Assembly (NCBI GenBank): GCA_951406725.2
Contig: OX597820.1
Span: 86,056,001 to 86,120,000 of the forward strand
Length of the DNA stretch: 64,000 bases
Direction: 5' to 3'
DNA from: Octopus vulgaris
Taxonomy: Eukaryota
Shown piece after piece: positions 1 to 64,000 of the stretch. The translations under genes and the position numbers were made by a program. The notes beneath the pieces are model-generated. The model had not been told where the DNA came from, made no database searches, and worked only from the letters and a program-made list of their open reading frames with translations. The stretch's first letter is position 1, and the number at the start of each line of letters is the position of its first letter.

Positions 1-1484
1 TCGTATGTAATATTGTTTCCACTTTCATTTTTATCTTCAGACTTGTACATCATAGCATAGTGGTGAATTAGTTTGTTTTGCAATTCCGATGTCGCAGTTC
101 AGATGGCTCTGAGTGCCGCACCGTAGCCATGTATCTTCTGCCACACCCTCGATTTGAGTCGATATTTAATAAGGTATCCAGGTAGGTGGAACAGTGCGGA
201 AGTACGTTCACTGGACTACATTCTTAAAGCTGTTAAACTGACCTGTTCCACATTAAACCATGATGATTCTCATTAAGAATATTCTTAAGTACAACAATCG
301 TTTCAGGGAACTACGCTATCTGGAAATGTGTGTATATATCTGTTCGTTGAACGACAGAAGGACGCATCGCTCAAACAGGCAGATAATTTATATTATAGTT
401 TGAAATCGCACTGTCCCAGTCTAACTTTACAATGTTGGTTGAAATATCTGTGGCAGTCAAGTGCCTTGGAACATTTCTTGTGATGAGTAGGATAGGATTC
501 GTGTTTGCACTTCATTCACTTTTTTACATTGATTGAATTATTTGTCATTTGCACATGACATGTTTAATTGCCTGTTTAGTTTTAATTACTACGTTGTTCA
601 ACCCATGTTTGTTGATATCCTACGTTTCCGAAACACCGTAAAATCTTGTACTGTATGCTATCCATCACTTGTTTCTTTCACAATATCATTTTGGAATGCA
701 TTGACATTTGCGAGTATTTGACTCTTTCCAGTATCCCCTATGATCATGAATAAATTGTGTTTTGCTAGGGTAATCATTTATTATCTGCATCATTATTGCA
801 ACTAAAAGTTTGTTAGCTACAATAAGGCAGTTAATGGGTCGGCAGTGTTGAGATGTTGTTATTTATCTCCGGATATAAGGTTTTCTTTGTTATTGATGCA
901 TTATCAGCTGTTGTTGCTAATTGTTTCTGGAGATTATTCGATATAGCAATTACTCCAAGCATGCCTGTTGAATATATCAGAGATTTGAGGCTTTATCTTT
1001 TCCTTGGATTTAGATTTTTTAGAGCCTAGGCTACCTCTGCAGGAGGCCTGGTTAAACCATCACGCATAATAAGGTACTCTACAGGATAGTCTGAAATTTG
1101 TCAGGCTTGAAAATCCCCTAGCTCTTCACGAAATACTTCGATCTGTAAATTATTGTTTCTTTTGACGCTCATTTTAATTAGTTCATTAAATCATTTTTTA
1201 GTTGCAATCCGAAAATTTGTTTCGTTCGAAGAACAATCATCGTTTTCGCAAAGACGAATTCTAGCTATGATCTTTTATTTTGCGCATACTTTCTCTTCAA
1301 TGTTATATTTCTGTATTATTTGTCTGACTTGCTTTCAATTTCAGTTGTGTGGCTTCTTTATTGATCACATGGTGGATTGAAAAGTCATTTATTTTTTTTT
1401 TTTTATTTCTTCATGTTTCTCAGGTTGTGAGCTTGGGATTTGATACATACATACATACACACATACATACATACATATACATAT

Positions 1485-1552
<68 letters not shown>

Positions 1553-2200
1553 GCAGTACACACTTTCTTTGTCATCTGTTGCAGCTACTGCATAAATTAC
1601 TTAGCTGAAACGGGTGATATTCATGTTCGCCTTTATTTCCACTAAGTCTGCACTAACCAGTTTTGCGTTTTCTTTATATTTGTATCAATTTTATCTTGAT
1701 AGATGCTTTCGCTGATCCAAAGAAAGATCTATCGATTTTTGATTTATTAACAATTTCCACCTTTGGAACATATATTGAGAATGCTCATCTTTAGAATTAT
1801 TCTTTTCTTATATCTTCCTCATATTGCTGTTTCTATTGAACTAGTTCGAACTGCGCTGGTCAATAATTTGTGAAAATACAAGTGCTTGGTTCGGTTGTAT
1901 TTTTTTTTGTATGTATTTCTATGTAATAATCTTATCTTGTGTTTATTTTCTAAATGGCTTTAGCTGTAATATTTTAATCTTCATTTCTTTTTCATTTTTA
2001 TTTTCTATTTTTTGTTCATTGATTATTCTTATACGTTCTGAAAACGATATATATTTCTATATCTGAAACCTTTTTGGTTCTTAAGAATTTTAAGCATTGC
2101 TTTTAAGTTATATAGTCTGTTGGTCTTCAACGCTATTTTCATATCAGTGCTGTTGATATTACATATGATGTAATAGTTTCTATTTGAGGGTTGGGAGCGG
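1..2200 (-). mobile_element. Highly degraded R4/Dong-type non-LTR retrotransposon relic (pre-RT and RT region)
   Basis: Manual minus-strand translation gives TSQHCRPINCLIVANKLLVAIM (~790-860; cf. PKNYRPITCLSTTYKILTSIL in the 1223-aa ORF), MFQG (~465-480; cf. IFQGDSLSP) and ARIRLCEN...NFRIATKK*FNEL (~1180-1265; cf. AQRIRRFEK...LFTSNAKKFYREI). Many stops and frameshifts; interrupted by a (CA)/(TA) microsatellite. Confidence 0.6.
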
Positions 2201-2699
2201 AAAGCTGTAATCTATGATTTTTGTATAGAAACAAATTCTCATATCTCTTTCTTCCTTCCCTATTTTATTTAAGCGTGTTGGGTACGATCCTCTACCTACA
2301 TGCCGTTATTTTCATCGTACATTATCATATTTTATTCTGCAATTTTTTTACGGTCTCCAGTTTCCAAATTCAGATGTTTCAATTATATTAAAGTACACAT
2401 TTTAAAATTGGGCTTGAATGATACATTATATTTCAATTGTGTATCAAGTTTGCCTACAGGCGACTGCATATCTGTGGTTGATATATCTTGAGGTTTATCA
2501 TTGTGTTTAAACGAAGTGGCTATACGAAGATTAAGGAAATCATGCGTAATTTATATCAGATAGATAGCAATACCCAATGCACCGATACACTCGTGACGGG
2601 CGCTTCAGGTCAGCCCTACATTGTGGGCCAACAAAACAATTTTCCTTCTACATTGTCTAACAAACATCCTCTGTACACAAGTTGAAAATCTAGTTAAAA

Positions 2700-3450
2700 T
2701 GTAATAAATGGCAAACAATTGCTCTATTTTGTCTAAGTTTTATTTTTAAGCATTTATTTAAGTTTCCCCATCTAACTTTTACAAGCATCACAGGGTTATA
2801 TTTATTTGACTAAGTTGTCGATGTTTCATGTCCAATCCTGTGACAAATCTCACAAGTCCAACCCACTGTTTTCAGTGACATCATCTCTCGTCTTTGTTGG
2901 TAAGTTTCCTTATTGCATTCAGGCTAATAAATTTCGCTAAAGCTGTTCAGAAATTGTGTAGCAACTTAACGTTTTAATACCTCAGGTAATCGACTAGCTT
3001 ACTTCTTATATAGAACTGGTCTTAGTTATCCTTCAGTATTGTCATAATTTTTGTTCCGATTCCTTCGTTTATATTCACAGATTGTAATGGGTATTATTCG
3101 AAGCATAAAAACAAAACAGCGTTTTCTTGTATATCGACTCTGGTTCTCTTTCATTTCCTTTCTGATCTCTTTAGCTTCCGGTGTGCTCTCTTGTGTTTCC
3201 GGTGCACTGTTTTTTTCTAGGTATTCTCTGTTTCTTTCCCTCTGGTTTTATTTGATCTTGTTTCAACCTTAGGCATCTGTTTTAATATGTTTTATTGAAC
3301 TAATTTTTTTTATTCCGTGCTTCTACTCCACTAGATAACACAGTTTTACGTTCGTATGATAGGTGCATTGTTTCGTTTGGACGCTTTGATTTCTATCGCA
3401 TAATTCGTGCGTCATAATTCATAATACTTGTGCCAGGCCTTATGGTGTTA
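2700..3450 (-). mobile_element. Probable N-terminal relic of another R4/Dong-type element
   Basis: Weak peptide resemblance (EGIGTKIMTILK vs EMRQKILNMLE) to the N-terminus of the 1223-aa ORF; purine-rich minus strand. Confidence 0.3.
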
Positions 3451-3520
3451 TTTTCTCTGTATTGTGTGCCTGTGTAAAACCTTGGATTTTAGTTATGCAT
3501 TTGCCAACGGGGTTTGTTAT

Positions 3521-3974
3521 ACTTTATATTTTATTTGTTTCAGTCATTGAAATTTAGCTACGCTGAGACCGCTGTGTAGGACTTTAGCCGAATGAACTGA
3601 CACGACTGTTATTTCTTTATAAGCCTGGTGTTTATTTCACCTGTCTTTTATACCGAAACGCTAAGTTATGGAGACTGAAACAAACCAATAACGGTTGGCA
3701 AGCGAAGGTGATGGACACACACATACACGCGCATACATAGATACATACCCACACTCATAAATATGCAATAATTCAATAATTGAAACAAGTAAAAACAAAA
3801 AGTAAAGATCTATGTACATGTATTTGCGCCAGGTTTATTTCAGTTTCTGTCTATCAAATGCACTCATATTGATTTGGTTGGCCTGGGGCTATCGTGGATG
3901 ACACTTACGCAGTGGAACAGGATTTCAAATTTTGCAGTTAAGTAAATTTATTTCCAGCCACCCACGCCTACGCC
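3521..3974 (-). mobile_element. tRNA-derived SINE, family A (degraded copy)
   Basis: Colinear similarity to the copy at 37753-38163 (ttgtttcagtcatt...ccgaaacgctaagttatggagac...tttcagtttctgtctatcaaat...gctatcgtggatgacactt). Confidence 0.8.
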
Positions 3975-3989
3975 TATAATGATTCTATC

Positions 3990-5300
3990 TATATTCAATT
4001 CTCATATTCTGATTTCCCTTATTTCTAGATATTATATTAGGATAATATCACCATTCCTTATAGTTATACATCACCGTCAGTTAGAATAGATCGATGTCGG
4101 GGCACTTACTGTTTCCTTGCCCTTGGCTTCAATAGCCAACGAATTAGCTCGGATTTATCGCTGTGTTTATATAGAAATATCCCAGAGTACAGTCACGTTT
4201 TAATTCTCTCAGCCATTTGCTAGTATATACTTTCTGTTGGTATATCATATTGCTCGTATAATTTGTAATGCATGAAATTTGACTGAGTTGTAGTCTTGAA
4301 TCAGTTGCACAACGAGGTTGGGTCTTTGCTGTGCAGAATGTTGCCAGGAGGTCATTTCACTCTACATGCTGGAATAGAGTATCCAATTGAAGTAAATACT
4401 CGCAATCTGTAGAGGAGTGTTGGAGGATATGTGCGACGATGACTGAAAACGACTCTGGATGTTGACGAGCATATTCTGTGTAATCTCTTGTAATTGGTTT
4501 TACGTCAGCGATTACAAACATTTTCTAGACCCTTTCATATAGAAGTACAACAGAGAAAATTTGCTTGCTCAGGTCTTAGCGTTTCGAAATTGAGTCAAAA
4601 TTATAAAGTTCTTCGCTTACTTATTCCCAATACATCAATGTTCTGACGCAAAATATGCTGGTTGATATACCGCATCGTCATAGGAGACTAATATCTCTTA
4701 TGATGGCAGTGACTTCAAAATATTCGGCTCATTAGGGCATAGAATTCGGAAACACCGTTGTTTCGGCACGTTGCCTCTCGTCAGCAAATATTAGCTGAAC
4801 TTTCGAACCTATATCAATCAGCCGGCTTTGTTTATACTTTCAACGCACAAATTGTTTCCTGATCGATGCTTATATCTGCAAACCGACGAAAAAAAATCGT
4901 TATTTGTATCATGTACATCGAGACTAGGAACAGTTCCAGTTCTCGTTGTGTAACAGTGCGTATAACAATTGTTATTCATAAAGTTTTATTTGTAAAGTTT
5001 ATAATGTTTTTCTGTAGGTTACTGGATATTTTTGATAATGATATATCTTGTGGTTCACAATGACGTTTACATTATCTATGTTGGAACCATAAACAAGCGA
5101 ACGTGTCTGATAGTACACACAGGGTCTCCACCCAACTGTCCGCCACGCTCCCCTATGATCATCGTGTATCACGTTCTAAACAAGTACATACATCACTCGA
5201 ATCTATCTCCAGGACCTACCGATTGCTTTCTGTGGTTGAGAAAGAGCAGGTAGTCGTCTTAAATCAAGTGACTGTACGGAAGAAAGTTGTGTAGGAGATA
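3990..5300 (-). mobile_element. Degraded R4/Dong relic (post-RT to RLE region)
   Basis: Minus strand gives NVTVLWDISI*TQR*IRAN (~4140-4200; cf. ENVTILWDFPVHTDRTIKAN), a FVIA...TRDY segment (cf. FILAAQDQSLLTRNY) and PKQRCFRILCP (cf. HPKADVDRLYLP). Confidence 0.55.
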
Positions 5301-5799
5301 GCATTGACAATTTTGAACATCTGAGTATTCCCTTCTGATAAAATTATAAAAAAACTTTCTCAAGTACTACATGAGGGAAAAAGGTGACGTTAGTTAGAAA
5401 TATTTTTATTTAAGGTGTCATAATAATCCACGATTGTATGAGGGTGGAATGATTTAGCATAACTTGGGATGCCCCCGAAAACATTTGGGGTATCGTTTTT
5501 GCTGTCATTTCTTCTTTATTTCTGGTGCAATTTCGAGTGGTCAGTCTAGCAATGTATCCTTACTGTTTGATTGAACCAGCATGTTTAACTGATGTAAACC
5601 TACAACTATTTTCTGGGGGTTTTTTTCGACTTTGTATACTCTCCAATATAATAAGGATTTGAGATCAACGATTTGAGACTTGAGATCATCATCATCATCA
5701 TTATCATCATCATCATAATCTAAAACTGGCACGAGGTTTGAGACTTCAGACAGAGAGAATCTTTCATGAGATATGTGCAGTATCCAATAAGACGGAGTA

Positions 5800-7900
5800 T
5801 TTCATTATGTAATGTTGATATATTATTTTATTTATTTTGACCAAGGAATTTTGTCAGTCTCTTTGGTCCTACCACAAGTGGTCCTACCACAACAGGAATA
5901 ACATTACTAGTTGTGTTCCACGTGGTTTTTACTCACAACTATGAATAGTTGGTAATCTTTTCATCTTTTTTAGTTGCTACACTATGGTTAAAAGTTGTGC
6001 TATACCAATGACGAAAGTCGCGTGGGGTGGGAGCCTTTGTCCACCAATGTGTTCAGTCAGTGTGTCCATTTACATTTAAAATCCAAAAGCAATTAGTACT
6101 GTTGTTCTCTCTGCCCTGTGTTCATGCCATTTCTCATGTACTTCTAATCCGTAGAGCTTACAGAGGCTCCACTAAACATATTGACTCGTTTACTTTTGTA
6201 GTATTTCATTGTAGTTCTGTTGTGCAAGCAGCCAACACACACTGACAATGTATGCCACACTCTACAACATTCCGACAGAAACTGAAACTTTTACTTGCAG
6301 CAATCTTGTAGACAGACAATTTTATGAGGTTGGCCGGCAGAGTCTGATCCTAAACTACAACCAAACCATATGAAAACTTTTGCCTTTTTAGTTCTTCCCT
6401 TCTTAGCTACGTCCACGCGTCGTCAATCTTCGCATTCTTACTTTCCTTTCCAAACTCCCCATGTAGGTGCATTGATCTACCACGCCCCACTCCCTCCCTC
6501 TCTAACTTCACTTCGTATGAATCTTTGGTTTCAATTTCCTCTTCCTTCAACTCCATTGACTTTTTAACTTACTGAAGCAAAATCACCTTGCGTAGCAATT
6601 AAAATCCAACTTTCATCTTTCTGCAGCAACATATCCCGATGCACTAAACAACTTACTTACTGCCGTGTATCGCTTCGTTTAAAGGCACACCAGATTGCTA
6701 TGCGAATGAGAATTTGAATTTATAAAACAATTTCCTTGAGCCTCGGTTCTTCAATCAATTTTCTCCAGCCGCCATTCATGTAAGGCTGCACTGAAATACA
6801 AAGCCGTAGACGAGCTGTTGATAACATACACGAGTTTTCTGAAATTAAGCTTAGTCTTCAGAATCCTACCCATATTTGTACTCGCTCCTTCATCATTCTC
6901 GATATTACATCGTTTAACTGCGGTAGTCCTAGATACTTACATCCTGCTTCATCCTGATCTCTCATTCTTTCTCCATTTGGTCATATTAATTTACTGCTGT
7001 TTTCCTTTTTCCTCTGCACATTGTGACTGTCACATTCTATGTAACAGTCAATTCCATCTATATGTCCATTCTTGCCACATACACATTTTGCTCAGATAAA
7101 TCACACCTTTTTTTCTGATTTTGCGAATAGGTTAAGTTCATCTATAAAGAGCAGACGATTAACGAATCAGAGGACTCAAGCCAATGGTCAAGAACAAGAA
7201 AGAAGACGAGTGTCATCTTGAAGGACAGTAGAAATTCATTGTTGATTTTTTCATGATGTCACTCATTAGATTTTGTACATATTCAACGATCTTAAATATG
7301 TTGAAGGACTTCAGTATAAATGGTTGCGATACAATGTCGTACCCTTTTTAAAATCTACCCAGACCAGTGACAACTTATTTTCCACCTTTTGCTGTTCTCC
7401 AGAGCCGTGACAATGTTCTACTGAGCAGACAGTAAGTTATTTGATTTCAGGTATATATACACTTGTTCAACAATTTTTCCTGTGTTAATTTTCCATATCA
7501 AATTAAAGCATGCAATTGGAATGTAATTACTGACCACTGGACACTTGGATATGTTCTCCATGATACGGGACGTTCGTCCTTCAAACATCCAGCTTGATAG
7601 CACACCGATAATTTCAAGAGATTCCCTGGTCTGGCAATAGTATTGGGATAGACACTGCACATGGCATTTCGAACAACTACGCGCCTTCGAAATGCTCGCA
7701 AGGCGACAAAACTGCATGCACTCGTATAATGATCGAGCATCACTGACTTGACATTATCTGTGGTACGGTCGACTTCATCGTGAAGAATACCCCACCACCT
7801 TCCTTAATCCGGGTAGGGTAGGGAATTTCCGGTTGTCTAATGGCTCTCGTGAAAGAGTCTGACTGAAAGACTGCAAATAGATACTTTCCTCTTCGGTAAA
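5800..7900 (-). mobile_element. Degraded R4/Dong relic spanning RT to RLE
   Basis: ORF 7418-7717 reads SWMFEGRT...SNYIPIACFNLIWKINTG (cf. EWLASGIT...NYRPITCLSTTYKILTS). Downstream: LSLVWVDFKKGYD, LLFIDELNLFAK (YMDD equivalent), ILKTKLNFRKLVYVINS, MHLHGEFGK, a CRNV...H knuckle remnant and VIPVVVGPL, all colinear with the 1223-aa ORF. Confidence 0.8.
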
Positions 7901-7932
7901 GCCCGCATCGACATTTTCAACTTCCATTTTCA

Positions 7933-7966
7933 ACATGCCTCTTAAAACGAGTTTTAAGAGGCATGT
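7933..7966. repeat. Perfect 16-bp inverted repeat with 2-nt spacer
   Basis: acatgcctcttaaaac-ga-gttttaagaggcatgt read directly. Confidence 0.95.
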
Positions 7967-8289
7967 CCTGCTCTCAGTAAATTTGTTGACAAATGGGAGA
8001 ATATGGCGAAAATGACTTGTGTAAGTGAACCCTCTCTCAACTGGCGCGTGTAGGCTAAGGAGTAAAGAAGATTGAGAAGGGCTTGCTGTATTACTCTTGA
8101 TGTGTATGTGGATTAGAAATTGTAGAGTTTCCTGGATGTTGTTTACCCCTATTGAGGAATTTTGTTGTCAGATTTTCCTTGCCAATTGTTATAGTTATTT
8201 TTTTTTTATACACTTTTATGTAAATCTCCAATGTCTTTTGTCTTTGCATTGTCCAAAATGTTACTGCAGCTCAAGTGGTTAATAAACAG

Positions 8290-9020
8290 ATATTCTTATT
8301 ATTGTTGTTATTATTCTACTTAACTCAAGTTTGGTGATAATCTTCGTAAAATTTATGTAGGTAGCGAGTTATTACTCAAATAGTAAATAGCCGCAAGTTT
8401 TCAATAACATTTCATGTACTCAAAATCCTTCTACTAAGCTTTTCTGTTCCTAAGAAGCAAACTTACTGTAGAAGCTGTATATGACATTTCAATCCCCTCT
8501 CATTCAACTATTTGTGTATATTATTACACTCAATCCACAACATTTATAGTTCTCATATTCCAAGTACTTTTTCAACCCACTGATCATACCAAGTAATTCC
8601 AGCTTCACCCCACCATTTCTCGCTCAGTTTCCAGTGCAAGACTTTCACAACTTGGTCATACCACCGTTTCTCATATTCTCTCTGAGCTAACATGAAACAT
8701 TCTGCAATAATATGTGCCATTGTTTCATCCCCAATTCCACACATACTACATTTTGCGGATACTTTCTGCCCATACACATATTTTTGAAGTTGTATATTTT
8801 TAGCGCTTGAACTTGCGCTGCTATAATAAGGCTCTCTGTTTCTTTTTTTCAATTGCTATTTTTTCAAACAGGCCCAGACTCAGTGGATTTCCAATACTGA
8901 CTATGCAAAAGTTTCTCATCAATCTGCTTAACATGCTTTGTTTGAATTTCATTTTTATCCTTTTCTCCTATTCAACAGGTTTTTACCGGTTCTTTTTTTA
9001 TTCACCACTTTATTAATTTT
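8290..9020 (-). mobile_element. 5'-truncated R4/Dong-type copy (CCHC finger, internally deleted RLE, 3' UTR, TAA/CAA tail)
   Basis: ORF 8553-8852 KCSMCGIGDETMAHIIAECFMLAQREYEKRWYDQVVKVLHW is the CCHC + RHD-equivalent motif. C-terminus WNMRTINVV...LLQ*VCFLGT; 3' UTR homologous to 9385-9490. Confidence 0.8.
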
Positions 9021-9039
9021 CCCATTCAAACAGGTGTGA

Positions 9040-9492
9040 AATTATTATTTCAAACATATGTGAAATAATAAACCAGATGTAATAATCATAGAGAAGAGAG
9101 ACCGAAGTTGATTATAAATTGATTCATCATATCCGTTTGATTCCAGGACAGTAAAGAAGGAAGATGAAAAATTAAAGAAATACAAGCCTCCAAAATTTGA
9201 AATTGAGAAAATTTGGAATATGAAAACTGTAAATGTTGTGCCTATTATAATTAGTGCAGTGGGAAATGTGAGTAAAGATATAGACAAATGGTTGAAGGAG
9301 ATTGGAATAGAATGTTCTGCAAAGCTTCTGCAGAAAGTTTTCCTCTAAGGGACAGAAAGGTTATCAGGAAATTTTTAAGCACTTGAAATATTATTGAAAG
9401 CTTGTTGATATCTAAGGTCACAGATAATAACCGGCTACACACATAAATTCTACCAGGAATAAGAATGACCCTGAGTTAAATCAAAAACAATA
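9040..9492 (+). mobile_element. 3' fragment of R4/Dong-type copy (RLE PD..D..K domain and 3' UTR)
   Basis: Plus strand NKPDVIIIEKRDRS*L*IDSSYPFDSRTVKKEDEKLKKYK...EKIWNMKTVNVVPIIISAVG is a restriction-like endonuclease motif. Confidence 0.85.
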
Positions 9493-9739
9493 ATTGCTTC
9501 TACTTTAGACATGAAGCCAACTATAAAAAGGTGTGTTTAGTCAGTATCATTGACACTATTATATTTGACTTTCACTTTATTTTATCGTTCCATGTGGGAT
9601 GAAAGATTAAGCCGATTCGGCGTCATTTGAACTCAGATTGGAAAATTACCAGGCTAGCAATTTCATTTGTAATCTTAAAAGCAAACACAATAATGATAAC
9701 ATTTGAATTATAAACAGTAAAAGAAACTACGGCGACGCT

Positions 9740-10163
9740 AATGATGATGGTGATAAGGAGGCTAAGGTGGGGGGAGGAAAGGCACAAGTGAAGATGGGAG
9801 AAACAGGAGGAGGAGGAGGTGAAGGAGAAGAAGAAGAAAAAGAAAAGGAGGAAGGAGAAGAAGAAGATGATGATGAAGAAAAAGAAGATGGAGAAGAAGA
9901 ATAAGAAGGGAGAGGAGGTTGAGGAGGAGAAGAAGAATTGATGATGATTTTGGTGGTAGTGGTGACGACAACGACAAAATGATGATGATGGAATGATGAT
10001 GATTAAGATGAAGACGATGATGACGGTAGTAAGAAAAGCAGCAGCAAGAGCAGCGGCAGTAGTAGTTGTAGTCGTAGTAATAGTGGTGACAATTGTGATA
10101 GTGATGGTTGTTGTAATAATAATAATAATAATAATAGTAATAATAATAATAATCATCATCATC

Positions 10164-10198
<35 letters not shown>

Positions 10199-10235
10199 TA
10201 ATAATAATAACAACAACAACAACAACAACAACAAC

Positions 10236-10287
<52 letters not shown>

Positions 10288-10290
10288 TCA
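9740..10290. repeat. Long compound trinucleotide microsatellite (GAG/GAA/GAT/GCA/GTA/TAA/CAT/CAA)
   Basis: Directly visible; source of the spurious poly-L/I/N/Y ORFs. Confidence 0.95.
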
Positions 10291-12515
10291 TGATGCCTTC
10301 TAAATGATGCAGCTAAATGAAGGTTGAGAAGAAATAAAGGATTTTTATGAACATTTAATTTTTTTACTTGTTTAGTTTTTTTGTTTTTTTTCAATAAGAA
10401 TATAATTAAAGAAATAAAAAGAACTTTGTCTCGAAAAAGTGATTACTGTTACCCTAACATTGTTAATTAGAATTTTTCGGTTAATTACATTTGTTAGCTG
10501 ACTATCTAAAAGATCAATGAAGTTACATGTTAATAGCTACACTACTTCAAGAGCAAACAGCCATTAATGAATAGTAAAACAATATATAAATAAAAAAACA
10601 TGAAATAAAATATGAAGTGAAATGGAGAAATCTAAAATAAATACTATTACATGCTTCTGCTGCTGCAATTACTGTTGTTGTTGTTGCTGTTGTTGTTTAA
10701 CCTCAGGTCAAGCTTGATCAAGCAATCATACAATCAAAGGCAAATCAGCCGTAACCGTTCCGTCCTTTGTTTGAGACATGATGTAACTTGGACCTACTTT
10801 TATCCAAAGGTTACATAGTGTTTTTCTTCTTCAGTTCTTAGCTAAAGCGGTTAAAGTTTTGGTTGTATAAGATATGGAATGGTTCATATGTATCCTTGCT
10901 AAGTATTCCGTTATTCCCGAGCAATTTTTACAATAGGATGCCTTTATTTTATTTTTTTTTTTTTTACTCAGACGATGACTTCTCCGACAGACAAGCCTCT
11001 TGGTCAGGGAAGACTTCTACAATTTGGGCAATTTATAATGTATCGTGTATCGATAAACTAAGTTGATTTTCCATTCGGTGCATATATATTTTTTTCCATC
11101 TCACTGCTCCCTGCGGTTGCCTTATGAGGGGCTTTCGACTTTATCTACCTAATGGAATTTCTTATATACATGCATATTCACTGACATACCGTGCACACGC
11201 ACACACTCACATACGCGCACACAAACAAACACACACATACACAAACACACACTCAGTGTGAGCAATATACATACGTGGAAAGAGGGAGATTGCGACAAAT
11301 AGAGAGGAGAGAATTACAATGAGTCGCTGAATGCGATTTTGTGATTCACTATTCAAAAAAAAAATAATAATATTAGAAAATGTTACGGAGGTTTAAATTT
11401 TTATAATATTTTTCCAGTCAGTAAACAGGATTTGGAGGCTAGTATTTTCTGCGTGAAAGATGTCTATCACAAAATGAAAGTAAAACTATGAAGTTTTAAA
11501 TGAAATGAAAGTAGTAGCATGTCATATCAAGAAAGAGAATAGAGAGCAGCTACGTGAGAAATATACATATACAAAGAGAGTATGATAAAAGTGTGGTAAA
11601 AATATATATAGAGAGAGTAAAGACGTAAATGACAGACAGAGTCTCGTGGAGGCCAATAGAGACGTGTAGATTTCTCAATCTAAAAGCTGCACGGACATCT
11701 GCAATGTTTTTTTTTCTCCGTTCTGCTGTTTGCGGGTCTCCCTGAACTTTCGTCAATATCGACATTGTTTCGGCCATCATGCAAATGCCTGAACCAATCA
11801 TACACTTGTGTGCGGTTCATTCACTACTCTCCGTACACTTTCTGCAATATTGTGTAAGCCGCTGAGCAGATATCACCATGACAACATTCACTATCATGGT
11901 CAATGCGATGATCACACGCTACACACCTCCCTTCCAACCACTGCTGTACATGAAAGAATGCGCCAGAACGTTAAAACAGTGCGCAAGCACAGCAGAGTTC
12001 AAGTTCAAACTTTGCTAAGATGTATCACTCTGCGAGCCTTAACATCGGTACTGTAGCAATAGTCCGGATACCTATTTATCAGACCTCGTATATATATAAA
12101 CACACGCTCGGTATTACCGTTTTCTTTAACACTGTTTCCAGCATCACCCCATCAGCTTTCTTAAACTCGCTTAGCCGTCACTTAGATCCATGGCGTTGCC
12201 TTGTGATCACAATTCTTGCTAATTCTAAACCATTCTTTTATCTTTTTAAACTTTTATTTGTTTCATATCATTTGACTGCAGCCATAGCTGGGCACTGCCT
12301 TGCGCGGTTTAGTTGAATAAATCGATCCCAAGATTTATTTTTTAAAGTCTAGAACTTATTCTAGCAGTCTCTATTGCTGAAACGCTAAATTACGGAGAGG
12401 CAAACACACCAACACCGGTTATCAAGTGGTGATCGGCGTGGGGAAGCATGCGCACAAAGATACACACGCATACATATATACTATATACAATATACATATA
12501 TATACATATACATAC

Positions 12516-12599
<84 letters not shown>

Positions 12600-12619
12600 T
12601 TGTGTATGTATGTATGTAT

Positions 12620-12884
12620 CTAATATAGGATAAAATCTTTCGAAAAAACTCTACCAATGGTCAGCATATTAAAGAAATACCTTTAAAGGTTAAATTTATA
12701 AACAATTTATAAGTGAGGGCAAAAGACAAAAATTCTAATGCCAAAATATGCCGAAAATAGGTACAACGTCAATAACCATTATAATTCATCACTACAAGCA
12801 CGCGTTTCGAAGAAAGCCGACAGAAATTTCTAAAAAATCCCGTTATTACCATATCGGACACGATTTCAGAGTTGGTTCATAAAT

Positions 12885-12885
<1 letters not shown>
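12620..12885 (-). mobile_element. Possible Penelope-like pseudo-LTR fragment
   Basis: Flanked by microsatellites; minus strand carries CGAAACGCGT (palindromic stem-III signature of PLE hammerheads) preceded by a partial stem. Confidence 0.35.
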
Positions 12886-12955
<70 letters not shown>

Positions 12956-12960
<5 letters not shown>

Positions 12961-13385
12961 TAGATAAACTTAGATGTGTTTCGACCAATGATAGGTCCAG
13001 GCCATGTCTAACTTAATAGCACCACCTGATAGGATTATCTGAATCCTGTTTAAGTCAAGTTTTGCTTATGGTCCATTCAAGTAGTGAGTTTTTGTTGGGT
13101 GAGTTGTATCCAATTATGGGTGGCTTATCTGGTATTCTTTGAAGGAATCTATCCAGATTCCGTTTAAAGTTGATGGGATCCTGTTCCTCTTTGATCTCTT
13201 TCGGGACAATGTTAAATAGGGCAGGGCCTGTTGAGGAAAAGAAATTATGTTGTAGTGTATATGTATGCTGTGATCTTGAATTGGGCAGGGGACGTATGGC
13301 CCGTGGTCCCAGTCTTGGATGAACCTTGAAGCTTATGTTCAGGTCGTTTGGGCAAAGTTGGCGGTATATTCTCCACATCGTACAA
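12956..13385 (-). mobile_element. 5'-truncated CR1/L2-group LINE 3' end (ORF2 C-terminus, 3' UTR, tandem tail)
   Basis: ORF 13055-13378 ...FFSSTGPALFNIVPKEIK...FKRNLDRFLQRIPDKP..GY..NSL resembles CR1/L2/Crack ORF2 C-termini; ends in (ATCTAAGTTT)x2 at 12956-12975. Confidence 0.75.
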
Positions 13386-15043
13386 ATATATATATACGAT
13401 GGCTTCTTTCAGTTTCCTTCTACCAAATCCATTCACAAGGCTTTGGGTGGCCCGAGGCTAAAGTAGAAGAGAGCTGCTCAAGTGGCCACACGGTCGAACT
13501 GAACTTAGATCGATGTGGTTAGGAAGCAACCTTCGAGTTATTTTGTTTTTTTCAATAAGGATTAGAAAGCTTAAAGTGCTCTGCAATGTGTGAATCTGAG
13601 AAAGAAATATGTTCAATAATACCATAACTGATCATCATTTAGAATTTATATTTCGAACTATTTTAGAAGTGATATTCGAATGAACATCGTGGGCGGCTAT
13701 GCACAACAAAAAGCAATCCAAAGCCAGGAACTTTTCAGTACACTCTCATAATTTATATATGCACCATATATATGCACACATATATATGCACACACATATA
13801 TATGCACACATCTACGTGTGAGAGCGTATTTGTGTGTGCTAATGTATATGTGTGCCTGTGTGTAAGTGTTTGTTTTTAGAAAGAGAAAGACTGAAAGATA
13901 GATATAGGTAGAGAGAGAGAGAGAGAGAAAGAAAGAGAGAGAGGGAGAGTGAGATATAGACAGACAGAATGATAGGTAGATAGATATTTTGATAAATTGA
14001 TAATTGCATGCCAGATAATATTCACGGAGATTAATCAGATGTAATTAACATTATTACATGTTGGATGTCAATTCTGTGTATTTTATGAAATATTAAATTC
14101 CCTTGCGTATTTAGAGATAATCTCAAATTTTTTACCTAAATGTACACATTAGGGATATTTTATATTGAAAATGCGAAATGAAATATTACATTAACACTAT
14201 AAGGCCTCTTTTAGAAGTAAGGTTTAACACACATAAAAGTTATTCAAACGAATCCCATTTCTGTTTTTCAGAGGAGAATGTGATCAAAATGTTGCTTTTT
14301 GTTGCGCATAGCCGCCCATGATGTTCATTCGCGTAGCACTTCTGAAATAGTTCAAAATATAAATTCTAAATGAATAACGCGAACAGAAGAACGTAATGAA
14401 ATCAATTCCTTTAATATAGCTGCCCACTCTTTTGGGGGTTTTTTGTTTGTTTTTTATTCGCAATATTTCTTACCAAAGCGTACGACTTCTTTCTCTCTTT
14501 CAACCTTACGCATTTATTAGTAATAGAAAAATAGAAAAAGGTGGGATGTGATTTTTACCCCATAAAATATTACCTATAAGTGATATAAAGAGCAGCGAGA
14601 ACATATCACATTTTCATATTTAAAACACAGAATACAAAAAGACGTATCAATATACCCCAATAATCTCTGGTTGGGTTCCAAGTGAAGATTCGAGATTTTT
14701 TTTTTTTCGCGCAGAGACTGCAGCATATATTTGGTTTGTTCACAGTGGGAGTCGAACAGTTTTAATTCGATAGAAAATATGGAATATCAATCCAATATAG
14801 CCGTTCCTTGTTGCTGTTGTTGCTGTTGCTGTTGTTGTTACTGTTGTTGTTTTTGTTGCTGTTTGTGGCGTATATTTATAGGCTTGGTATATTTTTATCT
14901 TCTTTACCAATACAGAAAAACATTGTAATCTTGAATCAATTCCCTCAAATCTAACTCAGCAGTCATCTTATATAACGATATTTCATTGCAATGATGTACT
15001 AAGTTTGGTTCGATGAGAGTCAGAGAAAGACGAAGACAGGATA

Positions 15044-15093
<50 letters not shown>

Positions 15094-15489
15094 TATGAGA
15101 GAAGCAATAACAGAGATAAACCAAATGAAAAAGCAAGTAAACAACCTGTTCAAAACATCTAAAATAAGAAGTCACCATGGAGATATATCATAAGGCTAGG
15201 TTAGAGAAGTCATGAAAAGCTACCATTGAAGCAGACTAATGAGCAAGTATATCTGCTGTAAGCAGAGGCTTAGCGTCACACAACTTTCTATTGCTGATAA
15301 GCTGGACGGCAAAGACATCAGAATATATATAAATCTGATTAATTTTCTAGTGACACACGACAACGATTCAAAAGATTCCACTTCCAATAGAATAGAGAGA
15401 TTTCGTTTCGTTTGATACATATTATTCATTTACATGTGACATCAATGCATACAAGATTTCTGATATACAAACGCATATTGTATGGGGGT

Positions 15490-16640
<1,151 letters not shown>

Positions 16641-17094
16641 TTGCATATAAATCACGTCCTATATTGGTAATGATATACAAACATACACATCAACATTATA
16701 TAGGTATCTTATGTATGTAAAAAATATCTCGATATAACGTTGAGCATATAGATTTCGTCGATCTCTTTACTTAGATTATATATGACTATTCCTGTCACAC
16801 TCATTTAGTTTATTTCATCCTTTATCTCTCTCTCTCTCTCTCTCTCTCGGCCTACACACACACATGCACGCGCACATATAGGTTGTCGCAGACGCATTCC
16901 TAATCAAGAAGATTGGTAGATTCTATAGGGATATTCTATAAAGATGAACGAATCAGTTTTGGTTGAATGTTCAAGAAAATTATTAGGAGAATTCAACCTT
17001 CCACCCTCTTTAATGAATGACACTCTTCATAGTAGATTCACTTCCACTTTAGCGTCAATCCTAGAATTATAAAGACCTAATTAGTGCAGAGTAT

Positions 17095-17127
17095 ATATAG
17101 AGATAGAGAGATAGATAGATAGATATG

Positions 17128-17199
<72 letters not shown>

Positions 17200-17401
17200 C
17201 ATACACATATGTAATTGTTGTATGTAAGTGGGTCTGTATACACTTATGTGTATGTGTACGTATATACATATTCATACATAGATGCATAAAGTTGCCTTTA
17301 ATCCGTATATTAATTCGTTTCTCATTCTCTATTTATTTGTAATTGGGTGTATTGTATAGACATATATACACACAGACACACACACACACACATATAGTTA
17401 A

Positions 17402-17468
<67 letters not shown>

Positions 17469-17470
17469 TA
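17095..17470. repeat. Two (GATA)n tracts
   Basis: Directly visible at ~17100-17200 and ~17403-17468. Confidence 0.95.
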
Positions 17471-18104
17471 CATATATAGATAGATGTACATATATGCAGA
17501 TATATAAGTGCGTGTATATTATGTGCAAATATACATATACATACACACACACACATATATAGGTATGTATAGATCCAGGTAAACATAGACGCAACGCAGA
17601 CATAGGCACACATACACACACACAAACGCACGCGCAGGGACACATGCAGGCTTGGACACGAACTCACCCATGCACACGCACACCGCGAAAGAGAAACTAA
17701 TACTTCGTTCTGTGTAATATCGTGCGAATGTGGTGTCGCTGGGAAGTTATTGGTCAGTAAAAGCTTGAACTGTCATTGGTTAGTGTCTGTGGAATTGGTT
17801 GTGCTTTTATCAGCAGGGCAGCAATGTCAGGCTTATTAAAGAAAAACACGTAGCGTTTATTCTGGCAGTAATGATCAGATTGCCAAGGTTTACAGTACAA
17901 ACGAAGAGAAATTCAATGATCCCGTGTGAAGTCGTTAAGTAGGCCGTAAAATGGAATGCGGCAATAACGATTATTCTTTACCCTACAAAATCTTCAGCCT
18001 AAATTCTACCGCTCTTACCCTTACTTCTCCTCTCACACTCACTCTCTCTGTCTCTTACACATTTGCTCTCTTACACATTCTCTCTCTCACACTCTATCTA
18101 ACTA

Positions 18105-18135
<31 letters not shown>

Positions 18136-18244
18136 TTCTATCTTTCTATATATCTATCTATCTGTCATTCTTTCTTACACGCGCGCACACTTGCACTCAC
18201 TCTCTCTCTCTCTCTCTCTCCTGGTCTCTTTGTATATCTATCTG

Positions 18245-18287
<43 letters not shown>

Positions 18288-18876
18288 GTAACATGGTCTG
18301 TCCGTTATTTCTGTTATTCGTCATCTCGCTACTCTCTCTCGCTCTTTCTTTCTCTCACTCTCTCTTTCTTTCTTCCTCTTTCTTACACTTCCCCCCTCAC
18401 TCTCTCTCTCTCTCTCTCATGCCCTCTTACTTTCACATTGCCTACCTCTTTGTCTGGCTTTTTATATTTCGCTCTCTTGGAGCCAGATATAACTGGAAAT
18501 CATACAGAAACTTCAGAGGATATGGCCGACCTTCCTATTTATTGGATATACGTGTGTATGTGTTTGCGTGTGTGTGTATGTGTATGTTTTTGTGTGTGTG
18601 AGTGTGTGTGTGTGTGTGTTTGTGTGCATGTGAGTATGAGTGGGCGTATATATATATATGTATATACTAGCATATATGCATCATATATGTTTACACACAC
18701 ATATATGTACACAAACACATTTACACGCACACATATATATGTGTGTGCGCGCATTTTTGTGTAGGATTGTATATCTGCGTGTACTTGTGTATGTGAATTT
18801 GTATATGTATACTTATATATCTATATATCAATACGTATATGTAAAAGTCGTATAGACATACACATTTATATATGAA

Positions 18877-18919
<43 letters not shown>

Positions 18920-19634
18920 TATATATTATATATTGTATATTATATATATTCACACACATATACGCATATACATATACGCAAACACACATACACACATACA
19001 TACACACACACACACATATATATATACATATATATATACATACGTGTATGTGTATTTGTGTGTATAAACACAAATACACACATACACACACAGACATATA
19101 TATATACATACATGCATGTATGTATGCATATACATAGTTATATACTTTTGCACATGCGTAGATATATGTACACATACTTCGCGCATATATTGAATAGAAA
19201 GATAGAGTGGGGGATATAAGATGGGGAAAATGTGAAAGTCTCATATAAGTGTGATATAAGAATATTTACCATTGCTCCCAGGAGCTTTATCACACATCAC
19301 TGCAATCAGCTATGATGTTCGCTATAGCAATCAAACGAAAGCTTTTATTGTCACTATTCCTTTAAACCGCCAACTGATCACTATCAGAGTTATAGTCGCT
19401 AAAAATGGCGACGGTGTGGCAGAAAACTCTGAAGTTCTAAACCAGATGCGCTGTTCGTTTACTTGTATATCTCTCATTCTGTATTTCGAGATCAACTCCA
19501 GCCGATATCAAGTTTTTTTTTTCCGTTGTTCAGGCGTCAGACGTGTGGTCTTGGTTGGATATACTCCAGCGTTTTGCCCACACATCACCTCCCATACAGC
19601 AGCTACGTAATTTAATAAATTAATTGTTAGGGTA

Positions 19635-19850
19635 GGTAGCGAGCTAGCGGAATCGTTAGTACGTTGGAAGAAATGCTTAGCGATATTTAGACCGTCGCTA
19701 CGTTCTGAGTTCAAATTCTGCTGCGGTTGACTTTAACTTTCATGCTTTTGGGGTCGATAAATTACATCGACCCAAGTTGAATGCTGGGGTTGATGTAATT
19801 GACCTAATCCCGTCACCCAAATCTGAGGCCTTGTGCTACCAGTAGAAAGA
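19635..19850 (+). mobile_element. tRNA-derived SINE, family B
   Basis: A-box-like tagcggaatcgttag, B-box gagttcaaattc, body gactttaactttcatgcttttggggtcgataaa; followed by a (TTG/TTA)n tail; >=6 copies in the window. Confidence 0.85.
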
Positions 19851-20105
<255 letters not shown>

Positions 20106-20112
20106 GTATTGA

Positions 20113-20320
20113 TGAGCAGGTAGATACGTTAGCTTGCCAGACAAAATGCCTAACGGTATTTCTTCCGGTTTTACATTCTGAGTCGAAATTCCACAGAGGT
20201 CGACTTTGCCTTTACTCTTTTCGCGGTCGATGTAATATGAATGAATCAATCAGTGGGGCTTGATGTAATCGACCAGTCATCTCACGCAAAATTTCAGGCA
20301 TTTTACCTATATTAGAAAGG
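20113..20320 (+). mobile_element. SINE family B copy
   Basis: Colinear with 19635-19850 and 25379-25610. Confidence 0.8.
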
Positions 20321-20816
20321 ATAATTGTTTTTATTTTCCTTCAAAACTAGCGATGGTTCTTAAAGAAAACCTTCGTATTGTGGTATTCAAATCCGACGTG
20401 TTGTTTATATTCTTTTTTTCATTCTTCTGGGATACTTAGAATTATGTAGCAGTCAATAGTTTCAAGGAATTCGACTAGTGTTTTTCTCTTCAACATTGCT
20501 TTGTGCTTGAAGTCATTATTGATATCGTCCCACAGATTATCTGTGTAGAGTTACTATTGTCAATCATTATTCCCTAGTGTATAAAATACATATATCAGCT
20601 ACTTAGTCGAATGGGTTTAATCGACTTTCCTCCCCTCAACGGAGACGTCCTTGAAAAATCCTTATCATTCAATTAATAATACTTCTTACTTAAAGTCAGA
20701 AATTGAATAGTTTTTATTTAAGCATGATATCAGTGGAAGTATATGTCGGTTGTATATTTGCCTCTTGCTTCATCTCTTACTCCCTCTATCTCACTCTTCA
20801 CTCACTCTCTTACTAT

Positions 20817-20868
<52 letters not shown>

Positions 20869-22199
20869 GTTCTATCTTAGCAAATTCTGACATTGTGCCA
20901 AACAAAGACATAATTGCCATAGTAGATCACCAGGCGAAATTGTTGCGAATTATGTACTGATTTTGATGCCTGATGTAGTGCATTCAAACCTCGCTGCATT
21001 CGATTTTTAGTTCTGATTTTTAATTTCTATTAGGTCACCTTCATTTCGATAACGTGTTGGTCTATTGGTCAAGCGTCCAACAGTTAGTTTCTCATCATTG
21101 GCATTGTTATGTAGTATTGAAAAATACATTTAATCCTGATCAATTCCAGTTGACATAATTCTGTACTGAAACTATCATTATTTACATATCAACTCTATAA
21201 GCAATAAAAACTTTACATATGACAAAAGGTTTTGTTGGTTACTTGCAATTTTGTGTTAAAACCACCCCCAGTGAGACTTTTATTCCATGTAGGGTACTTC
21301 ATTCATGTAAGAAATAACAGATTGCTCAAATTTTAGAGATGCAAAACGGCAAAATATATATGTAATATAATTGGAAGGCTTTTTCTCAGTACCTAAATGA
21401 ATTCAATGTATATATATTTTTTGGCGTACATCGAAACACTAATAGCAGATTTTAGCATACATTCCATTTTTAGTTAACTGATTTCATACAAGTCTATATT
21501 TTACCACAGTTTTACAGGCAATCGTATACTCCAACGATTACTTTTATCTGATCCCAATAGAATGTTTGTACCTCATATGTTCGCTTCGGCACTTAGTACA
21601 AACCTGCTCCTGACGACGTGTCTATATAATCCCACGTTACAAACATGAAACTTTCATTTAGTCAGCAGTGAAGGATTTAACTTCCATGCAAAAACAAGGT
21701 CAAAGGAGTTGAATCCTACACTACAGTTTCGGTCTAAGATTCAATTTAACCCCCAATGATATGTATAATGCATTAATAAACGCAGAACAACTAAATGCTT
21801 GAATTTGTTAAATTTGGAGATTTTTTTTATATGCCTCAATACCCAAAATTAGTGGGAAAAGGCTTCGGCTAGATTAATAAAGCTAAAAATTTTATAAGGA
21901 GTTAGAAATGACACAGAAGAGTATTACCTGGCCGTGTGATAACGTTTACTAATCATTTAAGTGATGCCTTTTCGGTGGGCTGTGGTGTTATTAGCTCCAC
22001 GACCCTATTTACGTGAACACTACACAAGTATTAATAGGTTCTTTTCCGCTGTTGCAAGTATATTAGGAATCTAAAGAGAAACTCTAATTTTTGAGATGTA
22101 GTTTTGCAATGTCGTAAAGGATTACATCAGGAAAGGCTGACAATTTTCACGAATAAATGCACGTAGTTATCAAGCAGTCCGCCGCAGTCTTTTTGAGCA

Positions 22200-23097
22200 G
22201 AAAGAAATGAAAGATGGAGTACTTGCGCAGACTGAGACTGATCCGGAAGTCGGAATTAAACGAACGTATTAAGATTGAAGTTATCAACACCTGGGCGGTT
22301 TCACTACTTAGATATTGTGAAGCATTGATAAGAGCATGGACAGTATACGAACTTATCAGCTTAGACAGAAAGACAAGGAAGTTACTGACTAGTTATGGGA
22401 TATACCACCCAAAAAGTGACACAAACAGACTCTTGTACCAAGAAAAGGAGGGGGGAGAGGACTGATTGGATGAGAACACAGCTTTAGAGCAGAAGAAAAC
22501 AACAAAGTATGGTATGTAAAAAGTGCCACAGAACCACTATTATTGGAAGATGGTCAGGCTTGTGTAGTATGGAAGATTGCAAAGATAAAGCACCGCACAA
22601 GGACTTCAGAATGAATGAAACTAAAAATAGGTAGATAAAGAAAGAATGCATGGACAATTTCATAGGGATGTTGAAGATCATACAGAATAGACAACATATC
22701 AAAGAGAGATAAGTGATAAGTGAAAAGTGTTGTGATAAGTGAAATGTGTTGTGATAAGTGCAGAATTCGTAGACAAAATGGAGAAATCGTGTGGCATTGA
22801 TAGCCAAAGGGCTGATTCCTTCCTAGTTCAGATACCAGGAAACCCCAAAGTGGCAGAAATTCTATATTTAGTTCTCATGGGAACTGCACTTATTCTACGT
22901 AAAATACAGTCTATGTAATCTCAAATTTAACATATCTTATAATTTTATTATGTTTTTCTTAAACATTCTCTAGAACAATGCCATGACGAAAACCAAATAT
23001 ATGACACCCTTGGCATAACACCAACATGAACTTCAACTTGTCTCTTGAGGGTGATACTTGGAGTCAACTTCTACAAACACAATGCAAATGTCAAACA
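22200..23097 (+). mobile_element. Degraded, internally deleted R4/Dong copy ending in (TAA)n
   Basis: ORF 22214-22465 EYLRRLRLIRKSELN...INTWAV...LDRKTRKLL...HPKSDTNRL matches the post-RT region; C-terminus IPGNPKVAEI...VLMGTALILRK, then 3' UTR running into (TAA)n. Confidence 0.85.
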
Positions 23098-23113
23098 TAA
23101 TAATAATAATATT

Positions 23114-23174
<61 letters not shown>

Positions 23175-23177
23175 GTA

Positions 23178-23245
<68 letters not shown>

Positions 23246-23261
23246 TATAATAATAATAATG

Positions 23262-23332
<71 letters not shown>
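23097..23332. repeat. (TAA)n microsatellite (probable expanded tail/target of the R4 copy)
   Basis: Directly visible. Confidence 0.95.
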
Positions 23333-23334
<2 letters not shown>

Positions 23335-23804
23335 AATGCTGCTGACGATGATGATGAACTTTATAATGATGATTACGACAGCTGGTTCAAACATTATTTT
23401 ACGCATTAGAAAGCACACACTTTAATATGATAGCAACGTGAATACCCAATTTCTCAACAAACACACACATTCACAACAGAAAATTACTTCACACAGCGTA
23501 CAGATGTCAACTGATATTACCTACGCACGTGATATGTGTGTGACTGCGTGAGTTTCTGTGTGTGTGTATGTGTGTGTGCCTGCGTGCCTGCGTGTGTGTG
23601 TGCGTGTATTCAAGATTCAAGTGATTCAGGTGCTTAAGCAAGTGAATCTCTTGTTATTATGTGTGTGTATGTGTGCGTGTATGTGTGCGTGTATGCAGTG
23701 AGAGAAGTGAGAGAGAGAGAAAGAGAAACATACATATAGACCGACGTCAGATAGAGTGAGAGAGAAAGATATTAGATAGATTAATAGATAGATAGATGGA
23801 TATA

Positions 23805-23948
23805 TACATACATACATACATGCATACATACATACATACATACATACATACATACATACATACATGCATGCATACATACATGCATGCATACATACATACA
23901 TACATACATACATACATACATACATACATACATACATACATACATACA

Positions 23949-23982
<34 letters not shown>

Positions 23983-23985
23983 CAT
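23805..23985. repeat. (TACA)n tetranucleotide repeat
   Basis: Directly visible. Confidence 0.97.
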
Positions 23986-24540
23986 AAGAGTTCTTGAAAG
24001 ATCTGATACTACAAGAAGTGCTGTTATTTTGAAAGATATTTTTACGCTTTAATGTGTCTATGTGTACGAATGTGTACATGCCTATTGTTTATGGAAATAA
24101 GTGTTGTTAAGCAGACACATAAGTGCACCATACGTCGCAGTAAAATGAAGGATCTGGCGTTGCTGCCATATTTTATACGATTTATATATTAATAACACAA
24201 GTGCCTTAAACATTGAAAAACCACATTAGAGACTCAGATAAGACTACACACACATACACACGTACACGCGTACATACTTACATAGCGGACACAGGTATAC
24301 GCACAGAAACACATCCACACACATACACGTGCACGTATTCAGAGGCACATATACATTCGTATACACATATCTGCACATACGTATGTTTAGATATCTGCAT
24401 TTATTGTTAAATATATACACGCATGAAACATATATACGCACGCAAATCCACCTATATATCAATCGATGCATATAAATATATAGATGTGTGTGTGTGTGTG
24501 TGTGTGTGAGTATGTGCGTCTGTGTGTGTTCGTGTCTATG

Positions 24541-24596
<56 letters not shown>

Positions 24597-24957
24597 GAAT
24601 ATATACACAAGCACACTCTTATACATACACACTCATACGCTCATACGTAAGTATAGATATCTAAGTTCAACATCCATTTGAAGTGCATTTATTACTGCAA
24701 TGCTATATGCAATATTACACATTGTGAGAAAGTGCAGTGATTTAATATCCTCATTAAGAAATTAAATACGAAATAAATCAGCCAGCCCGGAAATCATGAT
24801 ATTAATTTCAAATAAATTTACGGTTCGCTACTATAATGGCATGGCATTAAAAGCGTATGGTATTATTTAAAGATTTCTTTGTTTCTTTAGGGCTAATGTA
24901 CCGGTGGAACTAAAGTTGTTCTTTCGCGGTTTCTTATTTTTAAATGTTTTTTTATTA

Positions 24958-25058
<101 letters not shown>

Positions 25059-25378
25059 GAAAGAGAGAAAATACAGTGTGTACTAAGAGAAACAAAAGGA
25101 AAATGCATTACTTTATACAACTTTTCTGGATTGAAACCAAGGAAGAGACGGAAAGAAAAATCCCATTTCCTCAAGAATGTCCGAGATGTACACTAGAGAG
25201 ATGTACAAAGAGAGGGAACGTATTAACATCGGCAGTGAGTGGCAATGCAAATAGAGACTAACCTTTGTTGTGATGATGTTTCATGAACGGCTACGAGTAG
25301 ATTTTAGATGCAAATATTAACATGCATATATGAAGACTGGTTTGGAGCCACCGGGGATGTTTAAATGATGATAATAAG

Positions 25379-25610
25379 GGCAGCAAGCTGGCAGATACGT
25401 TAGCACGCTGGGCGAAATGTTTAGCGATATTTCGTCTGCCGTTACATTCTGAGTTCAAGCTCTGCCGAGGTCGACTTTGCCTTTCATTCTTTCGGGGTCA
25501 ATTAAATGAGTACCATCGAACTGGAGTCGATGTAATCGGCTTAATCCCTTTGTCTGTCCTTGTTTCACCCCTATATGTTTAGCTCCCGTGGGCAATAATG
25601 AAATAATATA
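25379..25610 (+). mobile_element. SINE family B copy
   Basis: ggcagcaagctggcagatacgttagcacgc...gagttcaagctctgccgaggtcgactttgcctttcattctttcggggtc. Confidence 0.85.
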
Positions 25611-27028
25611 GTTATATAGGCGCATAGGCAGAAAATTCTGAAACCTGAACTTACTAGTTTTATAAAAATGAACATATGATGTTTCCAAAGCTTGAACACT
25701 GACTTCTATAGGCTTACTATACTTTTTCTAACAAGAAACAGCATTTAGCCAAGTGGAGCCCTCTTGTTGATACACATTGACTATCTGCCGAGACCTCAGT
25801 GGGTGCTTGTTTGCCTAACCTCCCCATGTACAGTGACAACAGAAATAAAAGATATGTTAAGCTAGATTTTTAATTAAATTATTTAAGTCGGACGCAAAAT
25901 TTTTCATGAAATTTCTGACGAGAAATTTCAGACATAAACATCTACCACGTCAGAAAGATATTCCACCCATATATGGAGAGGCCAAACCACGCCATGGAAC
26001 AAAGTGGAGGATGTCGGATTTTGAGATTTAAATACCCAACCAAAGAGAGAAAAAAATATAGAGAGGTTGAAATAGTATTTCTGTGGTTCATCAAGACATT
26101 CACAGTCGTTTGAAATAAATGCATAAACCTAATTCATGAACTGTCAAAACAAGAAACATTCTTTTATAGGCGGGAAAAAGTCAATGAAACCACCGTCCAT
26201 ACACAATATGTAGAATGAGAGATAAATTAATTAGTATCATTCAAACGTTTACATAAAACTATGTTCTCTCATACTTGTGACTCTGGGAGTGTGTGCTATT
26301 GTTTAGCCCCATGTCAGTTCTTGTCAAACAGGAACATGCCTAACACTGATCCAGCCATGTCTATCTCGTCTTTTTTTATATGTCAAGAACTACGTAATGC
26401 AAGGTTTCATTCTTGAGACTGTACAATGAGATTCGTGTACTAGGTGGCTACTAGTACTGATAGGTTGAGGTAAGGTGTCGGATACTCTCTCCGGAATATA
26501 CAATTGTAAAAAAACAACATAAACCAATATGAAAGTTATCACATGAGATGATGTTGATCATGTGGGACCTGCAGAGTTTAGTAAACTGACTACGCAAACC
26601 ACAAGTTAGGAACTGACACGCCCAATTTAAGACAATGACACATGAATATGGTTTTCAGGAGCTAAACACAGCTTTCTATGCTTAAAGGGTTACAAGAAAT
26701 AGATTGAAAATCCAGTCAAACAGGAAGTAATGAGGTTATATCTGGAGTGTCTCTTTAAAAGGCAAATTTGTAGAGAATCCGTTTTATAAACTATGCAGTG
26801 AAAATGGTGAGATTAGAGGTAGATACGAACATGCCGCTTGGAAAAGCATCAGAACCAAAGCAATTCCGGGAACGATATCTTTTGATTATTTCCTGTAACG
26901 AAACACAATGGCAAGCACCAAGGAAAGGTTCATGCTCTTAGATAAGTGGGATGAAAATTTGTTTGCTAAAGAAGCAAGACATTGACAGCAGGAACACTTT
27001 TCATTTTTAATATCTATGGGCTCATGGA

Positions 27029-27218
27029 GGCAGTGAGCTGGCAGAATCCTTAGCACGCTGGGCAAAATACTTAGCGGCATTGCGTCCGTCTTTACGTCCT
27101 GAGTTCAAATCACACCAAGGTCGACTTTGCCTTTCATCCTTATGTAGTCAATAAAATAAATTCCAGCTGAGCCACTCACTCGCAATTTCTGACCTTGTGT
27201 CAAAATTTGAAACCAATA
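27029..27218 (+). mobile_element. SINE family B copy
   Basis: ggcagtgagctggcagaatccttagcacgc...gagttcaaatcacaccaaggtcgactttgcctttcatcc. Confidence 0.85.
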
Positions 27219-29365
27219 TCTTTGGGTGCATGTTATATTTTATACGTATGTGCACTACAGTGTACTCAGATATACGCAGTTTTACATCAACAATTCTTTA
27301 AATGATTTTGGAGAAATCGGAGGCTAGAGATAGTGTACTTAGATAATTATGGTCGTTAACCCGGTGCGATTGTAACAGAAATGTATGAAGTTATCCACTG
27401 TCCATAAGAACAGCTGTATTAAACCGCATGACAAAAGGAAAAGAACTAAATGGAATATAAATAACTTGAGTAAGGATTTTTCGTACCATATGAAACTAAT
27501 TCGTTAGTGTTTTGTCATATATTACAAATGACAAGAGACTGGGATCATTATCGATTCTGTAAAATGAGGAGTAATGGAGCTACCAAAGATAGATCTGAGT
27601 GGCACTGCATGCAGTATTTCGTACCCATTATTCTGTTAAAGGCGAAGTTAAATTTTTTTATTCAAGTTGCTGGAAAAAGTCTGTGATTGTCCTTGGGAAT
27701 GTCGTTTGTAGCACACATACTGGAACTATTTCTAAGAAATTTATTCAGAATAACAATCAGCTCACTCAGAGCACCGAGGAAACTTCAGACATCAACCAGC
27801 GACATTAGAAATGGGAATTCCTCCATGTAGTAATAAGTTAGGTAGTTCACTGTCTGGGCGTTTTGATCTTAAGAACTGACCCGGGATTAAACAAAACTAG
27901 TCTCAGATCTTGCAGAGAGGTCCGCTAGAGCATATACTCTGAGGTTATCGTCAATTTTGATCTATCTAAATTTTCAACCAGTCTCAGTCAATCAGTCAAT
28001 GTTATTTGCTCTAAATGCAGACGGTTTTCACGTTGCTTTGTATGATTCTTTTAGTGTATGGCTTAGTATGTATTTCTTTATCCAGGATTGCTAGACTAAC
28101 GGAGCAGCATGGCACAAATGTTTGCAGCACAATAGATTCCTCCGCACTTTTGTTAGTGTTGTAGCATTACATACTGACATATCTTGCATATTATTATTTC
28201 TAACGTAGACAAAAAACATCCTTATTTATTTGTGTGAAGAATAAATATATATAGTGGTGTCAATGTGAAATATATATTTTCCAATTTTGAACCCCACTGT
28301 AAATGAAAACCCGAAATTATTCAACAACAAGGAGACGATGGAATTTCTGTAGTGATGATAGGGAAAAAAATATTGCATTGACAATGACAAACCACAACTT
28401 CCATAGTCTTCATACTCCTAAGAGTACACGAAATATGTTCGTACTACAGAAGGGAGAAATGATGACCCACCTGTTGCTCGTGCTGCCTACGACCTCTGTT
28501 GAAATGCTGCCAATATCTAGGACGTGAATGTTAGTCTTGCAATATCATTGCATGTCTTTTTCGCTGTGAGTGCACGCGGCAAGAGGAAAAGGTGTCGTAC
28601 GCCTATAGCAAATCAACATGTGTGAATGAGTGTATGCATGCAGACAAATATATTCCTATCTCTAGGCAAACAGACAGGCAGACAAACAGACAGACAGGTT
28701 GATAGATTTAGAGAAATGTCAGCAAAAAGAATAACACACAAACACACACACTCTCTCTCTCTGAATTTATCACTTTCTCTTTCTCTCTCTCTCTCTGTGT
28801 ATCTCTCTTTCAGTGTCTCACACACACCAGACACGCACAAATAGTCAACTATTCAGATATTTTACATCTATACAATATATTTTAAGAGAATATATACTTA
28901 TCAAACTATATTTCGTTGAATTTCAAACAGTAGATGAAAATGATGAAACGTTTGCTCCACTATACTCATCAAATGCTTAGCAGATTGTACGAAATCTGTA
29001 TAATTCCATTCTAGAGTTATGACAGTTTTTACAAGCTTATGTTTGCGTCATAGTAATGTAACACAAATTTACTTATTACACGCAGGAGATATGCAGCTTT
29101 AACATTAAAATTTTCTATAATATAATTTTCAGCGTTTAACGTTGGCAGCAGAAAGCAGAAAATTGTGGCAGAAGTATTTGATTATAATTTATTGAGGTAT
29201 GCATTAAGGTTAGTGTTGCAAAGACAGGCAGCAATGAAGATTGAGCGATGTAATGGTCAAAATGTGTGGCTAATAGAGTTGTCATTTATATCTACGACAG
29301 TTATTCAGTTATTGTTAGGTTTGTGTTTGTGTGTATGTATGTGTGTGTGTGTGTGAGAAAGAGAT

Positions 29366-29421
<56 letters not shown>

Positions 29422-31089
29422 AAATAGCTGCTAAGATTTTCAACATTAAGTTAGATTAGATTCATATTATTAGCATTTCTTTCAGACAGAAAAGTGTATC
29501 AGGTGTTTATCCTGGTCCGCTGCTCCACTGGTTTCCAACCGCGGAGTATAGGACACACTACAGGGTCGTAAGAGTTTGCTTGTGGTATTGAAAGGTTTGA
29601 AATGTATCTATCTCTGTATTCCAAAAACTGGAAAGCTGCAAGAGAAAGATAAACCACACTCGCAGAAAAGCAGATTTGCCTATGGATTTTAAAATGGAGC
29701 AAAACTCTATTGGATTAAAACTTGGCTACCTTAAACCAGGATAGATTTACGAAATCACAGTATATCTGAAAACCATTGTATAATATGTTGCTATGCACCG
29801 TATAGTAAGATGCTGTGTAAATGAACATATAACATTTAGAAAGGTAAATGAAATATATTTAAGTAAATGATTTGGGAGAAAGATGACGGGGTTTTCAGGC
29901 GCTCTTATATGTATCGCACACCGATCGGCATATACATGATACAGATTCAACACTGAACCTGCTCCTCCTTTCTATCTAAAATTGATTTCTAAAACAATTT
30001 TCTGAGAAGTTATTGCATAAAGATCACAACAAACGTAGAATGTACGCCACTTTGTTCAAAATGTTGTAGGTGTTGCTGCTGCTACTGCTCAGACCAAGTT
30101 CCGATATGAGTTCGAGCAGACTGATAATCGAGTGCATTCTAGCCAAGATCATCGTAACCTTTTCGTATATAGGGAACTCAGGCCTACTTCATCGAAAATA
30201 TCTTTATTTTAAAAACGGTCGTTTATGAACTGAGAGAGATTTAAGAGTAATATCTAGCAAGCCAAACAGTCATGTAGCTACACACCGTTTGATTTGTAAA
30301 GTATATTGCAACTTTATTTATTAGCCTGTATAATGTATAACTTTGCATGTCCTATTTTCTTTCAGTTCTAAACATAATAGGCTCTCCGCATGATTCCATC
30401 TAATTATTCTTTTTACCATTTCACCTGTCTAACTGCCACTAGTACAAATAAATGAAATGTGAAAACACAGGAGCTCATTTCTAATATTTAAGGTCATCGC
30501 CACACGTAATTTCCCTTCCATTACCTTTAAAATGTTCGCTCTATAGCTAGCCATTATCGTCACCAATCTCTTCTTTATTTTCTCTCTTTCTCCCATTGGA
30601 ATACATCTACATTTTGGGAAACGCACAATAGCTCGTTACATTCCTACAATGTCCCAGTCTTATTAACATCTCAAAGCACGCCAATTATCGGCCCTTCAAT
30701 TTAGTCATTGAAAGTGTGATTCCTTATGTCTTCATAATACTGTTAGAAGAAGACTACAAAAAAAGGTAGTTAAGGAACGTCATAAAGTGAACTAAAAGGT
30801 GATGTAAAACTTGTTATAAATTTCAGATTTAGTAACAATTGAGGGAGGGGTCGTGTCGCTTGTGATGCACTTTAAGCTTCATTATGTTGTAGATTTCAAT
30901 AGTTCACGACCAGTAAAATAGCTTACTAAGTACAGATTCAGCACTATCGACAAAAATATATATATATAATATAGTTAATATAAATAACATATATAATATA
31001 CATAAATAAATAATATATATGTAATATATATATATATAATATATATTTTATATATATATATATATATAAATGATATATATAATATATAT

Positions 31090-31159
31090 AATTACTCCTG
31101 CCAAGCTAAATATATAAATAATATATATTATTTATATGTCTAGCTTTGCAGGAGGAATT
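31090..31159. repeat. Spacerless palindrome (35-bp arms, 4 mismatches) abutting a TA-rich tract
   Basis: aattactcctgccaagctaaatatataaataatat | atattatttatatgtctagctttgcaggaggaatt. Confidence 0.9.
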
Positions 31160-33100
31160 TCAATCAGGGAATGTATTATCACAGAAAGAAGACTGAATTT
31201 TAAATTTAATGAAAAATATATAAGAAAATTCTCAAGTAAATAATTATTGATCTGTTAAATCAGGAACACATTTTTTACATTTTTAAGTTATTGAATAAAT
31301 AAATAATTATTATGCTATTTAAAAAGAGTTTATGTTCTTGAATGAATTATTGTTAAGCAATTACAAAATTAAATTAAAAAGAACATTTTGAAGTCAAAAA
31401 TTAGTAGACAGTTAAATGAAGAATAATATTTTGACAAGATGGAAAATATATAGGAAATCTTCTTTGGTTAATGAATGTGCAAACAGACAAGAATAAAACA
31501 GATTTTTAGGTTAATTGATTAAATTAACATTTTTAAGTGTAGACACAGCAAACGTGATAGAAAGAAAAAAAACGAGATAGGTAGAATAATAGAGAGATCA
31601 GACGAAAAAGTATAGACTAACTTTTTAACACCAGCATATTAGAGATAGATATATTAATCTATGTGGGATGTCTACGAAACAGAGAGTGAGGAAGAAGCAG
31701 AGAGCGAGATAGAAGAGAAGAATTGTGTTTTTTAAAAAACTACTGAGTTCTCTTTTGTAGTTTTTAAGTTAATAAATAAAGAAGAGTCAGAAAAATATTC
31801 TAAGTTGAAGTGTAATAATGTTCTTCATTAAATCATAATTTAAAAAATTAAAGAAAAAAAATTTCTTCATTTAATATCTAATATATTAGGAACGAAATAC
31901 AGTCGGAATTTAGATTTTTAAAACATATTGTCTAATATTAAAAGAACTAGACTGATAAAAAAAACACACACTTGTTATTAATTATGAGATGATAAAGGAG
32001 AACAGTCGGGGGAAAATTCATAAATTAAAGAGCAATCATATTTCTAAATTAATAGTTATAAACAATTAAACGCTGTCAAATGTTGGAAGAATAAAGTTTC
32101 CTATAGCCTTTTTGTCAATAACGGTAGAAAAAGTCTGTTAATAAAAAAGAAAAATCAGGGGAAAACTATTAAATTAATGGGTGATTTTTTTTTTAATTTA
32201 GAAATAATGCATAATTAAATCTCAAGTTCACCAGTAATTGATAAACCTTAAGTGAAATTGCAATAATTAAAGAGAGAATCATAATCGTAATGATCGGAAG
32301 GATACGTAAATATGAACGATATCAATAACAATAGTAATAACAATTCCTTGTATTTGCAACTGGGAAGTCAGATGAGGGGAATATTGCAAAAGGAGGTTAC
32401 AATTTGAGGGTGACTACTTCAAAAGTGGTGGGGAAGAAGGAATAAGGAGAATGAGATAATAGGAATACATAGTGCACAAATATGTCAATGCATTGTTGAT
32501 ACATACCCACTGATACAGCAGGGCCCCGCAACTAGTATAAATCAAGAAATTTCGCTAACCCATGATCACCTTGGTCTCCAGGCGCAAGTATCCTTTCCCA
32601 GTTGCTCTTCTTCAACCTACAAGCACGTGATTATACTAGGTGCATTCACTCTTGCTCTTTTGAGAAATTCACAGAATTAAACCGCTACCTTCCCCACTCT
32701 CTCGCTCCTACCCTTGCAGAAATTGAACAACCCTTGTGGGCGTTACTGAATATTATCAATCATAGGGAATCAGGGGAAGATGTAGTATATATAAATATGT
32801 GGAAAAAAAGGAGAGAAAGAAGCGTTAAGAATGAGAGAGATCATGCGGTTTTGCATATAAGTGCTTAAAAGAGAACATCATTAAACATGATACAGATAAT
32901 GAATAGTTAGAAAACTATTAGTTACTGGGGAAGGATGAAGTTTAAGAGTTTAAGAAAGTGTATTAATCAAGGAAATATATTAATTTAGGCAGAAATTAGA
33001 ATTTTTAAATTAAACAAAAACAAAGGTAAAAGTAAAATATATAAGCGAAATATTTCCCTCCTTTTAAGAAAATTTTATTAAAAATCCTATACAACCACTT
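31160..33100 (-). mobile_element. Possible ancient APE-type (L2/CR1-like) LINE relic
   Basis: Only faint motifs on the minus strand (PTTFEVVTLKL, LSITGEL ~ LIITGDFN) in a strongly strand-asymmetric AT-rich tract. Confidence 0.25.
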
Positions 33101-33724
33101 TAAATGTATCATGCGCCTACCATATTTTATTATCTCTGATGTAAACAAGTAACACACCAGCTTAAAAAATTCTGCATCTGCTTATTACGTCGAAGAGAAT
33201 GCGACTGTCGAATTAAGAAGACGAAAGTCCAGATCTGGCACTCTAGCGCAGAAAGGTGAAAATTACGAAAAAAAAAACTCGTACAATAATCTATGGGAAC
33301 CGGCACCGAGCTCTGTCAGATGTTTAGGAACTATTACAGAAACTGCCACGAGTATCTCAGTTAAATCTTCACAAAGAGAACAATTTTAACAATGTAAAAG
33401 CATTGAGGTAAGTCTATGCTATGTGCATTTGCCTCAGTTATCTCCCGTGCACATTCAAACAAAATGCAAGGTGGTATTGACTAAACTTCAGGAAAATTTC
33501 TGGGTTAATTTTCAGGAGGGAAAAAAGTGAAGGAATCGCTGTGTACATTCCAAATATATAGGAAATATATTAAGTCATTAATTATAACCGTGAGGGATTA
33601 TTTTTTCAGAGTTGGTTCACAACATTTCTTATATTATATAAAATATACACTAAGTATTGGTTTTTCTCTGTTCCACATTCTAGAAACTAAACGCACAACA
33701 TGTGTATTTAACACACACACACAC

Positions 33725-34137
33725 ACACACATCACATCACAACGCACCACCACGCACACACCAGCACTGACCAATTCCCATCCCCACATTTTCACACCTG
33801 CACATACACGCAAACGTCAAGATCACCAACCTTCTTTCACACGCACATACGTACTCTCTTGCACACACGCACAGCTTCGTTTTGGGATTAGTACTACTTT
33901 GTTATCTCCCCTACTTCTTAGCTCCTCTGTGTGACCCTCCTATCCAGCATTCGCCATGATAGATCGCTAGCCACTACACACATTTTTTTCTCTCCTTGTT
34001 TCTTTCTGTGTTCCTTTCTGTGGAAGAGCATAGGCTCGAAACGTTAAAGATTTTTTCATTTCCCGAGCATCATACTAATACATCTGTTTGTTTTCTACAC
34101 CACCTGTCTCTGTCTTTTGTTTTTTGTGAATTCTACC

Positions 34138-34140
<3 letters not shown>
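33725..34140 (+). mobile_element. Penelope-like pseudo-LTR fragment with hammerhead-like motif, ending at (TA)n
   Basis: Contains cttt-ctgtggaa-gagc(atag)gctc-gaaa-cgt-t-aaag (34014-34049) and ends directly at (TA)n 34141-34190. Confidence 0.55.
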
Positions 34141-34193
<53 letters not shown>

Positions 34194-34286
34194 GAGTAAA
34201 CACATAAATGTGAAACAAGGTGGAAAAAAGAGTACTCAAATACCAGTGGTAGAGTAATATGCTTTATTTAAAGCAGCAGAAAATTC

Positions 34287-34340
34287 AACAAAATCTGTTA
34301 CTCTGAGTTTCTCGTTGCCGTTCATCAGACAGTTTTTGTT
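34287..34340 (-). ncRNA. Minimal type-I hammerhead ribozyme motif (minus-strand copy)
   Basis: Reverse complement reads aacaaaaa-ctgt-CTGATGA-acg(gcaa)cga-GAAA-ctc(a)gag-TA-acag-attttgtt. Confidence 0.7.
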
Positions 34341-34347
34341 AGAATCT

Positions 34348-34401
34348 AACAAAAACTGTCTGATGAACGGCAACGAGAAACTCAGAGTAACAGATCTTGT
34401 T
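34348..34401 (+). ncRNA. Minimal type-I hammerhead ribozyme motif (plus-strand copy)
   Basis: Stem I ctgt/acag (extendable aacaa/ttgtt), core CTGATGA 34360-66, stem II acg-gcaa-cga, GAAA 34377-80, near-palindromic stem III Actc-a-gagT, GUA cleavage triplet (cut after 34389). The stem II closing pair is A.A rather than the usual R-Y. Confidence 0.7.
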
Positions 34402-34425
34402 GAATTTTCTTCTGCTTTAAATAAA

Positions 34426-34474
<49 letters not shown>

Positions 34475-34476
<2 letters not shown>

Positions 34477-34830
34477 GGCGGTGCATCAGAGGGGGAGAAA
34501 GACCCAGGAAGACTTGGGACGAAGTAGAGAAACTTGATCTTCGGTTGTTGAGTCTCACAGAGTCGATGGCAAGTAACAGTGGGTTCTGGCGATTTGCTGA
34601 ACTTGAAAAGACACGTGAACTTAAGTGAAATCGTGGTCGTAACTAGTGCCGGTGACACGTCAAGGACACCCAGTATAATGTGCTGAGTGGATAGCGTTAG
34701 GAAGAGGAACCAGATGAAGAAACCAAGCCCAAAGAGACTGAAGACCGTGCAGCTTTCCGGCTTACCGGCTTCAGTCAAACCGTCTAAACCATGCCAGCAT
34801 ATAAAACTAATGAAATTAATGATGGTGATC
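34475..34830 (+). mobile_element. RTE-clade LINE 3' end
   Basis: RPRKTWDEVEKLDLRLLSLTESMAS...WR is typical of an RTE ORF C-terminus; 3' UTR ends ...aaccatgccagcat...tgatggtgat tail. Confidence 0.75.
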
Positions 34831-34994
34831 TGTGTGTTTGTATATATGTCTGTGTATGTATATATATGCAGTGTATCGGATGTTTTTATACAACGCTTGT
34901 CACAATGCGCTTTCTCCTCACAGTGTTGGAATGATGTTGGAACTTAAATGTCTTTACGGGCAAGGCAAACATTACCCAACCAAACAAAGCTCTA

Positions 34995-35117
34995 ATGGAG
35001 CAACGTAAAATAGAGTGCTTTACTCAAGAACACTGTACAACCCTCGCTCCAAGAATTATACCACAATCTCAGAATTGTGAGTGCAACACCCTAATCATTG
35101 GGCCATGCCCCGCCCAC
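34995..35117 (-). mobile_element. SINE family C head fragment
   Basis: Reverse complement resembles the head of 45941-46183 (gtgttcttgagtaaagcactctattttacgttgc). Confidence 0.55.
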
Positions 35118-35136
35118 ATACACAAACACAGGCATA

Positions 35137-35172
<36 letters not shown>

Positions 35173-36019
35173 TGTATGTATGTATGTATGTATGTATGTA
35201 TGCATGCATGTATGTATACCATATACCATAGACCCATTATATAAATATGTGTGCAAGCATGATATACGTGTGACTTTTATACGTACGTACGAATGACTGT
35301 AAGAGTAATGTAAAATATTACAGGCATTTGAAAACATTTTATTGTGATTTAGGTATAGAAACATTTAATAATACAATCTTCCAACTGTAAGAGAATCTTT
35401 AAAGAGAATACGGCTTGGTATACGCATAGACACACGCACACAAGTGTGTACGTATATAAATTTGTGTCCGTGAGCATTTGCGTGTTTATATGTATGTGTC
35501 TATACCTGTCTACATGTAATGAGGTGCACGCATATATGTGCATACATGTGTGGTTGCTCATGCTGATTATCACGCGTTGCTGGCAGAAGCTTCAAGAAAA
35601 TGTTGAGGCTGCTAGTCTGATTTTTTAAAGTTTTGGAATATAATATATAGATATATATTCTTACAGAACAAAGAACCAGTCACATGTAAATACACATAGT
35701 AACTACTTGTGTCATCAGACTAAATTTTATTATCATACACGGAGTGGGGTTTGGTATATATACTACTTCCTTCTGGCTTTATAACGTATATCACATAAAT
35801 CTTTTATATATATATATGTTAATATGTGTGTATATATATGTACATACATATGCATATACATGTATATATATATGTGTGTGTGTGTATGTATGTGTGAATG
35901 TGCAGATACATATATATATACGGCTACATACTTAACTGCATTTATATGCATACTTATAACCGTAAGAAGATATATATATATAAACATATATATACATATG
36001 CATGTATGTATGTATATAC

Positions 36020-36053
<34 letters not shown>

Positions 36054-36548
36054 TCATATAAATATATGTGTATGTGTGTATACGTATTTGTTTATACATA
36101 TATTTATAGATAGATTGACATATATATATATATATATGCTAGTATGTTTGTATGTATATATGCATGTATCTGTGTGTGAACGAACGTTTGCATGTATGTA
36201 TTCGTTTACACTCTTACTCGCTAATACAGCAGACTCCTCCATGTAAATCATTGGTCCTCATGAAATGAAATCTTTCATGAATTCAATTCAGTTCTGCTGG
36301 TAGCGTGTTATTCTTTGTTTCTGATCGCTGATCGCATCTTAGCAACGAGAAACTCAGTGAAGAGAAGTAAACGTGAATTACTTGAAATTAAGGTACGAAT
36401 GCTGAATATTTATTCAAGTGTTGTTCAAGTAATAATTTTAATACAGTCGATTTTGCTTGGAGTCCGTATGGCATGTGTCCGCCATTGCTCTTAAAGATTG
36501 TGGTTATCGTGTGCTATATATTGTTCCGTTGCTGAATAATTATCATTG

Positions 36549-36587
<39 letters not shown>

Positions 36588-36593
36588 TTATTA

Positions 36594-36670
<77 letters not shown>

Positions 36671-36929
36671 ATCTTTATCATCATCATCATCATAATTGTG
36701 TTTGCAAGGGAATAATGTCGGTTCCGATCTCAAAATATATTATTTATATAATTTTCTCTTTGCTTTTGATTTTGTTTTGAAGAAAGTTATTTTAGTTTTG
36801 CTGTACCATTTTATTTTTATACTAAATTGTATCCTCGGAAACTATACTTCTCTGTGAAACTTTTTCCCCTTTGAACCATTATTCCTTGATTGTTTTGTAA
36901 TATTTACCCGCTTTAAAAACTAATAAGTA

Positions 36930-38750
36930 AGCATGGCGTCAAATATTCTGATAAAATGTCAGGGAAATGAGAGGAAGGATTAGAAGAGTTGTCTTGACCC
37001 TGCCTTCCCGCCTTTAAACAAGGTACTACCATCATTACTATCTCCGAGACCACCATTTCCGATGGAAATAACCACAGCAATAACAAAAAAAAACAAGAAA
37101 GGTAAATATCTATTCGGTTATGGCTGCTGTTTTCTTGGACATGGAGAAATTTATGAGGCAAATATGTTTTCTTTTTTTTTTTGTTTTCGTGAACAAAACA
37201 GAAGCTGTAAAAACAAATTGGCCAAGCCGACAGATGGAGCTTTTTATCCAAATGGATCACCAAAGTATGAATCAATCCCACAGTTAATTATTCTGCCAAA
37301 CGACACAAAATTATATGTGGCCGCTAAGAATAGAAGTCTGAAGAATCATTTGTTTGATACAAACTATCGCAACGTTTTCTGTTCGCAGCAAAAAAGGGAA
37401 AGAGACTTTGAGTTGTTTATGCTCTAACGCCTGAAGAAAGTTGAACATATGCATGGTAGTCCTTGGAACCTGCTGCTCTTTTAGTGCTTGCTGGCTACAG
37501 CAACACTGTTTACATGTCCGTTTGGATTGTATGTGATTAGCTCTATTGGAGAGGGGGCTTCAAAAGTTTGGCGATTCTGCTCAGATTTTCTAACTGCTTG
37601 AGAGATATCAATTGGATATCCGGGATGCCCCAACATGAACATGGACAAACCGCATTGAGTCATCTGTATGGTATCTAGATAGAGTATTCAGTAAGCCACT
37701 AAGTAAGGAAACCATAGAGTATTCTGTAAGCCAGCGGGTAAGGAAGGCATAAGTTACTCTTTACTCTTTTACTCTTTTATTTGTTTCAGTCATTTGACTG
37801 CGGCCATGCTGGAGCACCGCCTTTAGTCGAGCAAATCGACTCCGGAACTTATTCTTTGTAAGCCCAGTACTTATTCTATCGGTATCTTTTGCCCAACCGC
37901 TAGGTGACGGGGACGTAAACACACCAGCATCGGTTGTCAAGCAATGCTAGTGGGACAAACACACACACATATACATATATACATATATATATACATATAA
38001 ACGACAGGCTTCTTTCAGTTTCCGTCTACCAAATCCACTCACAAGGCATTGGTCGGCCCGGGGCTATAGCAGAAGACACTTGCCCAAGATGCCACGCAGT
38101 GGGACTGAACCCGGAACCATGTGGTTGGTTAGCAAGCTACTTACCACACAGCCACTCCTGCGCAATCTTCGGCTAAACAGTCCAAAACTTTATAATCTAC
38201 ATAGTTGATCAAGATATGCTTCGACAACAGGGATCCGGTTACTGGAAACTGAACACTTGCTGCCCGTATTAGAGATCGCATTAAGCGAATTAGCGAAGTG
38301 TATGTGACGAGAGCAGCAATAAGTGGCAGTCTACTCTAAAAAGAAGTATGGAGTAGGATCAATAAAGTTCATAGACACAGAGAAAATTAGAGCAGGGAGT
38401 GATTTAGTTAAACGCTTAGAGGGGTCGCTTAAGAAAGACACTGCAACCGACGTTTTAGCGGTGCGATTAACCTTCGAACAAGTATTCAAAGCGAAGAACG
38501 ATTGCTACATTGTCACAGTTGAGGCACGTCTTCTAAAACACTTGAGGATTAAAGATGTTCAATGAGTCGAATCAGACCCCAGTTGACCTCAATCAGATGT
38601 GAAGTGTTTTTCAGAAGCACTTCATTCGACTGGTCTACACAAAGAGTAGGCTGCAGCACAGGATGGATTTCAATCTCTGCCTCGGCGGCCTGCCACAATT
38701 CTCAGCAGGGATGGATTCGTCGATTTGCGGCGTCCAAATACTCAAATTAA
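36930..38750 (+). mobile_element. Degraded Tx1/L1-clade LINE relic (ORF1 remnant, APE, linker), interrupted by SINE A
   Basis: ESIPQLIILPNDTKLYV (cf. DQVILLDGNTLRV in 48054-51380), TWTNRIESSVWYLDRVF (APE), GSGYWKLN, and LAVRLTFEQVFKAKNDCYIV (cf. LAARLAFDRHLNAKQDGCIV). Confidence 0.7.
37753..38163 (-). mobile_element. tRNA-derived SINE family A, near full length
   Basis: Minus strand begins gcgcaggagTGGCTGTGTGGtaag (A box)...GGTTCAGTCCC (B box), then CORE-like ttgggcaagtgtctt, an internal (TA/CA) tract and an (AAAGAGT)n tail. Confidence 0.92.
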
Positions 38751-38759
38751 ACTGTTTTT

Positions 38760-39050
38760 CCCCACGTGTTAACTTTAATATGCCAGTATCTTTCATCCAG
38801 TAATGAGGTATCAAGCCAAAAGCTTGATAATCTATCCACACTCCGTGTCTCTTACAATTTCGTGTTACAGTGATATTAATGTGTAGTTGATCTTTTGTAC
38901 TTTTTGTGTCTCTTCAACACCACTTTCGTTCTTCATGTAAACGTTTCCTTCTTTCGAACGCAATTGGGCCAGTCAAAAGGTTTCACATCTGAGAAAGACG
39001 TGATAAGTTTATAGTTACCGACCTCATCAACTTCACCAAATCGTCTTGTC
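38760..39050 (-). mobile_element. R4/Dong RT fragment
   Basis: GNYKLIT, KDQLHIN and WIDYQAFGLIPHYW (cf. NYRPIT...KDQLLIN...IDYKKAFDSIPHPW). Confidence 0.7.
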
Positions 39051-39249
39051 AGATATTACAAATAACAAAACAATATCTTTCTCAAATTACATTCGACAGT
39101 CTTGAAATGCAACGACACCTTGAACATAACATTTGGTATACATATTTATCCATTCGCCACCTATGGAGGCTTTTGGTACGTTGTTGATGATTTGTCGGCT
39201 TGACAAGGGCTGAGCTGCAGCTAAATACTAGAAACTTACAATATATACA

Positions 39250-39556
39250 ATGTTATTGTTTGTTCCTTCTCGGGCCATGCCTGATTCATAGGGCCGCTTT
39301 CCCGGTTTCCTTGGCGTATAGGTTCCCCGCCTGGACGAGACGCCGGCCCGTTGCAGGCGCGCTGCAAAATGCAGGAGGAAAGAGTGAGAGAAAGTTGTGG
39401 TGAAAGAGTCAGCAGAAGTTCACCATTACCTCCTGCCGGAGCTGTATGGAGCTTAGGTGTTTCGCTCATAAACACACACATCACTCGATCTGAGATTCGA
39501 ACCCGCGATCCCTCGACCACGAGTCCGCCTTTCTAACCACTAGGCTATGTGCCTCC
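39250..39556 (-). mobile_element. tRNA-derived SINE family C (V-SINE-like)
   Basis: Minus strand: TAGCCTAGTGG (A box), GGTTCGAATC (B box), central ctgcaacgggccggcgtctcgtccagg resembling a V-domain, (AAC/AAT)-like tail. Confidence 0.85.
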
Positions 39557-40195
39557 ACAATATATATTATAGTTATTTAAAATATTTTGGACTCAAACAC
39601 CACCAACCTGTAGTTGCTTTTTCAATTCTTATAGATAGCTAATATAGATTATCAGTCGTATAATGAGCTTTGTTCAACGGAAAATACTCAGTAACACATT
39701 CATTGCATAATGCGGTATTATGTGGTGATAATATAATGCAGTGAATGAGCAAATATTAATTAATTAAAATGACACTTATTATGAAGAAAAATTATCATTA
39801 GTTCCATGATAAAATGTTATAGAATGACAAGAGATACAGCTAATAATATGTTTTAACCAAGTATAACGCAACGAAATGGTACTTACAAATCTACTGGTAT
39901 ATCTAATATTTAGCAGTCACAAAAAGCATGTGTCGAAAGAATATTTACACTGAAGATTGAATAACGATAATTATTAATTACTATATTAATTTAGGGAACT
40001 AACATTTGTATGCATATTACATTCATGTACACATTTTAATTTTGGAAAAGGTGTGTACCGCACAAGCGCCATGCTAGATACAACACAGAGCATATCTGGT
40101 GCCACTCCTGATATTTAAGCTAGTGCATGCAGCTTTAAAAATCAACACCAAATATATCAAGTAGGATATGTATAACATATATGCGAATAGTTTCC

Positions 40196-40560
40196 TTTTA
40201 GTTGTTTCAGTAATGATACTGCGGCCACGCTGGGGTACCACCTTGTAGAAATTTTACTCGAATGAATCGATGAATCGACCCTGGGCGTATTTTTCTTAAA
40301 ACCTGGTACTTAGTCTATTGCTGTTACGGTAACTAACAAACCAACTCCGATTGTCAGGCGTTGGTGTGGACAAACATATAAAGGCACATACTGTATGTGC
40401 ATATATAACGGGACTCTTTCAGTTTCTATTTATCAAATCCACTTCCAAGGTCATGGGCATCCCAGGACTATAGTAGAAGGCACTTGTCCAAGGTGTCACG
40501 GAGTGAGACTGAACCCGGAACCATGTGGTTAGGAAGCAAACTTCTTACCACATGACCACG
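40196..40560 (-). mobile_element. SINE family A copy
   Basis: Colinear with 37753-38163. Confidence 0.85.
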
Positions 40561-41135
40561 ATTTCAGATATTTTTCAAGATATTCTTAAAGATGTGTGTA
40601 AAATTTCCATTAACAATTTTGACTTGTCATTTGCATTCCTTCGTTCCTTTAGCATGCAGTGCTACCTTGTTATCATGTAAGCAAGGCTACTGGGCTACAA
40701 CCCTAACATTTTTATGTTGTGTCAATCTAAGAAATTATTTCTAACACCATATCTCAAATGATACTTTGAAATAACATCGTGAAATACCTTGCAATAATTA
40801 TTGCTTAGCAACTTCGAATCGCTTCAAGGTTGACTAAATATCTGATTCGCGGGGAGTTCGGTAAATACGAATCCAATCGATTACTGCATTCTATATAATC
40901 AGTTGTTCCTCCTCCTAAAATGCATCGCCTTGAATCGTAGTTAGAAACCAGTATCGTTGACGTTAGTCTAAGGGAGAGGCAGGAATATTACAACGTCGAA
41001 CAGAATAACTCTGAGGTATTTATTTATGCTGTTTCACATTCTGCGTCGAAATACCACCATTGTCAAATATGGCTGTTAGCTTTCCGGTTTTATGGAATAA
41101 TATATATAAGCACTGGTTCTGGTATGAAACATATG

Positions 41136-41170
<35 letters not shown>

Positions 41171-41178
41171 CATTAGTT

Positions 41179-41220
<42 letters not shown>

Positions 41221-41226
41221 CCATAT

Positions 41227-41269
<43 letters not shown>

Positions 41270-41675
41270 AAACATTGCCACAACAGGGTACTAATTTTTG
41301 CTGGGAATGGCAGTCGAAAACTGTTCGACGCTAGATAAAGCTTCACTGAATATATAGAGGCAAAGATGTGTGCTGGTGGCGAATATAAAAAGAAGGAATT
41401 CGCCCTACCTCTAGGAGGAACGCCAGAGAAATGGATACCCTAGTACTAGAGTTTCTAACTTTTCAGAATACGTTTGTTATCGTAAAACTTCGTAAAACAA
41501 GTAGGTCTGCCTAAGAGACTAAATTTAAAATATTCGCTACATCAATGCCTCTATACACGGCCCAGGCATAAACAGAACCGAGATCAGTGAAAAGGTTTTA
41601 TATAAAAACAAAAATATTCTTACAATACAATAATATTATTTTCTAGCGAAATAAAATACCGAAAAGATCGAATTA

Positions 41676-42062
41676 TGCCAACCACATGGTCCCGAATTCA
41701 GTCCCACTGCGTGGTAACTTGGGCAAGTGTCTTCTACTATAGCATCGGGCTGACAAAATCCTTGTGAGTGGATTTGGTAGACAGAAACTGGAAGAAGTCC
41801 ATCGTATATGCATATATATGTATATGTATGTGTGTATATGATTGTTTGTTTGTGTTTGTCCCCACCCCCAACATCGCTTGACAACCGATGCTGGTATGTT
41901 TACGTCCCCATAACCTAGCAGTTCGGCAAAAGTGACCGATAGAATAAGTACTAGGCTTACAAAGAATACGCTCTGGGGTCGATTTGCTCGACTAAAGGTG
42001 GTGCTCCTGCATGGCCGTAGTCAAATGACTGAAACAAGTAATAGAGTAAAAGAGGAAAGAGT
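41676..42062 (+). mobile_element. SINE family A copy (A box lost)
   Basis: caaccacatggtcccgaattcagtcccactgcgtggtaacttgggcaagtgtcttc...gtcaaatgactgaaacaagtaatagagtaaaagag. Confidence 0.9.
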
Positions 42063-42802
42063 AACAATTTTCACTGATCTCGGTTCTAGCGTTGAACGGC
42101 TACCGACTGCTATTTCTAGCAATAAGTGGTACCTTGTTATGCCACTATTCCCTATTTATAATTCTACCTTTACCGTGCTTTATTTCGATAGAAAATAATA
42201 TTATTGTATTGTAATATTTATATTTTCATATAAAGCTAAAAATACTAAATCCTCGACAGTTCGACCTCTCAATTCACCCCAACTCTTTTACGGGAAGTGA
42301 TGTGATTGAGTGTGATTATGTTGTATAAATTGTACAAGTTAATGTCACATGATTATTTGTCTATAGAAGCTGTACTCCAACTTTGTCAGTGGTATATTTC
42401 TATGTATTTCTGATACCATCATTTATGATCATGTGGAATGGGTTTTTTTTTTTCATATGATAAACCTAGAAATATAATGAGCACTGGTTTTGAATTTTTA
42501 TAATTCTTTCTCTTACGTACTCTGGTGTATATGAACCCTTTCTTAAGCGGTTCCAATACCATAATTTCAGTGTCTGTAGCAAGAGGCTGCGAGCTTCTCA
42601 CTCAACCGTTCTGTATTTGTTGGGATGGGTGGAACTCAGTCGTCTCTTATCAAGGCTTTCAGTGTACAACGGATTTTGATCACAAAACACTGATGCCGAT
42701 TTCCCCCCTCTCTCTCTTTCTCACACTCTCTCTTTCATTCGCACAGATACACTCACTCTTTCCCTCACTCTTTCTTTCTGTCTCTCTTTGTTTGTCACTC
42801 TT

Positions 42803-42835
<33 letters not shown>

Positions 42836-43084
42836 TTATCTCTCTTCCTTTCTCTCTAGTCTGCTATTTTATACATCTACTCGTGCAAGATGAACAGAAA
42901 GTTGATCCGATTTGTAGATACGAACTCATAGCTTAGAGAACCGAAACAAAATACGCCACGACATTCTGTCCAATACTCAAACGATTATGACAATTCTTCA
43001 TCAGGAACACTATATAACTTCACCTGATTATATATACACTTTAGATGAGTTGTAGTGCACCTGAGCACTGTACACAATTATTAA

Positions 43085-43115
<31 letters not shown>

Positions 43116-43996
43116 TAATATACTTGTCATGCTCCAGACGGACTGTTATATTTACAATACTCTTTACAACAACGATTTCACTGTTTAAAAAATGGGTTAT
43201 AGTTGCTATATGTGCATTGCCTATATTGAAATAGATTCTAGCAAATGTCTTGACAGCTGGAAAATACTGTAATTATCTAAAACTTTTCTATCGCCATGTT
43301 TGAATACGATCACGAAGTTGGTGTTTTTCCTATCACTGAGTCTATATGATATTCCAATTATTACTGCAAAGTCGAGTATGTTCTGGAGTAGACCTATAAA
43401 TCAGCTTATCTAAACTTCTCAAATATAGCTACTTAACTAACCTGTCACACACTTATATTTACCAAATCTCATTTTTATGCCTACCAAAACCAGAACTTTC
43501 ATATGACTGCAGACAGGTGTTTTCACTAAAAGTTAATTTCCTACAGTGCAAAAATAAAGTTCTGTAGAATTGAAAAATTCACCGTCGCAGTTGTCGTTAC
43601 GAAAACATCAGGTAATTGAAACATTATTTAATTTTCTTGTCTTTTTTCTCTTCAAAATTTACCGTCTTTTCTTTCGTCTTTTAACCTTTTAAGTATTACC
43701 TTTAATATTACAAATTTAGAAACTTGCACACATTACCGGAAGAAAGTAGATGAATATGCAATGCATCTATCAGCTACTTAAATATTCAATTTCCTTTGCT
43801 GTGTCTGTGTGCTAAATCAAATTCTCACGCTTACGTGATTTGCTTTAAACCATTCTCCCCACTTACCTAAAAACATACACATTCTCAGCAAGATTCCACA
43901 TTGGTTGGGTATTCTTTCGATAAAAAGAATGAAATGTTTTTTTCTCTGCCTTTCCATCTAAACTTCTCTCTCTGTACTTATATCTAAACCACTGTC

Positions 43997-43999
<3 letters not shown>

Positions 44000-44039
<40 letters not shown>

Positions 44040-44122
44040 CTGTATGTATGTATATATATATATATATATGTATGTATAGATATATATGCATATATATGTA
44101 TATATATATATATATATGCATA

Positions 44123-44176
<54 letters not shown>

Positions 44177-44773
44177 CACACACTCGCACACATTCTTTTA
44201 TTCACTCCCTGATTCTCTCTCTCAATCTCTCTATCTCTATCTCTGTCTTTCACTCTCTTTCTCTCAGTCTATCTCTATCTTTTTTTCTCTCTCTCTCCCT
44301 CTCCCTCTCTCTCTCATTCTCTCTCTCTCTTTCTCTCTCCCTCTCTCACTCTCTTCGCTTTCAATTTCTCGTAAATATCTTTCATACAACTAGACTGGAA
44401 CCCTGTCAAATATCAATTATAATTCGTTTTATACTTTCTTCGCACGAATACGCCTGATTTTTCACTTTCATACTTCTGTACCTATCCAACGGACACGAAA
44501 TGAAAAGATTTGGCAAGCAGTAAAAGGACTAATTTTTTCTTGTCACGCATCAACAGTAAAAACATTATTTGAAGAAACTTATCTTAGCCGTCAAATTCAT
44601 TCTACATCGACATTAAAGAACTCGATAAAAATCGCCATAGCGTGTGTATATATGAGTAATTCTATGTGTACCTCTGTGCGTACTACATATATATGCACAT
44701 AAATATGTGTGCGCTTGTATGTATGTGTATACATATATATATATATATATGTATGTATGTATTTGTGTGTGTG

Positions 44774-44812
<39 letters not shown>

Positions 44813-44916
44813 ATTCATACATACATACACATACACACACATATACATATATATGTATATAATATATATTTTATACGTATGTATGAGTACATACATATAC
44901 ACACACACACACACAT

Positions 44917-44964
<48 letters not shown>

Positions 44965-45103
44965 GGGGTTGTATAATGTTTATATGTCAATAAATATATA
45001 TATTTATGTATGTATGTGCATTCGTGTACGTATTTCAGAATGTGTGCCTTTAAATACTAAGAGTATATATGTATATATATATATACATATATATATATAT
45101 AAT

Positions 45104-45164
<61 letters not shown>

Positions 45165-45300
45165 CATGCGATAGGTGTTTGCGAGAGAGAGTATGTGTGT
45201 ACTTGTGTGTTTGTAAGAATCTATATATATATGTATCTTTATGCACATGTATGTGTGCGTGTATGTGTGGGTGTGTGGGTGTGCGCGCGCGCCTGTGTAC
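44000..45300. repeat. Compound (CT)n/(TA)n/(CA)n microsatellite fields
   Basis: Directly visible. Confidence 0.9.
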
Positions 45301-45761
45301 GTGTAGATAAGTGGGGAGATATATTTCTGAGACACAAACATTAACACAAAATACCGAATGTTTCTTAGAGACAATTATTTTGATTTTAAATTGCGGCGGA
45401 TATCTTTTATGTTTTTCTCTATGTTGTTTGTATAATTAAGTATTTTTATTAATTATTCTATAACAGAAGAAATATTTCTACATTGATATTGCTGAGCGCT
45501 ATTATGTTTACTTGCTATTTCTCGATATCTTTATTTCTTCATATTGATACAAATGTAATACAGTAACGGCATAGTTGATGGTTCTTATGTTGTTGGCTTT
45601 TTTAACGCCATTGCTGCTTTCATTTAGAATAGCTATAAGCGAAATTGTTCCCTATTTCACTACCACAACTTTTTTCAGCCATTCTGTATCTAGGATGAGA
45701 GTACCACAGTCTAGATACTACATTCTACCGATTTTATTGAAGCAGTATCTTGAACTGTGCA

Positions 45762-45850
45762 GGCGCTTGACTTGGTGGTTAGGGGTGTCGGACCCATGAT
45801 CTTAAGATTGTGGTTTCGATTCTTGGACCGCCTGATACGTTGCGTTTTTG
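45762..45850 (+). mobile_element. SINE family C head only
   Basis: tRNA-like head colinear with 45941-46025. Confidence 0.65.
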
Positions 45851-45940
45851 CTCTTCCATCAGCACCATTACCCATCCCATCAACTATCAACAAACTCATG
45901 ACTTAAAACCCACTAATTTTAGCGGTGTAACACTAGTGTG

Positions 45941-46183
45941 GGGGTGCGTGGTGTAGTGCTCAGTGTGTTGGACTGATGATCGTACAATTGTGGTTTCGAT
46001 TCCTGGACCGGGTGACGCGTTGTATCCTTGAGCTAAACACTTCATTTCACGTTGCCCCAGTTCACTCATCTGGCAAAATTGAGTAATCCTGCAACGAACC
46101 GGTGTTCCGTCCAGTTGGGGAATATATACGCTAATAAGTCGGCAAACTGGCCCTTATGAGCCAGTACGATGCGAGAAGGTGTC
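45941..46183 (+). mobile_element. SINE family C copy
   Basis: tggtgtagtgc (A box), gtttcgattcc (B box), ctgcaacgaaccggtgttccgtccag, ggcccttatgagccag; shares its 3' part with 39250-39556. Confidence 0.8.
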
Positions 46184-46480
46184 TTTACAGAAAACTAGTG
46201 GATGTGACAATTAACACACTAGACATATTAACATCCAGTAGGTTGATATTAATTACTAACAAGGACAGTATTTACTTTTGCAACCATAGTACACTACCTA
46301 GTATATTCAAGGTTCACATGTCAATACCGTATCTATGGTTTATCACTTAATGATATAAGATTTGGCAAGCATTTTTAGCAGATCGTGTGACCACGTAGAC
46401 CCTCCGTTGTTGGCTCCTTGTGCTACCGTTTATGGTAAAACAGTAGTAGTAGCAGTAGTAGCAGCAGCAGCAGCACCAGC

Positions 46481-46532
<52 letters not shown>

Positions 46533-47058
46533 AAAGTAGTAGTAGTAGCAGCAGCAGCAGCAACGGACACTCGGCTATGCATGTCTGTCCTACTTTAGAT
46601 CTACAGAAGGAAGAACAGAAAAAACACACTACATCTTTATATGAATTATACCTTTTATTTAACCATTGGAAGCTATCTGGACTGAGCCGCCATGGTCTAG
46701 CAAACAACTAGCCCTGCACTCAATACGAAACACGATCCGAGTACTTGATGTAATTATATAATCTTGTAATCTTGGTAATCGATTGTTTGATAATTTAATT
46801 ATTTTAATTTAATTATAATTCAATCATCTGTTTGTATAATTTTCTTTACGGATTGTATTTTTATCGTTGTTATTACATCTACCATGATTACTGTCTCGTG
46901 TTTATCAGTACCACTGTTACTACAACGACATTTACTACTACTACGACTACTACTACTAATACTACTACTACTGCTACTGCTGCTGCTACTACTAATACTA
47001 CTACTATAGCTGCTGTTGCTGCTGATACTGTTATTACTTTTTGTTGTTATTGTTGTTC

Positions 47059-47091
<33 letters not shown>

Positions 47092-47788
47092 TTTTCGCAA
47101 TATAGTAAATAAGATTTTTGTTCCAATAGTTTGATTACAGTTTTCGAATACTCTATCGCAAACCAAAAACACACAAACACACACACACACACATACACAC
47201 ACACATACATACACACACAAATCCACTATGTTTTCGCTTCTTACAGTGGCGACATTTAAAATCCACTTGTAGAGGTTTCTATTTACAAATAATTAGATTT
47301 GATTTCACCATTTATCAAGATGAGAATTGTCAGATAGAAAGTTCGAAGTACCGACACGTCTGTCGGTTAACTGGTGCATTATCGATTTGGCCATTTCCAA
47401 ATTCTTCTTCAATTAACATTATACTAATTCCGGAGTTTTATAGCGCGTAGATGGCATCTACAAGTAGCCATCTACGAGATTGCTTAAACAACTAGACATC
47501 ACGTCCTGTTCTGTTAGAAAATGAGGACAATTGGTATTATTGCTTTATTGATAGTTACGACTAGGATACCTTAAATTTCATTCGTATTAAAAAGCTCTCA
47601 TTATATCATAAATAATTTTCGACTCATTTCGTAGGTGAAATGCAAAAATGAATCGAGTGGGCTTTTAAACCACAGAACAAAAGTAAGTTAAGAAAATACA
47701 GTAAAATATTTCGTCTGTCACACAAAAGATCTGACACCTCTTGGCTAAGTTTTTTTTTTTCATCTATCTATGAAAGAATATATATATT

Positions 47789-47825
<37 letters not shown>

Positions 47826-47829
<4 letters not shown>

Positions 47830-48034
47830 ATATAATAAATATTAGGGAATAAATCCAAATTTACAGGGAAAAAAATCAGATTTAGGATTAAATCCAATTT
47901 TATAGTAAAATATTATAAAATATTATTAGAGACAAAACCACTATTTTGACTATTTATTAAAATTTTATGTATTGATTAAGTCTTTCCTTGTTTGTTTTGC
48001 AAAATAGTGGTTTTGTCTCTAATAATATTTTATA
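47826..48034. mobile_element. AT-rich insert with perfect 35-bp inverted repeat, flanked by (TA)n (Penelope-like architecture)
   Basis: Arms 47914-47948 and 48000-48034 (tataaaatattattagagacaaaaccactattttg and its reverse complement), 51-nt spacer; (TA)n on both sides. Confidence 0.6.
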
Positions 48035-48053
48035 TATATATATATATATATAT

Positions 48054-51000
48054 TCTCTTTTGGCGCCCTATTATTTAACAAAGCTACAGGTTCGATTTCC
48101 ACTCGTTTAGTTAGTTATTTTTTTCTCTCCAGCCTTATTTTTTCTTTTAAATTGGAATATAAAATGTTGCTTTCACCCGAGGCTGGAGAGAAAGATACCT
48201 GTTACGATTCTTTTCACACGTGTCAGCCACATGGCCTCCTTCGCTGTAGCCATTAAGCAGAGAAAAGTTGCCTGTCATCCCTTGTTGAAAAAAAAGCTGT
48301 GGAACAATCTTGATAATGGACTCGGTTGACAGCTATGCTCTTCCTGTGCGTGACAGCTGGTGTTCAACATAAGCCCATAGCTCTGATATCCGCGACCCTG
48401 CATGATCGCATGCAAAACAGTTTCACTGCTCTGCTCTCATCTCGGGCATGTTGGCGTGGTGGTACTCCCGTGTCTAAAGAGTTTATCTCGGACGAGTAGT
48501 GCACCTCGGTAGCACTGCCAGTCCAGGGATTTCTGGTAGTTATCGATAGGCGCCGGCCCAAAAGTCCTCCCGAACAGACCGGCAAGTTGACTGTCATCGA
48601 AATCCATGGTCACCCCTAGGACGTCCTCAGACTTGCCCGTTACTGACTCCCTATCGAAAGGCGAGGTGGATCCCTGCCGTTCGTGTTTCCTGTTTGGGAG
48701 AGAAGCAAGAGAGCTTGATAGCACACTGCTTGCCAAACACCCAACCTAGGTCTACGCCTGATCCACGGGTTCATCTCACTAGAGGAGGTGCATGAGTTTG
48801 GGCGGCATCGGTCTGTTTCTCCAGGTGCTAAGGAGTAGGCCGACTGATTTGTCCTGGTTTATTTTTGCTCATGTCACCACTTCGTAATCTTTTGTGGTAC
48901 CACCTACTTGTTGCAGGTGATTGTCACCTCTCCATGGTGTAGTGTATGGGGTGAGAGATGGGCTTGATATTATCATAGGAGTCCCCCTTTTTTAGATCCA
49001 ATTTAGCAGCACTATGAGTCTTCGGTTTACAGAACTGGGAATGCTCCCATTTTTCTGCCACTTACGTCTAAACAAGTCTGGCATGTTGTAATAAAATTCG
49101 TAGGGTAGACCATCGAGCACCGGCGACTTATCGCTGACGCAGCCTGATAGGGCTACTTCCACCTACGCAGCTGTGATCGGCCCTTCCTACCCCGAGAGTT
49201 GCGGCAAGCCGTCGAGGAAGTCTGTGAAGTTCATCTGCGTCCTGTCGCGCCACTCGTCCCGAAAAGCTGAGCGAAATGTTGGTGAAAGATCTTACAAATT
49301 CCATTGAGTTCGTTTATTAATCGCCCCTGTTGGTTGACCAAAGACATTATGGTGGCATCATTGCCACATTGAGACCCTACTACATGGGCCAATGGGGGTC
49401 CTTGATTCCCTCTTGTCCCATGGCACGTATCTTAGCTCTCACGATGCATCCATCTTGTTTGGCATTGAGGTGTCGGTCGAAGGCTAACCTTGCTGCCAGC
49501 ACGAATGATGCGCTACCTGCCCCCATTGCCTCTTCTAGGGACCTAATTCTCTTTCTACTCAATTTTTTCTCAAGTACTAATTCTATGCTAAACCTAATTG
49601 ACTCAAATTTTATGACTCTTTTGAGGGCGTACCACCAGTTGTTATTTAAGATGGTGTCTATTAACGCTCTCTTAACTATAACTCGCTAATCCGGTTACTG
49701 TATGCGTTACATGCTAGGAGCGATTTGTTTAGTTTCTAGTAACCGGAGGCCTCCCTAGGAAAGTTATCTACGGCAAGCCTACAGGTTACGAATTTGTGAT
49801 GACCGGGGAAATATTTTTGAACGAGGCCAACGTCTTCCGGTTAATTTTTTAGTTCTAAATATATATATATTGTCAATATTGATGAATGAATTGTTTTCTA
49901 GTATGTTCGGGTTTCGTGGACAGTATGAGGTGGGATATGTGGATTGTTATGTGTGAGTTCCATTAAGGTGGTATTGTTAGTATTGATCGCTGTAATGTTG
50001 ATGATGGGTTTCCGGGTGATGGGTTAGTTGTTTGGAGCTTCAGTGTTGTAAGTGTGGGTGACGGTGATTTTGTGTCAGTGGTGTTAATGTGTGTAGGGGA
50101 GGATTTTTTTTGTTTTACGTATTTTAATGATTTCCGTCCATTCATTTTGGTTGGCTTCACTTCCTTTCTCGGGGTTTCCAGTTGGGTTTTTTTTTCGGCG
50201 TTGTGCTGGATGCCGTCATTCTGTCTTCTTTTGGGATTTCAATTTGTGTGGCATTGTTGGGTGGAGGGATCACCGTTTGTTGTTGGTCTTGTGGGCAATC
50301 GTTTCTTATATGACCCTTTTGCCCACGTTTATGAAATCGTGCTTTTCTTCCCTCCACCATTACTCTTAATGTGTTTCCATCAAGTAAAATTACCTGGTCT
50401 GATAGATCTTCGAGGTCTCTTTGGGTGGCCTGGATTATTAGTTCCAGGCCCTGACCCCACCAGTTTTGTTGGTGCAGCTTGGTCGCTTGGTACCTTGGAG
50501 GATAGTAATTCTACCCTCTATGTTCGACAAAACGGCTGCTACCAACCATCCACATCGATTTCTGGTGGGACCTCCCCTACCCTGATTGTCGAAGTTCGCT
50601 TTCCGAGACAAGTCGGCAGTATCACCATTTCTGCAAATTTTAGGGTTGTTGTGGAGTGTTTTTCCGCGGCTTCTTCGGAGGCGAACCTCACTTAAACAGT
50701 GCCATATCACTTTCCTCTTGCTGTGTATTTAGTTTCTTGCCAGATGGGTTGGAGACATTTTTCTATACCCCCTTTGGCTGCCATTTCAATTTCGTTTTGT
50801 CTTCAGTGATAGTGTTTTATATACGATTGTCTTTCATTGTGTGGTTGGTATTACATCCACCGGAGAATTTAGCTTAATGTTAGTGGCCTCTTTTAACAAT
50901 TGGTTTTTACATTTTTCTCGTTCGCTTAGGCTTACTTGTATTTTTTCCAGGTTAACACTGGATACGGAAGCGAAGTTGGTTTTTTGTTAACATATGGTTT

Positions 51001-51380
51001 GGTTGGTGAGTTTTTCATTAATGGCGGGTTTTTTCTACTTCCTCCTTTCGTGGCTTGGGAGGAAAAGGAACATGCTGAACAACTTTTTTAATGTGCTTGT
51101 TTGGCTTACCTTTTGTTGGTACAAATTTCCATGTTTTTGCATGTAGAAATAATTTTAAACACAAAAGAAAATAATAAAAATAACTCGCCCCTAGATAGGA
51201 GAAATTCACAAAACAACCATGTTCAAGTGCAGAGAATGTTTCGAAAAGACACAGAAAACAAAATGGTAACAAACACTGGTAATAACAAGTAAAACAGCAA
51301 ACCTACAGTTAACTCGCAGCAGCAAAAAGTATGTCCGTTCAGTAAAAGGCACTAAAAGAGAATGAGTATCCCCAGATATA
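48054..51380 (-). mobile_element. Tx1/L1-clade LINE, degraded and internally deleted (ORF1 knuckle, APE end, RT start, C-terminal CCHC)
   Basis: ORF1 remnant GQKGHIRNDCP (~50300-50340); GHHKFV...GY*KLNKSLL (~49720-49810); KSPVLDGLPYEFY (~49090-49130); WQCYRGALLVRDKL...TCPR*EQSSETVLHAI (~48400-48530). (TA)n at both ends. Confidence 0.85.
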
Positions 51381-51385
51381 TTAAA

Positions 51386-51450
<65 letters not shown>

Positions 51451-53597
51451 CATACATATACACACAGACATATATACATAGAGAGGTGTGTGAGAGAGTG
51501 AGAGAAAGAGAGTGCAGGCGACCTTGCGCGTGACACGCACCACAAAACCTCGCGCAGCATGCTGAATGGGATGCAACTTTGACATGATATTAACATACGT
51601 GATATCAGTTAACTCTCCGATTTGAGAAGGATGTCCTGGGTTGGTGTGTATTCTAGAATATTATGTACCGGTCTTGTTAAGTTCAGTACTAATATCAGTT
51701 AGATGAGACGTGGTGGAATATAACAACTTAATCGCGTAGGGTTTAACAATCTTACACTTGCTTGATTTGAGAAAGTGCTTTTCTATATATAAAAAAATTA
51801 ATTATGCTAGTCTTCTTATTCATTCGTCTTCAATATTCAAAGGAGATTACCGAAATTCTAGAGTAGGATAGCTTGGTAACATTTTTGTTGAAATGCCATG
51901 GTAGCTGCCTTGCGAGGAAGGACGTCACTGCGGTCTGGTAAAAGATCTTGAGATGCTGGTTTTCACTCAAGATGAGAATGGTAGGCCTATTTGGCGCGAT
52001 GTATTCAACCAAGTGTCGCCAGATTAATATTCGATAGGTATGCTCGAAGAGTTTCTGTTATGTTTTCTGGTATAGTTCTCTGTACCTGAACAACCCCACA
52101 GGACCACCTTAAGATTTGTCTACGAGATGAAATTAATTCTGTAATTTTGGCAAGTTCCCTTGAGAGACTCACAATATTCTGCGACTTTATTGAAGATGTT
52201 TTTTATTTGAGGAAAACCTGGATACCCCAAATGAGATTTCTCAATTGTGCTTTATATTACATACATAGAAGGTACAGATAATATATTTCCGAATCGCAAT
52301 ATAATGTAACAACTAAAACATACATCCTTTTGTAGCACTTTTTGAAGTGAGTAGAGAAATCGAAGTTCCGAAGAAAACGTGGAGACGTTTTTCCTGTCTT
52401 ACCACTTCAAATTGGGAATATCCGGATCTCCTTTAGTCAGTACAAAACTACAAGGTTAGTAACCTGGGAGAAATCAGAGAACAGCCACGTATAACTCATT
52501 AGCCCTGAATTCCTTACACCGATCTTCCTCTTGGAAAGAAATCAGCGCTTTCCTATCAGCATATATGAACTAAGAGAAATAAATAAGGATTCCCAATGGC
52601 ATGCATATGAACAACATATGCAAATACAGTTATGTCAAATATAATATAACATAAATTCTTGATTTCATATAATTATCTTTACCTCTCCCTTCTCTCTCTC
52701 TCTCTCTCTCTTTTTTTCTTTCGCTCATTCTCTCTCTTTCTCTCTCCCCTCTCTGTCTCTCTCTGCCGATCTCTTTCTGTATCGTATGTATGTTTGTACG
52801 TAATGTAATATATGTATATACGTTAAATGGAGTGTACATTAAAACGAAAGCGAAATGTTTTGATTCAAACTAATATTCAAGTAAAGTTTCGTAATAGTTT
52901 GTAGTGCATTATTCTTGCCAGACACAAGTTTCAGGAACAAATCATAACTTTCGATGTTACGACATTTTGAAGATTAAAAACGAAAGCTTGGGAAATGAAA
53001 TCAGAGACAAAAGAGACCCCTCCACCCATACACACTCACACACACCACACAAACCAAAAAATAAAAAATAAAATAATTTATAAAAGCAAATAAATATCAC
53101 TCAGCAGTTAAGGAATAAAGTAGTGAGAGATTACGATTAAACAAAGATATTCTAACATCGTTATAGGCAACTAATCTTTTGCACTGCAAGGCATAAACTA
53201 TTGTTGATCGCATTTGATGGTTAAGTGAAACCTTTGGGTATTCTGTAGACTATAGACTCCTTAATAACGAGATTGAATAGAAATAAATGTATTTGAGACA
53301 ACTGGGAAATCAAGAGCAAGCTTCCAAGTCGAAAAATATGATATGATTAACAAGTTCTTTTGACCTTTTTATTGTACTAATGTTTCATTAGTATCAAACA
53401 AACAATTTCGACCAGTCGAAATCTATATCGGTCTCTACACCTATCCTGTGGGTTATATAATATTCATTAATAAATATACCCACAGACACTTACACAAACC
53501 CCCCCATATATGAGTGTGTGTACGCGGATGTGTGTGTATGTGTGTGCTGTGCTGCGTTTGTGCGTGTACGTGTCTGTGTTTATGTGCTCGATAATGC

Positions 53598-53629
<32 letters not shown>

Positions 53630-53744
53630 ATATATACACACGCACACAGACATATCTACATATGTGTGGTGTGACTGTGAGTTGTGTATGGTTTTGTATA
53701 TTTGTGAGAATATAAATGTATATATGTAATGCTTGTACGCACAA

Positions 53745-53799
<55 letters not shown>

Positions 53800-53984
53800 C
53801 GTATTCACATACCTATATATGCGTGCGTACGTGTACGCATACACATTTGTATAATATTTATATGGTCCTAATGCTCTTTCTCTGTCTCAAATTGGTGCTT
53901 ACGATGTCTGCTACTGTGAATCTATAATTCGCTCTGTACGAATATGCATACACATATAGATGCATACATACATATTATTATCTT

Positions 53985-56900
53985 TATTATTATTATTACT
54001 TTTTTTTTTCTTCTTTCAAATTTTCTTCCATTTCTTGCCGAGTGTCTTCCCGACTCCTAGGGCAAAGAAACTCATAGTATATATTGGTAGGCCATTAAAC
54101 CAAACTCAGTAGTTAGTTCATTTTTTTTTTTTTTTTAAAGTTAAATTAAAATACATGAGCAGCAACAGTTCTCACATCGACAATGCTCTTCTCAATACGT
54201 GTGATGTACCAGTTAAGACAATCTTTTGCACTTCTTGCAGGGATGGTAAGCCAGGGATCATTCTCATATAATTTTCGGTTCCCTTCTTGATCATTCCTAG
54301 TGCTCCTACGATCACTGGTATTGTAACCGCCTTGAGATGCCACATTTTCTCAATTTCAATGAGTAGGTCTTTATATTTTCTGAGCTTGTCAAACTCTTTC
54401 GCTGAGATGCTCATGTCAATCAATAAGCAAACTTTATTGTTTTGGTCTTTCACAACAATATCTGGTTTATTGGCCTTGATGGTTCGGTCTGTATGTACTG
54501 GAAAGTCCCACAGAATGGTTACATTTTCTCCTTCAGTTACAGCCTCAGGGTGGTGATTATACCACTTGTCGGCAGTTTTGATATTGTAATGCCGACTTAT
54601 TAGCCAGTGGAGATATTGGCCAACTCTGTCATGTCTTAATTTATACTCCACTGGTGCTAAGACTTTACATCCAGAGATTAGGTGGTCCACTGTTTCAATC
54701 ATGTCGTTGCAGAATCGGCATTTTGGGTCTGCTCCATTTTTCATCACATTGGCCTGGTAGTTCCGGGTTAATAGGCTTTGGTCTTGAGCAGCCAGGATGA
54801 AACCTTCGCTCTCTGCTTTTAGCCCTGAGCTCCGCAGCCACTGATGGGTTTGCTTCTGGTCAACATCAGCTTGTTTGCTGCGGGTCACATATTTGCCGTG
54901 CAGAGGTTTCTCCTCCCACCTATCAGCCAATTGCTCGTGCGCTTTTTTCATTGCCATCATTTTCACCTTCTTTGCAACAATAGTTGCCGTACTTCCCTCG
55001 GGTTGTTCAGTTTGGGTATCCTGCACGAGATCAATAGCAAATTCTTTGCTTTCCTTGATGATAGAATGAAGCTTCTTTCGTCTCTCGTGATTTTCCACGA
55101 GCTTTAGCATCCAGTCATTCGATATTTCGAGATATTTGGCCAGTCCAATTGTGGTTGTTTTGTAAGCTAGTTCAAATTGGATCAGGCCTCGACCTCCTTG
55201 GGCTCTGGGAAGGTAAAGGCGATCTACGTCTGCCTTTGGGTGGTGCATCCTATTACAACTCACCAGCTTGCGTATTTTTCTATCTATATTCTTTACTTCA
55301 CTCATATTCCAGTTCAACACATTGTAGCTATAAGTAACAACTGGAACTGCTAAGGAATTTATAGCTAACACCTTGTTACGTGCATTTAGTTCAGATTTCA
55401 GGACTGCACGTACTCTCCTATAACATTCCTTCCTGATTTTCTCTTTCATGCTTGCATGCTGAATACCAGAGCCTTCATTTATCCCTAAATATTTGTACGT
55501 CTGTTCTTGCTCAAGCTCTTTTATGACTGTGTCAACATCTAACACGACTGAATTTGTGGTCTTCACTTTCCCTTTCTGGAAAGTGGCCTTGGCACACTTC
55601 TCAAGTCCAAACTCCATCCTGATGTCATCGCTGAATGCTTTCACGGTGCGCAATAGGCCTTCAAGTTCATTATTGTCTTTACCATAAAGTTTTAAGTCAT
55701 CCATATAAAATAGATGGCTTATTTTTTTATTGGCAATTTTATACCCATACCCTGTTCTGTTTAATTCACTTGTAAGGGGTATTAGGGCTATGCAGAATAT
55801 TAAAGGTGAAAGTGAGTCACCTTGAAAAATTCCACAGTTGATGTTTATATTTTCTGAGGCAAGTACTCCATTAGAGTGGTATAATTGGAGATTCGTATTC
55901 CACAACGACATATTGTGCTTCAGGAAGTTTGAAATCACAGGGGGAATTTTAAAGATGTCCAGCGATCCCAAGATCCATGGATGCGGTATACTGTCGAAGG
56001 CCTTTTTATAGTCAATCAATGCGGTGCTGAGATTTCTGCGCTTGTTGTGACAGTTCTCAAGGATCATACGATTGATTAGCAGTTGATCTTTGCATCCGTA
56101 AGAGCCTCGGCGGCACCCTTTTTGTTCAATGGGGAAAATATCGTTCTTCTCCATGAATGCATATGTTTTCTCCGCCAGGATAGATGTTAGGATTTTATAC
56201 GTGGTGGATAGACAGGTTATAGGCCGATAGTTTTTTGGAAGGTTGGTTTCGTTATTCTTTGGGAGTAGGTAAGTAATGCCACTTGCTAACCATTCAGGTG
56301 TTTTCTTTGGGTCTCTCAAAATTCCATTGAGCAGCTGAACTAGCTTACCGTGTGCGCACGGGAGCGATGCGAGCCAGAAATTCGGCACCCTATCTTTACC
56401 GGGGGATTTCCAATTATGGGCCTTCGTGAGTGCCTTTCTTAGGTCTGCTATTGTGATGTCTTCCCATGCTTGTTGTTGTAAATTTTGGTAGGATCCTTCA
56501 GTTTGTATAATCCAGTCTACATTTATGTTGTACGTCTTCTTGTCACTCCAAATCCTTTCCCAAAAGTTTTGAACTTCTTCCATGGGAGGGGGGTCTTTAA
56601 CGGTTACTTTCTCCTTCCCTATTTCTCTGTAGAATTTTTTGGCATTGGATGTGAACAGCTTATTTTGCTTGTAAAACTTGTTTCTCTTCTCAAATCTTCG
56701 TATTCTTTGGGCTTTTGCTTGGACTTTTTGTTTCAGCGTTTCTTTTATTGATATCAGTTCTTCTCTTGGTGAGGATCCAAATTTTCTCTTCATCTTTCTT
56801 CCTGTTCTGGATCTTACATCATTTCCACATATTAGTTCATTTAATATTGATATTTCCCCTCTCATAAATTCAATCTCTTTTTCAATTTTACTTCTCCAGG

Positions 56901-57900
56901 TTTGATTTCTTCCCAGGTTTTGTTTTCTTTGTTTTTTCGGGGGCATACAGCTGGTTTCAATTGCCCTAGCAGAAGCGTAAATAATTTCATTTAACTCAGT
57001 AAAATCAGGTTTTAATTCTCGTATTATTTCATTTGTTACATAGTTGCCAATTTGGATTTGTTTTTTATTTTGGTTTGTATTTGAGAGTTTATGAAGCGGT
57101 TCTCTATCATTCATACTTGTATGTCTTACAACTTCAAGCATATTCAGGATTTTCTGCCTCATTTCTGCCATAGACTCTCTGTGTTCTTCAGCAAATGCGA
57201 GATCTTCAGTTACTGTTGTTTTTTCGTTTTCCTGGCTATCTTTAACAGGTACAATAGAATTTCTTGTATCTTCAGGCCTTTGCGTACTTTGGTCAGATGG
57301 CAGTCTTTCAATTAAGCCTCGTGGCGGGCTATACTGTTCATCTGATTCTTCATTTCCTTTGTGTCTTATATTTATGTCATTTTCCGTTGCGTGCTTGATC
57401 GCACTTATTTCACTGTCTGTGAGTCTGTTATTTCTAAAGATATCCCTCCTCACATTTGCTAATTTGTTCTCGTCCAAATAGGGCCTACTGTCTTGATTCC
57501 GTGTTCTCCATATACTGTAAGAGTTTGCGGTGTGTCTCTCTTGAGATGGCCTACCTAATGCATAGTAATAAGCGTATATTACTTCTTTATACTCTTCTCG
57601 GGTCCATTTGTTCCGCTTACATTTTTCTTTCTGTGGTGGTTGTGGTGGTGAACTTGGAGGGCTCGAGTTGGGGGATTTCCCGTTCAAGTGACCATCCATG
57701 TCCGTATTCGGAGAAGAGTTTGTGCCAGTTGATGACTTTTCGATCCCAGGCTGGCTCTTCCCTGGAGGACGCGCTTCCAGATTAACCATAGGACAAGCGA
57801 TTTGGTATACTGATTTAGTTTTCCTTTTAGTTTCCAAAAACATTTTGGTGCTACGATAATGTTATCATTTTTTAGCTTTGATTGGCTCGTGGGGAGACGG
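53985..57900 (-). mobile_element. Near-full-length R4/Dong-type (RLE) non-LTR retrotransposon
   Basis: Single long ORF with RT and C-terminal RLE; ~185-nt 3' UTR ending in A-rich/(TAA)n, shared with the copy at 59140-60022. The 5' boundary is uncertain and merges into a degenerate (ATC/ATT)n tract. Confidence 0.92.
54172..57843 (-). CDS. Retrotransposon polyprotein: reverse transcriptase + CCHC zinc knuckle + restriction-like endonuclease (R4/Dong-like), 1223 aa
   Basis: KSPGKD, NYRPITCL, IDYKKAFDSIPH, GIFQGDSLSP, HLFYMDDLKLY, YKYLGI; CRFC...ETVDHLISGC, RHD, KPDIV...ID, K..KY. No APE domain and no R2-type N-terminal zinc fingers. Confidence 0.95.
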   Translation of the reverse strand: MFLETKRKTKSVYQIACPMVNLEARPPGKSQPGIEKSSTGTNSSPNTDMDGHLNGKSPNSSPPSSPPQPPQKEKCKRNKWTREEYKEVIYAYYYALGRPSQERHTANSYSIWRTRNQDSRPYLDENKLANVRRDIFRNNRLTDSEISAIKHATENDINIRHKGNEESDEQYSPPRGLIERLPSDQSTQRPEDTRNSIVPVKDSQENEKTTVTEDLAFAEEHRESMAEMRQKILNMLEVVRHTSMNDREPLHKLSNTNQNKKQIQIGNYVTNEIIRELKPDFTELNEIIYASARAIETSCMPPKKQRKQNLGRNQTWRSKIEKEIEFMRGEISILNELICGNDVRSRTGRKMKRKFGSSPREELISIKETLKQKVQAKAQRIRRFEKRNKFYKQNKLFTSNAKKFYREIGKEKVTVKDPPPMEEVQNFWERIWSDKKTYNINVDWIIQTEGSYQNLQQQAWEDITIADLRKALTKAHNWKSPGKDRVPNFWLASLPCAHGKLVQLLNGILRDPKKTPEWLASGITYLLPKNNETNLPKNYRPITCLSTTYKILTSILAEKTYAFMEKNDIFPIEQKGCRRGSYGCKDQLLINRMILENCHNKRRNLSTALIDYKKAFDSIPHPWILGSLDIFKIPPVISNFLKHNMSLWNTNLQLYHSNGVLASENININCGIFQGDSLSPLIFCIALIPLTSELNRTGYGYKIANKKISHLFYMDDLKLYGKDNNELEGLLRTVKAFSDDIRMEFGLEKCAKATFQKGKVKTTNSVVLDVDTVIKELEQEQTYKYLGINEGSGIQHASMKEKIRKECYRRVRAVLKSELNARNKVLAINSLAVPVVTYSYNVLNWNMSEVKNIDRKIRKLVSCNRMHHPKADVDRLYLPRAQGGRGLIQFELAYKTTTIGLAKYLEISNDWMLKLVENHERRKKLHSIIKESKEFAIDLVQDTQTEQPEGSTATIVAKKVKMMAMKKAHEQLADRWEEKPLHGKYVTRSKQADVDQKQTHQWLRSSGLKAESEGFILAAQDQSLLTRNYQANVMKNGADPKCRFCNDMIETVDHLISGCKVLAPVEYKLRHDRVGQYLHWLISRHYNIKTADKWYNHHPEAVTEGENVTILWDFPVHTDRTIKANKPDIVVKDQNNKVCLLIDMSISAKEFDKLRKYKDLLIEIEKMWHLKAVTIPVIVGALGMIKKGTENYMRMIPGLPSLQEVQKIVLTGTSHVLRRALSM

Positions 57901-58643
57901 CCATCATTGCCGTTACAATTATAATCGTACCATTATAGCAGCCGTAGTCGGCTTATTATTGTTATTATCTTCACCATTACCATCACTATCATCATTATCA
58001 CCACCATTACCATCATCATCATCATCATCACCATCACCATCACCACCATCATCATCAATGATATTGTTTTATGTGTAGTCACAGCAGTATCTTATTATTG
58101 TTATTTTTGTTTTTTTATCATTATCACCATCACAGTAGTGTCTGTCTGTCTCGTTGGCTGGCTTGGTGGTTGGCTGGCTGACTGTCTTCAATGCCAGAGT
58201 TCTTGCCTGTCAAATAATACTTTCATATTTGGTTAACAATAGAGCCAAGGTGAGGTTTGTGTGTGTGTGTGTAGATAGATAGATAGAATATCAGCACTAT
58301 TACTATCTTTTTTTTTTTTTTTTTGGGTGGGGTCAAAAAAAGTTCAGATGTTTACTACTATTAGCCTTAAGAAAAATTAAGGAAGGGGTGTCCTGTATTG
58401 TTTGTGAATAGAGAAGTTGTGTTCGACCAGAGATAATCTTAGCATCATCATTTTTTTCCATGTGCGTTTGTGTTATTGCAATAAAAAGTGTTTGTATATT
58501 TCGTGTAAGGTAATATTGTGGAGGTTGAAGTTGACTTTTCTAGAGATGTTTGTATGTCCAGTTAGAAGAACAGGTGTGTTTTTGCAATAAAAAGTATATG
58601 TTTACATTTATATTTGAATATTCAGGGAGGAAGCAAAGAAAAG

Positions 58644-58693
<50 letters not shown>

Positions 58694-58715
58694 GTTATTA
58701 TTATTATTATTGAAT

Positions 58716-58915
58716 CGGTGAAGTTGCAGAATCGTTAGCACGCTTAGCGGCGTTTGATCTGTCTTTACGTTCTGAGTTCAACTTTTGGCGAGGTCGACTT
58801 TGCCTTTCATCATCTTGGGTTCAATGGAATAAGTACCATTCAAACACTGGAGGTCAATGTAGTCGACTTCACCCATGCTCTGAAATTGTTGGCTTTGTGC
58901 ACACATTTGAAGCTA
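58716..58915 (+). mobile_element. SINE family B copy between (TTA)n tracts
   Basis: gcagaatcgttagcacgc...gagttcaacttttggcgaggtcgactttgcctttcatc. Confidence 0.8.
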
Positions 58916-58937
58916 TTATTATCATTATTATTATTAT

Positions 58938-59000
<63 letters not shown>

Positions 59001-59135
59001 CAGCAGCAGTAGTAGTTGTAGTAGTAGTAGCAGCAGCAGCAGTAGCAGTAGCAGTAGTAGTAGTAGCAGCAGCAGCAGTAGCAGTAGTAGTAGTATCAGC
59101 AGTAGCAGTAGCAGTAGGAGGACGAGGAGGAGGAG
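58915..59135. repeat. Compound (TTA)/(TAG)/(CAG)/(GAG) microsatellite
   Basis: Directly visible; source of the poly-S/V/L ORFs. Confidence 0.95.
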
Positions 59136-59139
59136 TATT

Positions 59140-60022
59140 TTTCTACTTTCAATATTGATTCCATTTTTTGCTGGGTTATTTCCCGACACCTAGAGCAAAA
59201 TGTCTCATTGTATATTTTTATTGGTAGGCCATTTAAATTAAACACACTAAATTCGTTTACAAAGTCAAGTTATGTGATAGAAAACGGGGAAGAAAAAAGG
59301 AAGATGGAAAAAAAGGAAAAAGTGAAACAGAAAAATGGAAAAGAAGAAAAACGAAAACAAATAAAATAAAGGGAAAAAGCAAAAAAAATTAACAGCGACA
59401 TTGTTCTTCTCAGTGTTTGTGAAGTACCACTTAGAATAATCTTTTTCACTTCTTGCATGTTTCATTCTCAAATCATTTTCAATTCCTTTTTTGATCATTC
59501 GATGTGTTCCTACACTGGTACTTTAACCGTCTTGAGATACCACATTTTTTCGATTTCAATCAGCAAACCATTTTTTTTTCTGAGCATATCAAATTCATTG
59601 GCCGAGATATTATGATCACAAGGTATGATCGTGTCAATCAATAAAAATATTTTATTGTTTTGGTCTTTCACAATAATATCTGGTTTATTAGCTTTGATTG
59701 TACCAGAAAGTCCCAAAGAATCATAATAATTTTCTCCTTCAGTTACAGCCTCAAGGTAGAGGTTATACCATTTGTCAGCAGATTTGATTTTAAAATGCCG
59801 ACATATCAACCAGTGTAGATATTGGCCAACTCTGTCATGTCTCATCCAGAGACTAAATGGTCCACTGTTTCAATCTCATGGTTACAGTATCGGGAATTTG
59901 GGTCTACTCCATTTTTCATTACATTGCCTTGGCAGTTCCGAGTCAATAAGCCCTGATCTTGAACAAGTAAAATGAAACCTTTGCACTCTGTCTTTAGCCC
60001 TGAGTTCTGTAGCCACTGATGG
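59140..60022 (-). mobile_element. 5'-truncated older copy of the same R4/Dong family
   Basis: ORF 59510-59845 RHDRVGQYLHWLI...NKPDIIVKDQNNK..LLID..IPCDHNISANEFD is closely similar to the long ORF; homologous 3' UTR; homology stops at ~60022. Confidence 0.92.
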
Positions 60023-60148
60023 GTACGCCTTTTCAGTTTTTATCGTTTTTATCTTTTCATTATTATATGTAGACCCCTACAATTTATGTCTTTCTCTGCA
60101 TTCATCCTTCATCCTTCACCCTTGTGGCAAATAAATAAATCATCATCA

Positions 60149-60203
<55 letters not shown>

Positions 60204-60236
60204 CATTATTATTATTATTATCATTATTATTGATCA

Positions 60237-60410
60237 GGCGGCTAGCTGACAGAATGGATTCTCCTGCTCTTTGCCTTGTGAGCTCAAATCCCGCCGCGGT
60301 TGAATATGCCTTTCATCATTTAGGTGATGACATGAACCAGGTTAACACTGAGGTTGATATAGTCGACTAATTCCTCTCCTCCATATTTCAATCTTGTGCC
60401 TATATTCGAA
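60237..60410 (+). mobile_element. SINE family B copy (degraded)
   Basis: gagctcaaatcccgccgcggttgaatatgcctttcatcatttagg, following a (TTA)n tract. Confidence 0.65.
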
Positions 60411-62379
60411 AAAACCACACCCAGAAATATCTTCAACACTTGAGACACCACCAACATTTCAAAGGCCACATCAAACAAAATCATATACCAATCCAGAAAA
60501 GAAAGTGAAGAGCTGCCCCAAAGCATCATCAATTATACGGCCATAGACAAAAACAAGCACTTAATAAAACACATTTGTTATTACACAGGCATTAATGAAA
60601 ATTAATGAAAATCTTGAAGGTGATTGTCTAAAACCGTTGGTGGATCTCTCTAAAGAGATCCATTAGAATAGAATGGATAAGATGTAGTAATACAAACAGT
60701 TGACTGAAGGTGAAACGTATGAGAAGTGATAACGAAAATGTTTGTGACTTATTTTTGGTGAAAATGATATTTGACTATTTCTTTGAAACAAAACAAATAT
60801 CGTGTCGTACATCGCTGGAGCAAAAATCTAGTTACTATGTTTGAGGGTTGGTTGGAGTATGATATCCAGCGGATAATTAGAACGAAAAGTTATGATTTCT
60901 GTTACTAATCTCCCATAGAATTTAGTTCATAGACATCTATTCTTGAAGGTTTAGACAAAGGTGACAAATTTATACTTTGTTAATTAAAGCCTTGCTTTGA
61001 TTACTTATTTCTGTTTGTTTCTAATTAGATTGAAGAGTTTCATTCGTCTTGTCTAACAGATAACAGTAAGGAATCTGACATCTGGAAGATGAAAAGCTCG
61101 GAGTGCAAACAAATAGTAATAAAACGACAAACAGTAAATGGAAACTGAAATGGGCATAAAAGATCTAAAGAAAATATTTTAAATAAAGGTGTTCAAGATA
61201 TTTGTGACTGGAATCTCTCCTCAGGCAGTGATGGATACACGGGTTTCAGATCACATTCAGTTCCTATCATCCCTATTAAATGTCCTGACAAAATGACAAG
61301 ACGTATTGCTGATAGAGATAAAACAGGAAATATGGTCAGAACTGTATGTATTACTCTTTCCAAAATCTGTATTCCACATACTTTTTGGACGTATACTAAA
61401 TTTAAAACATGAAACAGCGATAGGAGGAACTAAACACAAAAGCAGTAATAGTGCAAACTGCTCCAATACTTCCGAATATATTGATATAAAATATTATGAA
61501 ATATTTTAAAGACAAAAACGTACAAAAAAGAAGAGTGTCCCTAAGTAATGACAGTTAGGTGAACAGTTGCCGTTAGAAACACAAATATTTCGGTAAATAC
61601 TTAGAGAAACGAAAAGATATTTGGGTGGTGGTGGTGGTGGTGGTATGGTGGTGGTGGTAGTGGTGATGGTGCTGATGCTGCAGCTGCTACTGCTGCTAAT
61701 GGTGATGAAGACGACGCTGATGAAGATTATGATGATGATGAGTATTAGAATAATCCTGCTGATTGGAAACAAATACCATCACCAATTCAACGATGAAGAC
61801 GACGACGATGATGATTATGATGATGATGATGGCGAAGCAGTAAAAACAGTTAGTCGTTACCTGTGGTCAAAAGTGAGGTGATAAATCACAATACTGCAGT
61901 AATATTCATATACATTCATTTACGTTATATTGAATTCATTCGCCATGAGTATAGTTCAGGATATATCAATTTTAATTGATATTACTCTACTTAGAAAGAC
62001 GTCCACCATTAAGAAACAGGTGAATATCTCCCTGCTTTCTCACATAACAGTCACCTTGCAATATATCCATGATAGTAAATGCTGGACCGGTAGTTTACGA
62101 TTAATACCAAACTAGCAAAACTTTTCAATATTTGGAAATGCTCAAAGTGCTATATCCTTCCTACATAAAAGTATACAAACACATATATTTCTATCTAGCT
62201 ATCCATGAATGCATCTATCTATCTATCTAACTACCTACCTACCTACCTACCTACCTACCTACCTACCTACCTATCTGTTTATCTGTTTATACATCTGTTG
62301 GCTATCAATCTATCTATCTGCCTGTCTCTCTATCCATCTATCTATCTAGATAGAGATTCAGACACAGAACAGTAATAAT

Positions 62380-62905
62380 AACAAGAAAAGCGGGTGGCCA
62401 TGGACATGTACAACTGGAATTAAAAATGAAGATTGCCACAACTGGCCAAAACACCTAAAATCTTTGATGACTGGATGTTAAAATTGTCTTAAAACATGAA
62501 AACAAGAAAACATCATACTAAGTAACAAAACAGGCAAAGAAATATCTTAGTGAATTCCAAGTACAACAAATCCCAGAATTAGACGTACTGGAAACAAGCA
62601 CAGTAAAAACTAAGCGTATGAAAACCTGTGCTAAAACTGCTGCCTGAGTTATTGTTACTGATAAATGGTAAGAAAAACCTCTGAATGGCAAAAACCGAAA
62701 GAGAGCTAATAATGCCGATGTTGACAAAACCCTTACTCATCAATTGTTAGTGTCTTCTGGTTTAAAATCAGAGACAGAAGGATTTATCATAGCAACCCAA
62801 GATCAATGCCTACACACAAGGAGCTACCAGGCCAACATATTAAAAACGGCAGTAGCCCAACATATCGCGTATGTCAACAACAAAAGGAAACCTTCAATCA
62901 TGTTA
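62380..62905 (+). mobile_element. R4/Dong fragment (post-RT region)
   Basis: DWMLKL, *EKPLNGK, ADVDKTLTHQLLVSSGLKSETEGFIIATQDQCLHTRSYQANILK match the long ORF. Confidence 0.85.
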
Positions 62906-63119
62906 AACGAAACACCTGTGTTTCTAGGGATGAATTATCCAAAGAATTCCTCTCAGAAACATGGCTATGATGCTACCCCACTACTTCTGCTCGTGATTAG
63001 AGATGCATATATCGTCAGCTACGAAGGGACATTCTCAACTGGTTAAAGTCAAACAACTGACAAGCAAATCTGTGGTATTGAGCAGAATATTTGCTGCAGT
63101 TCATCTTTTATAAATATAC

Positions 63120-63177
<58 letters not shown>

Positions 63178-64000
63178 CATTATTATTATTATCATTATTG
63201 TTATAATCATTGTGGTTGTTGTTATTTTCTTTGTCATTATTATAAATCCCATATATTCACAAAACGCCTTGCGAAATACTGCTACCAAGTTTGCCTGGTC
63301 GAAACAGTAAATCATTTTGCCATTTATCAAACTGGTAACAACAACAAGAGTCTTTAGTCACTGAGTTGGAGGTTACTAACATTTGAATGAGCACGTACAT
63401 TTAGAAAAAAAAGGAAGAGAAATAAAGGGTGATAATTATCTGCACAGCAAATATAATCAGTGTTTTATAAATATCAAAAGTTACATAAACCAACAGTGGA
63501 GTTGCTTTATGATGTAACAGTTGCTTTATCTTTTATTCCTGGTTAGATGAATTTTGCAATAAACGGACATGGTGGACGATCTCTCTTCTAGTATATATGC
63601 TATCCCTAGGCTTAATTTTGTTTGGTGTGGAGGATTCGGTTTTTTTAACATGCATAGCAAATATCATTTTGACCCGTGAATATAAGATTTGGCTTTTGAT
63701 AGGATATTCCATATATTTGTAATTGATGCTACTCGTCCTTAAGTATTGAAGATTGATGTCGATGGCATTGCTGCATGTCTCGTCTCTGAATGTGTAATGG
63801 TTAAAATATGATTGCGGCGATTGCGGATTCTGAATTGAATTCTTTTTTTCCATGGACCCTTTGGTCTTTGTCTGGCTTTTTGTGCGTTTTTTCTTTATTA
63901 AATTAATATCTTTAGTTCCTTAACTGATGGAGTACAAATAATATATTTTGAACTTCAGACCACGTACGCAAGCACGCACGCACACACACATACACACACA

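Follow-up and report, generated by a model that had tools for sequence, protein, structure and literature searches.

The palindromic locus at 34191-34426 is most likely a dead-on-arrival insertion of an abundant Penelope-like retrotransposon that bears a hammerhead ribozyme, targets (TA)n and probably belongs to the Hydra clade. From its sequence, the unit is best read as the 3′ end of a Penelope-like element (PLE), that is, a pLTR with an optional tail, placed head to head with an inverted, tail-less and 5′-truncated copy. It shows the features expected of EN+ PLEs: a pLTR hammerhead near the 3′ end, an inverted 5′-truncated copy at the 5′ end and a tail confined to one side. No ORF lies in the stump, and it shows no sign of moving as a unit. 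As a structure it is nothing unusual: a neat small version of a PLE insertion type already in print. It points to a family that is abundant, young, probably of the Hydra clade and unlisted by Craig et al. 2021, and thousands of the family's stumps map both the start sites of reverse transcription and the points of fold-back.

The window, i.e. the whole 64-kb stretch of DNA that was analysed, contains no other non-microsatellite palindrome with at least 25 paired bases and a gap of at most 8 nt. The arms described in an earlier note were confirmed: 82 bp each (34262-34343 and 34345-34426), with two mismatches (34292/34396 and 34277/34411) around a 1-nt centre, A34344. An alternative call gave arms reaching 87 nt by running on into TA. 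The hairpin fold of the palindrome was estimated at -135.5 kcal/mol (z = -21.6), a value matched by 0 of 200 shuffles. The left arm, read on the minus strand, would be a 5′-truncated pLTR end running into the tail, and the right arm, on the plus strand, an inverted, tail-less copy. The 71 bp at 34191-34261 (minus strand), which occur once, correspond to the tail, the long 3′ end of the element; an optional tail has been published for PLEs. Within it, a bulged hairpin at 34233-34256 (minus strand, -5.2 kcal/mol) is followed by ACT. TA runs of 49 nt (34142-34190) and 46 nt (34427-34472) flank the unit, so that the earlier description of an unduplicated part between (TA)n flanks also holds. A target-site duplication, if present, is hidden in (TA)n on both sides, and beyond (TA)n the flanks have no mirror symmetry. 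Further copies were not found in the window, except for a 16-nt match at 36342-36357 without the core.

From the centre outward, each arm consists of stem I, CTGATGA, stem II, GAA, helix III, A17 and stem I′. Stem II consists of 2 bp above a basal A.A couple and is capped by a GCAA loop, and helix III is a 9-nt palindrome on each arm. The left motif (34287-34341, minus strand) has its core at 34328-34322 and 34311-34309, helix III at 34308-34300 and N17 at 34299; its stem I is extended by 7-8 extra pairs. The right motif (predicted, 34356-34393, plus strand) has its core at 34360-34366 and 34377-34379, helix III at 34380-34388 and N17 at 34389, and its distal stem I is interrupted by C34396. 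The predicted cuts fall between 34299 and 34298 on the minus strand and between 34389 and 34390 on the plus strand, the latter in agreement with the cut after 34389 that had been proposed. All parts of a type-I hammerhead are thus present (core CUGANGA/GAA, NUH site, helices I-III), although helix II is minimal. A type-I descriptor, composed after seeing the element, matched two sites in the window, which were these two, and none in 100 windows shuffled in 2-nt tiles; the descriptor match lies about 140 nt from the long end of the pLTR. Descriptor and anatomy agree on a putative minimal type-I hammerhead on each strand, as had been claimed.

Rfam did not recognize these motifs. At E ≤ 10, no hammerhead family was found on either arm (0 of 8 and 0 of 6 matches) or among the 70 matches at 33500-35200, and nothing in the whole window attained the gathering score. 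The Rfam check suggested in the earlier note therefore fails on both arms, but this failure does not refute the motif. Many Rfam microRNA matches merely reflected the hairpin, and a 29-codon reading frame starting in the core led nowhere. The minimum-energy structure of a single arm was not the hammerhead, and the self-duplex of helix III was estimated at -7.4 kcal/mol. Lunse and colleagues reportedly described dimeric small hammerheads in 2017.

We also surveyed the family in public contigs, using four runs in detail. X3 and X6 are possible source data of this DNA, X4 is of unstated kind and X14 is RNA by guess; none of the listed runs holding the family is recorded as RNA. All 11 sampled words occurred in 20 of the 24 listed runs, from five coded organisms and 10 studies, or six studies once the possible source runs are left out. 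On the 154 bases of 34191-34344, we counted 3336 contigs in X3, 4915 in X6, 3889 in X4 and 427 in X14, totals that do not equal copy number. In the three non-RNA runs, loose ends entered (TA)n before 34194 in 60, 80 and 47 contigs and before 34257 in 14, 41 and 35 contigs. The family therefore has a long and a short 3′ end, and these are the two ends of the locus at 34191-34426. The centre at 34344, which sits at the edge of the mapped stretch, was unseen in these contigs. Three of the five listed joints change strand, at 34227/34336, 34251/34331 and 34272/34336 (one contig each, 80% likeness). In X4, a loose end behind 34342 (seven contigs, agreement 0.6) opens with the exact reverse complement of 34328-34338; by its letters it is apparently a fold-back with a different centre. 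Because contigs of this kind preserve perfect palindromes poorly, a subfamily with a fixed centre could be missed. No copies were found in viral or metagenome contigs, and all seven 17-mer matches in prokaryotes were due to chance, with no core upstream. An ORF for RT/GIY-YIG was absent from the 149 frames scanned among the 181 of the window. Literature searches, which left out most subscription papers, Repbase, Dfam and bioRxiv supplements, returned no description of the family; it may thus be catalogued elsewhere.

Among the family contigs, no variant of at least 2% was listed at 34277 or 34292. Therefore, at each mismatch the left arm has the base of the family, and both derived bases (34396 and 34411) lie in the right, tail-less arm. 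At position 11.1 (34312, the mirror of 34376), the three non-RNA runs had A in 50-71%, G in 19-34% and U in 11-16%, where the share of A was obtained by subtraction from depth and contig mapping favours reference-like copies. Earlier, the A.A couple had been taken for an unusual variant and T for the normal base at 34376. However, A is the majority base, which makes the couple a family trait, and 15 of the 25 Hydra-clade hammerheads tabulated in PMC8557442 have an unpaired couple, U.U or U.C, in the same place. In the non-RNA runs, nine family sites reached a variation of at least 2%, and their distribution fits both the hammerhead and the tail hairpin. Both of those in the hammerhead were unpaired and outside the core (P ~ 0.08), and all three in the tail hairpin were unpaired (P ~ 0.01). 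In another hairpin, at 34260-34275, both variable sites were paired, and two further sites lay outside any structure. The fold of the whole tail was no more stable than that of shuffled sequences, 19% of which reached it.

The published mechanism of PLE insertion suggests how such a stump might form. Craig et al. 2021 (PMC8557442) described PLEs with an inverted 5′-truncated copy beside the 5′ end, a tail at one end and (TA)n targets. Arkhipova et al. 2013 (PMC3846280) reported palindromes at head-to-head junctions and interpreted them as self-priming, and Frangieh et al. 2024 (PMC11167929) reported two start sites of reverse transcription, the interval between which is the tail. At our locus, the RT/GIY-YIG protein of the parent element would have nicked a (TA)n run, and the cDNA would have started at the long, tailed end and halted after about 150 nt, on the 5′ side of the extended stem I. 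Its end would then have folded back and been copied through the hammerhead a second time, and the second arm would have been resolved at the short 3′ end. We lean towards such fold-back copying, since a junction symmetric to one base would be a coincidence under twin priming from the two start sites. Twin priming explains the asymmetric joints of other copies. The ribozyme itself would belong to the parent pLTR, where it probably acts as a helix-III dimer or with the help of protein (PMC11167929).

Other explanations of the palindrome have to be weighed against an insertion stump. The earlier note proposed a non-autonomous element that spreads as a palindrome, and a self-standing mini-PLE or retrozyme-like element of 236 bp might be copied whole by a PLE enzyme acting in trans. 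The family is very abundant with no ORF seen, trans mobilization of pLTRs is known (PMC3846280), and animal retrozymes have been argued to stem from PLE pLTRs (PMC7229834; bioRxiv 10.64898/2026.07.22.740005). However, other copies of the family invert at different points, both differences between the arms are private to the right arm, and the ribozyme, together with a large part of the template for reverse transcription, would lie hidden within the hairpin. Head-to-tail tandem units, the defining trait of non-LTR retrozymes, are also missing, the locus being a single head-to-head pair. As the published insertion structure fits the locus (PMC8557442, PMC3846280), we consider a mobile palindrome improbable, and the proposal did not hold. 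The unit also differs from a MITE or DNA transposon in lacking fixed terminal inverted repeats, since one end bears the 71-bp tail and the inversion points vary. An artefact of assembly or of fold-back in the library would explain why the centre was unseen in contigs, and PLE inversions do trouble assemblies (PMC8557442). But the arms differ at two sites, the duplication ends at the short 3′ end of the family, and the flanks past (TA)n are not mirrored, which together make an artefact the least probable of the explanations considered.

It could also be asked whether the host keeps the hairpin as a regulatory structure, either a substrate of ADAR or Dicer or a ribozyme switch. The 82-bp duplex is nearly perfect, and in other animals heavy editing affects palindromic repeats as well as Penelope copies. 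A transcript in either direction would contain one sense ribozyme, as had been stated, and the twin ribozymes are unable to pair with each other within one transcript. The hairpin would also bury the core as proposed, according to the folding energies (-135.5 kcal/mol against about -7.5 kcal/mol for the hammerhead fold). The suggestion of a switch between alternative folds did not stand, because the arms lie head to head and read-through in either direction yields the antisense arm first. With the antisense arm made before the ribozyme in both transcripts, the 82-bp hairpin should keep the ribozyme off. The ribozymes at this locus are therefore predicted to be off rather than switchable; exceptions would be transcription that begins at or beyond the centre, or melting of the duplex by editing. 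No host gene was found nearby among the window frames, and no RNA specific to the locus was found. Moreover, the arms are simply young, the editing-like changes described below affect one strand only, and the antisense-first order rules out a kinetic switch. A regulatory hairpin kept by the host is thus very improbable.

At the level of the family, X14 differed from the three other runs in a way that resembles RNA editing. It had the kinds of difference seen in X3 and five more, all of them T to C on the plus strand, i.e. A to G on the ribozyme strand. These were at 34284 (51% of the depth, 31 contigs), 34298 (9%), the cut-site A17 at 34299 (13%), 34304 in the loop of helix III (2.4%) and A15.1 at 34308 (2.5%). 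In X3, X6 and X4, the same five sites changed in 0-0.034%, and 34284 in 0-0.03%. One kind of change out of twelve, observed five times, fits A-to-I editing of the family, if X14, a single run, is RNA as guessed. The same pattern could arise from private alleles at a small number of expressed loci. Editing-like sites made up five of 23 on the ribozyme strand and none of 22 on the other strand (Fisher's exact test, P = 0.049). This bias suggests that the substrate would be the stems of the ribozyme itself rather than perfect palindromes, although hyper-edited reads would be lost from contigs. The bias of the 5′ neighbour was not significant (0 of 5 with a 5′ G and 5 of 10 without, P = 0.10). The earlier idea of ADAR acting on the locus thus gained support at the family level from A-to-I-like changes, but these were confined to the ribozyme strand, unlike what a perfect hairpin predicts. 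The two main genomic polymorphisms of the hammerhead were 34294 and 34312. Both are A/G on the ribozyme strand and occur at helix mismatches, with G shares of 48-60% and 19-34%, respectively; retrotransposition could have fixed old edits there. By contrast, 34284, the RNA site that looks most edited, has not become fixed.

Editing of Penelope repeats has been published for lizard and frog. Inosine at position 15.1 (I15.1) affects the hammerhead. An engineered hammerhead became about 30-fold slower with inosine at N17 (Fukuda et al. 2014, PMC3923133). Our searches, which left out most subscription papers, returned no report of ADAR editing of a natural PLE hammerhead. We therefore offer, as a speculation that is less likely to be right than wrong by a wide measure, that host ADAR edits the sense strand of the family hammerhead at A17 and A15.1, tuning or blocking a self-cleavage that would otherwise occur in vivo, and that the edited RNA is not recopied into the genome. 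If true, this would be a natural retrotransposon ribozyme gated by editing and a handle on whether PLE hammerheads cut in cells; for an anole PLE, no reads at the cut site were found in the data presented by Frangieh et al. 2024 (PMC11167929). Should the editing-like changes be borne out, PLE hammerhead cleavage in vivo and its control by ADAR could be tested directly on members of the family. Relative to the other runs, the depth of X14 fell 3.1-4.0-fold; the step fitted best at 34290-34298 (range 34279-34309), near the predicted cut between 34299 and 34298. We did not count this as cleavage: comparisons of DNA with DNA also stepped (1.3-fold at 34300, 1.6-fold at 34322), the ends of RNA molecules are invisible in contigs, the step comes from a single study, and the same profile would result from an internal start, from 3′ bias or if hyper-edited reads were lost. 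We also considered a splice acceptor at 34295; none of the six X14 loose-end rows listed lies there (24 of 445 rows were listed).

Several other features of the window were noted. An unbroken frame of 1229 amino acids at 54172-57861 (minus strand) encodes a non-LTR reverse transcriptase (Pfam RVT_1, E = 2e-29) with a C-terminal zinc finger; its best database relative is 67% identical over residues 400-900. Fragments related to this frame are found at 8553-8855, 59510-59869 and 62672-63046; frame and fragments have nothing to do with the palindrome. At 48437-50728 (minus strand), broken LINE-like frames were recognized by eye (an L1/Tx1-like ORF1 zinc knuckle and pieces of RT), with no Pfam match. 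The segments 37753-37997 and 41821-42065 form an inverted pair of 245 nt, 84% complementary and 3.8 kb apart, which are probably two copies of a SINE-like repeat. At 4784-4750 (minus strand), another hammerhead-like core, CTGACGA ... GAAAC, combines a stem II of 3 bp with a palindromic helix III and lacks stem I; judged from these motifs, it is perhaps a decayed pLTR of another family.

The nearest relatives of the parent element seem to be in the Hydra clade, among which Hydra-2_Amil, Hydra-2_Ajap and Penelope-3_HM come closest in the material published by Craig et al. 2021 (PMC8557442). Compared by eye over short motifs, the hammerhead of the coral element Hydra-2_Amil shares stem I (8 of 8), the core, the paired bases of helix III (8 of 8) and the cut base; the left hammerhead has its architecture. 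The hammerhead of Hydra-2_Amil lies about 150 nt from the end of that element, against about 140 nt here. In the tabulated part of the same source, a helix III of the form actc-N-gagt occurs in five of 25 Hydra families, and 19 of 25 have a helix III that is a palindrome of 9 nt. Compared by eye with these 25 families, the canonical hammerhead here follows the Hydra pattern. A bulged hairpin closed by GCTC/GAGC and followed by ACT lies at the end of Hydra-2_Amil, at that of Hydra-2_Ajap and at the start of Hydra-1_Ajap. The tail hairpin here has, by eye, the same shape and is closed by ACTC/GAGT, followed by ACT. Such a hairpin, common to Hydra elements and unmentioned in the available text of PMC8557442, is a candidate signal for RT binding or initiation. 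The metadata of that study list (TA)n for 26 of 27 Hydra rows, and the family here inserts into (TA)n as well, a feature also found in other clades. Seven motifs of the element, 9-15 nt long, had no match in the supplement of Craig et al. 2021, and the listed octopus element Hydra-1_Obim has a different hammerhead; therefore, the family is unlisted there. The clade is defined by a linked RT/GIY-YIG ORF, with RWK, DKT and a CxCX5C linker and no CCHH as its marks, and no such ORF was found in the window frames scanned; membership in Hydra is therefore probable and not more. The more general claim of a Penelope-like origin is supported by the pLTR hammerhead, the inverted copy, the one-sided tail and (TA)n, all of which match published PLEs. 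Descent from another clade (Neptune, Nematis or Poseidon) or from an ORF-less, SINE-like pLTR family, with the likeness to Hydra due to convergence of short motifs, is unlikely yet less so than any rival considered above. A small palindromic helix III is widespread among metazoan PLEs (PMC4209133), Neptune and Naiad likewise favour (TA)n (PMC8557442), and the RT/GIY-YIG ORF was not found in the window frames scanned. However, stem I, helix III, the cut base and the tail hairpin all fit Hydra consensuses. Naiads have no canonical hammerhead (PMC8557442), whereas the full motif is present here, and the listed octopus Naiad consensuses contain none of the seven motifs.

Compared with known systems, the locus resembles published EN+ PLE insertion units (PMC3846280, PMC11167929) in its head-to-head, tail-less inverted copy, its two 3′ ends and its AT-rich target. 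It differs in the extreme truncation on both sides (153 + 82 bp), in a junction symmetric to 1 nt and in a tail of 64-71 nt, where published PLE tails have 30-40 bp. The non-LTR retrozymes (PMC7229834; bioRxiv 10.64898/2026.07.22.740005) are also ORF-less and PLE-related and have a type-I hammerhead. However, they are head-to-tail tandems giving circular RNA, whereas this locus is a single head-to-head stump. The minimal hammerheads of metazoan PLEs share the type-I topology, a palindromic helix III suited to dimers and dual motifs on opposite strands, which Cervera and de la Pena 2014 (PMC4209133) described in Schistosoma. They reported the G10.1-C11.1 pair as highly conserved; here, this pair is absent, A facing A, G or U in the family contigs, and helix II is shorter, not longer, than canonical. 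Penelope-13_HM similarly has an inverted copy at its 5′ side with a second hammerhead on the other strand. With the Hydra clade, the family shares the 3′-terminal hammerhead, the unpaired couple at the base of stem II, the (TA)n target and the GAG(C/T)ACT tail hairpin, while its stem II is shorter (2 bp, GCAA loop and A.A, A.G or A-U) and its distal stem I is long.
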